NCBI GenBank assembly: GCA_965208325.1
Contig: OZ242326.1
Span: 3,264,001 to 3,328,000 of the forward strand
Source of the DNA: Candidatus Poribacteria bacterium
GTDB lineage: Bacteria > Poribacteria > WGA-4E > PCPOR2b
DNA: 64,000 nucleotides
Direction of reading: 5' to 3'
The notes beneath the pieces were generated by a model. The model did no database searches and was not told where the DNA came from. It was given only the letters and a program-made list of their open reading frames with translations. Every line of letters begins with the position of its first letter. Positions within the stretch are counted from its first letter, which is position 1. The position numbers and the translations under genes were made by a program. Of the stretch, positions 1 through 64,000 are shown piece by piece.

Positions 1-1
1 C

Positions 2-778
2 GGCCATAGCCACACCGAGATGAAATCACAGCAGGCAAGCACGACGCAAGAGAAGTGGGTTTGCCCGATGCATCCCGAAGTTCAAGCGGATGAAATGATA
101 GAATGCGACATCTGCGGTATGGACTTAATTGAAAAACAAGTGCCGGTGGAGGCGCATGCCCATGCCGGCCATAGCCACTCCGAGATGGAATCACCGCACG
201 AAAGCGCGGCGCAAGAGAAGTGGGTTTGCCCGATGCATCCCGAAGTTCAAGCGGATGAAATGATAGAATGCGACATCTGCGGTATGGATTTGGTTAAGAG
301 CACGGTTCCAGCAAAATCAACTGCCCATGTAGGCATGGCTTCTGTGCAACAGGAACCTCCGCTGGTGTTCAAGTACGCTTGTCCCGACCACCCCGACCAG
401 TATGCGACACTGCCGGACAGATGTTCTATAGACGGCAAACCCCTGGTGATGACTGGAGAGGTCTTAGCGGTGCCTAAGAGCGCCGTAATTGACACCGGGT
501 TACGGAAGATTGTCTTCATTGACCGGGGTGAATCTGGCTACGAGCTGCTTGAAGTCGAGTTGGGGCCAGAAGCATGGGCGGAGGTTGAACACAACGGCCT
601 GGCGACCAAGCGGCGATTTTATCCCATTATTAAAGGGTTGAATCCCGGGGATATAGTGGTTACGAATGGGAACTACCTCCTCGACTCACAAACGCAATTA
701 ACCGGGTCAGCGGCGGGTGCGTATGGCGGTGCGATCGGCGGCGACGAAGGATCCAGCGCACCGTCGCATCGGCATTGA
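2..778 (+). CDS. cusB: CusB-like RND efflux periplasmic adaptor with heavy-metal-binding (CPMHP..C..CGM.L) repeats; 5'-partial
   Basis: Frame is open from the window edge. Two WVCPMHP...CDICGMDL repeats, a CPDHP variant, His-rich linkers and a C-terminal 'VLAVPKSAVIDTG..GDIVVTNGNYLLDS' adaptor motif; directly upstream of CusA. Confidence 0.85.
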   Translation, partial: GHSHTEMKSQQASTTQEKWVCPMHPEVQADEMIECDICGMDLIEKQVPVEAHAHAGHSHSEMESPHESAAQEKWVCPMHPEVQADEMIECDICGMDLVKSTVPAKSTAHVGMASVQQEPPLVFKYACPDHPDQYATLPDRCSIDGKPLVMTGEVLAVPKSAVIDTGLRKIVFIDRGESGYELLEVELGPEAWAEVEHNGLATKRRFYPIIKGLNPGDIVVTNGNYLLDSQTQLTGSAAGAYGGAIGGDEGSSAPSHRH

Positions 779-804
779 TGCCAATCAGTCTTCAGGAAAG
801 CGCT

Positions 805-3800
805 ATGGTAAACCGAATTATCGAAATCTGCATGGGGAACCGTCTACTCGTCCTTGTTACATTTGTGTTTTTGACAGCCGCGGGCTGGTGGGCGCTGAAT
901 CGTACTCCGATTGACGCTATTCCCGACATCGGCGAAAATCAGGTTATCGTGTTCGCCGATTGGTCCGGGAGGAGTCCGAGAGACATTGAAGATCAGGTAA
1001 TCTACCCGCTAAGTATTGCCATGCTTGGCATCCCCGATGTCAAAGATGTCCGGTCCACCTCGATGTTCAGTTTCGGATACATCAACATCATTTTCAAGGA
1101 CAATGTGGACTTCTATTGGGCGAGAACCCGAGTGCTCGAACGGATGAATCTCGCACAGAAGGACATGCCCCAAGGGGTGGTGCCGGTGTTGGGACCTGAT
1201 GCTACCGGCATCAGCCAGGTATTTTGGTACACCGTCGAAAACGGCTATTACTGTCCTGACCATCCGACAGAACGGTACGAGCAACCCGGAAAGTGCCCTG
1301 AAGATGGAGAGCCGCTGGTTGCTTCAAGGCTTGACCTACATGAACTCCGCACTTTGCAAGACTGGACGATTCGATACTATCTTGCTTCAGCCGACGGGGT
1401 ATCGGAGGTCGCATCAGTCGGCGGTTACGTGAAACAGTATCAAGTCGATGTCGATCCTAACCTGCTTTTGGCGTACAAAGTGCCGCTTTCAATGGTCTAT
1501 AATGCGATTCGGGACAGCAATGTCGATGTGGGTGCGAAGGTGGTTGAGGAAGGCGGGATGGAGTTCCTTATTCGGGGTTTGGGGTTCATAAAAAGCATTG
1601 AGGACATAGAGGACATCGTAGTCAAGGCGCACGAAGGTGTACCGGTGTACGTCAAGAACCTAGGCACAGTGACGGAGGGGCCAGACTTCCGGCGCGGGGC
1701 GTTGGACAAAGCGGGCGTGCCTGCGACCGGCGGCGTGGTGTTGATGCGATACGGCGACAATCCGTTGCGGGTAATCGAGAATGTGAAAGCGAAGATTGCT
1801 GAAATTGAACCGGGCCTTCCCGCCGGGGTTCGTATAGTACCCTTCTACGACCGGAGCCATCTGATTCACCGCGCGGCGGAAACACTAAAAGACACGCTAA
1901 TCGAGGAGATCGTTGTTGCGGCAGTCGTCATTATCTTCTTCTTGGGTCATGTGACCAACAGCCTGATTATCGCACTGGTATTGCCGTTGGGAGTGCTGCT
2001 CTCGTTCTTGGGCATGAAACTCGTCGGCTTGCCGTCGAATATCATGTCCATGGGCGGGATGGCGATTGCGATCGGTGTTATGGTGGATGCCGGAATCGTC
2101 ATGACGGAAAACATCACCCGCCTACTGCGGGAACCGCATGAAGGCGAGAGCAAACTGCAGGTCGCAACGCGTGCAGCAAAGGAGGTCGGACCGGCGATAT
2201 TTTACGCGATGCTGATTATTATCGTGGCGTTTATCCCGGTGTTTTCGTTGATGGGGCAGGCGGGCAAGCTGTTCAAACCGTTGGCGTTCACCAAAACTTT
2301 CGCGATGCTCGGCGCGGCGATTGTCGCGATTAGCCTCGTTCCGGTTTTGGCATCCATTCTACTTTCTGATCCAACGCGCCGCCCCAACATTTTCGGCCGC
2401 ATTATTGCAATCATCAGTTTCCCTTTGAGAAAATTCGCCGACGGCATCACTTGGATCCTAAAAGCCGTCTACGGTCCAATTATTCGATTTGCTGTCAAAA
2501 ACATATTCACCAAGCTGGTTGTAGTTGCTTTGGCCGCGGCAATTTTAATTGCGAGTATTCCGCTCACACCCTTCTACAAAAATATCGGGCAGGAGTTCAT
2601 GCCTCCGCTCAACGAAGGAGATTTGCTGTTCATGCCGGTGCTGCTGCCCGGCGCGTCGATTACGCAAGCCAAAGATGTGATGTCGAAGCAAGACATGATT
2701 ATGAACCGTTTCCCCGAGGTTTCGATGGTAGTGGGCAAACTCGGGCGAGCGACAACTGCAACTGATCCAGCTCCAATCGGGATGTTTGAAACCATCGTCA
2801 ACATCGTTGACCCTTCTACGTGGCCGCGGCGTGCCGTCAAATCGGGCGCTGCGGCGGACATGGTTTCCAGCGTTGCCAAACGACTTTTGAGCGCCGATAT
2901 CCTGAACAAGGAACATGCAGGACATATAACTACAGATGTTACGGCGCGTATCGCCGATGATGCGGCGGCACGGATTGATGAAATGGCGACGGAGTATCAC
3001 AATCCCTTTATCACTGTTGAGCAACGTGAACAGCTGTACCGAGTTTGGTTGTTGCGGGTGGTTATGGAAAAACTTCTGGCGGAGATGGGCGAATCAAGTC
3101 AACTAGGGGACAGCGAATCAGAGAGCCGACTTCACGCACTCGCCTCCGAGATTGAACCGACGCTTGAGCACAAAATCTACTTTCGCACAAAGACCCGCGC
3201 AGAGCTGATTAACGATCTCACCGAATCGTGCCGTATGCCCGGCGTTTCTCCAATTATGACCCAGCCGATTCGTAACCGCATCGACATGTTGGCGACAGGA
3301 ATTCAGACACCGATTGGTATCAAGGTGTTCGGAACTGATTTGGCAAAAATCGAGGAAATTGCGGTTCGCATTGAGCAGGAATTGCTCAAACTCCCGGGCG
3401 CGGTGGGACCGTATGCCGAGCGGATTGGAAATAAACCGTACCTCGAATTTCATATCGATCGGAAAGAGGCGGCGCGCTACGGGATTAAGATTGGGGCGGT
3501 GCAAAAGATTATTATGACCGCGATTGGCGGCATGAACATCACAACGACAGTCGAAGGGCGGGAGCGTTTTCCCGTTCGCATTCGCTATAAACGGGAATTG
3601 CGCGACAACGTTGAAGCGTTAAAGCGGGTGTTAGTCCCAACGCCCAAGGGCATACAGATTCCGCTAGGGCAATTGGTCAGAATTGAGCGCCGACCGGGTC
3701 CAGCGAAAATCTCATCCGAAAACACCTTGTTGTTTTCGCGGGTGTTCTGCGATGTGGATGCAGATGTCATCGGGCTAGTCAACTTCGTAGAGGCGGCGCA

Positions 3801-4575
3801 GAAGACACTCGACGAGAAAATCAAGCCGACGCTGCCGCAGGGCTATTTCTATTCATTCAGCGGCCAGTATGAAGCGGAATTGGAAGCGCGTTCCCGATTA
3901 CTGGTTGTTGTTCCGGTTTGCATCGCGGTGATTTTCATGCTGCTTTATATTAAGTTCCGTTCGCCATCCGCGATGCTAGCGATATTCCTAGCGCTGCCGT
4001 TCGCGTTTATCGGGGGAATGTGGATGCAGTGGTTGATGCAATATGTGCCCCCCGCGCTCGGCGGCGGATATGCGATTAAATACAGCACCGCCGTGTGGGT
4101 TGGGTATATAGCGCTTTTTGGTGTTGCGGTTGAGGACGGGATTGTATTGATGGAATACCTGCTTGAACGGGTACGAAGAGGCGAACCGGTTAAGGAAGCC
4201 GCCGTCAACGCGGGTTTGTTACGTGTGCGTCCCATCATCATGACGACCGCTACGACAGTGCTAGCGCTCGCTCCGATTATGCTGTATGAAATCAGCACCA
4301 ACACCGGGGCGGAGCTAATGAAACCAATTGCGGTGCCGACCTTCGGCGGAATGATCACTGCGACGGTTGCCAACTTGATTTTAGCGCCCGTGCTGTTTTC
4401 GCTGTTTTATTGGGTAGAAAACCTGGGTGCTCGGCATCGGGGTTCGGAAGGCGGGGAAACCTTGGAATCAGAAGAGTCGCCCGTACCATTGGCGGAAGAT
4501 GAGACTACTGGGGAAGAAATTCCGGCTAGCGACGACGAAACCACGGAGAACGGGGATTCGGAAGTACCGAAGTAA
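805..4575 (+). CDS. cusA: CusA/CzcA family heavy-metal efflux RND permease
   Basis: Motifs 'PIDAIPDIGENQVIV', 'GVMVDAGIVMTEN', 'EFMPPLNEGD', 'RVRPIIMT'. ATG at 805 chosen (ORF track starts at 775). Confidence 0.93.
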   Translation: MVNRIIEICMGNRLLVLVTFVFLTAAGWWALNRTPIDAIPDIGENQVIVFADWSGRSPRDIEDQVIYPLSIAMLGIPDVKDVRSTSMFSFGYINIIFKDNVDFYWARTRVLERMNLAQKDMPQGVVPVLGPDATGISQVFWYTVENGYYCPDHPTERYEQPGKCPEDGEPLVASRLDLHELRTLQDWTIRYYLASADGVSEVASVGGYVKQYQVDVDPNLLLAYKVPLSMVYNAIRDSNVDVGAKVVEEGGMEFLIRGLGFIKSIEDIEDIVVKAHEGVPVYVKNLGTVTEGPDFRRGALDKAGVPATGGVVLMRYGDNPLRVIENVKAKIAEIEPGLPAGVRIVPFYDRSHLIHRAAETLKDTLIEEIVVAAVVIIFFLGHVTNSLIIALVLPLGVLLSFLGMKLVGLPSNIMSMGGMAIAIGVMVDAGIVMTENITRLLREPHEGESKLQVATRAAKEVGPAIFYAMLIIIVAFIPVFSLMGQAGKLFKPLAFTKTFAMLGAAIVAISLVPVLASILLSDPTRRPNIFGRIIAIISFPLRKFADGITWILKAVYGPIIRFAVKNIFTKLVVVALAAAILIASIPLTPFYKNIGQEFMPPLNEGDLLFMPVLLPGASITQAKDVMSKQDMIMNRFPEVSMVVGKLGRATTATDPAPIGMFETIVNIVDPSTWPRRAVKSGAAADMVSSVAKRLLSADILNKEHAGHITTDVTARIADDAAARIDEMATEYHNPFITVEQREQLYRVWLLRVVMEKLLAEMGESSQLGDSESESRLHALASEIEPTLEHKIYFRTKTRAELINDLTESCRMPGVSPIMTQPIRNRIDMLATGIQTPIGIKVFGTDLAKIEEIAVRIEQELLKLPGAVGPYAERIGNKPYLEFHIDRKEAARYGIKIGAVQKIIMTAIGGMNITTTVEGRERFPVRIRYKRELRDNVEALKRVLVPTPKGIQIPLGQLVRIERRPGPAKISSENTLLFSRVFCDVDADVIGLVNFVEAAQKTLDEKIKPTLPQGYFYSFSGQYEAELEARSRLLVVVPVCIAVIFMLLYIKFRSPSAMLAIFLALPFAFIGGMWMQWLMQYVPPALGGGYAIKYSTAVWVGYIALFGVAVEDGIVLMEYLLERVRRGEPVKEAAVNAGLLRVRPIIMTTATTVLALAPIMLYEISTNTGAELMKPIAVPTFGGMITATVANLILAPVLFSLFYWVENLGARHRGSEGGETLESEESPVPLAEDETTGEEIPASDDETTENGDSEVPK

Positions 4576-4629
4576 TAACACGGGTATCTCAACCTTCCAT
4601 TGACCTTTTCACGTTTATTGGAGGATGTT

Positions 4630-5247
4630 ATGAAATTAAAAAAGCTGTGCGGTCTTTGGTTTCTTACAGCGTTAATACTGATACCGACGGGGGCAATCGG
4701 TCTTGAACTGGAACGATATCAGCACGTCACTGATGGAGTGATACTAGGCATCGGGCGCGGAATCACGCTCTTTAACAAAGAACTGGAATCCAACCGAACG
4801 GAGGAAATTTCGCTGGGGACACAGTTAGTACCCGATGTCCTGCACCTCACAGTGCCCTTCAGCAATTACAATGTAGATACCCGCGGCGGTACTGGCGACG
4901 CCCTACCCATTGGTACAATCAACGTCAACACGGTTGGGTTTGCGTTAACTCTGGCGATACCGGGGAGATGGTCGCCGTTTGTTGGAATTGGCGGCAGTTT
5001 CTACTCGTTCGATGAGAAGTTTGAAACGCCCGCGAACATTCAGAACACGTTTGGAGCGGAAGGACATGCCGGCTTGCGAATCCGTCTAATCGAGAAGATT
5101 TTTGACGCGGCGCAACTCCACGGTGTGATTGGCTATCAATTTAGCCGATTGAAGCCAAGCATTAGTATACCGGATAAACCGGAGGTTGATGCTCTGTCGC
5201 TGAATCGCCATCATGTGGTATTTCGGTTGGAACTGACCGGTTTGTAG
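4630..5247 (+). CDS. Exported outer-membrane beta-barrel-like protein
   Basis: GGAGG RBS, signal-peptide-like N-terminus, 'SPFVGIGG' and amphipathic beta strands. Confidence 0.5.
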   Translation: MKLKKLCGLWFLTALILIPTGAIGLELERYQHVTDGVILGIGRGITLFNKELESNRTEEISLGTQLVPDVLHLTVPFSNYNVDTRGGTGDALPIGTINVNTVGFALTLAIPGRWSPFVGIGGSFYSFDEKFETPANIQNTFGAEGHAGLRIRLIEKIFDAAQLHGVIGYQFSRLKPSISIPDKPEVDALSLNRHHVVFRLELTGL

Positions 5248-5430
5248 CTCACCGACGCAGACCGCGCCGTTTAAAATCGTCATTTGAATTTATTTTACCT
5301 CCTCAAACTTTTCCTTGACTCAACTGTGTGAAATGCCTAATATAGGACTGGTGTTTATTCACACGCTGTACGATTGAATTTTCAAAGATTAGACAGATTT
5401 AAGTCAAGCGAGATTGAGGGGGTTTTTTTT

Positions 5431-7668
5431 ATGCCTCATTTTTGGATATTAATTCGCGTCCCACATGTTTTGCCTCAACAAGGCGCAATTCGATGTCTGC
5501 TGTTGTGGCTGCTGTTATGTCCGTTCATTGCGAGCGCACAACCGGACACGATGCAACCTCATACTTCAGCCTACCGAATATCCCAAGACATCAAGATTGA
5601 CGGGAATCTTGATGAGCCAGAATGGCAAAAAGCCCAGCCGATCAAGCGGTTCCTCCAAATACAACCGAACCAAGGGGAACCGATGACGCAGCCTTCGGAA
5701 GTGCGCATACTTTATGATGAGAAAAACCTCTACTTTGGTTTTACCTTTTACGACTCTGAGATTGAAAAACTGGTTGCCAATGAGATGCGCCGGGATTCTG
5801 ACGGTTTGCGATCCAACGACTACGGTTATCTGCTCTTGGACACATACAATGATCGGCGAAACGCCGTTTTCTTCCGTTTCAATCCGTTGGGCGGGATGGA
5901 AGATACGGCGGTGTCAAACAGCGGCGATAGTCTAAATGGGAGCTGGGATATGGTTTGGGAGTGCCGCAGCAAAATCAGTGCGGACCGGTGGGCATCGGAG
6001 ATTGCTATTCCGTTCAGCCAGCTTCGCTTTAAACGAAGCGACGTGATGACATGGGGAATGAACTTCGGGCGGGAAATTGCGCGGAACCAAGAGATTGGGG
6101 GGTGGAATCCTGCACCGAAGACGTATGGCCCGCTAGGTAAATACCGCACCGCCTACTTCGGCAGTCTCGTTGGTTTGGAGGGTATTTCCCCGTCGCGGCA
6201 TCTGGAAGTGCTGCCTTATGTGCTGTCGGGTGCAAGCCGCATCGCCGCTGAAGGTGAAACCGATGAGGTGTTTGAAGGCGGTTTGGACCTGAAGTATGGA
6301 ATAACACCAAATTTAACTGCCGATTTAACCTTTAACACTGATTTCGCCCAAGTCGAAGCTGACCAAGAACAGGTAAACCTTACCCGTTTCGACCTCTTTT
6401 TCCCTGAGCAGCGACCGTTTTTCTTGGAAGGTGCAAGCATCTTCGATGTGGGCGTTCCACGTACCGGTTTTCACCGCCCGCCGCCCTTACTGCTGTTTTA
6501 CAGCCGCCGCATCGGCCTTGCTGAAGAACGCGCCATCCCGATACTCACCGGGGGAAAAATGACCGGGAAAGTCGGCGCTTACAATATCGGGTTTTTGAAT
6601 GTGTTGACGGACAGGTTTACGGATGATGATTCTCGGGCGGATGTGGACCGCGTCGATGAACCGCGCACAAACTATTCGGTAATGCGCGTAACGCGGGACA
6701 TCTTCAGCGGTTCCTCCATCGGTGCGATCGCCGTCAATAAGCAGGATGCCGACGTGTACAACCGCACGGCGGGGCTTGACTTTTCGTATCGCCCGAAGCG
6801 GGATATGGATTTCCGCGGGCTATTGGCGCGCACATTTGAAGAAGGTGTCTCCGAGCAAGACAGTGCCGTCTACTTTGGCGGCGATTGGCGAACGAACCGG
6901 TTTAAACTCGACGGTTCGTATATCGACATCGGCGAGGATTTTAATCCGGGAGTTGGATTTGTTCATCGCAGCGGCATCCGCGGCTTTCGCGGCAACGCCC
7001 GCTATACGCCGTGGCCGCGGGCATACGGCATTCGACGCATTGAGATTGGACCGCAGTTTGACTTGGTTCTCAATCGAGAGAACACGTTGGAGACACGTGA
7101 GACAAAGTTCGACACTGAATTGCAGTTTGAATCGGGCGATTGGGCCGGTTTCCAAGTCCAGAACACGACAGAACATCTGCGTGAAGAATTCTCGATCCAG
7201 GAGGCAATCATCGCAGTTGGCGATTACGATTTTACGTCGTTTTTTGCATGGGTCGAGACCAGCAACAGCCGGAATATCTTCGGGACGTTCATCGTTCAAC
7301 TAGGTGAATACTATAGCGGCGACATACGCGGTGTTCGAATTGACGGGGCAATCAAGCCCAATGCCCGCCTGAGTATGGAGTCGCTGGTCGAGTTCAACCG
7401 CATCACGTTCCCTGATAAGGCGTTCAATGCCAACGTTTTCGGGGGGCGCGTGAGCTATTCCTTTTCGACGACGCTCTTTACGAAGTTGTTTGCCCAATGG
7501 AGCAGCGAAAAGGACGCAATCTCCACGAATTTTCTAGTAAACTTCATCTACCGCCCCGGCAGCGATTTCTACCTGGTTTTCAACCAGAATTACGATACGG
7601 GCGGCGGCGGGGCAAATCTCCTAGACTGGACACTCGTAGGGAAGATGACGTATTGGTGGAATCCGTAA
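5431..7668 (+). CDS. CBM9-like domain / DUF5916 outer-membrane protein
   Basis: 'IKIDGNLDEPEW', 'EIAIPFSQLRF', 'NTDFAQVEAD..VNLTRF.LFFPEQRPFFLEG', aromatic C-terminus (YWWNP). Confidence 0.8.
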   Translation: MPHFWILIRVPHVLPQQGAIRCLLLWLLLCPFIASAQPDTMQPHTSAYRISQDIKIDGNLDEPEWQKAQPIKRFLQIQPNQGEPMTQPSEVRILYDEKNLYFGFTFYDSEIEKLVANEMRRDSDGLRSNDYGYLLLDTYNDRRNAVFFRFNPLGGMEDTAVSNSGDSLNGSWDMVWECRSKISADRWASEIAIPFSQLRFKRSDVMTWGMNFGREIARNQEIGGWNPAPKTYGPLGKYRTAYFGSLVGLEGISPSRHLEVLPYVLSGASRIAAEGETDEVFEGGLDLKYGITPNLTADLTFNTDFAQVEADQEQVNLTRFDLFFPEQRPFFLEGASIFDVGVPRTGFHRPPPLLLFYSRRIGLAEERAIPILTGGKMTGKVGAYNIGFLNVLTDRFTDDDSRADVDRVDEPRTNYSVMRVTRDIFSGSSIGAIAVNKQDADVYNRTAGLDFSYRPKRDMDFRGLLARTFEEGVSEQDSAVYFGGDWRTNRFKLDGSYIDIGEDFNPGVGFVHRSGIRGFRGNARYTPWPRAYGIRRIEIGPQFDLVLNRENTLETRETKFDTELQFESGDWAGFQVQNTTEHLREEFSIQEAIIAVGDYDFTSFFAWVETSNSRNIFGTFIVQLGEYYSGDIRGVRIDGAIKPNARLSMESLVEFNRITFPDKAFNANVFGGRVSYSFSTTLFTKLFAQWSSEKDAISTNFLVNFIYRPGSDFYLVFNQNYDTGGGGANLLDWTLVGKMTYWWNP

Positions 7669-7974
7669 ACATGCGTTTCGGCGCGGCAAATTTCCTTCGT
7701 AGAACCGCTTCGAGTCGTCCGACACCCCATACAACTCTCGTCCGATTTGATAAGGTTTAGGCATTTTATACAATCCACAACGTTATGTTGCTGTGAACCG
7801 CTCCCAGATACGCCGTCCTCGATTCAATATACATGGTTGGGCTTTCCGCGTCTGCATTTTCCAGACCAATCTCTCACTCTACACGTTCACACACGCAATC
7901 GGAATATTTCTGGCTGAATAGTCAAATCAGATTTTGAGGCGTTTGGCTTTTTCCTTACAAAGCCCAAAACATTG

Positions 7975-9147
7975 ATGAAAACTTCCAACAACAGGATCGC
8001 CCTTAATTTTGACGACACCGCAGAAGTGTCAGTCAAAGGCTTTATTGCCCCGATTGAATATACCCAATACAACTTCCATGAAAGGTGGGACGCATTGGCG
8101 AATCTACGGGTTGCTGAGCCAGAAAAGCGATACTCTGCGTCAGATTTTCGTGCGTTTCTTCCTGACGAAGCGGTATCGGTTGGTGAGGTCTGGCAAATTG
8201 AAGAGGAGGGTGTGCTGACGTTGTTGCGGCAACTTCACCCCAATCCACATCTGGATATGCACATTGATGTGGGGGATTCCCGTGGGTTGTGGGCGTGTCT
8301 ACGCGCTTATAACCATCAACTTGCCCATGTTGTGTTCCGCATTCATGCAGAATTTGCGTTGACGGACGGTTGGTTCACACCCTCCCAATTCGCCGGACAT
8401 TTAGTTATCGATCGAATTGAAGACAAGATTGTATTTTTCCAGATGCGCTTACCTGATGGTGTAATGAACTTCGATGTTAACTGGCGAACGACAGAAGAAG
8501 GGTGGGAGCGGTCTATAGTAATTACCGATATCGGCTTCTGTCCACAAATGGAATTACGTGCCGGAATGGAAGCCGGCGTGCAAGACTTTAAATTCATTGA
8601 AGCCATTACGCAAGAAGAAGCCGCGCGCAATTTGATACTGTGTTTTTACAAATCCCAGCAAATTCATTGGGTATCGCTGGAAGAAGCGTTGAAAATCGCA
8701 CCGGTGCAACAGAAGCCGATTCATGCCATATCAATTGATGGGCCGCTGGCTGACGAGGCGTGTTGAGGGAGCGGTAAAGCCTTGAGGGCAGTTGCCCTCT
8801 CACATGACCGGGTCATCAAGTTTTTGAACGAAAATTTCATCAACACTTGGGCAACCAATGCCGAATTAGGGCGTACTTCTAGCCTGCGAGACCCTATTGC
8901 GAAGAGACGCAGGCGCGAATCCAACAGCTTTGACACAACGTCCCCTTTGGTGCAAGCAATCAATAGGGGATGGCAAGAAGGTTCGCCGGTGGATTGCTTG
9001 GTTATATCGCCCGACTTTGAACTGAAAGGGCAACTTCCGCTCAATGAATTCCTTCAGAACGCCCGGAGTAAGGGCATCCGGCAAGAGGAGAGTTACCTAA
9101 CGTTTCTCGTGCAATCGTTAGAAGGGAAACAGCCTGGATTGGAGTAG
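7975..9147 (+). CDS. Selenoprotein N (SELENON)-like protein; in-frame TGA 8764-8766 predicted as selenocysteine (~390 aa)
   Basis: ORFs 7972-8766 and 8782-9147 are in frame. The junction reads DGPLADEAC-TGA-GSGKALR; other SELENON-like motifs are FRIHAEF, DIGFCPQMEL and FLNENFINTW. A hairpin follows the TGA. Confidence 0.85.
8767..8803 (+). promoter_or_regulatory. Putative bacterial SECIS element
   Basis: GAGGGCA-GT-TGCCCTC hairpin at 8784-8799; apical G at 8791, 25 nt after the UGA. Confidence 0.65.
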
Positions 9148-9224
9148 TCGCCAATCCTATCAACGAGCGAACCGCGTAACCGAAATCACCGCAATCGACA
9201 GAAAACAAGCATCGGCTGGTTTTG

Positions 9225-9659
9225 CTACTTCGTGTTACTAGCGCGCAGCAGGTGGATTCCCATTGCACCGTTCAACACCGGTAGCAGCGCATCGAAGAAG
9301 GTCCACACCAGCGAACGGACATCTGCGCTGACCGCGGTAAAATCTTTTGCAGCCTTGCTGATGCCGAACCAGTTCCAGAAAAAGAGTATGGCAGCGAACA
9401 CGAACCCGTAGAAAAGCGCGTTGGCTGTGATGAACTCTTTAACCTTCGGATTCTCGCGGGTGCGGCGTATGCGTAGGTATCCGAATTCCAAGCCTACAAT
9501 AATAGAGATTGCGGAGAGCGGGTCAATTATTTTCCAGATGCGGCTGTACGGATGATCGCTTGAGGACGTGTGGTAGATTGGCTCAATAATAGTGTGGATG
9601 GCGACGATGGCTCCAATTAGAATTAGAACTACGCCAAAGAACCGTTTGAGTCCTTCCAT
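9225..9659 (-). CDS. Four-TM membrane hypothetical protein (paralog of 10042-10476)
   Basis: Four hydrophobic segments; high similarity to the neighbouring ORF. Confidence 0.75.
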   Translation of the reverse strand: MEGLKRFFGVVLILIGAIVAIHTIIEPIYHTSSSDHPYSRIWKIIDPLSAISIIVGLEFGYLRIRRTRENPKVKEFITANALFYGFVFAAILFFWNWFGISKAAKDFTAVSADVRSLVWTFFDALLPVLNGAMGIHLLRASNTK

Positions 9660-10041
9660 GTAGAATGTCTCCCTGTTAACGGTCGCTTCAGCGATCGTGG
9701 CTGAAGTTGGTGGGTAAGTTTTTTAGACTCAATCCTGAGGTTTACCCCGATTTTCGGCTTGCACGCTTCAATCCGTGGAGAGGCGGAGGGCACAGAGACA
9801 ATCTTCTCTGTGCCCTCACGTATTTGCGTCTTGGTTGGGAACGGGGATTCACATTCCCGACACGCGCTACCTTTTCTGACGCACAACTAATCAAGGCGGC
9901 GGTTCAGGTTAGGAAGTAGTGTGGATTATTGAAAGACTGTGCTGGTTTAGTTGTGCCATCCCAATACATACGGATTTTGCGTTCTGCAGCACAAACTCAT
10001 GGCAAGCACCGATTCTGATGACGAATCACATACAGTGTTGG

Positions 10042-10476
10042 CTATTCGCTGGCACTGGAGCGCAACAGATGGACGCCTATTGCACCACTCAACAGCGGGA
10101 ATAGGGCATCAAAGAAAATCCATACGATCGACCGGACATCGGCGCTGACCGCAGTGAATTCCTTCCCGACATCGCTGATGCCGAACCAGTTCCAGAAAAA
10201 GAGTATGGCTGCGAACACAAATCCGTAGAATAGCGTGTTCGCCGCGATGAACTCTGGACCGCTCGCATTTTCGCCGGCACGTCTCATCCGGCAACAGCCG
10301 AATATCAACCCCAGGATAATGGCAATCGCAGTGAGCGGGTTGATTATGCCCCAAGTTGAACTGTACGGGTTCGCTTCGGTGGATGTGTGGTAAAGCGGTT
10401 CGATAACCGTGTGGATGGCAACGATTGCCGCAATTAGGATGTGAACGACACCTACAATTTGCTTGAAGACCTTCAT
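10042..10476 (-). CDS. Four-TM membrane hypothetical protein (paralog of 9225-9659)
   Basis: Shared 'AIHT.IEP.YHTS', 'LFYGFVFAAILFFWNWFG', 'FTAVSADVRS.VW.FFDAL'; GGAGG RBS. Confidence 0.75.
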   Translation of the reverse strand: MKVFKQIVGVVHILIAAIVAIHTVIEPLYHTSTEANPYSSTWGIINPLTAIAIILGLIFGCCRMRRAGENASGPEFIAANTLFYGFVFAAILFFWNWFGISDVGKEFTAVSADVRSIVWIFFDALFPLLSGAIGVHLLRSSASE

Positions 10477-10607
10477 GACAATGTCCTCCAATTTGTTTGT
10501 CGGTTACAGTTAAATCCTGTCCCAAGAAACGAAACAAAGTATATCGTATCATACACCCGCAAAAAATCAACGAAAATGTTACGGAACAATTTGCTCGACT
10601 GTCATGG

Positions 10608-10680
10608 GAGTAATGGGTAGTGAGTAATGAGTAATGCGTAATGCGTAATGAGTAAAGAAAAATGCGAAATGCGAAATGAG
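10608..10680. repeat. Heptamer tandem repeat (GAGTAAT/GCGTAAT), decaying
   Basis: Visible tandem units; same family at 47819-47940 and 59436-59524. Confidence 0.8.
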
Positions 10681-10968
10681 AAAAAGTGGTAAATCAGATT
10701 TTGACCGTCAAGGTTGGCTTTGAAGTCACATGGACAGAGAACGAATGCTAATAGCTTAAATCCGCTGCCTGCGCCGGAGATGGTGAGAAGGGGGATTCAA
10801 ACCGATAGGACAAAAATTTTAACATACAATAAGTGCATTTGTTGTCTTAGGATGATTCGCGGGAATCGTCCGGGTTAGCAGTATGCGTTAGGAAGGAAGG
10901 CGTTACTATACTGCAAATCTTTTTGGAAAACGACGCCCGTCAGAATTTATTGCTTCATCAAAGCGTGC

Positions 10969-11253
10969 CTACGAGGAGCGTTTATGGAGTGCTAATTGGG
11001 CATTGCTTTGGCGTGAGTAGGTTGCCCACAATGATTTTGGTTTGTCTACGGACAGTCCGACGTTACCACATCCGCCGCAAACTGTGGCTCTCAGTTTTGC
11101 GGTGCGGGCTTGCTTGAAGATAAGGGCGTCAGGATTCCCCTGCACTTCAACTTCTAGGTCCTTTGCAGAGCCTACCGCGTCGCTGTGATCCCGAATCCTC
11201 AAGTTGTGCATGATTTCCTCGGAACCGCACCGGGGACACTTAATTTTCGCCAT
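10969..11253 (-). CDS. Small zinc-ribbon protein
   Basis: CPRC...CGGC motifs; AGGAG RBS before MAKIKCPRCG. Confidence 0.7.
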   Translation of the reverse strand: MAKIKCPRCGSEEIMHNLRIRDHSDAVGSAKDLEVEVQGNPDALIFKQARTAKLRATVCGGCGNVGLSVDKPKSLWATYSRQSNAQLALHKRSS

Positions 11254-11864
11254 TGATATTTGTCTCCTAATCCATTGGGATGGTGTGGATTTTGTGACTC
11301 TCGTTCCAAGCGCAAGCAAACGGCGATTGACGATTATGGGAATTCAGTCGTGTAGGTTGGGGTTCATTTGATTTGGGAAATCGACCGTACCCCCATTCTT
11401 TGGACAGCGATGAATGAGATTCAAGGTGGAAACCGGTGGCAATTTGGTCAGGATTGAAATGCCTGAATTCATTGGAAATATATCTGTGTGTTTTCTAAAC
11501 ACGCCTGAAAGAACTATCTTCGATTTGACGAACGAAGATTCGTTCCGGGGCTTTGGCTTATAACTGATGGTGCGGCGTTAAGGGCAACCACAAGGGTTGC
11601 CCCTACAGCGTATTAGCCCAATGTGAGGGTAGTCTTTTACATCTGCCGCCCCGCTGGGGCTATCGGGCGCTGGATTTATTTTGGAAAGATGTCTATTACA
11701 AATCAATTCATCACAGGCGATTCTAGGTTGAACGGGTATCATTTCTTCTTTTGATTCATCTGCCATTCAAATCACCTGCTACCGTAGTCAATTGGGCGAA
11801 GGGGACAGGTACGCTCGGTTGCGCGAACTACGTTAAGTTTCGCCTTCCCCCGCCGCACGATGGG

Positions 11865-12074
11865 TTATGAACGGAAACGCGGCAGATACAAAAATTCTCC
11901 GCAGTTCTTGCACTTCCTCCGATGTTTTGGAGCACTATCCCAATTGTGACCACCCCGCCATGTCCTGCACGACGGATGGCGCACATAGAGATTCTCAAGT
12001 AAAAAAGGTACGCCGCCGACTACCAGCGCCAAAACAAACAACCAAAAGAAAATCTCAAATTGCATTTTAATCAC
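11865..12074 (-). CDS. Small membrane-anchored Cys/His protein (hypothetical)
   Basis: N-terminal TM, then C..GGH.W....CKNCG. Confidence 0.45.
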   Translation of the reverse strand: MIKMQFEIFFWLFVLALVVGGVPFLLENLYVRHPSCRTWRGGHNWDSAPKHRRKCKNCGEFLYLPRFRS

Positions 12075-12086
12075 CTCGTATGCTTA

Positions 12087-12377
12087 CTAGATCGGACACG
12101 GGACTTCAATCAATTCACTGTTTATAGCAGAGCAGCGGTTGTGAACACGATCTATGTCAAAGCGGCACAGCGATGTGATGGCGCGTTTGAGCTTCTTTGG
12201 TTGTGTTTCAGAGAGTTTTTCAGATATGTCATTGCGAGAGGGGGCAATCTCCATTATGTCTCTAAGCACGGCGGTTATATTTAGAAAATCATGTGTTTGT
12301 GCCTCCAGTGCATCAAGAACCGCACTAATGAGTTTACGGTGAGCTTCCATATCTGAAATTTCGGCAGGTTTCGGCAT
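12087..12377 (-). CDS. Hypothetical protein
   Basis: 96-aa ORF, co-oriented and closely spaced with the 11865 ORF. Confidence 0.4.
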   Translation of the reverse strand: MPKPAEISDMEAHRKLISAVLDALEAQTHDFLNITAVLRDIMEIAPSRNDISEKLSETQPKKLKRAITSLCRFDIDRVHNRCSAINSELIEVPCPI

Positions 12378-12779
12378 ACCAATTTATTTTTGTGGACAAG
12401 GACAGACTTTACTTTCCGCCATTCTTTGGACAGGAAAAACATGGGATTTTGGGTGCAAAACGTTTGCAATTTGGTCAGATTTGAAATACCTGTATTTTTT
12501 GGTAATATACCTTATGTGGTGTTTGAAAGTCAAGCGATAGGCAAAGTACTTGTCGGTTGGATTGAGTCAGCGGGGAAATGCAAAATATAACCTCCCCTAA
12601 CTTCTCCTTGGTAAGGCGGGGAATTTTGATTGTATGATCCGCTATGGTACTCCTTAATACGGTCGCTTGAATCCAACACTAACTACAAAGGTTTGATGTA
12701 CAGATGTGTTTCTGTGTATAATATTAGCATCTTATTCCACGACATACACGCCACCACAAATCAAATAATGGAGGACATC

Positions 12780-13604
12780 ATGAAATACGTAGGTGCGTTG
12801 TTGCTATGTGTTGTATTGATTGTGGGCTGCGGGGATGGGAACAACAGGCCTGTTATTGAGAAAATCAATGCTCCCGACGAGGTTCGCGCGGGTGCGCGTA
12901 TAGAGCTTGAAGCTTCAGTTGTTGATAAGGATAATGATACACTGGTCTATAAATGGCTAGGACCGGGTGTGTTTATCTCCGGGACAACTCCGACGACGAT
13001 GTGGATTGCACCCGTTGATACGGGCGTCGTCACTGTCGCATTCACGGTGGACGACGGCATCAACGAAGTGGCGGTATCCTCAATTGAAGTAAACGTCATC
13101 CTCCATTCCTTGATTGTGCCCGGGCGAGAGGCCTCCGGCATAAGGTTAGGAGACGAATATGATACGGTGAAGGCGTTGTATGGCGAACCGGACAACTTTG
13201 ACCACAACCTTTTTTCGTATTGGAATCAGGACCTCGGTTTTTCCGGCTTTGTTGACGGCATCGGTCTAGTGGAGAGTCTATTTCTCAGCAGCCCGAATAC
13301 TTCCAAAACTGCCGGCGGCAATGGTATCGGAAGTGCTCTCAGCAGTATAGAGGGCGAATTTGGCGCGGCAGAAGAAATCAATGATGACGAAGACGATGAT
13401 GGCGAAGATCACTGGTATTGGACAATGGGAGTTCAGTTTGATTATGACGCCGGTTCTAATGTAGAGAGGATTTACGTCTTTAAGCCGCATATAAATTTCG
13501 CTGTGGCACCGGTACAATACGGCGATGTAACGATACAACAAGGACAAATTATCCAGAACAAGGCGGCGTTTGAGGCATTTTACGGAACGGGGTTGAGACG
13601 ATAA
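12780..13604 (+). CDS. Lipoprotein with Ig/PKD-like domain and repeated 'GI.LG......YG.P' domains
   Basis: Lipobox 'LIVGC', GGAGG RBS, 'NNRPVI..DKDNDTLVYKW'. Confidence 0.7.
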   Translation: MKYVGALLLCVVLIVGCGDGNNRPVIEKINAPDEVRAGARIELEASVVDKDNDTLVYKWLGPGVFISGTTPTTMWIAPVDTGVVTVAFTVDDGINEVAVSSIEVNVILHSLIVPGREASGIRLGDEYDTVKALYGEPDNFDHNLFSYWNQDLGFSGFVDGIGLVESLFLSSPNTSKTAGGNGIGSALSSIEGEFGAAEEINDDEDDDGEDHWYWTMGVQFDYDAGSNVERIYVFKPHINFAVAPVQYGDVTIQQGQIIQNKAAFEAFYGTGLRR

Positions 13605-14065
13605 CGGCAATAGCGGGCGCATCTACGGAGATTGCTCACCGCTCAAACTCGACCTAACCTAGAAAATTAATTTGTTGCGAGATGCTCTTCCAAGTTGGGT
13701 GTAGTTACCCCCGCTAACTCCCCCTTATAAAAGGGGAGGATTTTACCAGAGAAGACTATCGCAGTCCCTATTCGGCCGGTTGATCACTCCAAGCCGAGTG
13801 CGATGTCTATAGCCAAGAGGTGCTCGACTCACACCCGCTCCAGCGGCTCGGTTAGCTAGGCTTACTTATTTCTATAGACATACCGCTCCTCTGGAGCGGG
13901 TGCGTCGTGCACAATCAAGCAACCGACTAGGTAGTGCTGTTCTTTTCAGAAGACTATCGCCCTCGTCATTCACTCGGTTGGTCGTTCCTCTGAAGCGGAA
14001 GATATGATGCCGTGGAGTTATGAATCTCGATCAACCAAGCTAGAAAGTTGGGTTACAAACAAGCG

Positions 14066-14290
14066 TCAATTCCAAACTTCTTCGTGGGTATGAAATTTCA
14101 ACTGATTTGTTTTTTTTCGTTCAAGGATATCTTCCATATCTTTATGAAGTGGAGATTCCTTACCAAGGCTAAAGAAATCCTGTGAAGCAAACTGCATGAG
14201 TTCTTCACGAACTACTTTACGGATTATTACTTCCAACTGCTCAACGGTCATTGTAATTTTCGTATGTTGTGTTGTTACATCGTCAGTCAT
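14066..14290 (-). CDS. Small antitoxin-like protein (no toxin partner seen)
   Basis: GGAGG RBS; 'LEVIIRKVVREEL' and C-terminal 'THEEVW' resemble RelE-partner antitoxins. Confidence 0.45.
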   Translation of the reverse strand: MTDDVTTQHTKITMTVEQLEVIIRKVVREELMQFASQDFFSLGKESPLHKDMEDILERKKTNQLKFHTHEEVWN

Positions 14291-14609
14291 TTTGACTATC
14301 CTCCTTCAATAGCAGTAACGAATTTCTTTCTAGCACGAAATATTCACACTTGCCGCCCCGTGGACGGGTTAAAAATTACCCCCAAAACCTATAGTTTGTC
14401 AAATGATATTGTTTCATGAGGAACAACAGCGCATCGCAAAATGAGCAAGTGTTGGTTTTGGGAAAAGACTACCGCCAAAGAGCTAAGAAGAACTGCAAAA
14501 CTATCGCACTCACTATTTGGTCGGTTGATATCTCTGGAATGACCCCAAAAAACTGGACAGTGAGCTAAGAAGGATTTTATAATGACTAACCGTCCAGAAA
14601 GGGGCTATC

Positions 14610-14903
14610 ATGTCGAAGACAAGACGTCAATTTACACCCGAATTTAAGCTCGAATGTGTGCTAGATATCATCAGTGGGCGGAAACGCCCAGTTGAAGTTT
14701 GTAACGAATATCAAATCAGCGATACCTTGCTGTCCAAATGGCGCCAACACTTCATGGAAAACGCCGCGAATCTCTTTGTGGCTGAGCAGAACCACAAGAA
14801 CGCCTCCAATGCGCGCATCGCTGAACTGGAGCGTCTCGTCGGGCAATTGACACTGGAGCTGTCTGCCTCAAAAAACGTATTGAGTTACTTCGACTCTCGA
14901 TAA
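14610..14903 (+). CDS. IS3 transposase OrfA (HTH)
   Basis: 'RRQFTPEFKLECV', 'RIAELERLVGQLTLE'. Confidence 0.85.
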   Translation: MSKTRRQFTPEFKLECVLDIISGRKRPVEVCNEYQISDTLLSKWRQHFMENAANLFVAEQNHKNASNARIAELERLVGQLTLELSASKNVLSYFDSR

Positions 14904-14917
14904 AGCAGAAACGGAAA

Positions 14918-15739
14918 TTGGCGAAACGCGGCAGCGAAGCATTTCCCATTAGCCTACTGTGTAATGTGCTCGGCTTGTCTCGAAGCAGTTTCTATTACGA
15001 TTCCAAAGCCGAGGGTGATGCTCAGCTTTGCCGGCATATCGAGCAAATACGTTTATCAAATCACCGCTATGGGTATCGCAGAATCACAAATGAACTGCAT
15101 CGTCAAGGATTGGTTGTCAACCGAAAACGGGTTCAACGTCTGGTTGGCACACTAGGGCTTCGGGTACGTCCTAGGCGAAAGCGGGTGATTACCACCAACA
15201 GTCAACCCGGACGATATGCGTATCCGAATTTGCTCAAAGATTTATCGGCCACTTATCCTGACCAGATTTGGTGTGCAGATATCACCTATATTCCACTGGC
15301 TAGTGGTCAAGTGGCTTATCTGGCGTTATTGTTTGATGTTTTTACTCGAACCATAAGAGGCTGATCGCGAAACATGTCAGTTAACTTGCTGTCTTGGGCA
15401 TTGAGGAGAAAAGCATTAGCAAGACAGCATCGTCCGCAAATCCATCATTCAGACCGTGGTGGACAGTACATTGCTGAGAAGTATTGTCAGCAATTGAGAG
15501 CGATAGCGTGCCGCATTTCCATGACGGAGCGTGGGAAACCGTGGCAGAATCCATACGTTGAGAGTACGATTAGCAGAATCAAAGACGAGTATATCGTTGA
15601 CTCCGAGTATCAGAATTTCCACGATGCGTACAACCAACTATGTCCAGTATTAGATGTCGTGTATAATCAGACAAGGCCTCATTCAGCGCTAGGCTATCGG
15701 ACACCTGCTGAATTCGAGGCCGCGTATAATGCACACTAG
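14918..15739 (+). pseudogene. IS3 transposase OrfB (DDE), premature TGA at 15362
   Basis: 'W.ADITY', 'HHSDRGGQY', 'YNQTRPHSALGY.TP'; the conserved GW position reads G-stop. Confidence 0.85.
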
Positions 15740-16054
15740 AACTCAAACCGGAATTCCATCTTGAATCAATTACGCAGCACTAACATAGTTGTATGCGAGA
15801 CCTAAACTTCAAAATACCTTCTTAACATCAACAATTTCGTGTCCAAACAATTGGGGTCACTGCCCTCTACCCAACCTACAAAAACCTGACCCCCTCTAAC
15901 TCCCCCTTATCAAGGGGGAGGATTTTACATTCGTTCGGTAGCTCTTTCGTTATTCGATCGGTTGATTCACATCAACGAAAACTAGGGATTGGATTCAAGT
16001 TTAAGAAACCGAGATTTCAAGAAAAATCTCGGTTTGGGCGGGATTGTTACCTGA

Positions 16055-17899
16055 TTAGATAGTCTCCCTCACTTTGCGAACGATGGATGCGGCGCTGATG
16101 CCGTGCTGCTCCATGAGTTCATCGGGTTTTCCGGATCGGGGAAGGCTGGTAACGGCGAGTTTGTGAACTTTAATTCCGCAGGAAGCGACTGCGTCGAGGA
16201 CGGCGTCGCCAATTCCGCCCTCACGGTAGTGGTCTTCGACCGTGATTAGCGTATTATTCGTGACAGCGGCGGCGCGTAGGAGAGATTCGGTATCAACGGG
16301 CTTGACAGAGTAGAGATCGATGACGCGAATGGAGATGCCTTCTGATTTGAGCTGATCGTAGGCTTTTAACGCCTCATTGAGTGTAACACCTGCCGCAACA
16401 ACAGTGGCTACATCGTTCGAATCTTCACGAAGGGTCTTGCTGCCTCCGATGGGGAAGTGTTCGTCGTTTGCATAGATTACGGGGGTTTTGGGGCGCGATG
16501 TACGGATATAGACGATGCCGTCATGCCGCGCGGCTTCACCGACTAAGCGCTCGGCTGAGACTGCGTCGCTCGGATAGAGGACAACAGATCCCGGAAGCGT
16601 TCGGAACATCGCCAAATCCTCTAAGCCCATTTGCGATGGGCCGTCTTCGCCGATAGAGATGCCGGCATGTGAGCCAGCGTATTTGATATTCGCTTGGGAG
16701 ATTGCAGACATTCGAATCTGATCCGCTGATCGGGTCAGAAATGCCGCGAAGCTGGAGACAAACGGCACCTTTCCGCACTTTGACAACCCGATTCCCGAAC
16801 CGACGAGGTTCTGCTCCGCGATAAACATTTCAAAATACCGGTTGCCGTGCTTTTCCATGAATTGTTCGGCGTATGTGGAATTTTTGACATCCGCATCCAG
16901 CGCCACGACCTGCGGGTTTGCATCTCCCAACTTTGCGAGACCTGCCCCGTATCCACTACGGGATGCGACGTCTTCGCCAATCTGATAGTCGGGCGGTGCG
17001 ACCTCTCGCATCTCGGCAGCGGCTTGATTTGAGGGTACAGCCGGCGTTTCAATTTGAAATCCGCCATTTGAACCGAGCGGACCAAGTTCATTGAGCGCTG
17101 CATCGAGTTGTTCGCCTTTGGGAATGGCTTTTCCGTGCCAACCCTCTTTGTCTTCAACAAATGAGACGCCTTTACCTTTGATAGTCTTTGCGACAATCAT
17201 CGTCGGCTGAATTGCCGACGCATTCGCACTGTCTAACGCGGACAAAATGTCGTCAAGATTATGTCCGTCAATGGCGATGGTGTTCCAACCGAACGATTCA
17301 AAGCGTCGGCAATAAGAATCTATGTCGAACCCGTACATGGTGCGTCCGCTCTGCCCTCTTCCGTTGACATCGACAATACCAATTAAGTTGTTGAGTTTAT
17401 AGTGCGACGCCAACGCAACCGCTTCCCAGACGCCGCCTTCAGCCGATTCACCATCGCCCATGAGGACATATACGCGGTAATCGGATTTGTCCAGGTATTT
17501 ACCGTTTAGCGCCATCCCAACGCCAATTGACAGGCCCTGCCCCAACGATCCGGTCGCCACATCGACCCAATCCAAGCGCGGGGTGGGGTGGCCTTCGAGG
17601 TTGCTGTCAATCCGGCGCAGATCGAGCAGATCATCAACAGAGACAATGCCTGCCTCTGCCCAAGCCGCGTAGAGCAGCGGTGCAGCATGGCCTTTTGACA
17701 AGATGAAGCGGTCGTTGTTTGGGTTGTGCGGGTTACGGCGATCATAACGCATGGTGTGAAAAAAGAGCGCAGCAACGATATCAGCGGCTGACATACAGGT
17801 CGTTGGATGGCCGGATGCGGCTTCAGATGTAGATATGATTGAGTGGATGCGTAAATTATCGGCTTTTTGCTTCAGAAACGCCCTTAGGTCTTCGGTCAT
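16055..17899 (-). CDS. tkt: Transketolase
   Basis: 'SGHPTT', 'LSKGHAAP', 'GSLGQG', 'GDGE..EG..WE', 'IAEQN', 'GEDGPSQ'. Confidence 0.95.
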   Translation of the reverse strand: MTEDLRAFLKQKADNLRIHSIISTSEAASGHPTTCMSAADIVAALFFHTMRYDRRNPHNPNNDRFILSKGHAAPLLYAAWAEAGIVSVDDLLDLRRIDSNLEGHPTPRLDWVDVATGSLGQGLSIGVGMALNGKYLDKSDYRVYVLMGDGESAEGGVWEAVALASHYKLNNLIGIVDVNGRGQSGRTMYGFDIDSYCRRFESFGWNTIAIDGHNLDDILSALDSANASAIQPTMIVAKTIKGKGVSFVEDKEGWHGKAIPKGEQLDAALNELGPLGSNGGFQIETPAVPSNQAAAEMREVAPPDYQIGEDVASRSGYGAGLAKLGDANPQVVALDADVKNSTYAEQFMEKHGNRYFEMFIAEQNLVGSGIGLSKCGKVPFVSSFAAFLTRSADQIRMSAISQANIKYAGSHAGISIGEDGPSQMGLEDLAMFRTLPGSVVLYPSDAVSAERLVGEAARHDGIVYIRTSRPKTPVIYANDEHFPIGGSKTLREDSNDVATVVAAGVTLNEALKAYDQLKSEGISIRVIDLYSVKPVDTESLLRAAAVTNNTLITVEDHYREGGIGDAVLDAVASCGIKVHKLAVTSLPRSGKPDELMEQHGISAASIVRKVRETI

Positions 17900-18766
17900 T
17901 CGGTGATATTCCTTTCTGGTTAAATTTTGTCGGGTTCAATAAAAATGCCTCCAAACCTGCGTCTGCAATACATGCTCTTATAGACTGACACTTTTCGTAA
18001 ATTGGGGCGGCTGTACCTTGTGGATTGGCAACATTGGAAACTCTCGGTTGAGCGAAGAGTTGTTGTAATTCGATGGTTCATCGCGAATGCGGGGCAAGAT
18101 GCCCCGCCTACGATGGGTAAAACGTCTGAATATGCCCTTCGGCGCCCAGTGAATCGGGCAACTACAATCTGAAGTTTGTAAGTCCTAACTGACACAAAAT
18201 GGCTGCTATGTTAATTAGACACCTTCATGGACAAAGATATGTTGTCAAATTCAGATTAGCGGGCATATTATACCTGATTATAGTTTTCAGTGTCAAAACC
18301 GTGCCCTCGTTAGCTTATACGAATAACCCAAAAAAAGCCCCCTTCAGAACTGATGATGGCCTACGGAAAAGGATTTTCATTAAGAGATTTAAGGTTTGTA
18401 ACATCGCCTGTTCTAATGCCATAATTCATTGTTAAATTTTCACAAACTTAGAATGAGTCTTGTCAGATTAATTCCCTACAAGATATGATATGAATATTGG
18501 ATTTAGTTTTATTGAAAGCAAAAAATTTTATCCGTTTTAAGCTTATTACAAAAAATTAGGAGATCTTTAGTTGAGAGATGTTTTTCCTTGAGGGTTAAAA
18601 CACGGTTGGGATAGGGGTTTGCGACGGGTTAAAGATTTCATCAATGATGGGGAAATTAAGGAAAGGAATTAGGAAGAAAACAAATATGGTAAGGTGTTCG
18701 GAGGGACAAAAAAAGGCGGTTAACAAGCTCAATCCAAAATCTACTGTGAAAAACTTGTTATCCGCC

Positions 18767-19081
18767 TTAATGGTTTGAACGACTATTTCCAAAAGTCCCG
18801 TGTTGTGCTAGGTGATTAAGATGGTCTTCTCTATTTGCGCGAATATCATCACGCAGGGGCGAAATTAGTTCCTTCAGGCTTGCTATATCGTCCTTTGTTG
18901 CTGTGGCTTCAATCCGCTTGATTAGTCTCTCTTCTAATCCTTTGAAATCGCCTCTTATAGTAGCTACATCAGCGTTGTTTGGTACGTTTAACCACAAAAA
19001 AGCTGCTGCACCAATTATTGTGCAAGCAATTGCAATAGTTTTCCACCACGTAAACCCATCACGACCTCCATTATCCTCCAT
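18767..19081 (-). CDS. Single-TM coiled-coil hypothetical protein
   Basis: TM segment then heptad 'ATKDDIASLKE' region, inside an AT-rich stretch. Confidence 0.55.
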   Translation of the reverse strand: MEDNGGRDGFTWWKTIAIACTIIGAAAFLWLNVPNNADVATIRGDFKGLEERLIKRIEATATKDDIASLKELISPLRDDIRANREDHLNHLAQHGTFGNSRSNH

Positions 19082-19626
19082 ATTGGGTTATCCTTTCTTT
19101 TGATTCTGGTGATTTGGTTTGAAAATGAGTTTCGCGTAATGGTTATGTTGGGTGTATTTCCTCGTTTTGCTACAAGAATACTAAAATCATTAGAATAATG
19201 TCAGATAATTCTACATAATGTAGGCAATTATTGTCAAGTTATTTCTTTTAACTAACGCAAGTTCTGATTGATTCTGAGCGAAACTAGATGCCTTCCGGAG
19301 TAAATCCCAAAAACGAGAATTTTTGTAAGAGTCGTAAAAACAATTTCCTTCACCTATACGCTAAAGCGTTCGTCTATGGGCAAAATCGACGAGGCATCTG
19401 AATCACACGCTCTATTTCGGAAATATTTTTTGCAATTTTTTGTTCATGTTGAAATCTCCCCTCAAACTGTACCTTCGCGGGTTTGGTTTAGTATTGCTAA
19501 ATTACTGATAAACATCACTCAGACAACCCTTCAAAAATTGAATTTATATATGTAAGTGTTCTCGGCAGAATTCATGAAAATGCCGGACTGTTCCGTTGCG
19601 CGCCGAAGAGGAACAGCGGTTAAGAG

Positions 19627-21027
19627 CTAATCCGCCTTCACGTTTGGAGCAGTCATTTTACTGGGTACGACAGTTTGATCGAATTCTGCGGCGGTCAAGA
19701 GGTTCAGTTCGAGGGCAACCTGCCGCAACGTTTTGCCTTCTGTGTGTGCGGTTTTCGCTACGAGTGCGGCGTTGCCGCAGCCAATTTTGGGCGAGAGCGC
19801 GGTTACGAGCATAAGGGAGTCGTTCAGATAACTATTGATTTTGTGTAAGTTCGGACGAATGCCGTGCACACAGTTTTGGGCGAATGAGTTGCAAACGTCG
19901 CCCAAAAGGCGAATTGACTGCAAGGCGTTAAAAGCGATTACGGGCATAAACGCATTGAGTTCAAAGTTGCCGGAAGCGCCGGCTACGGCGATGGCGGTAT
20001 CGTTTCCGATAACCTGCGCGCAAACCATAGTCATTGCTTCACACTGCGTTGGATTGGTCTTGCCCGGCATGATGGAGCTCGCCAATCCATCTGCCGGCAG
20101 GATAAGTTCTCCAATTCCGCAGTGCGGGCCGCTCGCTAGCCACCGGATGTCGTTTGCAATCTTATTGAGCGAACACGCCAGCGTTTTGAACGCGCCGCTG
20201 GCTTCGACAACAGCATCTCGTGCAGCAAGGGCTTCAAACGTATTAGGCGCCGTTACAAAAGGGAGTCCGGTAAGCCTTGCTATTGACGCCGCAGCATTTA
20301 CCGCGAATTCGGGGCGAGTGTTTAAACCGGTGCCGACTGCGGTTCCGCCAATCGGCAATTCATAAAGATGAGCGAGGCAGTCATCCATTGCGCGGAGCGC
20401 ATGAGTCAACTGGGATGCGTATCCTGAGAACTCTTGCCCGAGCGTTAGCGGTGTTGCATCTTGCAGGTGGGTGCGCCCAATCTTCACGATGTCTTTGAAG
20501 GCTTCGGCTTGGTTGGCGAGCGCATTCTCCAAACGTGTCACTGCGGGAATAAGCCGATGGTGAATACTCTCCACCATGGCAACGTGGATAGCGGTTGGAA
20601 ACGAGTCATTGGACGACTGAGACCTGTTAACATGGCGGTTCGGATTGATGGGATTGTTACTGCCCAAATCCCCGCCCAGCAGCTCAATCGCCCGGTTGGC
20701 AATCACTTCGTTGACGTTTATATTCGTCTGAGCGCCGTTGCCGGCTTGCCAGACGACAAGGGGAAAATGGTCATCAAGTGTACCGTCAATCACCTCTTGA
20801 GCGGCTGCCATGATAACTTCCGCTTTGGCTTGTTCCAATTCCCCCAATTGGGTGTTTACTTCAGCGGCGGCATACTTCACGATTCCAAGCGCCCGAATCA
20901 TCTCCCGCGGGAATCGCTCACCGCCGATCCTAAAATTGTGAAGTGAGCGTTGGGTTTGCGCTCCCCAGTACCGATCCGCAGGAATTTCAACTTTGCCCAG
21001 ACTGTCTGTCTCGAGTCGCGTGTGCAT
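19627..21027 (-). CDS. fumC: Class II fumarate hydratase (divergent)
   Basis: 'WGAQTQRS', 'SQSSND', '[10 protein letters not shown]', 'SSIMPGK.NP.QCE'. Confidence 0.9.
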
Positions 21028-21339
21028 CTATCTCTCTAATTCACCTCTATTTCAATGCCGCTAAGAACCTCCGTAACCGTGTCGCTTTAGCTATGCTTTG
21101 GTAAAGCAAGAAGAATCTCTGCGGAGCATAAACCGGTTATATTCGTCAATAGTATGGCGAGGACATCACGGGATGTAAACTCGTTTGGGCACGTTGTCTT
21201 GGGGAGTAAGTTTCGGATACGGAAACAGATAAAGCCGCTGGCATCTACAGATATTTGCGGCTTTCGTCTTAATATAAGTTTGTAGAATAACCATCCCACC
21301 CTCGACAAGCACATGCTGCGCGGCGACGATGAGAAGGCG

Positions 21340-22377
21340 CTAAGGGGTATTAAGTCCGGTGCAGCGAAACCCGCGGAAGTTTTGGTTGTCCGAGGGGTCG
21401 TAGTTTAGGCGGAGCGCCACAGGCAGGTGGATGGGAATATCGAACCAAGACGCGCCGCGCAACACACGATCCGATGTTATGCCCCTGAGGTAGCCGTTCG
21501 CAAAGTCGAGCAACCCCCCAGCCACCGGATTGTTCTTTGGGCCGGTGGTATAGTAACCTGCTTGGTACTGATCCATACACCATTCCCAGACATTTCCAGC
21601 CATATCGTGCAAACCGTAGCCGTTGGGCGAAAAACTGCCAACAGGGGCGGTACGCGCGAAACCGTCATCATACCCTTCAAAGACCGTCCAACTGGGAAAG
21701 GCTCTCTTTGCAGCTTCATCAGCCAAGTTTCCTGCGCCTGGGGGCGGGGTCGGCGAATCGCCCCACACGTAACGTTTCCCCACCAACCCGCCTCGGGCGG
21801 CTTTTTCCCACTGGGCTTCGGTTGGAAGCTGCTTCCCCGCCCATTTGGCGTAAGCGACGGCGTCATGCCAATTGACACCGACGACCGGGTAATTGGGTTG
21901 GTTGTATTGTGAATCATTCCAATACGGCGGCGCCCGGTGACCCTTAGCCTCCATGAATTTTTTGTATTGGGCGTTTGTCACTTCATATACATCCATGTAA
22001 AAATCGTCTAGATATACCGTGTGTACGGGAAGGTCGTCGTCAGCACCGTCATCGAAATGGTCTCCCATTTGAAACTCACCGGCGGGAACCAGGCGCATCA
22101 ATGCTCCGTCGGACGGGGATGTAATCTCCACAGGCAGTTCTTCTGCGGCACCGTCGCCATAAGTTCCGATATTGGCGGCAAAGAACACGGCCATTACTAA
22201 CAGCATTAGCATTGAAATCAGCGAGGTCGGGGTTGGGGAGAAAGGCGGCTGGATACAATGGACGACTTTTGTCACGAATCTTGTGAAGGCCTGGTATATC
22301 ATGGGAAGGGTTGAATGAAACGGGCGCTGCCACCGCCGATGCAGGCGGGTGCAGCTACGGCCGACGAGTTTGCTCAT
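21340..22377 (-). CDS. Formylglycine-generating-enzyme (SUMF1/FGE-sulfatase) domain protein; true start may be ~22212
   Basis: 'F.MG', 'YEVTNAQY', 'LPTEAQWEKAARGG', 'PNGYGLHDMAGNVWEW', 'GFRC'. Confidence 0.9.
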   Translation of the reverse strand: MSKLVGRSCTRLHRRWQRPFHSTLPMIYQAFTRFVTKVVHCIQPPFSPTPTSLISMLMLLVMAVFFAANIGTYGDGAAEELPVEITSPSDGALMRLVPAGEFQMGDHFDDGADDDLPVHTVYLDDFYMDVYEVTNAQYKKFMEAKGHRAPPYWNDSQYNQPNYPVVGVNWHDAVAYAKWAGKQLPTEAQWEKAARGGLVGKRYVWGDSPTPPPGAGNLADEAAKRAFPSWTVFEGYDDGFARTAPVGSFSPNGYGLHDMAGNVWEWCMDQYQAGYYTTGPKNNPVAGGLLDFANGYLRGITSDRVLRGASWFDIPIHLPVALRLNYDPSDNQNFRGFRCTGLNTP

Positions 22378-23200
22378 TAACTGATTGAGAAATCCTTACG
22401 TCGTGGTACGCTGACAAGAAAACAGGCTGATTATACTGTGCTAACACGCGATATTCTTCCTCTTTCCCACACAACCAGTAGAACATCTCGGCGGCGTCAT
22501 TGATTGCGCGGTGGTATTCGCGGTGATAGTTGGGACCTGCGGGCAGACCTTTTGCACGCGAGGGCTGGAAATCCGGCTCGCGAATCCAGTCGCGCTCGGG
22601 CGGCACAGTTCTCGTATAGCCATACTTCGACAGATTTCGGACGGCCTTCACGGTGGATGCGGTGCGGCGGTGCCAAACGGTGTAGGCGGATAAGAAGATA
22701 GAACCTGCCGGGGCAGCGGTGGAAAATGCGCCCTTAATGCTGCCGTAATGCGCCATAGAAGGGATTCCGTCGGCGATGAGAAAATGAGAACCCGGCAGCA
22801 GCTCGGTCGGGCCGAGCTCGGGCGGCGTGTCCTGGGGATAGTAGAATCCCAGCAGACTGTCCAGTTTGGGACCGAACACGGCGCCGCCATCTACATGCCA
22901 GGGACCTGCGGGCATGGGGCAATCAGCGCGGTGTCCTTCGCCCAAGTGAAATGGATACGTGAAATTTTTCCCCAATAGCGATCGTGCCGCCCCCGCCGCC
23001 TGCGGATTTAGGAACACATTCTCGACGACCCCGTCTATGGTCGCGGCGTTACTTCCCCTCGGCTGCGTTGCGAAAAATTTAACCACCTGCCGGTTGATTT
23101 CATCGGGAACGACAGCTTCCAGCATCAGGAAACCCTTTCTACAAAATTCCAGCACCTGCGAGTCCGTCAGAGTTGGTTCGCAGTCGTATGTATTCTCCAT
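22355..23200 (-). CDS. PhyH-family Fe(II)/2-oxoglutarate dioxygenase
   Basis: WHVD, 'YYPQDTP.ELGPT.LLPGSH', WHRR. Confidence 0.85.
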   Translation of the reverse strand: MENTYDCEPTLTDSQVLEFCRKGFLMLEAVVPDEINRQVVKFFATQPRGSNAATIDGVVENVFLNPQAAGAARSLLGKNFTYPFHLGEGHRADCPMPAGPWHVDGGAVFGPKLDSLLGFYYPQDTPPELGPTELLPGSHFLIADGIPSMAHYGSIKGAFSTAAPAGSIFLSAYTVWHRRTASTVKAVRNLSKYGYTRTVPPERDWIREPDFQPSRAKGLPAGPNYHREYHRAINDAAEMFYWLCGKEEEYRVLAQYNQPVFLSAYHDVRISQSVNEQTRRP

Positions 23201-23574
23201 AGTGAGTTTTCTCCAAGCCGCGATAGCTCATCCTATTGGAACGTAACGCGGCGACCGTCGCGTTGAGTAGAGTTGGCGTTAATCGAATATTTAATTCAAT
23301 TAGTTTACTACAAAGGACAATTTGTTGTCGAGAAAAAAACACTGCGGTTTTCAAAAGCAGAGGCACATTAGCACCAATTTCTTTCAGCTGCGGAATTTAC
23401 TATTGTTATATTTTTCGAATCATGTTATATTTAAGGTGTAGAAATATAGTGCGTTGGTGCGATGCATGAACATGTCAGCCAAATCCCGATGGAGGATTAG
23501 GCGCACTAATGATTCCAATAATTTTGCCTGGTGGCGGGAAAGTTGATTCATCGGCATAATCGGGAGGTAAAACA

Positions 23575-24354
23575 ATGTTAAACAGAATGTACGCTATATT
23601 TTTCGCCGTTGCCGTTTTAGCCACGCTGGCATGGTATACGGCGGGCGCCCAAATCGTCGAAGATGGGCTTGTGAGCTACTGGCGTTTAGATGAAGAAAAG
23701 GGCGGCGAAATCCGGGACGAGGTTGGGCCGAACCATGGGACAATCAGAGGCAACCCAAAATTTGTTGAAGGCGTATCCGGAAAAGCCCTGCAGTTTTTTG
23801 GGCGCGATGCCGTGTTTTTTGAAAACGTAGGTTTCCCAAATGGGAATGCGGCTACGACATGGTCCGCTTGGTTTAAACGAGAATCCAGTGCTCCATTGTC
23901 TCAGTATATTGTTACATACGGCCAATGGAGAGGCCCTGGCGGTGAAGGTTTCGGCATTGGGACTGGGCATAATAGGGCTGATCGGCTCTTTATGACGCAA
24001 TGGGGCCCGAATTTTGATACGTTTGGCCCCGATATCACGACGTTCGACGAATGGCACTATGTCACGGCTGTCTATGACGGAAAGTTGCACAATACCCTGT
24101 ATTTGAACGGGGAAGTGGTGGCTGAAAAAGATCTACACCTCAAGCCAAACGTACCCAATAATAATCAGGGGGTCATTGGCGCAAATACGAATTTCGATGA
24201 GTCAATGGAGGGTTTCATTGACGAAGTCGGACTTTATGATCGCGCCTTAACTGCAGACGAAGTATTACAGAACTTCAATTCGGACATAGAGTTCGGGGTG
24301 AATCCCGCCGGGAAGGTATCGACCACATGGGGTAAACTCAAAGCGAGACCGTAA
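23575..24354 (+). CDS. Secreted LamG/concanavalin-like domain protein
   Basis: Signal peptide, 'GLVSYW.LDE', 'WHYVTAVYDG', 'G.IDEV.LY.RALT'; C-terminal 'VNPAGKVSTTWGKLK'. Confidence 0.88.
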   Translation: MLNRMYAIFFAVAVLATLAWYTAGAQIVEDGLVSYWRLDEEKGGEIRDEVGPNHGTIRGNPKFVEGVSGKALQFFGRDAVFFENVGFPNGNAATTWSAWFKRESSAPLSQYIVTYGQWRGPGGEGFGIGTGHNRADRLFMTQWGPNFDTFGPDITTFDEWHYVTAVYDGKLHNTLYLNGEVVAEKDLHLKPNVPNNNQGVIGANTNFDESMEGFIDEVGLYDRALTADEVLQNFNSDIEFGVNPAGKVSTTWGKLKARP

Positions 24355-24598
24355 TCCCCATTTTATTTGAACCGTAGCGGCGGCGACAGCCGTTCATTAA
24401 AACAAGAGCGAATATTCGCTTGGCACGCAATCAATTGTGTGCTAGAATAACCATTCTTCTGATTAACGGAATTTTGCCGGCGGACTTCAATCCATTAGCG
24501 CGGCAAAATTAGACAAACTAGCTAACAATCATTCAGCTTAAATTTTTCGGACTTTTCGAGATGGCGAAGGTCCAAATGGTTTAAGGAGGAACATAAAG

Positions 24599-25357
24599 AT
24601 GTATAAAAGCATAGCGATTCTTTTTGTGGTGGTAGTAGCGGTCGCGTTTGCTATTACCGCAGGCGCACAAGTCGTCACAGACGGACTTGTGAGTTATTGG
24701 TCTTTCGAGGATGGCGACATCTCGGACCAAGTTGGAACTAACGACGGCACGGTCGTGGGTGATCCCGAGACGGTCGCTGGGCACGTCGGTGCGAATGCAA
24801 TGAAATTTGACGGGGATGATGCTATAACTTTCCCCATGGACGGTTTCCCTACCGGAAACGAACCCAGGACCTTTTCGGGTTGGTTTAAGAGAGAAGTCAG
24901 CGACGGCGGTGCGTCTCAGTATATCGCTTCGTACGGCACTTGGGATGGGAAAGGCAACGGCTTTGGCGTAGCGACGCGCGACAACGATAAGATATTTATT
25001 GCCCAATGGGGGCTTGATACGGTAGGCCCTACGGTTTCTCTAGGGGAGTGGCACTACGTGGCGGCTGTCTATGATGGAACTGCGGATATTATATATCTGG
25101 ACGGAGCAGAGGTCACAAACAACGTTCTAGGTGAACCCATAAACACCCAAATGGGTAACGGCGCCATTGGAGCCAATCCTGACCCTAATGAATTCATGGA
25201 GGGTTTAATTGACGATGTCGGTCTTTATAACCGCGCACTCAGCGCTGAAGAAGCCACACAGAATTATGAAGCGCGCGCAGGACTGGAGTCAATGACATCC
25301 GTAGAGACGGCTGGAAAACTCACGTCCACATGGGCGAAAATGAAGAGCGGCAAATAG
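24599..25357 (+). CDS. Secreted LamG/concanavalin-like domain protein (paralog)
   Basis: Same motifs as 23575; C-terminal 'VETAGKLTSTWAKMK'. Confidence 0.88.
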   Translation: MYKSIAILFVVVVAVAFAITAGAQVVTDGLVSYWSFEDGDISDQVGTNDGTVVGDPETVAGHVGANAMKFDGDDAITFPMDGFPTGNEPRTFSGWFKREVSDGGASQYIASYGTWDGKGNGFGVATRDNDKIFIAQWGLDTVGPTVSLGEWHYVAAVYDGTADIIYLDGAEVTNNVLGEPINTQMGNGAIGANPDPNEFMEGLIDDVGLYNRALSAEEATQNYEARAGLESMTSVETAGKLTSTWAKMKSGK

Positions 25358-25366
25358 CCAACTCTC

Positions 25367-25404
25367 AACCTTCGGAAGGTCTTAAACCTTCCGAAGGTTT
25401 TTTT
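25367..25404 (+). terminator. Rho-independent terminator
   Basis: AACCTTCGGAAGGT-CTTAA-ACCTTCCGAAGGTT hairpin followed by a T-run, between convergent genes. Confidence 0.7.
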
Positions 25405-25474
25405 CACCAAATCTTAAAAATCCTTCCCGACGTTTCTTCCCAACGTCTCCGACACGCTTACCAAGCCGGTGCGA

Positions 25475-26314
25475 TTACGCGCCATTAACTTGGTCGACAA
25501 TCTCCCTGATTGGTGCAAGCGCGGCACTCACATCGCTCATGGTCGGAAAACACTCTAGCCCGAGAAAACCTTCGTAACCCGCGCGCTTCGCTGCTGTGAG
25601 AAAGTTCAGATAATTAATTTCGCCGGTGCCGGGTTCGTGGCGACCGGGTACGTCGGCGACATGGATGTGGCGAATCAGGTCGATGTCTTGCGTAAGGCTG
25701 TTTATCAAATTACCTTCGTTGATTTGATGATGATAAGCATCAAACGTCAATGCGACCGCCGGGCTGTCTACTTCTCTGACGATTGATACCCCTTCCCGCC
25801 AAGACGCAAGGTAGTAGTCCGCATGGTCGACCAATGTGTTTAGGCATTCCATTACGAGGGTCATCCCCTCCCCCTCCGCAATTGGCGCCACGGTTTTCAC
25901 TGCGCGGACTATGTTATCACGTTGGCGGCGGCGAAGGTCGCGTTGTTTCTGGTCGCGCTGGTATTCGTACCAAGGCTGTCCGGGCGTCCATTTCACCTCT
26001 TCAACCAGCAGCCCCAACAACGAACACCGCATTTGCCGGGCTAACTGACATGAATGGCGTACGGATTGAATTAAGGCATCGATCTGGTTTCCGTCGAGCA
26101 AACACAGTCGGGGCTGAACACTAATATTTGCGACAACCAAGTTGTTTCGCGTAACTCGTTCAGCGATGGTTGACATGTCTACTTCACCCGATGTCGCTTC
26201 CGGGTCAGGACCAAATTCAAGTGCGGACAGACCTAGCTCGGCCACCGCGTCAATACGGTCAACGAATTCGCGGTCGCGGAACATGAATTCAATATTCGCC
26301 GAAAGTTGCAGCAT
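25475..26314 (-). CDS. Hydroxypyruvate isomerase-like TIM-barrel (AP_endonuc_2) protein
   Basis: 'LSANIEFMF', 'ECLN..VDH', 'DAYHHQINEG', 'HVADVPGRHEPGTGEINY'. Confidence 0.88.
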   Translation of the reverse strand: MLQLSANIEFMFRDREFVDRIDAVAELGLSALEFGPDPEATSGEVDMSTIAERVTRNNLVVANISVQPRLCLLDGNQIDALIQSVRHSCQLARQMRCSLLGLLVEEVKWTPGQPWYEYQRDQKQRDLRRRQRDNIVRAVKTVAPIAEGEGMTLVMECLNTLVDHADYYLASWREGVSIVREVDSPAVALTFDAYHHQINEGNLINSLTQDIDLIRHIHVADVPGRHEPGTGEINYLNFLTAAKRAGYEGFLGLECFPTMSDVSAALAPIREIVDQVNGA

Positions 26315-26594
26315 TTTACCTCCTTTTTGAAGCATACTACGCTTTTAATTTACAGCCTGTTTGAATATTAGGTGACAAAAACCAATTTTGGGCGTTTGAG
26401 TTGCTATACCCGGTGGAACCGTTATCGCGCGGGGCAAGGAAGATCTCTATCGCACTCCCTATTCAGCCGCTTGATCCCCGCCTACGGAGGGTAGTGGCGT
26501 ACTATACGCCTGCCGCCCCTCTGGGGCTGTATGAAATGAATTTTCAAACAGGTTCTTAAGGCGAGCCATGTCCTGTTAGGCGCATGAGTTCAAC

Positions 26595-27509
26595 TTAAAC
26601 GGGCTCCTGCTTCGACCACACGCGCTCATCGGTGATGTCACCGGGAAAGCCTCGAACGACGCCATCAAGCCCTTTGTGCGGGCTGGGCCAGCACTGCCCG
26701 CCCATTACCGCGAACTCGCCGCCTTTCCCGCACAACCAGAAGAAAAGTTCAGCCGCGTCGTTGCAGTCTCTGGTGGGCGGACGCGTGGTGGGGCGATCGA
26801 AGAACTCATAGTCTGCGGTTCGCAAATCGAAATCCGGTTCAATAACCCAATCTCGGACTGGCGGCGTCGTCCGCCAATAGTTGAAGCGGAACAGATGCCG
26901 AAGACCCTTTGCCGTCGATGGAGTGCGGCGGTGCCACAGGTTATATGACATAATCAGGATAGAGCCGGCTGGCGCGTCCGGCGGTGCAAAATACACGGTA
27001 CCCTTGAGATTGCCGTAATGGCCAACGGGCGCGGAGGCTAGGTGATGGGAGCCCGGCAGAATCGCCGTGGGGCCATTCTCCATGGGCACATCCTCCGGGT
27101 GGTAGAAGACTTCGAGGTAGTTCAATTTCTTTTCAAGGACGTAATTACCGTCGCGGTGCCAACCTCCCGGCTTCGGCATGGGTATTTCTGCGCGGTGGTC
27201 GCTGATAATGTTGGGGAGCGTAAAGCCGCTCCCGAGCAGCGATCGTACCGCCCCGGCTGCTTCAGCGTTGAGTAATACATGCTCGACGAACCAATCCTCG
27301 TGCAGCAGAGGGAGGTGAAATTCAATTTCGCCTGATCGCCGCGGCGCCCGGTATTCGGGCCGAGTCTCAGCAATTTCGTTTGTGTATTGTATGACTCGCC
27401 GGTTAATCTCATTCGGCACGATCGCCGGAAATAATATGTAGCCTTTCTTGCAGAAATCGAGAATCTGGGAGTCGGTCAACGTTGCGCGAATATCATCCGT
27501 TGTTCTCAT
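26595..27509 (-). CDS. PhyH-family dioxygenase
   Basis: WHRDG, 'GPTAILPGSH', WHRR. Confidence 0.85.
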   Translation of the reverse strand: MRTTDDIRATLTDSQILDFCKKGYILFPAIVPNEINRRVIQYTNEIAETRPEYRAPRRSGEIEFHLPLLHEDWFVEHVLLNAEAAGAVRSLLGSGFTLPNIISDHRAEIPMPKPGGWHRDGNYVLEKKLNYLEVFYHPEDVPMENGPTAILPGSHHLASAPVGHYGNLKGTVYFAPPDAPAGSILIMSYNLWHRRTPSTAKGLRHLFRFNYWRTTPPVRDWVIEPDFDLRTADYEFFDRPTTRPPTRDCNDAAELFFWLCGKGGEFAVMGGQCWPSPHKGLDGVVRGFPGDITDERVWSKQEPV

Positions 27510-27512
27510 TGC

Positions 27513-27884
27513 TCATCTCCACTTTTCAAGCACAAACTCGCCGCCGACCTCATAGGTCCGCGTTTCATCGATCCACAGGGCGAGTTCGGGAAACTTTATT
27601 ACACGCCAACCGTCTTGGATGGCATCAATCACGTTTTTGTACGGCCAGTCCTCCGGACGCAATGGGCCTTCGCTCATTTCGCCGTTGTCCAGCATCAACA
27701 TGCCGATTACACCTGAATTAATCGTCCACCCTTCCACCCGCAGGAACAACAATTGTTGCCGGGGCGGGTGTTCTTCCATGGCTTGGAGTATTCCATTCAG
27801 GCTAGCCTCCGTAAGAACTCCTTGCGCAAATTCCTCTTTACATCGATTGACTTGCGCTTTGATTTTACTGTATTCCCCCATCAT
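27513..27884 (-). CDS. Conserved hypothetical protein coupled to PhyH
   Basis: Overlaps the AKR stop and abuts the PhyH start; 'PYKNVIDAIQDGWRVIKFP..EFVLEK'. Confidence 0.6.
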   Translation of the reverse strand: MMGEYSKIKAQVNRCKEEFAQGVLTEASLNGILQAMEEHPPRQQLLFLRVEGWTINSGVIGMLMLDNGEMSEGPLRPEDWPYKNVIDAIQDGWRVIKFPELALWIDETRTYEVGGEFVLEKWR

Positions 27885-28872
27885 CCTTCCCTTTGTGAGC
27901 TATCATGAATCCCCTGCTGTTGCTAAGGTAGTTCCTCCCATAATCATCATAGAGTGTTGCGGGCGTATTCTCAAGAATGGTATCGATTCGATCGAGTTCG
28001 TCAGCAGTGAACGCGACACCTGCCGCACCGAGATGTTCCGTGACCTGACCGGGGTGCTTTGCGCCGACGAGTACGCAACTGACCGACGGCAACCGCAGCA
28101 GCCACCCGACAGCCATTTGAATCAGTGAGAGGCCTTTGTCCGCCGCTATCTGTTTAAGTTGAACGGCAACATTGACGTAATGGGCAAACGGTTCCCCGCG
28201 GAAACGTGTAAGGCGCGCACGCTCGTCGTCTTCCGGGAATACATGGCCTACTCGGTAACGCCCGGTAAGCAATCCTTTCGCTAACGGACTGTGAGCCATG
28301 ACGCCGATTCCGTTACGTTCGCAGAAGGGGAGCACCTCCGCTTCTACGCGGCGGTCGAGCATGTTATAGCGCGGCTGGTTCGTATGGAGGGGGGCGGTCT
28401 TCAGGGCTTCCTCCATATGTTCGACCCAGAAGTTTGAAACGCCAATATAGCGTGTCTTGCCCTGCTCTCGAAGCCGTTCAAGGGCTTCCATTGTCTGATC
28501 AATCGGAAAGGACGGGTCAGGGTGGTGAATCTGATAGAGGTCAACATAATCTACATCCAGTTTGCGCAGGCTGTCGTCCATGGCGGCGTTAATTGCCGGC
28601 GGCGAGTAATCATTGTCCTGTTCGCGCCATACCTTGGTGGCGAGGAAACACCGATTGCGGTATCCATCCTTCAGCGCCTTGCCCAGCCGTTCCTCGCTCA
28701 CGCCGTACACTTGCGCCGTATCAATGAGGTTGATGCCGTTATCAATAGCGGCTCGTGTAATTGCGATTACGCTCTGATCGTCAATGGCTCCCATACCGCC
28801 GCCGAAGGGCCAGGTGCCAAGCCCTATAGCGGACACCTTGGTTCCGTCTCTCGTAAGTTGTCTGTATTCCAT
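27865..28872 (-). CDS. Aldo/keto reductase
   Basis: 'IGLGTW', 'DTAQVYG', 'ATK', 'DLYQIHHPD', 'IGVSNF', 'SPLAKGLLTG'. Confidence 0.92.
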   Translation of the reverse strand: MEYRQLTRDGTKVSAIGLGTWPFGGGMGAIDDQSVIAITRAAIDNGINLIDTAQVYGVSEERLGKALKDGYRNRCFLATKVWREQDNDYSPPAINAAMDDSLRKLDVDYVDLYQIHHPDPSFPIDQTMEALERLREQGKTRYIGVSNFWVEHMEEALKTAPLHTNQPRYNMLDRRVEAEVLPFCERNGIGVMAHSPLAKGLLTGRYRVGHVFPEDDERARLTRFRGEPFAHYVNVAVQLKQIAADKGLSLIQMAVGWLLRLPSVSCVLVGAKHPGQVTEHLGAAGVAFTADELDRIDTILENTPATLYDDYGRNYLSNSRGFMIAHKGKDDGGIQ

Positions 28873-28969
28873 AAAACAGGTCCGTAATAGTTCCCATTAA
28901 GATGATAATCAACGGGAAAACTCTGAGTTTGCCGCAGTGTGCGCCCTTACCGCGAATTTGAACGACACA

Positions 28970-29713
28970 TCAGGATGCCCGAAACTCCAGAAATCCGCCT
29001 GTGGCTTTGTAGCCTGAAGGTTCTAACACGATAATGGTGGAGCGCCCTACAGCGGATTTCGCCATCGGAAGGGTGACGGTATGGTGCCGCGCGATATAAA
29101 CGGTAGCGCGTGGGTGTCGATTGATGAAAATGTCGACCGGCTTCATCCGACCTGCATCGGGACCTCCGAGCGGCGGCAAGGCATAGTGCATCGGCACAAT
29201 CCATGTCGGCTTTAGGAACTCAATCATGTCGTCGAGGTCGTCCAGCTTAACTGTGTTCCTCTCACCGACAATTGGGATCAGCACATCACACTTGTTCTCC
29301 CACGGCGCCAGCTCATCGTTACTCAGTCCATAACCGAGATCTCCCAGATGTGCGAACCATAATCCGCCGGCTTTGAAGGCGTACATGGCGTTATCCATCG
29401 GGTCATGCAGGTCATGGTCGGCAGCCTCGGCTGTGGCGATCGCTACTAACTGTTCGCCATTGATTGTGGCTGAAGCCGTTCCCAAAGCCACGTCGAGAGC
29501 GTTGATGACGCGGGGATTTCCTCGCACGAGCGAAACGTTGTTGTGGGATTCGTCCGTGAGTGAACTTACAATGACGGTGTCGGCGTCGAGGCGCGAGCCG
29601 TCATCTTCCAATTGCGTATCGTGATGGGAGTATGGATCGGTTACGATAGTTGGCTTACCGTTCTCCCACAGGCGGAAACACGCGTGACCAACAAATTCGA
29701 GTTGTACAGACAA
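28970..29713 (-). CDS. MBL-fold metallo-hydrolase (Lactamase_B_3-like), atypical metal motif
   Basis: 'VGHACF', 'TDPY', 'HLGDLG', 'IVPMHY'. Confidence 0.75.
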   Translation of the reverse strand: MSVQLEFVGHACFRLWENGKPTIVTDPYSHHDTQLEDDGSRLDADTVIVSSLTDESHNNVSLVRGNPRVINALDVALGTASATINGEQLVAIATAEAADHDLHDPMDNAMYAFKAGGLWFAHLGDLGYGLSNDELAPWENKCDVLIPIVGERNTVKLDDLDDMIEFLKPTWIVPMHYALPPLGGPDAGRMKPVDIFINRHPRATVYIARHHTVTLPMAKSAVGRSTIIVLEPSGYKATGGFLEFRAS

Positions 29714-29936
29714 GGTTAATCCTCCTCAACTACGTTCTAGATTTCGCTAATTTCGGGTGTTCTCATGCACCTTTCAGGACACATTCATGCAGAGTTGACG
29801 GCATCACGTCCCGACGCGCCGCAATGCTTGCTTTCTCCAAAGTCAGATTAACAGCCGGTTTGCCGTATACAGATTCGCGTTTTGGATTGTTTCAGATGTC
29901 ATTCTTGCGAACTATTCCGACCGTCCAACACTGCTT

Positions 29937-30752
29937 TCACGCCATATAAACGGGCAGGCTGCTATCGTTGCCGCGAAAGGCGGCATGATTGCCGCTCAAC
30001 CATAAGAAAATCTCGGCGGCGTCATTGAAGGCTCTGTGCCCTTCGCGTGCGTAGTAGAAGTGGCCTTGCCGCATGTTATATATCTGTTCAACGTTGAAAT
30101 CCGGCTCGATAACCCAATCACGTTCCGGCGGTGCGGTTCGGACATAGTGGTATTTCATCAGATTACGGGTGCCCGCCGCCGTAGCCACTCCCTTTCGGTG
30201 CCAAATATTGTAGAAACATACGATGATGGAACCGGCTGGTGCTGTTGTTGGCATAGCACCGCGAATTCCGGTATAATGGCCCATATAATCCCCCGCATAG
30301 AGGAAGTGTGAACCGGGCAATAAATCGGTTGGCCCCATTTCCAAGGGGGTATCCTGCGGATAATAGAACACCTTGAGTGAATCAATCTTGGGACCGTAAA
30401 GCGAGCCGGCATCTCGGTGCCATCCGCCAACCCCGCTTGGGCACACCGCACGATGGTTCGCCATGAAAGTCGGCAGTTGAAAATTTTTGCCCAATAACGA
30501 TCGGACGACACCAATTGCTTCCGAATTGAGGATGACATTGTCAGCGAACCAATCGAGTTCAAAGATTTCGTCAGGCAGCCGAACGCGGTCCTGTTCAAAG
30601 GGGCCGCCTTCAGCATAGAGGTCGCAGTAATCGCACGTTTTTTTGTTAACCTCATCCGGAACGACAGCTTCCAACATCAGAATCCCTTTTCTGCAGAACT
30701 CCAAGACTTGAGTGTCCGTCATTGTGGGTTCGCAGTCGTATGTACGTTTCAT
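29937..30752 (-). CDS. PhyH-family dioxygenase
   Basis: WHRD, 'YYPQDTPLEMGPTDLLPGSH', WHR; close paralog of 22355. Confidence 0.85.
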   Translation of the reverse strand: MKRTYDCEPTMTDTQVLEFCRKGILMLEAVVPDEVNKKTCDYCDLYAEGGPFEQDRVRLPDEIFELDWFADNVILNSEAIGVVRSLLGKNFQLPTFMANHRAVCPSGVGGWHRDAGSLYGPKIDSLKVFYYPQDTPLEMGPTDLLPGSHFLYAGDYMGHYTGIRGAMPTTAPAGSIIVCFYNIWHRKGVATAAGTRNLMKYHYVRTAPPERDWVIEPDFNVEQIYNMRQGHFYYAREGHRAFNDAAEIFLWLSGNHAAFRGNDSSLPVYMA

Positions 30753-31021
30753 GGTAAATGTCCCTCATTTTTTTCTAATATCATTCAATTTAATAGAATT
30801 ATATGCCTGAAAACGCCAATGATTGTTCATACATTAGATTTAGATGTAAATCCTAAATGGAGGCGCCAGAATGTATTATGCACATTTTGTATTCTATCAC
30901 AACGGGGATCAGCCCGCAAGCGCAAAAAACATACGTATCGAGCCAACCGAGTGCCTAGCCAAAAACAGCGATTCGGCGCACCGCCACCTGTGCAACAAGT
31001 TCCTATTGTTCAACTAAACCG

Positions 31022-33370
31022 CTATCCACTGCGGGCGGCTTGGAGTATACGATCTGCCCATCCACCGGGTTTGATTGGGCCGCTCAAATCCTCGCCATCC
31101 AGCGCGGCGGGCAGCCCCCAGAGTATCAGGTTTAGGTGGGAACCGTAATCGCCGAGCACCTCACCGGTATTCTCATCACCTCGCGTGCCGCCGGCAGAAT
31201 TCCAGATGTAACCTTGTTTAACGATAGTTTCGTAGTCTCGGCGGACTATCTCCAATCCGAATTCGGGTTCTCCCTCATACACGTACATCATGGCGAGGAA
31301 CGGAAGGTAGCAGGTGAGGACCGTATAAGTGCCGAACCCGATATTTTGCACTGGCGTTCCGTCGGGGTTGGCGTAATTAAGTGCACCAAATTCGGTAAGG
31401 GCAACATTTGTCCGCTTTATGGTATCCAACGTGGTCTTCACTCGATCGCTTCGGAAGACACCATCTAACCCTTCGGACCTCGCCATCCACTCGCCATCCA
31501 ACTGGTATGCAAGGATTAGGTCGGACTTCTTGCCGGTTGTGGGCTCGAAATAGTTCAAGTAGTAATCTCCGGTCCACAGTTTGGTCTCCAATGAATTACT
31601 TCCCTGTGCAAACCAGTCTCTACATTGGTCGGCGAACTCCGTATCCCCCATTTCTTCAGCCATGCGTTCAGCCATCTTTAGATGCGCTAGGTGGATACCT
31701 GCCACATGAGCCGTCATTCCGTGGTACTCGCACATCTCAATCCAATCGGTACCGAAACCCGGCGCAAAACCTAGTATGGCGGCGTTCTGTTCATGCGCAA
31801 CGCTGATTATGCCGTCGGGGCCGAGATCGGGCCTCAAATTCATGGTGTAAATTGTAGTCTTCTTTACGGATTCGTAGAACTCTTTAAGCATCTCGTCGTC
31901 GCCGGTACAATTCCAATACCGATTCACAATATCCACATATTGGGGGGCGTTGGTTGCGGTCTGCCATCCGGGCGTTGCACTTACCATACCGCATGGTGGG
32001 GTATGATAACTAAACCCGCTGAACATGAATGCGGTGGCACCTTCCGGACTCTGATACGCCTTGAACGCGCGAAGCGTGGACAACGCCAGTTCGGGGAAGA
32101 AGTATACGATTGGAATGTTTCCCTCGAAAGTTGGGGGCAGGCATTCAATCTGCGGGCAATATTTAGGGGATTCATTCATGCCGAAAATACCATCTTCCTC
32201 CCGGCACCACTCCCCAATCGGCGGTTCTGCTACCGCCCACATGCTGTTTTCAGCGATGTGGTTTAAGCCATTCAGCAGCGAATCCTGCAACCATCCGGGC
32301 AATTTCTCCTCTGAATAGAAGACTTGCTGCCAAGCTAGAATGCGTTTTAATAAGGATTCATGATTTTCAGCCAAAACCTGCGCCGCGTCAAGCGCACTGC
32401 GGTATCTGGTTGTGTACATATGCGTGTACGTATATCCACCCGCCGTAGGTGTTCCCCCACCTTTCCAACGCGGGCTATACCAACCGAGGACAAACCGTGC
32501 AATTTTAGTTTCATGCGGGTCAAGAGAAAAGTCGACCGCCAGGGATGAGCCCGGTTTATATTCCAAGGCTTCAGGAAGCTGAGATTCAATTTTTGCCCAA
32601 GCTTCCCCGTTGATACCGAGTTCCCCGCCGTATCGGATTTTTTCGCTTCCTACCACGCCCAAGGCATATCCGATGCCGCGGCTATTTGCCACCGAGATTC
32701 CCGAGAAAGTCCCTTCTACGGCTTCACGGGCAAACGTCGTTGCGTCTTCCATCTCCTCATCAGAGGGACCAGGGAAACTGAAGGCGACGGTACCGTTCTG
32801 CGGGGTATCTTTCACGTTGCGCAGGTGCACCTCAAAGACCGCACCGGGAAGGAGGGACATATCGACATCTCCCGGAATGAACGGCGCCCAAGCCCTCATT
32901 CCAACGCTGACGGGCGTGTCTTGAAGGTCGTATTCCACATCAGCTACCGGATAGTGGCCCCAGTAATGGATTTCACGGAGCGGATCCCGCGGCAGGCTTC
33001 GGAGTTTCGGTTCGCCCGCTTCCCAGTAACATACCCAGTCTTGGGCACATTGCGCTTTGGTCAGCAACCGCGGTTCACCCTCAACGCTGATACCTAGGAA
33101 TGGGCGGTTGACTAGCCGGCGAGGGACATGAGAGTTAAAGAGTGTGCACAGCCCGAAGGTTCCATTGACCTCAAGGTCAATACATCCGGTGTCGATTGCC
33201 CCTAGCGGCATACCCTCGTTAGGCGGGCCCATTTCAATTCCGGATTCGCTGCGAGTGCGCTTCGTAGTAAAAATCATCCCGCTAACGGGCGCGGTAAATC
33301 CTTCTGCTTCAAACCTTATCCACTCCCGTTCAGGGAGATCTGTCGGGAAGAGTTTCTGATAATCATTCAT
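31022..33370 (-). CDS. GH116 (GBA2-like) glycosyl hydrolase
   Basis: 'GMPLGAIDTG', 'YWGHYPVAD', 'PFIPGD..S.LP', 'LWTGDYY', 'QLDGEW'; AGGAG RBS at MNDYQK. Confidence 0.82.
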   Translation of the reverse strand: MNDYQKLFPTDLPEREWIRFEAEGFTAPVSGMIFTTKRTRSESGIEMGPPNEGMPLGAIDTGCIDLEVNGTFGLCTLFNSHVPRRLVNRPFLGISVEGEPRLLTKAQCAQDWVCYWEAGEPKLRSLPRDPLREIHYWGHYPVADVEYDLQDTPVSVGMRAWAPFIPGDVDMSLLPGAVFEVHLRNVKDTPQNGTVAFSFPGPSDEEMEDATTFAREAVEGTFSGISVANSRGIGYALGVVGSEKIRYGGELGINGEAWAKIESQLPEALEYKPGSSLAVDFSLDPHETKIARFVLGWYSPRWKGGGTPTAGGYTYTHMYTTRYRSALDAAQVLAENHESLLKRILAWQQVFYSEEKLPGWLQDSLLNGLNHIAENSMWAVAEPPIGEWCREEDGIFGMNESPKYCPQIECLPPTFEGNIPIVYFFPELALSTLRAFKAYQSPEGATAFMFSGFSYHTPPCGMVSATPGWQTATNAPQYVDIVNRYWNCTGDDEMLKEFYESVKKTTIYTMNLRPDLGPDGIISVAHEQNAAILGFAPGFGTDWIEMCEYHGMTAHVAGIHLAHLKMAERMAEEMGDTEFADQCRDWFAQGSNSLETKLWTGDYYLNYFEPTTGKKSDLILAYQLDGEWMARSEGLDGVFRSDRVKTTLDTIKRTNVALTEFGALNYANPDGTPVQNIGFGTYTVLTCYLPFLAMMYVYEGEPEFGLEIVRRDYETIVKQGYIWNSAGGTRGDENTGEVLGDYGSHLNLILWGLPAALDGEDLSGPIKPGGWADRILQAARSG

Positions 33371-33670
33371 CAATTTTCTCCTTGCGATTTCATCATCTTC
33401 ACGCACAGCGATGTTTGCCGCGAGATTTTCCCCCCAAATTCATGGTAACTACGAGGATTTTCAAAAGCAATGCTAGACGATTTTGCCATGTAAAATCCTT
33501 GAGTTATTGGCGAATTGATAGTGCAGCCAATTTGAGGGAATTCCTCGCCTAGTGAGCGACGCGAACAGTTCTGTCATATTCAACGTTTTGGCAGGATTGA
33601 AATGAAACGAACCACCGGCGGATGGGCATAGATATGCTACCGCAATGCACAAGAGAGACAGGACAAAGCG

Positions 33671-35050
33671 TTATGCAAGAACTTCTGAAATTATTTTGCC
33701 GTGCACATCGGTTAACCGAAAGTCGCGGCCCCCATAACGGTAGGTGAGTTTTGTGTGGTCAATCCCCATTAAGTGGAGGATGGTGGCGTGGTAATCATGG
33801 ACATGGCACGGCTGCGAGACGATGCCTAAACCATACTCATCTGATTCACCATATGCTACGCCGCCCTTAATACCGGCGCCCGCGAGCAAACAAGTAAACG
33901 CTGTGCCATGGTGGTTGCGGCCAACGCCGTCCGAAAACGGCGTGCGGCCGAACTCGGTACAGATTGCGATGAGCGTTTCATCAAACATACCACGCTGCTT
34001 CAAATCCTTGACCAGCGCTGAGAGCGGCAGATCGACGCGTCGGGCTTTTGGACGATGTTCTTCCATGTTGCCGTGGGCGTCCCAGTTATCATTTGAGCCA
34101 GTGTCAATGAGTTCCACCACGCGTACGCCGTGTTCGACCATCCTTCGAGCCACCAAACACTGCCAAGCGAACGATTTGTTATCGTCTCTTTTTAGTCCGT
34201 ACAGGTTTAGGGTGGCATCGCTCTCCTTTGATACATCGAACATTTGCGGCGCGGCACGCGCCATACCCTTAGCGGTGTTGTCAGCATTCATTCGGGCACG
34301 CAGTTCCAAATCGCCGGGGCGCTGCTGTGCGTGAATTTCGTTGACATCGTGCAGCATGATTCGTTCAAGCTCCGCCAGCTTTAGCGACCTAGCGTTGGAT
34401 TTTAGATTGCGTATCGGTTCGTCTCCCGGAATGACGCGTACACCTTGATGCACCGGCGGCAAGAAATGACTGTCCCACACCTGCGACCCGGAGTAGGGGA
34501 TACGCTCGCACAACACCATGTACGATGGCAGGTCGAGGTTTTCCGTGCCTAGCCCATAACTCAACCATGCGCCGATGCTCGGCATCGGAACTGTTGCGGA
34601 TCCGGTGTGCATGGCAAGCGTCGCTTGAAAATGCTCTACAAGATCGGTGTGCATGCTTCTTATCACGCATAGGTCGTCGACTATGCTCCCAAGGTGAGGG
34701 AACAACTCGCTAATCATAAGCCCAGACTCGCCGTACGGCTGGAATTTGAAAGGCGAGCCCTTTGCCGGTTGCGTGGTGTTTCCCCACGCCGGAATCTCTT
34801 TGCCGTGATCTTGCTGCAGCTTCGGTTTATAGTCGAAAGTGTCGACGTGTGAGAACCCGCCCGTCAGAAACACGAAAATCAGATTCTTAGCCTTCGCCGG
34901 ATGATGGGTCAGCTTGGGCGCCAAAGGATGTCCGTTATGAAACTCTGCGGCGAGACACAGTTTGGTTATAGGGCCAAGCATAGTCGTGGCGCACCCGGTG
35001 AGTGCATAGTTCAGAAAATGCCGTCGATTGATTCGATGCTCTTCTTTCAT
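33671..35050 (-). CDS. DUF1501 protein (Tat-signal, sulfatase-like)
   Basis: 'NRRHFL', 'GGFSHVDTFDYKP', 'WDAH', 'EFGRTP', 'ILHLMGIDH.KLTY..GRDFRLTDV'. Confidence 0.9.
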   Translation of the reverse strand: MKEEHRINRRHFLNYALTGCATTMLGPITKLCLAAEFHNGHPLAPKLTHHPAKAKNLIFVFLTGGFSHVDTFDYKPKLQQDHGKEIPAWGNTTQPAKGSPFKFQPYGESGLMISELFPHLGSIVDDLCVIRSMHTDLVEHFQATLAMHTGSATVPMPSIGAWLSYGLGTENLDLPSYMVLCERIPYSGSQVWDSHFLPPVHQGVRVIPGDEPIRNLKSNARSLKLAELERIMLHDVNEIHAQQRPGDLELRARMNADNTAKGMARAAPQMFDVSKESDATLNLYGLKRDDNKSFAWQCLVARRMVEHGVRVVELIDTGSNDNWDAHGNMEEHRPKARRVDLPLSALVKDLKQRGMFDETLIAICTEFGRTPFSDGVGRNHHGTAFTCLLAGAGIKGGVAYGESDEYGLGIVSQPCHVHDYHATILHLMGIDHTKLTYRYGGRDFRLTDVHGKIISEVLA

Positions 35051-35075
35051 GGTTGCACCTGCCTGTCTATTGAAG

Positions 35076-37622
35076 TTAGTCAATGTAAAGAAATTCGTTG
35101 GCTGTCAATACGACTCGCGCGTAGCTTGACCACGTCTCCAATTCGCGTTGTTCAGGCGACATGTCGTACGCATTGAGTTCTTGAGACACTTGTGCGATAT
35201 ATTCTGTTGCGCGCTGCTGTTCGTCAATGTATGCTTCACGTCCATAAGCGACCTGGTGCGCGCGGTTGACGCGCTGGGCAGAGTCTATGGACGATTCAAT
35301 TAGTCGGTTCGCGAAAGCCGCCGCCTGTTTTTGCACCCATGGATGATTCCTCAGAAACAGCGACTGTTGCGGGACGGTTGATTGCTTTCGCTTGCCGGTA
35401 GTCGTGTTGGTGTCTGGCGAATCAAATAGACCGAGGAACGGATGCCGCTGAAGCCGCTGCGTCATCAGATAAACGCTGCGATGGTTTGATGGATAAGTCT
35501 TCTTCTTGAATGGGTAATGCTGCGTCCATCTCCACGTGCTAACGGGTGGAAATGGGTGTCCTCCTGGTGGGTTTAACTTCAGAAGCCCGCTGGCTGCCAT
35601 CATTGCGTCCCGAATTGCTTCGGCTTCGAGCCGGCGGCGGTCAAATCGCCAATGATAGGCATTGGCCGGGTCTATTGAGGCATTCTGAGCGTTATAATCG
35701 CTCGCGAGTTGATAGGTTTTCGAGGAGAGAATCAGCCGGTGCATCGCCTTAATCGACCAGCCGCTCTCAACGAACCGCTCTGCAAGATAATCAAGCAATT
35801 TTGGATGCGTTGGCATGGCGCCGCTGCGTCCAAAATTGGACGGCGTTGACACAATTCCCTTTCCAAAGTGGTATTGCCAGATACGATTGACCATGACCCG
35901 CGCAGTCAAAGGGTTCGCCTGGTCGGCCAGCCACTCCGCCAATTGAAGGCGGCCGCTCTGCCCGCCGGGAATGTCAAGAGAAGTGTTGCCGTTGAGGAAT
36001 TTGGGCGTGTTTCGTATGGCTACAGGCCCCGTCTCCTTTGGATTTCCCCCAATTTGAATGGGGACATCTACAGGGGTGCCATCCTGGACAGCATAGGCTT
36101 GAGGTAAATCGCCGGGCAGGTCCGACCGCGCGAGTTGCTGCTTGAGCTCCTTTTTCATTCTGTCAATTTGCCGTTTAACTCTGTCTCGGCGCTCAGTTAG
36201 CATCTTTTTTTGCGATTCGATAGTTGTAATATCCTGCCCCGCCTCCTTCAGTGCAGCAATCTCCTTGTCAACGCTTTCGACAATGAGATTCAATTCATCA
36301 CGTTTTTTCGCCGGCAAACTTTTACCTTCGAGGCGACGCATCTCGTCCTGAATCTGGGAAAGCTGTTTTCGATGCGAATCGACCCTTGGTTGAGCTTGCT
36401 CTGGCAGTAATAGGGGGACGAAATTCATACGCCGTTCGCTTCCGAACCGAAAAAGTTCGGAGCCGGTATAGGGATACTGTGTGCTGGCGAAAATGCCATA
36501 GAGGGCATAGTAGTCTTCCATCGTAACCGGGTCGAACTTGTGGTCGTGACAACGGGCGCACCTGAGCGTCATTCCCATAAACGCGCGCCCTACCGTCTCA
36601 ATGGTGTCTTCAATTATGAGATGGCGCAATTCGTAGGGAGACGTGCCGTAACGGCGGGACAAGGCGACGAACCCCGTGGCGATCACCTGCTCGGCAAAGC
36701 GTTCCGGACTTCCACCCTTAGCGAGGATGTCACCGGCTAGCTGTTCTTGAATAAACTCGTTGTACGGCTTGTCCGCATTAAACGCATCAATGATATAATC
36801 TCGGTATTGATGAATCTCGGGTATGGGATAATCTGCGTTGTCACCTGCCGTATCCGCGTAGCGTACTACATCCATCCAATGCCGCCCCCAGCGTTCGCCA
36901 TATCGGGGGGACGTTAACAGTTTCTCCACAAGCTTCTCAAATGCATCGGGGGATGTATCATTCACAAACGCGGAAACCGCGTCGGGCGAAGGCGGCAAGC
37001 CGATGAGACTGAAGTAGACGCGGCGGATGAGCGTGCGCTTGTCCGCCAGCGGATTGGGAGACAAATCGTGCGCAGCCCACCCGGCACTGATGAATTGATC
37101 TATTGGGTGATTTGACCAAGCGTTTGACGGGACGAGCGGTTCAACCTTTTTCACCGGTTCAAACGACCAGTGGGGTGCGCTCGGATCGGACACTTCCGCA
37201 CCCCAAGTTGACTCCGCTGGCCACAAGGCGCCGCTGCTCACCCAGTTTTCAAAGTCGGCTACAACGTGATTTGGGAGTTGCTCGTCGGGCGGCATGTGAA
37301 CATATGCCGTATCATCATGCCGAATCGCGTCAAGCAACAAACTTGCGTCCGGCTGACCGGGAACAATGGCTGGACCGTGATATCCGCCTTCAATCAAAGC
37401 TTCCCGCGAATCTACGCGGAAACCGTTGTTGACCTCCTCGCCGCCGTGGCAATTGAAACAGGTGTTTAACAACACGGGACGTATTTTCGCCTCAAAAAAA
37501 GCGTGCTGTTCATCTTGAAACTCTTGCTCGGCGCCTGTCGCCGCCGCTAGATTGAGGCAAAATGGTATGGATAAAGCAACTACCATTCCCATTAAAAATA
37601 CGATTCTATTCCGCCTTAGCAT
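35076..37622 (-). CDS. PSD1/PSCyt2 (DUF1553/DUF1549) planctomycete cytochrome c domain protein
   Basis: CFNCH and CARCHDHK haem motifs, 'YGERWGRHWMDVVRYADT', 'NPLTARVMVNRIWQ'. Confidence 0.92.
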   Translation of the reverse strand: MLRRNRIVFLMGMVVALSIPFCLNLAAATGAEQEFQDEQHAFFEAKIRPVLLNTCFNCHGGEEVNNGFRVDSREALIEGGYHGPAIVPGQPDASLLLDAIRHDDTAYVHMPPDEQLPNHVVADFENWVSSGALWPAESTWGAEVSDPSAPHWSFEPVKKVEPLVPSNAWSNHPIDQFISAGWAAHDLSPNPLADKRTLIRRVYFSLIGLPPSPDAVSAFVNDTSPDAFEKLVEKLLTSPRYGERWGRHWMDVVRYADTAGDNADYPIPEIHQYRDYIIDAFNADKPYNEFIQEQLAGDILAKGGSPERFAEQVIATGFVALSRRYGTSPYELRHLIIEDTIETVGRAFMGMTLRCARCHDHKFDPVTMEDYYALYGIFASTQYPYTGSELFRFGSERRMNFVPLLLPEQAQPRVDSHRKQLSQIQDEMRRLEGKSLPAKKRDELNLIVESVDKEIAALKEAGQDITTIESQKKMLTERRDRVKRQIDRMKKELKQQLARSDLPGDLPQAYAVQDGTPVDVPIQIGGNPKETGPVAIRNTPKFLNGNTSLDIPGGQSGRLQLAEWLADQANPLTARVMVNRIWQYHFGKGIVSTPSNFGRSGAMPTHPKLLDYLAERFVESGWSIKAMHRLILSSKTYQLASDYNAQNASIDPANAYHWRFDRRRLEAEAIRDAMMAASGLLKLNPPGGHPFPPVSTWRWTQHYPFKKKTYPSNHRSVYLMTQRLQRHPFLGLFDSPDTNTTTGKRKQSTVPQQSLFLRNHPWVQKQAAAFANRLIESSIDSAQRVNRAHQVAYGREAYIDEQQRATEYIAQVSQELNAYDMSPEQRELETWSSYARVVLTANEFLYID

Positions 37623-38047
37623 TTTAAACTCCCCATAGGTTGCTAAATTGTACCTGAAAAATACTAAAATCTCAAGGAAAATCAAGGTACGGCGTTGCTT
37701 GGCGGCAATGAAAATTAAATCGCCGGCGCCTAACAAAACTCATCTTGGAGATTGCGTGAAGCAAATCGAACAATAATCTCACACCGTACGGGAATTTTTG
37801 CCAACAAATCCTAGCTTGAAAATTGACAAATCGGGCTGGTTTATTTCTCGCTAGTTTTTTGGAGAGTGCATTTGCTATAATTTTACTCCTCACGCGGCAG
37901 TGACGATAAATTGTCCAAGATACATTGAAATCTAACGAACCTGTAACCTGCGCCTGCGCGTTAATCCTAATTGTTAAATCATACCGGGAAATTTATCAGG
38001 ATACTCATCAATCCTTTTTCTGGTGACGCAACGGTTCTTAATCTCGG

Positions 38048-38746
38048 ATGAACATGATGAAGAACACCGAAATTGATGTAATATTTCCGGAGGCGCTTTT
38101 TGATTACGAACGCTTTGAGCATAGGCATCTATTTGCGAATGTCCGCTATGTGTGGGAAGCGTTGCTGTTATTGAGGGATTATATTGCGAAATGTATTGCC
38201 CGGCCGCGCCGCCAAATGAATGCAGACATTATGCAAGGCGCAATCGTAGGGCCCGATGTCATATTAGGTGAAGGTGTAGTTATAGAGCCGAATGTATACA
38301 TCAAGGGGCCGGCAATTGTTGGCGACAGGACAGTGGTTCGACATTGCGCATACGTTCGCGAAAATGTCATCATCGGGGAAGATTGCGTTATTGGATATTC
38401 GACCGAAATTAAGCATTCGATTGTAATGAATGGAACACGGGCGGGCCATTGCAACTACATCGGCGATTCAATTATTGGATTTAACTCGAATCTAGGGGCA
38501 GGGGTCAAGTTCGCTAACAGAAAAATTACAGATACAGACGTAATTGCGCGAAATCTTGATGGGGAAAAATTTACAACGGGGCTTCGGAAACTTGGAGCTA
38601 TTACGGGTGACGATACGCAGATAGGTTGTAATTCGGTGCTGAACCCCGGCACGCTGCTTGGGAGGGGGTGTGTAGTGTACCCGGTACTGTCCGTCCAAGG
38701 GACGCATTCTCATCATGAAGTAATCAAGTCTATGTGCGATGTCTAA
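38048..38746 (+). CDS. GlmU-like left-handed beta-helix acetyltransferase (no nucleotidyltransferase domain)
   Basis: Hexapeptide repeats, 'H.NYIGDSIIG..NLGAG', 'RKLGAITGD..IGCNSVLNPG'; upstream of glmS. Confidence 0.82.
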   Translation: MNMMKNTEIDVIFPEALFDYERFEHRHLFANVRYVWEALLLLRDYIAKCIARPRRQMNADIMQGAIVGPDVILGEGVVIEPNVYIKGPAIVGDRTVVRHCAYVRENVIIGEDCVIGYSTEIKHSIVMNGTRAGHCNYIGDSIIGFNSNLGAGVKFANRKITDTDVIARNLDGEKFTTGLRKLGAITGDDTQIGCNSVLNPGTLLGRGCVVYPVLSVQGTHSHHEVIKSMCDV

Positions 38747-38791
38747 TGTGGATTAATCAAAGAATAGTAATCGGAATCAGGAGTACCTTTA

Positions 38792-40615
38792 ATGTGCGGG
38801 ATTGTCGGATATATCGGCAACAATTACGCTGATTCTGTATTGTGGACAGGATTGGAAAGACTTCAATACAGAGGATATGATTCAGCCGGAATCGCTGTCA
38901 TCAGCGACGGCGAATTGAACCTCAGGAAAATGGCAGGTAAGCTACACGTTCTAGACGAGAGCCTTCGCCAGAAGCCTATGCACGGCCCCATCGGTATTGG
39001 ACACACACGATGGGCGACACACGGCGAGCCGAATGAACGAAATGCTCACCCGCAAGTGGACGAACAACAGACGATAGCTGTCGTTCATAACGGTATTATC
39101 GAAAACTACCTTCAACTCCGGCAGGAATTGCAAGCACGCGGCCATGTATTCGTGTCGGATACTGATACGGAAGTGCTCGTACATTTATTTGAAGAAAATG
39201 TAAATGGAGACATTTTTGATGCCGTCCGCCGGACGCTTCAACGATTGGATGGAACGTTTGCCGCCGCCTTTATTCACCGGCAGTTTCCAGATTGCATTGT
39301 TGCGGCTCGACGCAATAACCCGCTGATTTTGGGACTAGGAAAAGATGAGAATTTCGTTACTTCGGATTTGCCCGCGCTGCCTACCCGTACACAGCGGGTG
39401 ATTTATCTTGAAGACAATCAGGTTGCTGTTGTAGGTCGAGAGCACATTGAGGTGCGGACGATATCGGGTGAGCGAATTGAACCGCAGATTCATCCTATTC
39501 ATCTGAGCGCCGAAACAATCGATAAAGGGGACTACCCGAACTTCATGCTCAAAGAGATACACGAACAACCTGATGTCTTACGGCGTTTATACAACGCGTA
39601 TGTGACGGATACGATGAGGGTTGATTTCGGGGAGTTTGGATTGGATGACTCATTTCTGGGCAAAGTCAACCGTATTGTAATACAGGCGTGCGGCACATCA
39701 TGGCATGCGGGCTTAATTGGCAAGTATTTGCTGGAGCGGTATACACGGATTCAAACAGAGGTGGACATCTCCTCCGAATTCCGCTATCGAAATCCAATTT
39801 TGGAGGGTGATACGCTGGTCATTTCAATTTCCCAATCCGGAGAAACCGCCGATACGCTGGAGGGGCTGCGCGAAGCACGAAGCAAGTCCATGCCGGTATT
39901 GGCTATCTGCAACATGATTAACAGTACCATAGCTCGGGAAGCAGACGCCGTGATAGACATTCACGCCGGGTTGGAAATTGGTGTGGCTTCAACCAAAGCC
40001 TATACGGCACAGATTGCCGTCCTTGGACTCTTCGCACTGCATATGGGACAGATTAAGGGGTTACTAGAATTTGAAGAAGTTCAACGTTTCCTCGCGGCGC
40101 TTCGAAAAGCCCCCATTCTTATAGAACGATTTATCCAAAAGCAGCAAATACAGGTATGCGCGGAGAAATACAGCGATGCGGGCGTGTACATATTTCTTGG
40201 ACGAAGCTACAACTATCCCAACGCTTTGGAAGGCGCACTCAAGCTGAAGGAAATCTCATATATTCATGCCGAAGGCCATCCCGCGGGCGAGATAAAACAT
40301 GGTCCTATTGCGTTAATCGACGGCAATGTGCCGGTCGTGTGCATTGCCAATAATAGCAGCATCTATTCGAAGGTTGTAAGCGCCATCCAGCAGGTGCGCG
40401 CTCGAGATGGAGTCATCATCGCAATCGCTAGCGAAGGCAACACGGAAATCCATGCACACGCTCAGGAGGTTATCTTTGTTCCGGAGATTGCGGAGGAGCT
40501 CTCACCCTTGCTGGTTGCGGTTCCGCTACAATTGCTCGCCTACCACAGTGCCGTTCATCGTGGGTGCGATGTCGATCAGCCGAGAAACTTGGCTAAGAGT
40601 GTTACCGTTGAGTAG
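38792..40615 (+). CDS. glmS: Glutamine--fructose-6-phosphate aminotransferase
   Basis: MCGIVG, 'YRGYDSAG', 'GHTRWATHG', 'SQSGETADT', C-terminal 'QPRNLAKSVTVE'. Confidence 0.97.
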   Translation: MCGIVGYIGNNYADSVLWTGLERLQYRGYDSAGIAVISDGELNLRKMAGKLHVLDESLRQKPMHGPIGIGHTRWATHGEPNERNAHPQVDEQQTIAVVHNGIIENYLQLRQELQARGHVFVSDTDTEVLVHLFEENVNGDIFDAVRRTLQRLDGTFAAAFIHRQFPDCIVAARRNNPLILGLGKDENFVTSDLPALPTRTQRVIYLEDNQVAVVGREHIEVRTISGERIEPQIHPIHLSAETIDKGDYPNFMLKEIHEQPDVLRRLYNAYVTDTMRVDFGEFGLDDSFLGKVNRIVIQACGTSWHAGLIGKYLLERYTRIQTEVDISSEFRYRNPILEGDTLVISISQSGETADTLEGLREARSKSMPVLAICNMINSTIAREADAVIDIHAGLEIGVASTKAYTAQIAVLGLFALHMGQIKGLLEFEEVQRFLAALRKAPILIERFIQKQQIQVCAEKYSDAGVYIFLGRSYNYPNALEGALKLKEISYIHAEGHPAGEIKHGPIALIDGNVPVVCIANNSSIYSKVVSAIQQVRARDGVIIAIASEGNTEIHAHAQEVIFVPEIAEELSPLLVAVPLQLLAYHSAVHRGCDVDQPRNLAKSVTVE

Positions 40616-40649
40616 GCAGTCGTCTTTACCAAGACAAATCAATTTAGCG

Positions 40650-40686
40650 AAGGGAGCGGCACCGCGAGGTGTCTCTCCCTTTTTTT
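40650..40686 (+). terminator. Rho-independent terminator after glmS
   Basis: AGGGAG..CACC-GCGA-GGTG..CTCCCT hairpin followed by a T-run. Confidence 0.7.
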
Positions 40687-41014
40687 GTGGTAAAAATTAG
40701 GATGGAATAGCAGCGGAAAATGGCTGATTTCTGGGTGAATCAATGTCGATGGTTACCTTTCACTGAAATGCGCCGGTCCGCTTGTGGTGCGGGTTCGTTG
40801 AAATCGCGGGGTAACCAAAAGGTAACCAAGAAAAAAGTTGTGTAGGTCTTTTGAGGGGCTGTGATGCTAAAATATTAGCATTCACTATTTAGAGGCGATT
40901 TTCAAGAAGATCGGGCGGCGGATCGCCGCGTCAAGGGGAAACCGGATGCGCAAGATCAGGGAAAGATAGTGCCAAAGGGGTCGTTTAGCACGGGTGATGT
41001 GTGGGATAGAGAGA

Positions 41015-41578
41015 CTAGCTCAGAGGATTTGCGGAAGCGGGTAGCGGAAAGAGGGTGGTAGATTCTGTGGGTTGGTTAGAGCGGAGTTGGTTTAACGCTG
41101 GGAAAATTAAGAATGTGAAATTCACGTGTGATATAGTCAAATCAGGAAAAGTAAGAGTAAATTTAGCGTTACGACAGTCGAAGGTAAATTTTCCTTTCTC
41201 CAGTAAATTTAGGCCGATTAGGCAATTGATTCCATTTAGCGATGTAAAGACATCACGCTCGCCATCTAAAACCTGAACTTTAGTGAGTCCACAATTGTAG
41301 GTTGGTTGCGAATCGGTAATTATCAGCTTGATATTAACAAGATATTGAGTGCAACCTACCAATTCGCCGCTACCTACGTAGGTTTTCGTCTCAGTATTCA
41401 GTAAGGGAGTTAAATTCAAGCGTTCTGAAATTGTTTTGCTGATTGTCGTTACATCTGCTCCCGTATCTATCCAAGCCGGCGTCTTGATAGGTGTGCCGAA
41501 TTCTTCGGTAGGTTTGCTTATTTCAATGTCAATAATGGGCCTTCTAGTGTAATCGCATCTGAACTCAAATTCAGGCAT
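41015..41578 (-). CDS. Retropepsin-like (clan AA) aspartyl protease
   Basis: 'AWIDTGADVTTIS' and 'CLIGLNLL' motifs; start overlaps the upstream stop. Confidence 0.8.
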   Translation of the reverse strand: MPEFEFRCDYTRRPIIDIEISKPTEEFGTPIKTPAWIDTGADVTTISKTISERLNLTPLLNTETKTYVGSGELVGCTQYLVNIKLIITDSQPTYNCGLTKVQVLDGERDVFTSLNGINCLIGLNLLEKGKFTFDCRNAKFTLTFPDLTISHVNFTFLIFPALNQLRSNQPTESTTLFPLPASANPLS

Positions 41579-41891
41579 AGTAGATTCTGGGTTCACTTCT
41601 AATTTCTTGGATAAAAAGCGGAATATACCCGAATCGCTTATATCCAGCCTCAGCACCTGTGGCTAAATCCTCATATACATCGACGACTTCTTCGTCCTTA
41701 ATTAAAACAAACTTGCCTTCTCCATACTTTTTTATCAGATGCTCTTTATTGGCTTCAAAAAACGCCAATTCCGTAAGAAATGTACCTTCCTTCGTTAGAT
41801 AAGGAAAAACATAATACTCGTGCATTCTCAAAGGGTCATCTTCTGGAGGCACATGTTCGTTTTCACGCACTTTAATTCTCGCCATCGTCAT
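41571..41891 (-). CDS. DUF5678-like small protein
   Basis: 'FFEANKEHLIKKYGEGKFVLIKDEEVVDVYED...A..GYKRFG..P.FI'. Confidence 0.65.
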   Translation of the reverse strand: MTMARIKVRENEHVPPEDDPLRMHEYYVFPYLTKEGTFLTELAFFEANKEHLIKKYGEGKFVLIKDEEVVDVYEDLATGAEAGYKRFGYIPLFIQEIRSEPRIYYA

Positions 41892-42366
41892 TTGCCTCCA
41901 TTTTCTTTCGATAGTAATCCCGAATTAATTCATCTTTGATGACAGAATCCCCTTTTCTGTTTGCAATATCCCAAGGAGTACCTGACAAATGAGTAAGGCT
42001 CGATAGGTCTATTGCATCATGACCTTTATACTCGTCCCATACCGCATCTAAGAATTGCTCAATATCGGCGAATCCTTCTCTTTTGGATGGCTCTTTTTGA
42101 GTAGTATGCAAGGAAGCAGGTTCTTGTGCATACGTTTGAATAGGATTATGCCCGTAGTGTTTGAACTCATGATATAGCGTAGGAATGACAGGTCCGTATT
42201 TCCACGCTTCAACTCTATCTTCAAATAGAGGTTTATCTGTATACGCTAAATGCCAGCCGTGTGCAATATAAACCAATTTCAGAAGTTTCATTGGAGTTAG
42301 GGGGTCTTTGTCAGCTTTTCCCTTATCAATGAAGTGATTGGCAATTGCCTTTACAGAATACATCAT
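41872..42366 (-). CDS. Panacea (SocA/DUF4065/GepA) antitoxin-domain protein
   Basis: 'AIANHFI', 'LTPMKLLKLVYIAHGW', 'EAWKYGPV', 'LSSLTH..GTPW'. Confidence 0.88.
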   Translation of the reverse strand: MMYSVKAIANHFIDKGKADKDPLTPMKLLKLVYIAHGWHLAYTDKPLFEDRVEAWKYGPVIPTLYHEFKHYGHNPIQTYAQEPASLHTTQKEPSKREGFADIEQFLDAVWDEYKGHDAIDLSSLTHLSGTPWDIANRKGDSVIKDELIRDYYRKKMEANDDGEN

Positions 42367-42601
42367 GGATTCCTTTCGTGTTGTCGGTGTACATTGACTA
42401 TAAAGAGGCGCTATGACTTATCGCAACGCCTTTCGCTTGCGAATATACCATCGAGTACGCCGTAATGTCAAGGAAATGTCAAGTAAAACGAACACAGCAC
42501 TTGCAGTCTTTGCATTACCAAAACCGGGCAAAATCACCAAAATTGTTCCAAAAAAATCCAATGTAAGTTCATGGTGGCAACAAAAATCAAGGGGTCTACT
42601 A

Positions 42602-43232
42602 TGTTTACTTACCCCCAATGTTTAGACAGTTATGCTTGTTGATTAAGATGCAATTGCTAGGCAATCCGGCTATGCTTCAACACCTAGGTTTTTTGAAAAT
42701 ACACCTCGTGAGGTGTTCTAGTGTTGAGCGACGTATGAAGCCGCTCCTCATTATAAAACTTGAAATTGTTGTTCAAGCCACACCAAGCCGTGTGAACCGA
42801 GTCATAAGCGTGTAGATAGACATGTTCATACTTGACGGTCCGCCAGAGACGCTCAATGAAAATGTTGTCAAACACGCTGCCGGTACCAGTCCAACTGATG
42901 CGTATGTTAGCCGATTCGTAAAGGCATCTGACGTGAACTGCGCGCCCTGGTCGCTATTGAATATCAAAGGCCGAGAAGAACTCAATGCCCGTTCCAGTGC
43001 CGATAGACAAAAGTAATCGTCTAGTGTATTTGACAATTCCCATGATAACACATATCGAGAGTACCAATCTATAATCGCCACTAGATACACAAAGCCGGTG
43101 TTCAAGCGGATATAGGTGATATCAGTTGCCCATACCTGGTCCGGTCGAGTGATAATTGAATCCTTCAGTAAATAAGCATACTTTTTCGACAGCCTGCCGT
43201 GCTTGGAGAGATTCGGCGTGGGAAAGATTGGG
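42602..43232 (-). pseudogene. IS3-family transposase 3' fragment with terminal IR, frameshifted
   Basis: 'WATDITY', 'NSDQGAQFTS', 'DNIFIERLWRTVKYE', 'YNEERLH'; IR-like end at 42602-42628; 5' half missing. Confidence 0.82.
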
Positions 43233-43251
43233 CTGATGTCTCGCTGCCGTT

Positions 43252-43364
43252 CTTTCAGTCCGCTTTTCATCGCGGTAGAGGTTGTTACGCGTGTAATGAG
43301 TAATACGTAATGCGTAATTTATTAGAGCTTTGAGTGCGCTTTTGATTGCAGTATAGCTAGTGTC
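43252..43364 (-). CRISPR. Detached mini-array: perfect repeat + 39-nt spacer + degenerate repeat
   Basis: Perfect repeat 43252-43288; 27/37-matching copy 43328-43364. Confidence 0.75.
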
Positions 43365-43466
43365 CGGCGGTGGAAAACTTTCTTGCCCACGAAGTCACAT
43401 TACTCTGAATGTGTAGTGATGTAGTAGAAACAAGACTATCGCCTTCGCTATCCGCTCAGTTGATCC

Positions 43467-46400
43467 CTTTTCATCGCGGTAGAGGTTGTTACACTGCCAA
43501 GGTGCAATACCCAACTCTCATTGCGGGCTTTCAGTCCGCTTTTCATCGCGGTAGAGGTTGTTACAGAACAGGAGACGGAACGGCGCAAACTCCGCAGAAT
43601 CGCCTTTCAGTCCGCTTTCCATCGCGGTAGAGGTTGTTACCTGTACCCAGAGAATGACGATGAGATCTACGTGCACTTTCAGTCCGCTTTTCATCGCGGT
43701 AGAGGTTGTTACTCAATCCCACGCTTGACTTTCTTCTCGATACTCTTAAACTTTCAGTCCGCTTTTCATCGCGGTAGAGGTTGTTACTTATCAATTCGAT
43801 TTGAATCTGCGGCGGTTTTCAACTTTCAGTCCGCTTTTCATCGCGGTAGAGGTTGTTACGCAAGCCAAGACAGAATAATCTAATAGCAAAGTATGAACTT
43901 TCAGTCCGCTTTTCATCGCGGTAGAGGTTGTTACTCCCTTTATCTCGGTGTGTCTGTAGACACTAAATTGCTTTCAGTCCGCTTTTCATCGCGGTAGAGG
44001 TTGTTACCCAATTCTGCGTTGGTTATCAGTTTTCTAAATAATCTTTCAGTCCGCTTTTCATCGCGGTAGAGGTTGTTACGTCAACACGAGGGCAGGCACA
44101 ACGCACCACCAGAACTTTCAGTCCGCTTTTCATCGCGGTAGAGGTTGTTACTCTTGTTGATAGCATCCTGTTCTAACCCGTAGGCGACTTTCAGTCCGCT
44201 TTTCATCGCGGTAGAGGTTGTTACTGACTTGAATGAACTGGACATGTATCCGGTTCTGCATTTCTTCTTTCAGTCCGCTTTTCATCGCGGTAGAGGTTGT
44301 TACAGACAGTAGTTGGGCGTTTGGGCAACTAGATAGCGTCGCTTTCAGTCCGCTTTTCATCGCGGTAGAGGTTGTTACTAGTAGCTGCAGATAGGGTAGG
44401 GAGACGATGGATACTTTCAGTCCGCTTTTCATCGCGGTAGAGGTTGTTACCCGCGAGATTTGGGAGTTCCGCGCGGAATAGGTGCGCTTTCAGTCCGCTT
44501 TTCATCGCGGTAGAGGTTGTTACTAATTGATAACTCAATCTTCAAGCCAGATATGCCAAGCTTTCAGTCCGCTTTTCATCGCGGTAGAGGTTGTTACCAA
44601 TTCGACAGGCTGCGAATGAAACATCAGATCCATCTTTCAGTCCGCTTTTCATCGCGGTAGAGGTTGTTACGAAGAATCTCATGCCGTGAACCCTGAAGAT
44701 ATTTTGCTTTCAGTCCGCTTTTCATCGCGGTAGAGGTTGTTACTTGAATTGCCGCTTGCAGAAAACGCATTTGTGTTTTTGCTTTCAGTCCGCTTTTCAT
44801 CGCGGTAGAGGTTGTTACATGCAATGTTTCACTTGTGACAAGTCGGGCGCGGGTCTTTCAGTCCGCTTTTCATCGCGGTAGAGGTTGTTACCTAATACTT
44901 GCGAACGGGCGAAACACACGGCGCAATGCTTTCAGTCCGCTTTTCATCGCGGTAGAGGTTGTTACTCCAATTTTAGTGTCAGTTTTAGGGATTCTTTATT
45001 CTCTTTCAGTCCGCTTTTCATCGCGGTAGAGGTTGTTACTCTTTCGTCTGTACGCCTCCCGTTAAAGTGAAAAACTTTCAGTCCGCTTTTCATCGCGGTA
45101 GAGGTTGTTACCCGATAGGGGCGGTGGCACAGGCAACTTGATTGAACTTTCAGTCCGCTTTTCATCGCGGTAGAGGTTGTTACAATTCGCACGGCTTGAT
45201 TGAAGTATTTAAGAAGTTGGACTTTCAGTCCGCTTTTCATCGCGGTAGAGGTTGTTACAAAGTGAGCACCTTTGGATTCAGCTCTTTCTATTATCTTTCA
45301 GTCCGCTTTTCATCGCGGTAGAGGTTGTTACTTCTAACGTCAACCCGGCGGCGAACACAATTCGATCTTTCAGTCCGCTTTTCATCGCGGTAGAGGTTGT
45401 TACCACTAATCAGGTCGCTGAATATGAAAGCCTTTACGATCTTTCAGTCCGCTTTTCATCGCGGTAGAGGTTGTTACTTGCTAGAGCTGTACGAGAACGA
45501 GCCCATCGAAGAGTCTTTCAGTCCGCTTTTCATCGCGGTAGAGGTTGTTACTATGAAGAACCCTAGTATCTCTATTACCACCTACGGTACTTTCAGTCCG
45601 CTTTTCATCGCGGTAGAGGTTGTTACCCAAGTAGAAAAGAGTTCAAGGCTAGACTTACGAATCTTTCAGTCCGCTTTTCATCGCGGTAGAGGTTGTTACT
45701 CGCGTTGCCCTGTGGCGTGTCAATACGCTTCAGTGGTATCTTTCAGTCCGCTTTTCATCGCGGTAGAGGTTGTTACCTTTGTCTTGAACCGTCGCCCCCG
45801 CCATGCCTGATTCGCTTTCAGTCCGCTTTTCATCGCGGTAGAGGTTGTTACGCAAACCTTTGTGACTTTGCAAAGGTTAAGAAAACGCTTTCAGTCCGCT
45901 TTTCATCGCGGTAGAGGTTGTTACCAGAAATGTTGACATTCATACGGGCGACACGATAAGCTTTCAGTCCGCTTTTCATCGCGGTAGAGGTTGTTACTCA
46001 AGATCTTCCGTGCTGTTAATGACGTTGTTTTTACTTTCAGTCCGCTTTTCATCGCGGTAGAGGTTGTTACCTACTTTCCCCCTAGCCGGCACAAGACATG
46101 CTTCACCTTTCAGTCCGCTTTTCATCGCGGTAGAGGTTGTTACACATCACCTATCGGTGTACGGGAATGTCCTAGAGTCTTTCAGTCCGCTTTTCATCGC
46201 GGTAGAGGTTGTTACACGGATTCACGGGCGAAAAATTTTCACTGCCTTGACTTTCAGTCCGCTTTTCATCGCGGTAGAGGTTGTTACTTTCTAACACGGA
46301 CCCGAAAAGTAACACGATTCGATCTTTCAGTCCGCTTTTCATCGCGGTAGAGGTTGTTACCACGGTTCATGCGCGGAGTCGAGCCGGTCGTTGCGCGTCT

Positions 46401-46506
46401 TTCAGTCCGCTTTTCATCGCGGTAGAGGTTGTTACTTGGACGCCGCCTCAAACACGTCGAGATCGAGCACTTTCAGTCCGCTTTTCATCGCGGTAGAGGT
46501 TGTTAC
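43467..46506 (-). CRISPR. CRISPR array, 41 full 37-bp repeats GTAACAACCTCTACCGCGATGAAAAGCGGACTGAAAG plus a truncated trailer repeat
   Basis: Repeats counted by eye from 43528 to 46506, with unique spacers of roughly 35-43 nt. The GAAAG 3' end and a leader toward cas4 imply minus-strand transcription. Confidence 0.97.
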
Positions 46507-46899
46507 CGACCTCGTGTAGTAAAGTAAAGATTGGACAAACACAGCAGCAATCCACGTTTGTAAGTTTTATCTCCTATCATGACGGATACACCTTGTTATG
46601 TCGATGGTTTAGTGTTAATGTGCGGCGATTTGAGTTACCGTCTATATTGAAGGCATTCTCGCTCGAATTTTCGCAAATCTACTGATTTCTAACGAATACC
46701 GGCATAACTCGTTTTACGCCGAGCTAGTCCGTCGAAAATCGGGCTAAAGTTGACCTAAATCCGCAATTCTAATCTCGTTTACGTGCGGCAACATTCCCAA
46801 AAAAAGCCTGTCAACCCGCGTTGTGTCTGGATTTTACCCAATAATAAATCTTTCGCAAATCGCCCCAATTATTCCGCAGAAAAACGATTTGCGAAACGC
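46507..46899 (-). promoter_or_regulatory. CRISPR leader
   Basis: Non-coding region between cas4 and the first repeat. Confidence 0.65.
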
Positions 46900-47472
46900 T
46901 CACAATACATCGGCGCAGAACCTGCGAAATTCACACTCAACGCATTTTCCGCGCTGCGGCGTCGGCGAAGGCATTCGCTCGTGTGATAACATAGCCCGTA
47001 TCTGAGCGATACTGTCGAGGGTTTTTCGCCGCAACGCGTCTGAAATCGGTACAGCTGTGATTCGCTTTGTAGGAAACCGATAGATGAAACCTTGGGATAC
47101 TGTTTGGCCGAGGCATTCCTCCACCATCATGGCATACGCAGTCAACTGATATTTGGCATTGAGATTCAGCCTCTGCCTTGTGGACTTAAACTCAACTGGA
47201 AATGCGCCTTCATTTGCCTCAATGAGCAGGTCAAGCACGCCAGTCAATCCGAGAGCGTCCGCGTTCAGTGTGACATGAAACTTGCGGCTTCCCGATTCCA
47301 ACCCATACCGAGAGAGAAGGCGGCGCCGCTCCAAGACACTGAGCACCTCGTGTTTAACCGCGCCGTGCTGCATCGGATGCGTGACAGGGCGGTGGACCGG
47401 CGTGAAGTAGGTGTGATAGACCACCCGCGGGCAGTAGAAGTATTGTTTGATGTCACTCACACGTATTTTCAT
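46900..47472 (-). CDS. cas4: CRISPR-associated exonuclease Cas4
   Basis: 'QYFYCPR', 'G.LDL', 'PVEFK', 'QL.AYA', 'KC.ECEFRRFC'. Confidence 0.93.
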   Translation of the reverse strand: MKIRVSDIKQYFYCPRVVYHTYFTPVHRPVTHPMQHGAVKHEVLSVLERRRLLSRYGLESGSRKFHVTLNADALGLTGVLDLLIEANEGAFPVEFKSTRQRLNLNAKYQLTAYAMMVEECLGQTVSQGFIYRFPTKRITAVPISDALRRKTLDSIAQIRAMLSHERMPSPTPQRGKCVECEFRRFCADVL

Positions 47473-47557
47473 TCTTGGTTCCTTATAAAATCGCGGTGCA
47501 AAAGAATAGGAGAAACCGAGTTTTGGGGAAAAAACTCGGTTTTTGCCGTTAGAATAT

Positions 47558-47809
47558 TCATTCTCCGAACTCTTCAATGACGGTTCGTTTGTCGTAATCT
47601 TTTGCACATACACTCATGACTTCGATTACTCCCTCTGCTTTGCCGAGTTGAACTGCCAGTTTTTCCTCCAATGCGCGCCGCCGTGTCGTGTTAATGTCGC
47701 CGCGGAACGCGCTGTATTGGATTCGGTGTAAGCCGTAATCGAGGCAAACATCGGCGATTTTTTTGCGGATACGGTCATTGACGATGTCGTAGATGACGTA
47801 GGTTTGCAT
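47558..47809 (-). CDS. cas2: CRISPR-associated Cas2
   Basis: 'YVIYDI..DRIR.KIAD.C.DYGL.RIQYSAF.G'. Confidence 0.95.
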   Translation of the reverse strand: MQTYVIYDIVNDRIRKKIADVCLDYGLHRIQYSAFRGDINTTRRRALEEKLAVQLGKAEGVIEVMSVCAKDYDKRTVIEEFGE

Positions 47810-47818
47810 GGGGAAGAC

Positions 47819-47940
47819 TAATGAGTAATGCGTAATGAGTAATGAGTAATGCGTAATGCGTAATGAGTAATGCGTAATGAGTAATGCGTAATGAGTAATG
47901 CGTAATGAGTAATGCGTAATGAGTAATACGTAATGCGTAA
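47819..47940. repeat. Heptamer tandem repeat (~17 x GAGTAAT/GCGTAAT) between cas1 and cas2
   Basis: Direct inspection. Confidence 0.9.
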
Positions 47941-47999
47941 AAGTGCGATGCGAGAAACAGAGTTTTGAAGAAAAAAACTCGGTTTCAAGAATTTGCCCA

Positions 48000-49100
48000 T
48001 TACCATGTGGCGATGAAGGGTTGATAGTCCCGTTCGCGGCGTAGGAACATTGCCAGGTGTCGGGCTTGGACTTGAATGATGTTGCAGAGTTTTTGTTCCT
48101 TACGCTCGAACCGCTCGGTTTCCTGTAATCGCCCTAACACACGGCCGGCAATTGCGCGGCGGGTTTCCCGGCTTAGTCGGCGCTGCGAGGGCGTATCTGC
48201 CGCCTCATTGGATGCTGAGGATTGGTGAGCGGCTTTTGCGGCTTCGCTGTCTGGCTCTTCCCACTCGACGTTGAATCTTTTGTTAATCATGGCGAACACA
48301 ACCCTATCCACGACGGACTGGCGGAACTCTTCGATAAAGTCTAACACTAACGACGGTTTGCCGGGACGGTCGACATGCAGGAACCCCGCAAACGGTTCGA
48401 GTCCGGCGAGTGACAGCGCGCTCCAGACTTGCGAGTAGAGCATCCCGTAGCCGTAGTTTAGCAGTGCGTTGACATCATCGACTGCGCCGCGATGGTTTCG
48501 GGTGGTGAAGCGTCCGGCGGGCAGTAGGCGTTGGACGCATTCCCAGTAGAGCGCGCCGGCGCGTCCTTCGAGATTAAGGAGCGTCGATCGCATCGCATCA
48601 ACCGGTGTGGTGGTATCGGCGGGCGTTTCCAGAGCGCTCAACTCCGACAGAATCGCCTCAATTTTTGCAATGCGTTCCATGAGTTCACCAAATTTTTTTG
48701 GTGCTTGTTTCTTGCGGTATTTTCCGAAATATCGGACGAGGTTTACTTGATTCTTCAGCTTGCCCGCTGCGAACCGTTTGGCAATCTCCAATCCGCGCTC
48801 GTCGTGGTAGGCGGCGAGTTGTTCGCGTCTTGAGATTACGGTGGCGGTAAGGGATGGGCTGTTGAGTTTCGCGTACGGTTTTCCGTTGAAGCTGAGGAAC
48901 GAGATTTCGATGCCGCGTTCGGTACACGCTTCAATCAGGTCTGAAGAGACACTGACCCCGCGCGAGGCGATAACAATCTGGTCGAGATCCATAAGAGCGT
49001 GTTCCTCTTTACCACGCTCCTTGTCTCGGTATCGGACACTGACACGCTCGGAGTGTTTGCCGAGATAGGTGCCGTAATCGGAGATAGTGAGTTGGTTCAT
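48000..49100 (-). CDS. cas1: CRISPR-associated endonuclease Cas1
   Basis: 'EGRAGALYW', 'NALLNYGY', 'GFLH', 'SLVLDFIEEFR..VDR'. Confidence 0.96.
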   Translation of the reverse strand: MNQLTISDYGTYLGKHSERVSVRYRDKERGKEEHALMDLDQIVIASRGVSVSSDLIEACTERGIEISFLSFNGKPYAKLNSPSLTATVISRREQLAAYHDERGLEIAKRFAAGKLKNQVNLVRYFGKYRKKQAPKKFGELMERIAKIEAILSELSALETPADTTTPVDAMRSTLLNLEGRAGALYWECVQRLLPAGRFTTRNHRGAVDDVNALLNYGYGMLYSQVWSALSLAGLEPFAGFLHVDRPGKPSLVLDFIEEFRQSVVDRVVFAMINKRFNVEWEEPDSEAAKAAHQSSASNEAADTPSQRRLSRETRRAIAGRVLGRLQETERFERKEQKLCNIIQVQARHLAMFLRRERDYQPFIATW

Positions 49101-49278
49101 TTTCTCTTTCCTTTCAATCTAATTGCATAGAATAATCTCGAAGTGTTTTCTTAATCCTTGCGCGAATGCCGAAATTCAGGTACACTTTAAAGACGATTGA
49201 CCAATCGTTGAACCCCGTGCAACTGCCCTGCAACACTACGCCATTTTCGACACACGATTGATGCAAAGGACCCAATTA

Positions 49279-49560
49279 ATGTGCCAACAACCCAATACTT
49301 ACAGATTTCTTGAAGCCCGTCCGAATCATTGGCGCCGGCAACTCTGGATAAAGGGTAGAAACATGACCGTTTGGCACCTTATCGCCGCCATGCGCACCGA
49401 ACGCGAGACTCTTGAGGGTACTGCCAAAAACTTTGAGTTGCCGCTTGAAGCGGTCCTTGAAGCAACACACTACTATGTCCTCCACAAAGACATTGTCGAA
49501 GCCGACACGAAAGAGGAGAAGCGCATTCTCACCGAAGAATTCGGTTATCACTTGGATTAA
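49279..49560 (+). CDS. DUF433-like antitoxin
   Basis: 'IKGRNMTVWHLI...TAKNFELPLEAVLEA..YY'. Confidence 0.75.
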   Translation: MCQQPNTYRFLEARPNHWRRQLWIKGRNMTVWHLIAAMRTERETLEGTAKNFELPLEAVLEATHYYVLHKDIVEADTKEEKRILTEEFGYHLD

Positions 49561-49562
49561 CC

Positions 49563-49931
49563 ATGTCTTTCACAATCTACCTTGAAGATTGTTCTGATGA
49601 TAACCGTCTAATCCATTCCCTCACGCTGGCAGGACACTCCGTTATATCACCCCGATCGACAAATACAAAAGACTTGGAGGATGCCGACCACCTCCGCTAC
49701 GCCGCAGCTCATGGTTACTGTGTCCTTACCCATAACCCCGCAGATTTTCGCCGATTACACCGTGATTGGCAGGATCGAGGATATACGCATTCGGGAATTT
49801 TTATTATCTACCGTGACAACAACATTCGCAAGGATATGAACAATATTGACATCGTCAGGTCCATCGCAAACCTGTCGGCTTCAAACTTACCTATCGCCAA
49901 CGAAATCCACATCCTCAATCAGTGGCGATAG
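49563..49931 (+). CDS. DUF5615 PIN-like toxin
   Basis: 'IYLED', 'D..HLRYA......VLTHNPADF..LH.....HSGI'. Confidence 0.8.
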   Translation: MSFTIYLEDCSDDNRLIHSLTLAGHSVISPRSTNTKDLEDADHLRYAAAHGYCVLTHNPADFRRLHRDWQDRGYTHSGIFIIYRDNNIRKDMNNIDIVRSIANLSASNLPIANEIHILNQWR

Positions 49932-50003
49932 TAGCTTCAAAGCAGGCACGAGGCGCATGTTAATTGCGCTAGCCCGACCAAGAAGGGCAAACCGATCAAC
50001 CGA

Positions 50004-50255
50004 CTGAATAAAGAGGGCGATAGAAATTCCGCAGCGAACGAGGCCGAAATTAACGCGGCGGCAGTATCGGACCCCGACGCCCAGCCGACAGATAAGGCTT
50101 TCTGGAGTGATGCCGAGGTTGTAATTCCCGAACCTAAACACGCTATTTCTCTGCGCGTCGACAGCGATGTGCTCAAGTGGTTCAAATCTCAGGGCAAAGG
50201 TTACCAGACCCGTATGAACGCCGTGTTGCGGGCGTATATGGAAACACATCAATAG
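50004..50255 (+). pseudogene. BrnA-family antitoxin lacking a canonical start codon
   Basis: Manual translation '..SDPDAQPTDKAFWSDAEVVIPEPKHAISLRVDSDVLKWFKSQGKGYQTRMNAVLRAYMETHQ*'; no upstream ATG in frame; no BrnT. Confidence 0.75.
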
Positions 50256-50368
50256 GAAGCGCCCAGCCGAGTTTGAAACATAAACCGTGCCGCTTAGGCG
50301 CAATTTTTACGCGTCCACACTGAAACCGAGTTTTTTCTTTCAAAACTCGGTTTCTTTCGACACGTACA

Positions 50369-50490
50369 ATTTATGACGAATTCGGAGCTAGGTTCGCGAC
50401 GTTTCGCGAAACGCCGACAAACTATCTGTGGGCGTACGAGGTGCGAGTTAAGGACCCAGACGGTCACAACCTGTGATTCAGGTTTTAACC
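50369..50490 (+). pseudogene. VOC/glyoxalase-family 3' fragment
   Basis: Manual translation 'YDEFGARFATFRETPTNYLWAYEVRVKDPDGHNL*F'; begins right after a REP palindrome. Confidence 0.55.
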
Positions 50491-50759
50491 GAAAAATGAT
50501 GAACGGTGCAGCGAGTCGCATCTTTGAGATGATGACTTGTTTGCGATCGGTTTCTTACGCTGAACGTTCCGTATTTTTCCCAAATTTTTATTAGACATTA
50601 GTATGTTCAACTAGCATACTTAAACTGATGCAGGCTTACAGAAACCGAGTTTTTTCCGGAGTAGAAACGCGAAATTGACGAAAATCGGGGCAATTTACCT
50701 TTTTTGATTTAGCATTCGTTAACCAAAAACTCGGTTTCTCTGCATACGTAGGGATTGCA

Positions 50760-53120
50760 TTAGTCAAACGTCAATCCCACCTCCGAGTCGTATGTGGCTT
50801 CAATTCGATGCGGTTCTTTCCGTTCCCTTGGAAGGATTCTATCGACACTTTTTAGGGCGTGATATCTCCTCCAGCTTATCGGGACTAACAGTTCTCCTGC
50901 GCGAATTGGCTCTTCTTCGCTCAGGGTTTTGTATTCATTATAGAGAGAAGCCGGTAGGACCTCAAGTCCATCAAACGCCCTGTAAAATGCCTCTTCAAGT
51001 CCCTCGTCGGCTGCAAAAGGACGCATTGGGCGTATGCACATTCTATCAAAGTTTGCGGCGGCGTTTTCGTATTTCTCCCGCCAGCGAATCTCGATCTCTC
51101 CGCTATAGATTTCATCTAACCAAGCGCCGATTGCGCCCTCATTAATTGGACGTTCGTTTTCGCGCTCAAGAATTGACAGGGTACGTTTCACCAATTCGGG
51201 ATCATAAATCTTTTGTCCATCGTGGGGTTGACGAAAGACGTGAACAGGCGCGAGGCCTTTCTGTAGTATACGGCGGTTGATACGACCAAAACGTTGTATT
51301 AGTGCCTCCAACGGTGCCGGTTCTGTGTAAATCGTATCCAAATCAATGTCCAGACTGACCTCGACCGCTTGTGTGGCAACGAGGACAATAGGTTGACGTT
51401 TCTCGCTCGTTGCTCCCGTCGCATCCCGAATGAGTTTTTCTTTTGCAGAGCGGTCTCGCATATTGAAACGACCATGTAAAAGTTCCGTTCGGATATTCAC
51501 CGCGTTCAACTGGTCACGAATCTGATTGTATGCCTCTTGTGCCTGATTAACAAGGTTGCACACGACCAACACCGATTTCCCTGCCTTCGCGTCATTAATC
51601 ACCTTTGTTAGATTGGAATCGTCTAATAACTCACCGTCGTGTAGTATGAGTTGATGGCGCTCGAATACTTGAAATAGATCGGGATTGGCTTCAATCGTAG
51701 TTGGCGAGTTTAGAGCTTTAGATAACCACTCTTGAATAAGCGTTGGGAAGGTCGCTGACATAACAAAGAAACGCGCATTGAAATTTACCCTAAGATATTC
51801 GATGGTCTTGAAGATCATCGCCAATCGCGTGACTTCGTAGGCGTGAATCTCGTCAAATATAAACGCCGCGTTATGATAATCGGTAAGCAACGCCTCGTAA
51901 CCCTTGAGGCGGTACATCCCTTTAAGCATTTGATACGGACTAAACACACGGACCGGCGGATAATTAAGCCGTGATAGATTGCGCGCCCATGTTGCGGTAC
52001 GAGCTGCTGTTTTTGTGCCATAACCTTTTTCTAACAGAAGACGGTAAAGCGCGAGGAGACTGCGTCCATGCTGTAAACCAACATATTCCTGTTTTGGAGA
52101 GTTTTTTTCTAAGCGACTTTGCATTGCGTTCATGCTGGCTTGATAGGGGAGTGTATAAAAAAGTCGTGGTAAGCTTCCAATAATTGATGACTGGTGTACG
52201 GCCCAGAACAGAGCGGCTTCAGTTTTCCCGCTACCGGTTGGTGCTACCAGTAGGGCTGAACCATCAACTTGTCCGGCTTGCGACTGATGTCTATGGAGGT
52301 TTTCTGGCAATAATTTATTCCTTGCTAAAATTGTGTCGATATCAAGTTGAACAGGCGGTGGTATTGGTCCAGTGTGTGCGGAGGCACTATGGTCCGCATT
52401 GATGATATAACCGCGAACGGTAATACCTAATACAACTGCATGGGTTACGTATCCATCTTCTAGATCTTCGTTGAACCTACAGTAATCTTCTAACCAGTAT
52501 TGGATTCTCTCAATACCGTGTTGTTGAACGGATTCGATTGCAATGTGCTGCGCTTGCAACGTTGGCATTGAGATGCCAAAACCACTTAATCCAAGTTCAT
52601 CCCGCCACGGGATACCGCATTTTGACAACCAACACCACAATCCACGCAAGATTGTCTCAGATAAAGAAATGTGTTGTGGATACGGGTATTTAGGAAAAAG
52701 ATAACTCTCTTGAATTTCCTTGAAATCTCGATGATGCGAGACAATACTGGCAACAAGCCACTGCTGCTCTTCCGTTGAAAGGTCGTCGGTCACCCAATCC
52801 ACAAATGCAAGCGAAAATACTTCGTGGCGATGTGACCATTTTTTCCCACCAGGACGCAGTTGGGTTTGAAAGCCTGGAACTGCCTTGCCAAAATCGTGAA
52901 GGAAGGCAGACCAGAAAAGGATGTGCCATAAGCGTGGCATATTGAGTTGGGTAGGAAGGTTAGGGCGTATTTGGATAAATTCTGCCAATCGTGATAACAC
53001 ATACCATGTGTGTTGAGCTAACGTTTCTGGATGACCGCCTTCACCCAATTCCGCGCTTTTTGCCCACACATTGTTTAACCAACCCGGATATGGGACGTTT
53101 TCAATTGAAGGTTGCATCAT
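50760..53120 (-). CDS. cas3: CRISPR-associated helicase/nuclease Cas3 (HD + SF2)
   Basis: 'LHDFGK', 'APTGSGKTE', 'DEIH', 'SAT', 'QRFGRINR'; start reset to MMQPS. Confidence 0.95.
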   Translation of the reverse strand: MMQPSIENVPYPGWLNNVWAKSAELGEGGHPETLAQHTWYVLSRLAEFIQIRPNLPTQLNMPRLWHILFWSAFLHDFGKAVPGFQTQLRPGGKKWSHRHEVFSLAFVDWVTDDLSTEEQQWLVASIVSHHRDFKEIQESYLFPKYPYPQHISLSETILRGLWCWLSKCGIPWRDELGLSGFGISMPTLQAQHIAIESVQQHGIERIQYWLEDYCRFNEDLEDGYVTHAVVLGITVRGYIINADHSASAHTGPIPPPVQLDIDTILARNKLLPENLHRHQSQAGQVDGSALLVAPTGSGKTEAALFWAVHQSSIIGSLPRLFYTLPYQASMNAMQSRLEKNSPKQEYVGLQHGRSLLALYRLLLEKGYGTKTAARTATWARNLSRLNYPPVRVFSPYQMLKGMYRLKGYEALLTDYHNAAFIFDEIHAYEVTRLAMIFKTIEYLRVNFNARFFVMSATFPTLIQEWLSKALNSPTTIEANPDLFQVFERHQLILHDGELLDDSNLTKVINDAKAGKSVLVVCNLVNQAQEAYNQIRDQLNAVNIRTELLHGRFNMRDRSAKEKLIRDATGATSEKRQPIVLVATQAVEVSLDIDLDTIYTEPAPLEALIQRFGRINRRILQKGLAPVHVFRQPHDGQKIYDPELVKRTLSILERENERPINEGAIGAWLDEIYSGEIEIRWREKYENAAANFDRMCIRPMRPFAADEGLEEAFYRAFDGLEVLPASLYNEYKTLSEEEPIRAGELLVPISWRRYHALKSVDRILPRERKEPHRIEATYDSEVGLTFD

Positions 53121-53826
53121 TACCTCCCACAAAGCTATGAAAAGCCAATCCGAGATAGTTGCCTTGATATTCAGGTGTTGATGGGTCGATCCAATATTTG
53201 CCCTTCTCATTTGAAAGGGAAACTCGGTCGGTGAGTACCGTGTACTGCGAAAAGGTTGGATGGCGGTTTTGACTGTAATCCAAATAGCGAGGCATAAGAA
53301 CTGATACACCGCGCCCAATTCGGGGTCCCATCTCATGCGGCATAATCGTGTGTTCAAAGTAGGCAGCCTCGTTCTGCTGCAATTCAACAACGTTGATTGC
53401 TGTGTAGGTGAACAGGTCTTGCGATCTGCCCAACGTAACTGCATAGCGTGGACTTCGGAACGCCGCTTCCCACTCTGGGCGGTTGATATAGAGCGTGAGA
53501 CGAGGTTGAAAGAGCAATTCCCTTTCAAAGGGATTTACATTGCCCTCAAGTACATTTGGGATTTGAGTCCCCGGCAGCTTGCTACGACTGGAGTTAGGCG
53601 GTGCCAATACAATGATATGCTCAAGATCCCGGACATGTCCTTGATGGGTGAAATGGTAAGCAAATTGAACTCCATTTGAATCGAACCAATCCCCCAATGC
53701 GCTACAGATATGCCCATAAATGGTTGCGGGTGGCGGCATCTGAAAGCTGGGGTGAATTTGTAGCATAAAGTGAGGATAGCGGAAGGAAGTGGTAAGTCCT
53801 TCCGCAACGATTTTGAGGACTTTCAT
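53101..53826 (-). CDS. cas5: Cas5 (type I-B Tneap/DevS-like)
   Basis: 'SFRYP', 'PPPATIYG', 'LGRSQDL'. Confidence 0.9.
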   Translation of the reverse strand: MKVLKIVAEGLTTSFRYPHFMLQIHPSFQMPPPATIYGHICSALGDWFDSNGVQFAYHFTHQGHVRDLEHIIVLAPPNSSRSKLPGTQIPNVLEGNVNPFERELLFQPRLTLYINRPEWEAAFRSPRYAVTLGRSQDLFTYTAINVVELQQNEAAYFEHTIMPHEMGPRIGRGVSVLMPRYLDYSQNRHPTFSQYTVLTDRVSLSNEKGKYWIDPSTPEYQGNYLGLAFHSFVGGNDATFN

Positions 53827-53892
53827 AGAGACCTCCCAAATCAAAGATGAGAAACCGAGTTTTGAAGAAAAAACTCGGTTTCTTCTCCGTTG

Positions 53893-54999
53893 TCAATCCA
53901 ACCAATTGGCATTTTCCGATTTTTGCAAATCTTCGATTAAAGCCTTAAAGGCGTCTCGTGGATGATTCACTCTAATGTTTGCCTCACAATTTGCCAAACG
54001 GGAGGAATCACTTAATGCTTTCTCAAATTTATCTCGTTCATCGTCGAGATAACCCTTGGTCCAACCGACATAAACATCCGAGAGAATATCATCCTTGAAG
54101 ACCTCCAGTGCTTCAGCAAGCGCGCCATCCTTCAGTTCCGGTCCATCCCGTCGGTTTGGGCCAATGACGTGACCGAAAATGTGATTGCCACCTTTGGTCA
54201 CAGCTAGAATTGTCAGTGCCGGACTCACATCTGTATAATGCAGCGACTGCTTTGCGCCCCCTTCGAGGTGGGCTAGTCCGTCCAAAAGCGTGCTGATGCG
54301 CTGAACGCGCGCCTCGTATGGAAGTCGATAAGATTTTTCAACGTCTAGGTGCTCAAGGTTCTGAGCTTTCGCTAATTCTGTCCTCACGTTGTCAAGGTTT
54401 CGATAACCCGTTTTGTTCCGGTAGGAGAATGTCCCTGCCGCGTGTAAATCAAGTGAAAAGAGTCCTTTGAGAGTTGCGCGGTAGAATTGACTGCTGTATG
54501 GTACAGTATCTCCTTCTATGCGACTCATTGATTCCCAGTCTTCCACAATCCTAACAGGTGCGACAGACACTAGAGTGCTGACTCGGAACGGAGATACTCG
54601 AGTAATTCCCTGTTCTTTTTTCTCCTTGATGTCAAGTGGTGTTAGTTCTTGGTATTCCGGATCTTCTTGTCGTGCCTTTTGAGCTGTTGCATCATTTTTG
54701 GGGGCTCGCATGTAGCCAAAAAGATCGTCATCCCACCACTCAATTGGGTTGGCATCAGTATAAGCGATCTTCCCTTCACGATAAATGGGTGCCTCTTTCC
54801 ACTCAGAATCCATTTTTTCGAGCGTTGTGCGGTGCCAATAGCGGAATGCCTGTGCAGAGACATAAGGAAATACCTTTCCACCTGAACTAATGGCTTTTAC
54901 CGCGACCTTGTTATCGTATAATTCGTCTGGTATGTTGCCCTTGTTGTTAAGTGCTGAAGCAGGAGCATCAATTAGTAACAGACCAGTTATGAAAGACAT
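53893..54999 (-). CDS. cas7: Cas7 (Cst2/DevR-like, type I-B)
   Basis: 'DAPASALNN', 'PYVSAQAFRYW', 'DDDLFGYMRA', 'TRVSPF', 'GGAKQ..HYTDV.P'. Confidence 0.9.
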   Translation of the reverse strand: MSFITGLLLIDAPASALNNKGNIPDELYDNKVAVKAISSGGKVFPYVSAQAFRYWHRTTLEKMDSEWKEAPIYREGKIAYTDANPIEWWDDDLFGYMRAPKNDATAQKARQEDPEYQELTPLDIKEKKEQGITRVSPFRVSTLVSVAPVRIVEDWESMSRIEGDTVPYSSQFYRATLKGLFSLDLHAAGTFSYRNKTGYRNLDNVRTELAKAQNLEHLDVEKSYRLPYEARVQRISTLLDGLAHLEGGAKQSLHYTDVSPALTILAVTKGGNHIFGHVIGPNRRDGPELKDGALAEALEVFKDDILSDVYVGWTKGYLDDERDKFEKALSDSSRLANCEANIRVNHPRDAFKALIEDLQKSENANWLD

Positions 55000-55035
55000 A
55001 AACTAACCTCCTTAGATTTGTGTGAGATTGGCCTT

Positions 55036-56535
55036 TCACTCTGATTGACCATCTTCTTCTTCAATATCGATCTCTATATCTACATCGGCATTCTTATCAA
55101 ACCAACCTAGTTTGTGTAACCGTTCAATCATTCGCAGGAATACTAAATCACGTGTGAGTCGCCAATTCAGGTGGGAATCATTCTCGGCGTGTTCAAAAAC
55201 CTCAATGTAAGGATCGAACTCAATAATTGGAGAATTACCGCTCTTTATTTGGCGATAGTTTGCTCGAAGTAGAGCCGTACGAAATACACCGTAATTTATG
55301 TGCCGAAAATTCGTAAACAGATGATGATCGTCTTGCTTACTGATGTGTTCAGCCAAGCGATCTCCCATCTTACGAATTTCCTCAATCCGTCCTTCTTCCA
55401 TATTAAATACCTCCCTTAAAAAAGATGAAGTGATGTTCCATGAAACCAAATCCATCTCATGTGTTAATCCGTAGTCCCCCCGTGGATCACCTTTTTCGGC
55501 GCGGGCGTAACGGAACGGACGACGCAAAAAGTAGGTGCGTAAAAATCTCTTTGCTCTATCTGGTCGCAGAAACAATCCATCATATAGTCTCAGGATTTCT
55601 TCATAAAGCCAATTGCGATGCGAATGGAATGGTTTATCCTCCTTTTTCTTTCGTTTCTTCTGCGGTTCAGTTTCCCACGCCCGATTGACAATTTGGCTCC
55701 ATTGTGTACGGTAAACTGGGCTCTCCATTTCGCGCAGAAATCCGATAATTTGGAGCGGTAGGTGATAGATATCCAAACCGACCCCCTGCCCGCTGTTCGT
55801 TAGATGATATGCCGTGATTGAGAAGTGCTCCTCATCATGAGATTTCTTCCGTTGTCTAATATCTGCCCGACAAAGCGTGTTGATTAGCAGTGTACCGCGA
55901 GAGTGATGGGGTTCGTCCATTTTCTTGCTGCCCGCTTCTTGGGCAAGGGTAATGGCTCTCAGGTTTCCTTCTAGAAATGTCCGGGCAAAATGCAGCATAA
56001 GGCTCGGGTTGTCCGAATGCACCGCAAGCAATCGCCCACCAGACTTTGCACAACCAAGCGGAAACGCTTGAATAGCAAGCAGTGCTTCGCCTGAAACAGG
56101 CAAGCCAGCATCACCATAGGTGTGGAAATTGATAACATTCTCGCCGGTAAGCAATGGAATGTGTTGCCGAAAAGCACGTCCTTGTGGAAGATTCTCTTTC
56201 TCTCCAAACGCTACATCAACAGCAGGTTTGCCTGTGAAAACACACACTTCATCATCAAGTAACGGCGTATCAGCCCTGTAGTTGCGAAGCACACGCTCCG
56301 CATACCTCTTCCGTTTTTCTGGCCTCCTAATGTATGCTGGCTGCGTAAAGCCTGAGTTTGGAAAAGCAACTGTTAAAAACGACTTGAGCGGATCTTGGAC
56401 ATACTCAAGAGCGATATAGTCCGCAACATCGTCTAGATCTGCTTCGGTTAGTTCTTCAGGTCTTCGCTTGTGGGCAAAGGCGGTAATTGTCGCAATTCCC
56501 ACATCAACAAGTGGATGCCCTGTGTATTTGAGCAT
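55036..56535 (-). CDS. cas8b1: Cas8b1/Cst1 large subunit (type I-B)
   Basis: 'YTGHPLVDVG', 'RQHIPLLTG....NF', 'W.LTRDL...RMIE.L'; position between cas6 and cas7. Confidence 0.8.
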   Translation of the reverse strand: MLKYTGHPLVDVGIATITAFAHKRRPEELTEADLDDVADYIALEYVQDPLKSFLTVAFPNSGFTQPAYIRRPEKRKRYAERVLRNYRADTPLLDDEVCVFTGKPAVDVAFGEKENLPQGRAFRQHIPLLTGENVINFHTYGDAGLPVSGEALLAIQAFPLGCAKSGGRLLAVHSDNPSLMLHFARTFLEGNLRAITLAQEAGSKKMDEPHHSRGTLLINTLCRADIRQRKKSHDEEHFSITAYHLTNSGQGVGLDIYHLPLQIIGFLREMESPVYRTQWSQIVNRAWETEPQKKRKKKEDKPFHSHRNWLYEEILRLYDGLFLRPDRAKRFLRTYFLRRPFRYARAEKGDPRGDYGLTHEMDLVSWNITSSFLREVFNMEEGRIEEIRKMGDRLAEHISKQDDHHLFTNFRHINYGVFRTALLRANYRQIKSGNSPIIEFDPYIEVFEHAENDSHLNWRLTRDLVFLRMIERLHKLGWFDKNADVDIEIDIEEEDGQSE

Positions 56536-56536
56536 T

Positions 56537-57511
56537 CTATTTTATCCTCCCTTCTTTAGCAACGGAGTTTCTGTGGTGGATCTCATACTTCCCCAACCCA
56601 AACGTCGCATTTTTGCCGACATGCAGAAATTTGCCCAACGCTACAAACGGCAGGAATGCCTCTAAATCGCCAGTGTAGGTTACATTGCCGACTAAACCGC
56701 CGAGTTGCATCTTCTGATTCTGGCGTGAGGAGTAGCGCGTCCAGTCCTTCCATCGTAAACTGCTGTCAACGGTCTCGACCGTCTCTGCCTGTGCGATGAG
56801 TCCTTTAAAGTCGAGCTCCAGTGATTCGCCGCAGTGGAAATATGCCAACGCGGAGATGCGGCCAATCAGGCGCCGCCAGAAGAGGTGGAAAGGGAGTTTA
56901 TCGGTCAACTGTCCACCGTGCGTGATGCGCGTGGGGTTGAGCAAGTGGAAGGTCAACCGGTCGTTCGGTAGGGATGCGGTGTTGTCCCGAATCTCGCCAA
57001 AACTGAGTGTGTTATTTCGATTGTGGACCATCTGGGTTTCGCTGTCGTAGATACATTCACCGTCATCGCTCAGGACTCGGGTCAACTGGAAACGTCCGCG
57101 TCCCTTGCCGATTCCGATCTCGCCCAGCTCGCGGAAGCTGGCGATGAAATAGGGGAGGTAGTCAATGGCACGGCCGATGAGCGTGAGTTGGAACGAGAAC
57201 GATTCGCCTACCCGGTATTCGCCGCGTGTATCCAACGGATCAATGACAAACGGTCTCGGCACGTCGCCATAAGTTCGCAACTGCTGCGCCCCTTCAAACG
57301 GCGCCGTCTCAAAGATGTACGGGTATGGGCAGGCGACCTTTAGTACACAATCTCGGCAGTCGATCGGTCCTTGGGTGCAAACCATTTTTCGGAATGCATG
57401 ACCGAATCCGCCGCGGAGCGTCGAGCCAGCGTAGGGCGGCATCACAATGGGTGATCGTACGGTTAGAATTACACGGTATCGCGCGAGTCTGAAATTTTGA
57501 AGTAGATTCAT
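56537..57511 (-). CDS. cas6: crRNA-processing endoribonuclease Cas6
   Basis: 'GSTLRGGFG', 'PRPFVI', 'GIGKGRG', G-loop 'HVGKNATFGLG'. Confidence 0.92.
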   Translation of the reverse strand: MNLLQNFRLARYRVILTVRSPIVMPPYAGSTLRGGFGHAFRKMVCTQGPIDCRDCVLKVACPYPYIFETAPFEGAQQLRTYGDVPRPFVIDPLDTRGEYRVGESFSFQLTLIGRAIDYLPYFIASFRELGEIGIGKGRGRFQLTRVLSDDGECIYDSETQMVHNRNNTLSFGEIRDNTASLPNDRLTFHLLNPTRITHGGQLTDKLPFHLFWRRLIGRISALAYFHCGESLELDFKGLIAQAETVETVDSSLRWKDWTRYSSRQNQKMQLGGLVGNVTYTGDLEAFLPFVALGKFLHVGKNATFGLGKYEIHHRNSVAKEGRIK

Positions 57512-57532
57512 TGGTGAGCTCCAGATTTTTTT

Positions 57533-57549
57533 GTCCGCTTTTCATCGCG
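57533..57549 (-). repeat. Solitary CRISPR-repeat core in cas6 5' UTR
   Basis: 17-nt exact match GTCCGCTTTTCATCGCG to the array repeat, ~21 nt upstream of the cas6 ATG. Confidence 0.8.
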
Positions 57550-57580
57550 TGATTGGGTAGGTCTTTGAAACCGGAATCTC

Positions 57581-57717
57581 AGAAACCAAGTTTTGAAGAA
57601 AAAACTTGGTTTAAAGCTAAGTCGAGTTTTGAAGAAAAAAACTCGGTTTCAATGGCTGAAGCAACGGAGTTTTGAAGAAAAAACTTGGTTTCAAGATAGA
57701 AGAAAAAACTCGGTTTT
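57581..57717. repeat. Cluster of AAACCGAGTTTT-GAAGAA-AAAACTCGGTTT palindromes (REP-like)
   Basis: 3-4 copies here; further copies at 16006, 47513, 47954, 50322, 50641-50738, 53850 and 58319. Confidence 0.85.
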
Positions 57718-57736
57718 GACTTGGCTTCGAGGGATT

Positions 57737-58303
57737 TTAATCGAACATCATATGCTCGATTAACTCTCTGTCGGTCTCGGAATATGCGAGGACAAATTTT
57801 GCATATGCTTGGCGCGAGGGAAACTGGGAAAGTACAATTTGAGGCTTGGCTAATGTGCCGTTGCGCAAACCAACGTAGTCCTTATAGCTTGAAAATGTCC
57901 AGTTCGCTGGGTTATCCGTTAACCCCGCGAACACCGGATTCAGGTGAATATAGCGCGAAAGATGCAGTAAATACTCGATTTTGTCGATTAACTTTGCCTT
58001 AAAGGCACCTTGAAAAATTGGTCCCACACGGCTCTGTTGCCGGTTCACCGCTTTGGTGTATGATACTGTGAATGGTTGCATGATTTTAGTGCTAAGGTTG
58101 TCATCGTTTAGGTAAACCAGAATGTGGTAATGATTCGGCATGAGACAATAAGCAACAATGTCAATCAATTCAGGGCGGCAGTAGCGGCGAAGGCGTTTTA
58201 TAAAATACTCCCAGTTTTCCTCGTTGAAGAAAATCGGTTCACGATTTACGCCGCGGTTGTATAGGTGGTAATAGTGTCCGGCTTTGAATTGTAGGTTGCG
58301 CAT
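57737..58303 (-). CDS. REP-associated tyrosine transposase (RAYT, Y1_Tnp HUH nuclease)
   Basis: 'YHLYNRG', 'AYCLMPNHYH' (HUH), 'G.IFQ..FK', 'YIHLNPV.AG', 'W.FSSY'; flanked by palindromes. Confidence 0.9.
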   Translation of the reverse strand: MRNLQFKAGHYYHLYNRGVNREPIFFNEENWEYFIKRLRRYCRPELIDIVAYCLMPNHYHILVYLNDDNLSTKIMQPFTVSYTKAVNRQQSRVGPIFQGAFKAKLIDKIEYLLHLSRYIHLNPVFAGLTDNPANWTFSSYKDYVGLRNGTLAKPQIVLSQFPSRQAYAKFVLAYSETDRELIEHMMFD

Positions 58304-58388
58304 TTGTAGTTTTTTAAGAAACCGAGTTTTGAAGAAAAAACTCGGTTTATAAGGATTATATCATGCCAGAGTGCAATATATTCGCACT

Positions 58389-59360
58389 TTACTTTTTGGC
58401 GTAAATTTTTTTCATTTTTTCGGCTTCGTCGTGGATTTCACGGCGGAGGCTTTCGGGTTCGAGGACTTCCGCATGCGATCCGTAGCCCATGACCCAGCGT
58501 TTTACTTCGCCTATCCCACCGACTCTCAGTCGCAGTATCAGTTCGCCCGACGGTAATTCCTCAATTTGTTGGCTGGAATGCCATTGACGTTCTCTTATCC
58601 AGCGCGCCTGATATTCGTCAAATCTGACCGCGACATCAGTTAGCGATGGGGAGCGTTCGGCGAGAAACCCACTGGCTAAGTATGCATCTAACGAAAAGCC
58701 GGGATTGACTTTGAACGTCGAGGTTAGGGGTTTATGCGCATTGATGCGGCTGGCGAGAAAGTCGCGAGGTTCACGCCGCATGTGGCAGTAGGCGATAAGA
58801 TACCAATCGCCGCGGATGTTATGGAGGTGATACGGGTCGACGGTACGCGTGCTCGTTTTGCCGCTGCTCGCAGAAAAGTATTCCATTTCAACCGAACGCT
58901 TTGTGCGGATGGCTTCATTGAAATCTATGAGCAGTTCCGGTTTGACCTTTGCAGTGCTGCCGCCTGAGAATGTAAACGCAGAAGTTTCTTTTTGTGCGTC
59001 GTAGCTTACGTGCGCCGGCAGATGTTGTTTAATCTTATCGAGTGCGAGTTTTAGAGGGGTTTCAAAGGGCGTGCCTAGATAACGCTTGAATAGTTCTTCA
59101 CCTAGGAATAGCGCTGTAATTTCTTCACGTGTCAGCATTATTGCGGGAAGGGAATAGGTGGGATCCGTGTAGTACCAGCCGTTATTGGATGCGTCGCGTT
59201 TGATTGGCGCGCCAAGGCGATTTATCATAAATTTTCTATCTTCGTAGGCGATTCGGGTGCTGCGGAGTTCGAAGCGTTCCTTGACGGTGTGGGCGTTTGG
59301 ATACTTGTTTGCGCGGATTTGCTCGTCTATCCAGTAAATTCTTTCCAGCTTTGTGGACAT
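58389..59360 (-). CDS. HTH-WYL transcriptional regulator
   Basis: N-terminal wHTH, 'RTVDPYHL....WYLIAYC..R...R.F..SRI', WCX 'WVMGYG..AEVLEP..LR'. Confidence 0.92.
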   Translation of the reverse strand: MSTKLERIYWIDEQIRANKYPNAHTVKERFELRSTRIAYEDRKFMINRLGAPIKRDASNNGWYYTDPTYSLPAIMLTREEITALFLGEELFKRYLGTPFETPLKLALDKIKQHLPAHVSYDAQKETSAFTFSGGSTAKVKPELLIDFNEAIRTKRSVEMEYFSASSGKTSTRTVDPYHLHNIRGDWYLIAYCHMRREPRDFLASRINAHKPLTSTFKVNPGFSLDAYLASGFLAERSPSLTDVAVRFDEYQARWIRERQWHSSQQIEELPSGELILRLRVGGIGEVKRWVMGYGSHAEVLEPESLRREIHDEAEKMKKIYAKK

Positions 59361-59435
59361 ACGGCGTTGTCTCCTTTCAGAATAAGGTATTCGGTTGAAT
59401 ATTATACCTTGCGCGTTGGGTATTGGGAGGCAAAA

Positions 59436-59524
59436 TGAGTAAAAAGTAAAAAGTAATGAGTAATGCGTAATGAGTGATGAGTAATAGGTAATGAGTAATG
59501 AGTAATAGGTAATACGTAATGAGT
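59436..59524. repeat. Heptamer tandem repeat upstream of the WYL gene
   Basis: GAGTAAT/GCGTAAT/AGGTAAT units. Confidence 0.85.
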
Positions 59525-59835
59525 GCGGTTAGAAGCCGCTCCCACAGGTGGTGTGCCGCAATTCAGAGATTGCTGCTACGGGGGAGGGTGAATCTAGGGT
59601 GCCGGCGGTAGAATTCGATGATTTGACTATTTTGGTAACTTCGAGCAAGAACTACAAGTAAAACCTCCCCCTCCTTCTTGGCAAGAAAGAAGAGAAATAG
59701 TGTGCGGACGATATAGGCTTGCCGTAAACAGCTAAAATTGATATAGTCATATTCAGTACATTAAGTTGGGTTCATTGATTAAATTCTAACCGATATGCCG
59801 CCAACGGCGTAACCACTGAAAAAATTTCAATTCTG

Positions 59836-60570
59836 ATGCATAGCTGCTATGTTCCTCCCGCGCGGATATCTAAGGACGCAATCCACATTGGCGGCTCCGA
59901 TCGTCACCACCTGCTCAATGTGCTGCGCCTCAAAGCAGGCGATTCGGTGCGCGTCTTTGACGGCGAAGGAAACAGCTACACCGCAATCCTTCGTGACACC
60001 CACCTGCCCGCACTTTATGCTACTATAATCAAACATCAATTTCATCCGCACACCCCGCCGCATATCACACTTTTCCAAGGTTTGCCTAAGTCGGACAAAA
60101 TGGATCTCGTTGTTCAAAAAACAACGGAAATCGGTGTTGACGGAATTGTGCCCACGATTTGCCATCGTTCGATTCCGAGGCGATCGGAAGCTGCTCAAGG
60201 GAAGTTGCAAGCGCGGTGGCAGCGGATTGCAAATGAAACCGCTAAACAGTGCAGGCGTTCGCGATTCGCTATAGTTCACGATGCCAAAGCGATAGAAAAG
60301 TGTTTTGAGCAAGCATCTCATTTCGACCTGTCAATTTTGTTGTGGGAAAACGAGGAAGAACAGGGAATCAAGGAGGTGTTGCGACGCCATAACAGTGCAG
60401 CATCAGTCGGGCTTTATGTTGGACCGGAAGGAGGGTTTTCGGCTGAAGAGGCTGAAACTGCCATTCAATGCGGAATACACCCCGCTACACTTTGCCCAAA
60501 TATCTTGCGTACCGAAACCGCCGGAATTGTGGGTGCGGCGATTGTTATGTATGAATTGCGCGAGGTTTAA
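59836..60570 (+). CDS. rsmE: 16S rRNA m3U1498 methyltransferase
   Basis: 'HHLLNVLR', 'KMDLVVQKTTEIGV', 'KQCRR', 'VGPEGGFS', 'ILRTETA'. Confidence 0.95.
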   Translation: MHSCYVPPARISKDAIHIGGSDRHHLLNVLRLKAGDSVRVFDGEGNSYTAILRDTHLPALYATIIKHQFHPHTPPHITLFQGLPKSDKMDLVVQKTTEIGVDGIVPTICHRSIPRRSEAAQGKLQARWQRIANETAKQCRRSRFAIVHDAKAIEKCFEQASHFDLSILLWENEEEQGIKEVLRRHNSAASVGLYVGPEGGFSAEEAETAIQCGIHPATLCPNILRTETAGIVGAAIVMYELREV

Positions 60571-60643
60571 ATGGGACTAGACGATCTCATCCTTTGTAGT
60601 TATTTGGGTTCATATTGTGATAAGCAAGCTTCTCCCACAAGCA

Positions 60644-60860
60644 AATCGAGGCTAGGAAGCCTCTCCCACAAGGGAATCGAGGTTGGGAAGCCTCTCCTAC
60701 AGGCTAATGGAGGCTAGGAAGCCTCTCCTACAGGTTAATCGAGGCTAGGAAGCCTCTCCCACAAGCCAATCCAGGCTGGGAATCCTCTCCTACAGGCTAA
60801 TCGAGGTTAGGAAACCTTTCCCACAAGGCAATCGAGGTTGGGAAGGCTTTCCCACAATAT
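60644..60860. repeat. Tandem array of seven 31-bp REP-like units
   Basis: AATCGAGGCTAGGAAGCCTCTCC(C/T)ACAxxxx with an exact 31-bp period. Confidence 0.9.
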
Positions 60861-61093
60861 AATCGAGTTAGCACGGTGCGAATGGGAGTTCGGTTTATGA
60901 CATTCAATTGCGGACCAATTTTTTGCTTGCAAAATCCTAACCGGGTATGATAATATTTAGACAGACCGCGAGGAAACTTTCCCTACGGGGAAAAACATCG
61001 CGGTTGTTTTTTTGTGGGTTGCGCTTTGACACCTTGGTTTGATTATTGAGAAGTGTAATTGCTTCAGCGAGACAATCTTTTTAGTACGCCGTT

Positions 61094-61555
61094 ATGAGTT
61101 CCTCACTGAAAACTTCAGTTTTCGACTTGTTATCACCCGTGCTGGACGGCGAAGGGATTGAGTTAGTTGACGTTGAACATGAAAACCAAAAGAGTAATGG
61201 AACGCTTAGGCTTTTAATTCACAAGCCTGACGGAATAACGACTAAGGATTGTCAACGAGTTAGTGAGATTGCCGGTCCAGTTCTAGCGGTGCATGGATTT
61301 AAACTGGATAGTTATAGTCTAGAGATTGCATCTCCGGGATTGGATCGGCCGCTTATTACGGAACTGGACTTCCGCAGAAATTTGAGTCAGAATATTCAAA
61401 TTGAAGTACTTTCCTCATGCGGAAAGTTTTTGCAAATGAGCGGCGTCCTGATAGATGTTAACTCGGAAAAGATTTGTCTTACTCAACGTTCAGGGGAAAC
61501 AGTTCAGGTTAAACTTTCAGATATTACTAAAGCTCATGTCCAACTGATGTGGTAA
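61094..61555 (+). CDS. rimP: Ribosome maturation factor RimP
   Basis: 'ELVDVE', 'DC..VS', 'YSLEIASPGLDRPL'; upstream of nusA. Confidence 0.93.
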   Translation: MSSSLKTSVFDLLSPVLDGEGIELVDVEHENQKSNGTLRLLIHKPDGITTKDCQRVSEIAGPVLAVHGFKLDSYSLEIASPGLDRPLITELDFRRNLSQNIQIEVLSSCGKFLQMSGVLIDVNSEKICLTQRSGETVQVKLSDITKAHVQLMW

Positions 61556-61574
61556 TATTTTTGGATGGAATGAA

Positions 61575-62882
61575 ATGACCAACGACTTACTAATGACTAT
61601 ACGTCAAATCATGAATCAGACGGATCTGCCGCAGGAGATTTTTATCGAGGCGATCGAAGCCGCACTATATTCAGCGGCGAAGCGGCGTTACGGCTCAACG
61701 GAAGGTGTATCCATTAAGATTGATTCTGAGACCGGCGAGATAAAATGTTATGTTCCCCAAAAAGTGGTTGAAATAATGCACCATTTCGCGAGAGAGATTC
61801 CGATTGAGGAAGCATTGAAAATAAAACCCGATAGCCAGTTGGATGAGATTATTGAGGTTGAAGTGGACCCAAGAGAGTTTGGTAGAATTGAAGCTCAAAC
61901 GGCGCGTCAGATTCTTGTCCAAAAAATTAAAGAGGCTGAACGGGAACAGATTTATCAGGAGTATAAAACCCGCGAAGGAGAGATTATCACGGGGTATGTG
62001 CAACGCGTTGAACGCGGGAATGTCATCCTTGATTTGGAGCGAACCGAAGGAATATTACCGTATAGCGAAAGCGCTCATCCGCACAATTATCAACGCGGCG
62101 ACACGTTAAAGTGTTTAATTTTGGAAGTGCAAGCTGATGCAAAGGGGCCGCAAATCGTCCTTTCCCGGACACATCCCGATCTAATAGACCGATTATTTGA
62201 AATGGAAGTGCCCGAGATTTATGACGGGTTAGTACGCATCATGGCAATCGCACGGGATCCGGGAAATCGAGCAAAAGTGGCTGTTACTGCGCCGTCCGAA
62301 AATATTGACGCTGTTGGCACTTGTGTTGGGGTAAAGGGTTCTCGGGTTGAGGCAGTTGTGAGGGAGTTGGACGGGGAGAAAATTGACCTCCTTGAATGGG
62401 ATGCATCGCCGGCGACTTTCATTGCAAATGCTCTTCAACCCGCTACGGTGGCGTCCGTGAACATTGATGAGGGGGCCGAAAATGCGGGAGTTATTGTGCC
62501 GGACGACCAGCTGTCGCTAGCGATTGGCAGGCGCGGGCAAAACGCACGGCTTGCCGCAAAATTGACGGGGTGGAAAATTGATATAAAAAGCGAGTCGGAG
62601 GCAGACTCGCAACTTAAGGAGGAAATCGCGGCGGAACTGTTTATTGTTCAGCCGAGTGAATCAGAAGATTCTCCGCGGACAGCAGCGTCTGACGGCGAGG
62701 TGGATTTGACGGATTTGGATGGCGTCGGCGCAAAAACTGCGAATGCACTGAGAGACTCTGGATTTTCGACAATACAATCCATTGCGGCAGCAACGTTAGA
62801 GGAACTGTTAGCGGTACCGGGGATTGGCGCAAAAACTGCCGAGAAAATTCAGCGTAACGCGGCAGAAGCTGAAAGCCAATAA
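61575..62882 (+). CDS. nusA: Transcription termination factor NusA
   Basis: '[11 protein letters not shown]', 'LFEMEVPEI', 'ARDPG.RAK', '[22 protein letters not shown]'. Confidence 0.97.
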
Positions 62883-63034
62883 TACCAATTAGGGCTTACT
62901 TCGTTGGACACGGTTACTATATTTCCGTTCCACCGGCCGGAGATAGGGAAGGCACAAGACCTGACCCTACACTCGGTTTATTCCCTGTAGGGGGGAACCC
63001 TTATGGTTACCTTGATTCCGAAATTGAACCGCGC

Positions 63035-63270
63035 GTCACCATAAATCCCCGAGAAGAACTTGCATCGGTTGGCTTGCGATTTTCCCCGATACCTCTGAAT
63101 CGGTCCAAAACGCAGACCAGCAGGTTACGGCGCTTATGTCTGCCCATCCCGATTGCGCAACACCGCAGCTTTCAGGTCTCCCAAAATCACAAACATTTTT
63201 TAAGGGCGTGAATCGCTCAAAGTAAACAATGCGTATTATCAAACAGGAACTGCTTGACCTGACGAATTAG
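63035..63270 (+). pseudogene. ylxR: Decayed ylxR/rnpM (DUF448)
   Basis: 'PRRTCIG' (63049) and 'GYGAYVCPS' (63123) lie in different frames, at the canonical nusA-infB position. Confidence 0.7.
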
Positions 63271-63290
63271 ACAAGCGTGAAGAGGTGTGA

Positions 63291-64000
63291 ATGAAAACCG
63301 ATAAAACCAAGAACAGCAAGAATATCAGAGTTTACCAATTGGCAAAACGCTATGGGTTGAGCAGCAAAGCATTTATTGAAGAACTCCAGGGGTTCGGTGT
63401 GCCTGTCAAGAACCACATGAGCACACTCGATCCGGAAACCGTGGAGTTAATTGAGGCTGAACGTAATTCAAAAAAATCCAAACTTGAAACGCCTTTAGAT
63501 CGAGGTGAAGCGGCAACTGAAGAAGCCGCTACCGAAGCAGTTACGGTTAAAGAAGAAACCCCAAGTATTCCGCAAGTTCAAGAGGGTGTTTCAGTGGCTC
63601 AAATCGCATCAATCCTGGGATTTAAGGACACAGAAATGATTAGGCGGTTGATGAAACTCGGGATAATGGCGAGCATTAATCAACGCCTGGATTTCGACAC
63701 GTTGGAGAGTATCAGCGAGAAGTTTGAATTTGAAGCTGTCCGCCAGTTAACGCTAGAGGAAAAGGTGCTGAAGGAAGCACCTGAAGATCCGAAAGATCTC
63801 GTTCCCCGCGCCCCCGTTGTCACGATTATGGGCCATGTCGACCACGGCAAGACGTCACTGCTTGACGCCGTTCGCGAGTCGAATGTAATGGAGACAGAAG
63901 CTGGAAATATTACGCAACATATTGGTGCGTATCACGTGGAATTGAAGACCGGCAACGTTGTTTTTCTAGACACCCCCGGTCATGCCGCATTCACGGCTAT
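63291..64000 (+). CDS. infB: Translation initiation factor IF-2 (3'-partial)
   Basis: 'RVYQLAK', 'RAPVVTIMGHVDHGKTSLLD', 'EAGNITQHIGAY', 'FLDTPGHAAFT'. Confidence 0.96.
   Translation, partial: MKTDKTKNSKNIRVYQLAKRYGLSSKAFIEELQGFGVPVKNHMSTLDPETVELIEAERNSKKSKLETPLDRGEAATEEAATEAVTVKEETPSIPQVQEGVSVAQIASILGFKDTEMIRRLMKLGIMASINQRLDFDTLESISEKFEFEAVRQLTLEEKVLKEAPEDPKDLVPRAPVVTIMGHVDHGKTSLLDAVRESNVMETEAGNITQHIGAYHVELKTGNVVFLDTPGHAAFTA

Follow-up and report, generated by a model that had tools for sequence, protein, structure and literature searches.

A probable selenoprotein related to animal selenoprotein N, encoded across an in-frame UGA in Candidatus Poribacteria

Does the TGA at positions 8764-8766 of a 64,000-nucleotide stretch of Candidatus Poribacteria contig OZ242326.1 (the window) end a protein, or is it read as selenocysteine inside a bacterial relative of animal selenoprotein N (SELENON)? 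Mutations in SELENON lead to congenital myopathies, and the reaction, substrate range and structure of the protein are still ill defined, in part owing to its nature as a glycosylated membrane selenoprotein of the endoplasmic reticulum. We consider it highly likely that positions 7975-9147 form one gene, whose product is a soluble selenoprotein of 390 residues and a bacterial homologue of SELENON. The TGA itself is very probably a selenocysteine codon, because its column is conserved, a hairpin that covaries and fits the published bSECIS criteria lies downstream, Cys homologues exist and the Sec machinery is present in the genome. By these sequence comparisons, the CU-motif selenoprotein proposed in the first-pass annotation gains support.

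A single reading frame interrupted by one TGA

The open reading frame beginning at ATG 7975 or TTG 7972 halts at TGA 8764-8766, and the same frame continues to TAG 9145-9147 with no other stop or frameshift between 7975 and 9147 (Table 1). The read-through product of 390 residues contains "...HAISIDGPLADEAC-U-GSGKALRAVALSHDRVIKFLNENFINTW...", with FRIHAEF at residues 121-127 and DIGFCPQMEL at residues 185-194. The first-pass annotation had thus written the sequence correctly where it joined two frames in phase over a single TGA, estimated about 390 residues and pointed to the FRIHAEF and DIG..PQMEL segments. Its expectation that gene callers would miss the gene also agrees with the database, where the window protein is represented only by the 263-residue fragment P0002, and where 108 of the best 120 matches span merely 62-67% of the query. 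Missing homology on either side of the TGA had been named as evidence against one gene; homology was found on both sides by alignment and by tblastn, in which the read-through protein matched related loci across residues 1-389.

Table 1 Features of the proposed SELENON-like gene in the window
Feature	Position	Strand	Remarks
Whole gene	7975..9147	+	390-codon frame, single UGA probably read through, terminal TAG 9145-9147
N-terminal beta-rich domain, residues 17-197	8023..8565	+	conserved with animal SELENON (FRIHAEF, NFD, PQMEL)
C-terminal domain with predicted thioredoxin fold, residues 213-382	8611..9120	+	C-U dyad before first helix
Cys263 (TGT) and probable Sec264 (TGA), vicinal C-U redox dyad	8761..8766	+	TGA in 134/134 copies
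SECIS-like hairpin	8784..8799	+	stem GAGGGC 8784-8789 / GCCCUC 8794-8799, loop AGUU 8790-8793

All 134 related gene copies that span the site, from 70 Poribacteria loci, have TGA at this column with homology on either side, and they share the flanks DE[AS]C before and G[ST]GK.LR after it. The motif reads A-C-U-G-S-G-K in the window copy and S-C-U-G-S-G-K in most relatives. Among the best 150 representative clusters, 94 stop precisely at D[EDQ]xC, and four (P0126, P0128, P0139 and P0146) carry C-C at the site, with Cys in the U column. The first-pass annotation had expected either TGA or Cys at this position, which holds for the 134 copies and the four Cys clusters and fails for a minority of paralogues: Gly occupies the column in all nine full-length database forms that were aligned and in four of seven P0012 orthologues, and Trp occupies it in one cluster, P0123. 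Some lineages can thus do without the residue. A first metagenome scan for DNA of Cys forms found none; a second yielded three loci, two with TGA and one ending short of the site.

If the TGA were a true stop, the locus would encode two proteins, one of 263 residues and a thioredoxin-like one of 121 residues starting at the in-frame TTG 8782. Gene callers do annotate the locus as two proteins, and the halves are stored separately in public collections, the N-terminal one as P0002 and many entries of 253-283 residues and the C-terminal one as pieces such as P0142 and P0157. However, a genuine stop should have drifted to TAA or TAG among the 134 copies and neither was found, whereas the terminal stops of the related genes are mixed (56 TAA, 42 TGA and 25 TAG). 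Moreover, the conserved GSGK is encoded in frame by the 15 nt that separate the TGA from TTG 8782, homologues with Cys or Gly and those from animals have both parts fused in one chain, and AlphaFold2 predicts one compact two-domain protein (pTM 0.87). We therefore regard two separate proteins as very improbable.

In comparisons with nine related copies, dN/dS was 0.07-0.20 for the part before the TGA and 0.16-0.34 for the part after it, wherever dS was not saturated. The source genome holds one member of the family, at 7975-9147. In four metatranscriptome runs, whose libraries may contain DNA, short contigs of low depth and 90-99% identity covered parts of the gene in one sponge run, three runs reached only a conserved piece of 33 nt, and no contig bridged the TGA. 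A scan for promoters and terminators gave no signal over shuffled expectation. The neighbouring genes encode an RND metal-efflux pump, a DUF5916 protein and small membrane proteins, none of which suggests an operon partner.

The downstream hairpin and the decoding of UGA

The first-pass annotation had described a 7-bp stem with an apical 2-nt GT loop about 25 nt downstream of the TGA. A hairpin is indeed present downstream, whereas a stem and loop of those dimensions cannot form; the structure has a 6-bp stem and a 4-nt loop with G at loop position 2, and its stem starts 17 nt and its loop 23 nt after the TGA. According to the accessible text of PMC13188914, a bSECIS has a loop of 3-9 nt, a stem of 4-16 bp, a G among the first two loop nucleotides, a distance of 16-37 nt from UGA to loop and a folding energy of ≤ -7.5 kcal/mol. 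The hairpin at 8784-8799 agrees with these published values in every respect, with a folding energy in isolation of -11.6 kcal/mol (z -4.16) that was equalled by none of 200 shuffles. On the window sequence, RNAfold favours a competing extended fold of -16.7 kcal/mol. This extended fold, with a GGGAG/CUCUC lower stem, was rejected as an alternative SECIS; it is 88.7% paired without covariation, and 486 of 500 shuffles pair equally well. Rfam gave no match over 7600-9400 at E up to 1.

Pairing of the short stem is maintained across the family. It holds in 97.1% of cells over 119 distinct sequences, compared with 46-82% for partner columns shifted along the alignment, and 18 cells carry double changes; the observed pairing or covariation was matched by none of 500 shuffles. 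Compensatory changes from G-C to A-U occur at synonymous sites. For the Arg codon of the stem, all 132 distinct copies use AGR, whose share at other positions of these genes is 29%; for the Leu codon of the stem, 125 of the 132 use CTC, compared with 17% at other positions. The AGA codon is partnered by NNT in 22 of 24 copies. The TGA also occurs on two metagenome contigs with a GC content of 59-63%, compared with 49% in the window, and is followed there by GAGAGCG-GGUC-CGCUCUC at the same 17-nt offset. On such comparisons, the conservation of the TGA column and the pairing of the hairpin exceed chance. In the Gly forms the stem is retained in four of four, and the loop G is missing in both GGC forms. 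Stem conservation alone is thus no proof of SECIS function, and the losses of Sec in the Gly paralogues may be recent.

Absence of Sec machinery from the genome had been named as a point against the selenoprotein, and the machinery turned out to be complete, with profile scores of 588.7 for selA, 373.5 for selB, 376.8 for selD and 77.5 bits for tRNA-Sec, all above the curated cut-offs. Aragorn identified one tRNA-SeC with anticodon tca and no other tRNA with a UCA anticodon in the genome. TGA terminates 657 of 1916 long open frames, and outside Sec sites it is a normal stop in this genome. The selD gene has an in-frame TGA of its own.

A changed code or near-cognate suppression could also let UGA be read as Trp, Gly or Cys, a reading suggested by the paralogues with Gly or Trp at the column and by GGA and TGG each being one base away from TGA. 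Against this stand the 657 long open frames that end in TGA, the restriction of the UCA anticodon to tRNA-Sec, the complete Sec system with a SECIS-type hairpin at canonical distance, and the Sec at the equivalent residue of the animal homologue given in the accessible text of PMC12839072; we hold insertion of another amino acid to be very improbable. A pseudogene freshly broken by a nonsense mutation, for which one could cite that the copy is the sole one in its genome and is short, lacking the C-terminal domain typical of most copies, is close to negligible, as it is contradicted by the TGA common to 134 of 134 copies and to the distant contigs of 59-63% GC, by dN/dS far under 1 on both sides and by the absence of further stops or frameshifts.

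For the selenocysteine reading we propose the following decoding. Following the established model of SelB action, SelB loaded with Sec-tRNA(Sec) would bind the hairpin 17 nt 3' of UGA 8764-8766, and selenocysteine would be inserted at this codon in place of termination.

Homology to animal selenoprotein N and predicted fold

The resemblance to SELENON pointed out in the first-pass annotation has now been demonstrated by alignment. The wombat SELENON P0264 matched the read-through protein with a phmmer E-value of 7.5e-20, and BLASTP to P0264 gave 3e-27 with 28% identity over residues 83-293. The alignment to animal SELENON extends from residue ~17 to ~382 and includes nearly the whole bacterial protein. 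FRIHAEF is identical and PQMEL similar; both proteins have the site [AS]-C-U-G-S-G-[KR]-x-L-R followed by LLNE.FI.TW, and in both Sec lies beside Cys within a thioredoxin-like domain and at the same alignment column. The Sec motif of animal SELENON is SCUG in the accessible text of PMC12839072. On the strength of these alignments, the bacterial protein and animal SELENON are truly homologous. With the Cys form P0128 as query, the nearest cluster in the ESM Atlas is named "Selenoprotein N" (score 0.93, 208 of 256 features).

Among the 119 relatives listed for P0264, 68 bear the name selenoprotein N, selenoprotein N-like or SELN protein in their source records; the remainder are called EF-hand domain-containing, hypothetical or uncharacterized protein, or are nameless. 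The gene model of wombat P0264 omits "UG" at the Sec site. A fish-like record, P0334, reads QSCWGSGR at the site, and we take the W to be most likely a TGA translated as Trp by a gene caller.

Several differences separate the bacterial from the animal proteins. The N-terminal transmembrane anchor of animal SELENON, a type II ER membrane protein, is a trait of the animal proteins and no part of the domain common to both; it is absent from the bacterial protein, which begins at the conserved luminal domain; the bacterial N-terminus MKTSNNRIALNFDD... is hydrophilic and the in-frame sequence upstream has no hydrophobic stretch, so the first-pass annotation was right about the missing anchor for the window copy. 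A signal peptide is likewise absent in the window copy and present in some paralogues. In the alignment the animal EF-hand region is missing from the bacterial protein; Pfam found no EF-hand even in animal P0264, and a Pfam test for this region is therefore weak by itself. While animal Sec is decoded through a SECIS in the 3'-UTR, bacterial Sec would be decoded through a hairpin in the coding sequence. Most bacterial copies, unlike SELENON, have an extra C-terminal domain, carried by 116 of 123 complete copies and missing in the window copy. Finally, the family has expanded greatly in Poribacteria, to 1-15 copies per genome. A transfer of SELENON from an animal host to its symbiont was considered and found no support in an unrooted tree made with a "quick" method, whose animal sequences all came from vertebrates: these group in a single long-branched clade that lies outside the Poribacteria, neither nested in their clade nor beside it.

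AlphaFold2 models the read-through product as a single compact two-domain protein, with a mean pLDDT of 90.2 for the whole and 92.6 for the N-terminal domain alone. The C-terminal domain is predicted to have a thioredoxin fold of the DsbH/AGR/UAS kind. DsbH/Thioredoxin_7-like proteins, AGR2/AGR3/ERp19 and UAS domains are its best structural matches in VIA-align, namely DsbH 2ju5 (Z 12.0, rmsd 3.5 over 125 residues), 3f9u (Z 11.2), AGR3 (3ph9, Z 10.8), the UAS domain of UBXD7 (2dlx, Z 9.3) and another UAS domain (Z 8.1); the best Foldseek match is 7tkv (E 3.2e-4). However, identity to DsbH, AGR and UAS proteins is only 11-18%, a sequence-level match is lacking and the active-site motif is different: the CxxC/CxxS of classical thioredoxin and DsbH does not occur in the window protein, whose motif is C-U-G-S, so that the fold alone is shared. 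For the N-terminal domain alone, Foldseek gave no match at E ≤0.001, and the best VIA-align Z of 5.2 belongs to generic small beta-barrels, which is not proof of a new fold. Pfam and NCBIfam gave no match to the read-through protein at E up to 1, and the sole match in a sequence search of the PDB, Numb (E 0.52), was taken as chance.

Possible chemistry and spread of the family

In the model, Cys263 and Sec264 would lie in the loop before the first helix, at the position of the thioredoxin CxxC. We propose that the pair cycles between selenolate/thiol and selenenylsulfide and so may reduce oxidised cysteines of partner proteins or a small oxidant; selenium insertion, redox cycle, substrate and cellular location are all parts of a proposed scheme. 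For animal SELENON, SERCA2 is an example of such a redox partner. In mammalian thioredoxin reductase, GCUG sits on the flexible C-terminal tail of a flavoprotein. The proposed cycle may resemble that of the GCUG end and of the SCUG site of SELENON, with adjacent Cys and Sec followed by Gly, a likeness between SELENON and thioredoxin reductase also drawn in the accessible text of PMC12839072. In contrast to that tail, the motif of the window protein is internal, at a thioredoxin-fold active-site position, and the two proteins are not homologous.

Bacterial thioredoxin-fold selenoproteins (Trx-like, Prx-like and DsbA-like), decoded through SelB and bSECIS, have UGA at the redox site and Cys homologues, as far as the accessible text and Table 1 of PMC13188914 describe them. 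The window gene shares these traits, together with a bSECIS hairpin directly 3' of UGA and selA, selB, selC and selD in the genome, and differs in a vicinal C-U instead of UxxC/CxxU, in a large conserved N-terminal domain and in matching no Pfam or NCBIfam model. The accessible part of the same source, which as of May 2026 lists 119 families of prokaryotic selenoproteins, has no SELENON-like entry, and the SELENON-like family would be an addition to that inventory. A search of the openly accessible literature found no description of a bacterial SELENON homologue; the accessible S9 table of PMC4807772 has unnamed "hypothetical" planctomycete selenoprotein candidates that are not mappable to the SELENON-like family.

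We speculate, with rather less than even confidence, that SELENON is no animal invention but belongs as one branch to a large family of Cys-Sec oxidoreductases whose members are mostly bacterial, and that the sponge-associated Poribacteria, with up to 15 Sec paralogues per genome, many of them exported with an extra binding domain, could have diversified redox repair or sensing for life in an animal host. If so, the soluble, anchor-free bacterial proteins would be a tractable model for the reaction of the conserved beta-domain and C-U site of human SELENON. A soluble homologue, together with the Cys versions and the hundreds of variants that occur in nature, would offer a route to structure and enzymology, and the bacterial homologues would be evidence of an ancient and wide bacterial spread of the family. 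Since annotation cuts hundreds of family genes in Poribacteria into two "hypothetical proteins", selenoproteomes would be badly undercounted.

The family was found in 61 of 81 sampled genomes of the phylum, with 1-15 matches each. At least one TGA was present in 150 of 150 among the matches listed, beside 195 further matches, and the representative clusters with Sec and with Cys stand at about 94 to 4.

Reading frame and kinship with selenoprotein N

The window gene is very probably a Sec-decoded homologue of SELENON, the animal selenoprotein N, and the overall reading of the first-pass annotation, a bacterial SELENON homologue decoded with Sec, is real and supported. The forward-strand open reading frame starts at TTG 7972 or ATG 7975 and ends at TGA 8764-8766. 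Past this codon the same frame stays open until TAG 9145-9147, as had been proposed. The read-through product has 390 residues and contains "...DGPLADEAC-U-GSGKALRAVALSHDRVIKFLNENFINTW...", and it is present in the public collection solely as a 263-residue fragment (P0002). The family has one copy in the window's own genome, and the GC content of the window is 49%. Since the window copy has no signal peptide, its protein is probably cytoplasmic; other paralogues and two homologues with Cys at the Sec column (P0128, P0146) carry signal peptides or a lipobox.

The window protein has no model in Pfam or NCBIfam, and Pfam gave no match for the animal protein P0264 (UniRef A0A4X2KGP4, wombat), one of its representative matches. 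Of the 119 listed relatives of P0264, 68, from across the vertebrates, carry the source name selenoprotein N, selenoprotein N-like or SELN protein, and the others have generic names or none. The SELENON homology proposed in the first-pass annotation is documented by alignment: BLASTP matched residues 83-293 of the window protein to P0264 (3e-27, 28% identity), with FRIHAEF identical and DIGFCPQMEL paired with DLGYLPQMEL. Around the Sec site, DEAC-U-G-SGKALRA...FLNENFINTW of the window protein faces DDQSC-SGRTLRE...LLNEKFISTW of P0264, the "UG" being skipped in the wombat gene model as in many vertebrate models. One Logan record reads QSCWGSGR, where the W is taken to be TGA read as Trp. A 2026 review places the Sec of SelN within an SCUG motif (PMC12839072). 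When 32 sequences are aligned, the animal protein covers residues ~17-382 of the bacterial one, and its extra part is N-terminal. A search of the ESM Atlas with the Cys homologue P0128 had as its top result (0.93) a cluster named "Selenoprotein N", followed by two bacterial clusters with Planctomycetota as commonest phylum. Because domain, Sec site and fold are shared with animal SELENON, the window gene belongs to the SELENON homology family, although its product lacks the membrane anchor and the EF-hand of the animal protein and the gene uses a bacterial-type SECIS.

For the phylogeny, 73 sequences were placed in a maximum-likelihood tree, unrooted and built by a quick method, which included representatives of unnamed origin and left out 77 of the 150 representative matches, the selection favouring rows that reach the Sec column. 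In this unrooted tree eight vertebrate SELENONs make up a single long-branched clade (support 100), and the Poribacteria clade with the window gene lies deep among other, unnamed representatives. These 73 sequences, without invertebrates, gave no sign of a recent host-to-symbiont transfer.

Searches of openly available full texts found no description of a bacterial SELENON homologue. Section 7 of an inventory from May 2026, which lists 119 families of prokaryotic selenoproteins, has no SELENON-like entry and gives SelD, GPX, deiodinase-like, SELENOW-like and MsrA as the sole families shared with eukaryotes; the window protein matched none of the NCBIfam and Pfam models cited in the table of that source (PMC13188914). 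Bacteria are unmentioned in the accessible text of the SelN review (PMC12839072), and the supplementary tables of PMC4807772 contain unnamed planctomycete candidates that could not be mapped to this family.

Evidence for decoding of the TGA as selenocysteine

In a database search with the window protein, 108 of the best 120 of 1899 matches span just 62-67% of the query and therefore stop at the same place as P0002; the remaining 12 of these 120 are full-length. A scan with one genome per species yielded 70 related loci (67 under the title Candidatus or uncultured Poribacteria, 3 under uncultured bacterium), many with two to four tandem paralogues, in which tblastn matches span residues 1-389 of the window protein. 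TGA is the codon at the Sec column in 134/134 gene copies spanning the site, between the flanks DE[AS]C and G[ST]GK.LR. An even sample of the phylum contained the family in 61 of 81 genomes, with 1-15 matches each (by family code: f1 4/12, f2 5/6, f3 51/53, f4-f8 0/9); all 150 listed matches contain a TGA, and 195 further matches lie beyond this list. A search of 1.84 billion representative proteins gave 411 matching clusters at E <= 0.001 and 278 at <= 1e-10. Among the best 150 of these clusters, 94 stop precisely at D[EDQ]xC, four have Cys at the Sec column (P0126, P0128, P0139, P0146; known here from protein sequences alone), one has Trp (P0123, from code-11 sources, with a degenerate motif), and the rest are fragments not reaching the column. 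Compared with nine related copies at unsaturated dS, the window gene has dN/dS values of 0.07-0.20 before the TGA and 0.16-0.34 after it. Two checks suggested by the first-pass annotation, for TGA or Cys in homologues and for homology on either side of the codon, support its reading, a minority of paralogues with Gly or Trp apart. RNA data on the window gene are too thin for use as support.

The hairpin noticed earlier 3' of the TGA is present, but the seven base pairs and two-nucleotide loop attributed to it are impossible, the real form being a 6-bp stem with a tetraloop (-11.6 kcal/mol, z -4.16; 0/200 shuffles as good). Its stem starts 17 nt and its loop 23 nt from the UGA. The hairpin agrees with all four published constraints of the bacterial SECIS model in section 5 of PMC13188914. 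Across 135 sequences aligned without gaps, of which 119 are distinct, 97.1% of the cells of the six pairs are paired; sliding the 3' arm lowers this share to 46-82%. Pair 30-39 alternates between G-C (73), G-U (18) and A-U (17), a switch that falls at synonymous sites, and the observed pairing or covariation was reached by 0/500 shuffles. The Arg codon of the 5' arm is AGR in 132/132 distinct copies, against a 29% share among the other Arg codons of these genes, and the Leu codon of the 3' arm is CTC in 125/132 versus 17% elsewhere; AGA is accompanied by T at the partner position in 22/24 copies. RNAfold on the window sequence favours a longer competing fold (-16.7 kcal/mol), for which there is no covariation across the family and which 486/500 shuffles pair equally well. 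The TGA is also carried by two metagenome contigs of 59-63% GC, there with GAGAGCG-GGUC-CGCUCUC at the same 17-nt offset; the SECIS of E. coli fdhF likewise has a GGUC loop.

Contrary evidence comes from nine full-length database paralogues with Gly at the Sec column (C-G-[AG]-S-G-K, one S-G), which are further distinguished by a signal peptide, an insert of 29 residues and an extended C-terminus. Within this orthologue group, seven matches that are 71-86% identical to the Gly-form paralogue P0012 have TGA (three), GGA (two) or GGC (two). All seven, the four Gly forms included, keep the hairpin stem, and the loop G is gone in both GGC forms; a conserved stem alone is therefore no proof of function. 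The Sec/Gly alternation within the group (L091-L097) looks like natural, recent Sec loss.

The Sec machinery sought after the first pass is complete in the window's own genome: selA, selB, selD and tRNA-Sec each score above curated cut-offs, with selA, selB and tRNA-Sec clustered at 2.04 Mb. The selD gene contains an in-frame TGA and is therefore probably a selenoprotein gene itself. Aragorn found 49 tRNAs, with the anticodon UCA in tRNA-SeC only. TGA ends 657/1916 long open frames, and the genetic code is therefore standard.

Coordinates of features in the window, its genome, the protein and related loci
Feature	Location	Strand	Basis or remark
SECIS-like hairpin	GAGGGC 8784-8789, AGUU 8790-8793, GCCCUC 8794-8799	+	directly downstream of TGA
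selA/selB/tRNA-Sec cluster	G000:C1 2041505-2044983	-	profile matches
selD with in-frame TGA	G000:C1:4481278-4482201	-	profile match
Beta-rich domain	residues 17-197		AlphaFold2 model
Alpha/beta domain	residues 213-382		AlphaFold2 model
Second subfamily	L040:53-1144, L041:993-2159, L074:76-1227, L023:4198-5064, L088:4151-4993

Predicted structure and proposed working

AlphaFold2, run on the 32-sequence alignment, gave a two-domain model with a mean pLDDT of 90.2 and a pTM of 0.87. The second domain is, in this model, a thioredoxin fold, with DsbH as closest structural match (Z 12.0, rmsd 3.5, 125 residues), followed by DsbD-gamma-like (Z 11.2), AGR3 (Z 10.8) and UAS domains (Z 9.3 and 8.1); the top Foldseek match was a Thioredox_DsbH protein (E 3.2e-4). 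C263-U264 falls in the loop that connects strand 249-254 to helix 268-272, and judged by the order of secondary structures we read the position of this dyad as corresponding to the CxxC site of thioredoxin folds. The N-terminal domain alone (mean pLDDT 92.6) had no convincing relative among solved structures. Its residues R122, H124, N165, P160 and others are conserved with animals in the alignment, and this sharing between animals and bacteria suggests that the two domains operate as one unit.

By analogy with bacterial Sec decoding, SelB with Sec-tRNA would bind the hairpin and put Sec at UGA 8764. The biochemical role of the protein we infer from the chemistry of thioredoxin reductase and SELENON: the vicinal Cys-Sec pair would form a reversible selenenylsulfide and act as reductase on an oxidised partner.

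Related forms and neighbouring genes

Most complete poribacterial copies (116/123) run on into an extra beta-rich domain of ~150 or 275 residues (L021-L090, e.g. L021:3293 onward) with the pattern ...EVLDTFRTP..QDYTV..IDATAFENGGTL...NAF.A.ISV. The window copy is one of the seven short forms, the domain being absent from 9148-9224; P0012, a Gly form that carries it, had no Pfam match. The Cys form P0126 is predicted as a single ORF of 668 residues in which it is fused behind an ECF sigma factor (Sigma70_r2 + r4); this may reflect a genuine fusion or two genes merged by the gene caller. A divergent second poribacterial subfamily, 31-36% identical to the window protein, combines ESC-U-A-[NS]-GK with a GGUC-loop hairpin, and a lipoprotein-type signal occurs in at least one member.

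Elsewhere in the window, 20-4575 encodes a heavy-metal-binding-domain (HMBD) protein and then a 1266-residue RND transporter of the AcrB/CusA type, also with an HMBD-like stretch. Convergent to the selenoprotein gene, 9225-9659 (-) and 10042-10491 (-) encode two small paralogues (144 and 149 residues) that seem to be membrane proteins, one of them with a sub-threshold DUF6814 match. Two adjoining ORFs at 14918-15739, the first with HTH_21 and the start of rve and the second with rve/rve_3, resemble a transposase of the IS3 type whose frame is either broken by a frameshift or bridged by programmed frameshifting.

Follow-up and report, generated by a model that had tools for sequence, protein, structure and literature searches.

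The 5' leader of cas6 in a type I-B CRISPR-Cas locus of Candidatus Poribacteria contains an orphan CRISPR pseudo-repeat, referred to here as psiR2 (57531..57557, minus strand of the 64,000-nt stretch of DNA analyzed, hereafter the window). We recognize it by its sequence and by its conservation in 13 of 20 related loci, and on this comparison it is homologous to psiR2 of the mini-arrays that are complete in six relatives. In the published descriptions of such mini-arrays, the 5'-handle nucleotides of the repeat persist in psiR1 and those of the 3' handle in psiR2 (Liu et al., 2023, preprint, 10.1101/2023.03.10.532045; Cheng et al., 2021, PMC8501985). Our favored reading, to which we assign a probability of about one half, is that the window carries an orphaned psiR2 retained as a Cas6 processing site in the cas leader, where both the cleavage and its effect on expression are predictions. 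The initial annotation of this DNA had proposed it as a candidate site of Cas6 autoregulation; it is better read as having arisen as psiR2 of a CreR-type mini-array.

The locus is read on the minus strand, in the order WYL/WCX regulator, RAYT (REP-associated tyrosine transposase), cas6, cas8b, cas7, cas5, cas3, cas1, cas2, cas4, array leader, and array. The cas6 gene (56537..57511) encodes 324 amino acids, matches CRISPR_Cas6 (PF10040, E 6.6e-17), and has orthologues with 76-86% identity in relatives. The type I-B effector genes occupy 50760..56535 (NCBIfam TIGR01908, TIGR02585, TIGR01895, and TIGR01587/TIGR01596) and consist, by their NCBIfam matches, of cas8b (55036-56535), cas7 (53893-54999), cas5 (53101-53844), and cas3 (about 50760-53528; the start of this ORF overlaps cas5, and the true start is probably later). 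The adaptation genes cas1 (48000-49100), cas2 (47558-47809), and cas4 (46900-47613) were placed by family matches and together cover 46900..49100. Assignment to type I-B is based on above-cutoff NCBIfam matches for Cas8b1/Cst1, Cas7/Cst2, Cas5b, Cas3 (core and HD), Cas1, Cas2, and Cas4, together with the presence of an array. Next to the array leader (46507-46899) lies the CRISPR array (43528..46506) with 41 repeats of GTAACAACCTCTACCGCGATGAAAAGCGGACTGAAAG, the first of which (46506-46470) is on the same strand as psiR2 and about 11.0 kb downstream of it. A further full repeat stands alone at 43252-43288, outside the array.

At the other end of the locus, the WYL/WCX-domain regulator (323 amino acids, 58389..59360, minus strand; PF13280, E 2.1e-20; PF25583, E 6.5e-23) has a promoter-like element directly 3' of its stop codon (58355..58387, minus strand), consisting of the palindrome GTGCGAATATATTGCAC (58371-58387) and TATAAT (58355-58360). 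The same succession of WYL end, palindrome, and TATAAT is also present in G017, G015, G010, G014, G036, G053, and G042, and we infer that this conserved WYL-side element is a putative promoter. After the palindrome and the -10 box follow one REP copy (58319-58348), the RAYT ORF (188 amino acids, 57737..58303, minus strand; PF01797, E 1.6e-9; NF047646 at 74.4 bits, under its cutoff of 80), about 3.5 palindromic REP-like elements of the form AAACCRAGTTTT-TTCTTC-AAAACTYGGTTT (57583..57717), psiR2, and cas6. The REP palindrome is a dispersed element: this genome has 78 copies of it, and five relatives have 46-198. Since several relatives have the WYL end, palindrome, and TATAAT upstream of cas6 without RAYT, RAYT and the REPs look inserted into the cas leader of the window. 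A weak match to the promoter consensus is present at 57747-57774. Rfam gave no family at gathering score in the window and two weak sub-threshold matches in 57400-58450, both on the REP cluster.

The minus strand upstream of cas6 reads cacGCGATGAAAAGCGGACaaaaaaatctGGAGctcaccaATG, in which psiR2 has the form CCCAATCA-CGCGATGAAAAGCGGAC-AA. Its 17-nt core CGCGATGAAAAGCGGAC (57549 to 57533, minus strand) is an exact match to the array repeat and is separated by 21 nt, including the Shine-Dalgarno sequence GGAG (57522-57519), from the cas6 ATG (57511-57509). When up to two mismatches are allowed, the 17-mer has 43 matches in the window, namely the 41 array repeats, the full repeat at 43252-43288, and the leader site, against an expectation from shuffles of 0.01 per window; the leader site is also the sole copy outside the array region in the whole single-contig genome of 4,707,648 bases. 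In four sequencing runs examined, all of them sets of contigs, the assembled sequence spans the site at a flat, DNA-like depth. No second pseudo-repeat was found in the window besides these sites with up to two mismatches, nor with a looser hairpin pattern, and a loose hairpin scan of the whole genome gave 15 other matches, none of which has the loop of the repeat plus GGAC. Extra matches to the pattern were seen in G017 (4.33 Mb) and G134, with no adjoining cas genes within the 1.5 kb examined. The sequence, the shuffles, and the genome-wide uniqueness thus bear out what the initial annotation had described: an exact 17-nt repeat core placed before the cas6 ribosome-binding site about 11 kb from the array, sense with respect to the cas operon leader and on the same strand as the array repeats.

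The exact match to the array repeat extends over 17 of 37 nt only, which falls short of the near-identity over the full length that characterizes a solitary repeat unit. Nor is the element contiguous with the array at spacer-sized spacing, as it has no neighboring repeat, and all eight cas genes from cas6 to cas4 lie in the 11 kb between the two. Within psiR2, C57549-G57548-C57547 pairs with G57538-C57537-G57536 around the loop GATGAAAA (57546-57539), giving a 3-bp stem (CGC/GCG) that represents three of the four pairs in the array-repeat stem (CCGC/GCGG). ViennaRNA lengthens the leader stem by means of a bulged A. With three G-C pairs and an energy of -4.6 kcal/mol, compared with -7.0 for the array repeat, the hairpin is weak, and it does not appear in the minimum-energy fold computed for the 121-nt leader. 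Loop and junction (GCGG|AC) are identical between the leader element and the array repeat. The stem-loop and cut site that had been described as kept are therefore preserved in the loop and in the GCGG|AC flanking the cut, but with a stem reduced from four to three base pairs. The degeneration is of the psiR2 type: CGCGATGAAAAGCGG|AC is kept at 17 of 17 positions, whereas the 8-nt 5' handle ACTGAAAG has become ACAAAAAA, in which only AC..AAA. is retained. By analogy with the handle of the array repeat, Cas6 is predicted to cut after GCGG, between G57535 and A57534 (57534..57535, minus strand), and the cut so predicted lies 20-24 nt before the ATG in each of the 12 well-preserved copies of the element. 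An upstream ORF starting from the ATG in the hairpin loop was considered and rejected, as the loop has no ATG in G017, G006, and G048.

To place the element among its relatives, 101 related genomes were searched with Cas6, which gave 24 full-length close homologs (at least 69% identity) and one contig-end fragment, the relatives concerned being Candidatus Poribacteria MAGs. Four of the 24, a second cas6 copy in this genome and the copies in three same-genus genomes, were set aside, leaving 20 operon-heading loci. The element is present before cas6 in 13 of the 20, at 15-28 nt from the ATG (12 copies well preserved, that of G033 degenerate) and in four genera (g1, g4, g5, and g11), although the relatives are not independent samples and such locus counts overstate independence. 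One further locus (G042) has the element split by an insertion, and the remaining six have no element before cas6, which shows that cas6 can be expressed without it. As a control for kinship, the core was compared with its flanks and with fourfold-degenerate cas6 sites of the same loci. In pairwise comparison, copies of the core are on average 91% identical (95% when G033 is omitted), those of the upstream flank 41%, and those of the downstream flank 57%, while the fourfold-degenerate sites average 52% (39-58% between the window and each other locus). By this measure the leader element is under strong purifying selection in the relatives, and so it is not the chance relic of an old array, absent from related loci, that the initial annotation had allowed for. 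The conservation shows a function of some kind, although Cas6 as the partner is not thereby established. The association of the pseudo-repeat with cas6 holds both where an I-B effector cassette follows and where the cassette is of a different type I kind. Among distant Cas6 relatives (34-42% identity, with a repeat family ending in CCCGCTCGAAGGGAATTGAAAC), the 300 nt preceding cas6 match the local repeat over no more than 13 nt, with mismatches.

A local array was found for 11 of the 13 element-bearing loci. In nine of these 11, the array stem is CCCC/GGGG, whereas the leader element of the same locus keeps CGC/GCG and carries GATGAAAA or loop variants of its own; the arrays of some relatives carry other loop variants (GATTAAAA, GATGAATA, and GATTAAGA). 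The covariation of leader cores with each locus's own repeat that had been envisaged hence fails, and because these nine arrays have a different stem, upkeep of the element by conversion from arrays is ruled out. On the sequences compared, the element is conserved on its own account, with no copying from the array. As GCGG-type arrays occur only in the window and G033, the 17/17 identity seen in the window is partly a coincidence of the repeat variant in its array. Conservation falls on the loop and on the GCGG|AC junction with its 3' flank, which all CRISPR repeat variants of the clade have in common. Across 15 psiR2 copies there is one compensatory pair only, and 62 of 500 shuffles match the observed covariation score, which makes the case from covariation a thin one.

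These comparisons bear directly on the possibility that the element is neutral, i.e., what is left of a decayed mini-array or old array and without present function. Several features agree with decay: the partner pseudo-repeat and the pseudo-spacer are gone in the window, six of the 20 related operons do without the element before cas6, the G042 copy has been split while its locus was kept, and the G033 copy is degenerate. However, neutral decay is difficult to reconcile with a core at 91% identity over 13 loci when flanks stand at 41-57% and fourfold sites at 52%, with its retention under at least three psiR1-less upstream architectures, or with arrays that differ in stem in nine of 11 cases and thus cannot maintain the element by conversion. 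We consider a neutral relic unlikely.

CreA/CreR regulatory mini-CRISPRs are a recent discovery, and to our knowledge all described cases act via a guide that steers Cascade to a promoter. Six relatives (G021, G022, G048, G005, G053, and G057) contain a complete arrangement, with psiR1 and psiR2 separated by 40-51 nt of spacer-like sequence. It is located before cas6 in G021, G022, and G048, before effector genes of the same locus in G053 and G057, and elsewhere in the genome in G005. All six share the psiR2 5' flank CAATCAT.TCC.ATG(A), and their psiR1 combines an array-type hairpin with a near-canonical handle (ACTGAAAG/A/T). In five of the six, positions 1-15 of the pseudo-spacer have a matching site on the other strand. 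Most mismatches are at positions 6 and 12, joined in three cases by position 9 or 15; for G021, a target was not found in the DNA examined. The target site is immediately downstream of a sigma-70-type promoter (TTGACA/TTGAAA/TGGACA, 17 nt, TACAAT/TATAAT/TATTAT), which is that of the gene preceding the mini-array. This gene encodes a protein with sigma-70 regions 2/4 in G022 and G048, a 148-amino acid ORF in G053 and G057, and a protein that looks sigma-like in G005, judged by eye without a family search. Between G022 and G048, pseudo-spacer and target change together, at position 8. The targets are flanked by CCT in four cases and CCC in one, a CCY flank defined by five mini-array targets only; 652 spacers from 17 arrays gave no usable protospacer in this genome or the related loci examined from which a PAM could be read. 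Judged by sequence, the mini-arrays of these relatives are the published CreR/CreA design. Their stems are CCGC/GCGG in G053 and CCCC/GGGG in G057, one compensatory change apart. Since mini-arrays use either stem, and the psiR2 stem differs from the array stem of the same genome, Cas6 of this clade probably accepts both.

In the window, the guide-specifying half of such a mini-array is missing. The REP cluster (57583-57717) occupies the slot that psiR1 and the pseudo-spacer fill in relatives, and neither psiR1 nor a handle-like octamer was found upstream of psiR2. When the 70 nt upstream of psiR2 were compared with 1.5 kb on either side, the only 14-nt seed matches, with positions 6 and 12 left free, were REP self-matches. 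The REP palindromes AAACCGAGTTTT and AAAACTCGGTTT were considered as a CreR seed and its target and rejected, being a dispersed 78-copy element in which window seeds match REP against REP only. The window thus has neither two repeats flanking a pseudo-spacer nor a PAM-flanked, promoter-proximal target, and with psiR1, pseudo-spacer, and target all lacking, its element would not be able to make a Cascade guide. The same holds more widely, as a recognizable psiR1 is absent in 10 of the 13 element-bearing loci. These orphans represent at least three upstream architectures, i.e., a WYL promoter with REP, a second promoter type with REP, and a TTGACA promoter fused into the former pseudo-spacer (G006). 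No pseudo-spacer/target pair was found in the nine other guide-less loci, G033 included, where seed matches are REP self-matches only. The core nevertheless has 0-2 changes in nine of the ten orphan loci, with one inserted base and two substitutions in G033.

We therefore favor the following history and mechanism as a working model. A CreR/CreA-type mini-CRISPR may have been ancestral to this cas6 clade, and the window element would be its distal, 3'-handle-forming pseudo-repeat, the proximal pseudo-repeat and the pseudo-spacer having probably been lost to the REP and RAYT insertions; with these lost, no guide RNA would be expected from the element. The remnant, in the 5' UTR of the cas6-cas8b-cas7-cas5-cas3 operon, is most likely still a site of Cas6 recognition and cleavage. 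Transcripts reading through psiR2 could start at the WYL-side promoter or at the weak match at 57747-57774, and a Cas6 cut after GCGG (57535|57534) would free the cas mRNA from variable upstream RNA that includes RAYT and REP hairpins, leaving the mRNA a fixed leader of about 23 nt that contains the Shine-Dalgarno sequence. The short leader predicted to remain is ACAAAAAAATCTGGAGCTCACCA (57509..57533, minus strand; 23 nt counted from 57534), which contains GGAG and the cas6 ATG. A separation of the cas mRNA from the RAYT transcript had been suggested before, and the layout supports it: RAYT does sit between the conserved WYL-side promoter and psiR2, so a cut there would part the cas mRNA from the RAYT/REP RNA. 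Maturation of the cas-operon mRNA would then depend on Cas6. At somewhat less than even odds, we tentatively go one step further and suggest that the guide-stripped Cas6 site has been selected as a cis-acting leader element, such that Cas6 matures, and thereby gates or insulates, its own mRNA and that of Cascade.

Alternatively, the leader may mediate negative autoregulation, in which free Cas6 binds the hairpin, whether or not it cuts there, and lowers the translation or stability of its own operon mRNA, until abundant pre-crRNA titrates Cas6 away and relieves the repression. The conservation and sequence evidence is the same as for our favored reading, the hairpin is near the ribosome-binding site (8-10 nt upstream of the Shine-Dalgarno sequence), and CreR circuits, which are described as sensing crRNA load, follow an analogous logic (Liu et al., 2023, preprint, 10.1101/2023.03.10.532045). 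After a cut, however, the hairpin with any bound Cas6 stays on the upstream fragment and off the cas6 mRNA, and steric repression consequently requires binding without cleavage. The sequence gives no direction of effect, and no natural precedent was found in a search of full-text literature. Negative autoregulation is, in our view, an unlikely account of the element.

Conservation alone names no ligand, and the neighborhood includes a WYL regulator gene and a conserved palindromic promoter; the element could thus be a DNA-level or other protein-binding site, e.g., a WYL operator, whose resemblance to the repeat is historical only. Against this, psiR2 is conserved in G022 and G048, where the upstream gene belongs to the sigma-70 family rather than WYL, and in G021, where no WYL homolog and no WYL-side promoter turned up directly upstream. 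The promoter palindrome GTGC-N9-GCAC, 800 nt away in the window, is instead the likely operator of WYL, and conservation in psiR2 falls precisely on the loop and 3' flank, the parts that do not vary between CRISPR repeats of the clade. These observations make a binding site of this kind improbable. Least probable of all is that the element still belongs to a guide gene, with an unrecognized 5' end (a start site or a very degenerate psiR1 in the REP region) forming with psiR2 a CreR-like RNA by which Cascade is guided to a promoter: the homologous element is so used in relatives, and the REP loop upstream of psiR2 in G015 holds CCCGATGAAT...GGGG, resembling G015's own repeat variant, but no 8-nt handle-like sequence precedes psiR2 in the window, the seed matches of the 70 upstream nt within 1.5 kb on either side are REP self-matches of a palindrome found genome-wide in 78 copies, and the published one-repeat creA genes keep psiR1, not psiR2 (PMC8501985), which rules out filing the element as a working CreR/CreA guide.

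For type I-B, the occurrence of repeat-like elements and mini-arrays ahead of cas6 is already known from the preprint of Shmakov et al. (2023, PMC10120712), according to which I-B loci are enriched in repeat-like sequences near cas6 (27%) and the mini-arrays upstream of cas6 target a site between themselves and cas6. The window element agrees with these in subtype and in position upstream of cas6. The single units described there (PMC10120712), however, are identical or near-identical to the array repeat and have no downstream repeat, whereas the window element matches 17 of 37 nt, lacks the upstream repeat, and does not follow the local array repeat. With CreR and the two-psiR CreA, as they are described, it shares a repeat-derived, leaderless character and a location in a cas intergenic region, and it shows degeneration of the psiR2 type, but it consists of psiR2 only and is inside the 5' UTR directly before the cas6 Shine-Dalgarno sequence (10.1101/2023.03.10.532045; PMC8501985). 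The one-psiR creA of Haloarcula hispanica is likewise the single surviving pseudo-repeat of a former mini-CRISPR in an I-B cas locus; there, psiR1 and the 5' handle are kept and still guide Cascade, whereas the window retains the opposite half (Cheng et al., 2021, PMC8501985). In Haloferax volcanii, s479 is a CRISPR-like small RNA located between a CRISPR locus and the cas genes (PMC8155600), reported to repress non-cas genes (PMC10120712). Both s479 and the window element are non-crRNA features that neighbor a type I-B cas cluster and have a link to the Cas machinery, but s479 is a trans-acting small RNA and the window element is in cis, in the leader of the cas mRNA. Solitary repeat units of phages (Racr) are described as RNA anti-CRISPRs that are carried by viruses and inhibit the host system (PMC10651486). 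They resemble the window element as single repeat-like hairpins and potential Cas6 binders; the latter differs in being chromosomal, vertically conserved, and at a fixed place in the cas operon.

A functional parallel may come from synthetic biology. An engineered Csy4 (Cas6f) hairpin placed just before a ribosome-binding site acts as an insulator, giving a constant short leader whatever lies upstream, and the layout in the window would give the same constant leader, although the Csy4 cases are engineered. A search of full-text literature yielded no natural counterpart of the Csy4 insulator and none of Cas6 leader autoregulation; taken without the supplementary locus tables of PMC10120712, it also yielded no selected psiR2-only element in a cas leader and no guide-independent role of a Cas6 site in cas mRNA. 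If a guide-stripped Cas6 site has indeed been selected in this leader, nature would have its own version of the Csy4 insulator, and cas expression would be coupled to the level of Cas6 by a feedback that needs no guide. Should the psiR2 half work alone, it would tie cas expression to Cas6 activity at the RNA level and offer a ready-made natural RNA insulator; should it not, the case would document the decay of a regulatory circuit and the remodeling of cas leaders by REP and RAYT. The clade appears to hold both states, i.e., complete CreR-like circuits, some of them coupled to a sigma-70-family gene, and the Cas6-processing half only, and it extends CreR-type circuits to Candidatus Poribacteria.

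A scan of metagenomes with the 19-mer CGCGATGAAAAGCGGACAA gave 62 loci, none of which has a Cas6 match by tblastn; most of them represent one conserved sequence without an adjoining cas6. For the four cas6 copies that were set aside, neither an array (array finder) nor a cas neighbor (tblastn) was found in 20 kb on each side, or downstream only for the second copy of this genome. These four copies share a different upstream sequence, and the second copy of this genome sits among housekeeping genes.

Insertions have broken the end of the CRISPR array in the window. The far-end repeat (43466-43490, - strand) is broken after GATGAAAAG by an insert starting GGATCAACTGAGCGGATAGCGAAGGCGATAGT, and the same insert end also splits, at nearly the same position, the cas6-leader pseudo-repeat (the CRISPR-repeat core just upstream of cas6) of the related genome G042 (locus L025, about 1388-1480). 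The insert-end motif occurs in 6 copies in the genome of the window (G000), and the insert starting GGATCAACTGAGCGGATAGCGAAGGCGATAGT may be a mobile element targeting the repeat hairpin. An isolated full repeat is present ~240 nt past the array end (43252-43288, - strand). Adjoining it is an IS3-family transposase fragment with an rve domain (42773-43270, - strand), the predicted start of whose ORF is an ATG within the loop of the isolated repeat.

A REP-associated tyrosine transposase (RAYT) is recurrently associated with the CRISPR-Cas clade of the window. Among 20 loci of relatives compared for this gene, which include 9 of the 13 operon loci bearing the pseudo-repeat, eight (L040, L042, L045-L049, and L054) contain a RAYT homolog between cas1 and cas2, 72-84% identical to the window RAYT. 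The latter (57737-58303) differs in position, lying between the cas promoter and cas6. A palindrome, GTGCG.ATATA.TGCAC, is found immediately past the gene of the WYL regulator and 10 nt upstream of a TATAAT box (together at 58355-58387, - strand), and is conserved at homologous sites in related loci L011, L012, L014, L017, L022, L024, and L025; the palindrome and TATAAT box likely constitute a WYL operator and cas promoter.

In G015 (locus L012), the loop of the REP palindrome located about 60-40 nt upstream of the pseudo-repeat is ~41 nt longer. The extra sequence includes CCCGATGAAT..GGGG, which matches the genome's own repeat variant (loop GATGAATA), and a related but shorter insert is present in G014. 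It is possible that the expanded loop in G015 is a remnant of psiR1, the upstream pseudo-repeat of a two-repeat mini-array in some relatives.

Some relatives (loci L044, L043, L045, L046, L050-L052, and L054) pair the same set of Cas6 and Cas1/Cas2/Cas4 (76-88% identity) with another type I effector cassette, which stands in place of the I-B cas8b-cas7-cas5-cas3 genes. This cassette encodes a Cas3 of 805 aa that starts with the helicase and ends with HD, a Csa2/DevR-type Cas7, a 236-aa protein, and a 601-aa protein without a family match. Such replacement of the I-B effector set suggests an effector-module swap in these loci.

A second cas6 paralog of G000 is located outside the window (G000:C1:761141-762109; locus L088, 17445-18401, - strand), and its product is 70% identical to the window Cas6. 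It is surrounded by housekeeping genes (encoding E2 acyltransferase, MtnA, and a TolB-like protein), with no cas genes or array within the 20 kb examined on the downstream side. Three genomes of the same genus have only this orphan-type cas6, upstream of which is a conserved promoter-like sequence, TTGACAATTAT....

Tandem repeats are also present in the window. Heptamer repeats of the TAATGAG/TAATGCG type occur at 10608-10684, 47819-47940, and 59434-59524, one of the three being situated between cas1 and cas2. At the window start (1-329) are two copies of a 165-nt unit with 84% matches, and 60626-60867 comprises 7.8 copies of the 31-nt unit AAGCCTCTCCCACAAGCTAATCGAGGCTAGG, which has an internal inverted repeat (AGCCTC...GAGGCT).
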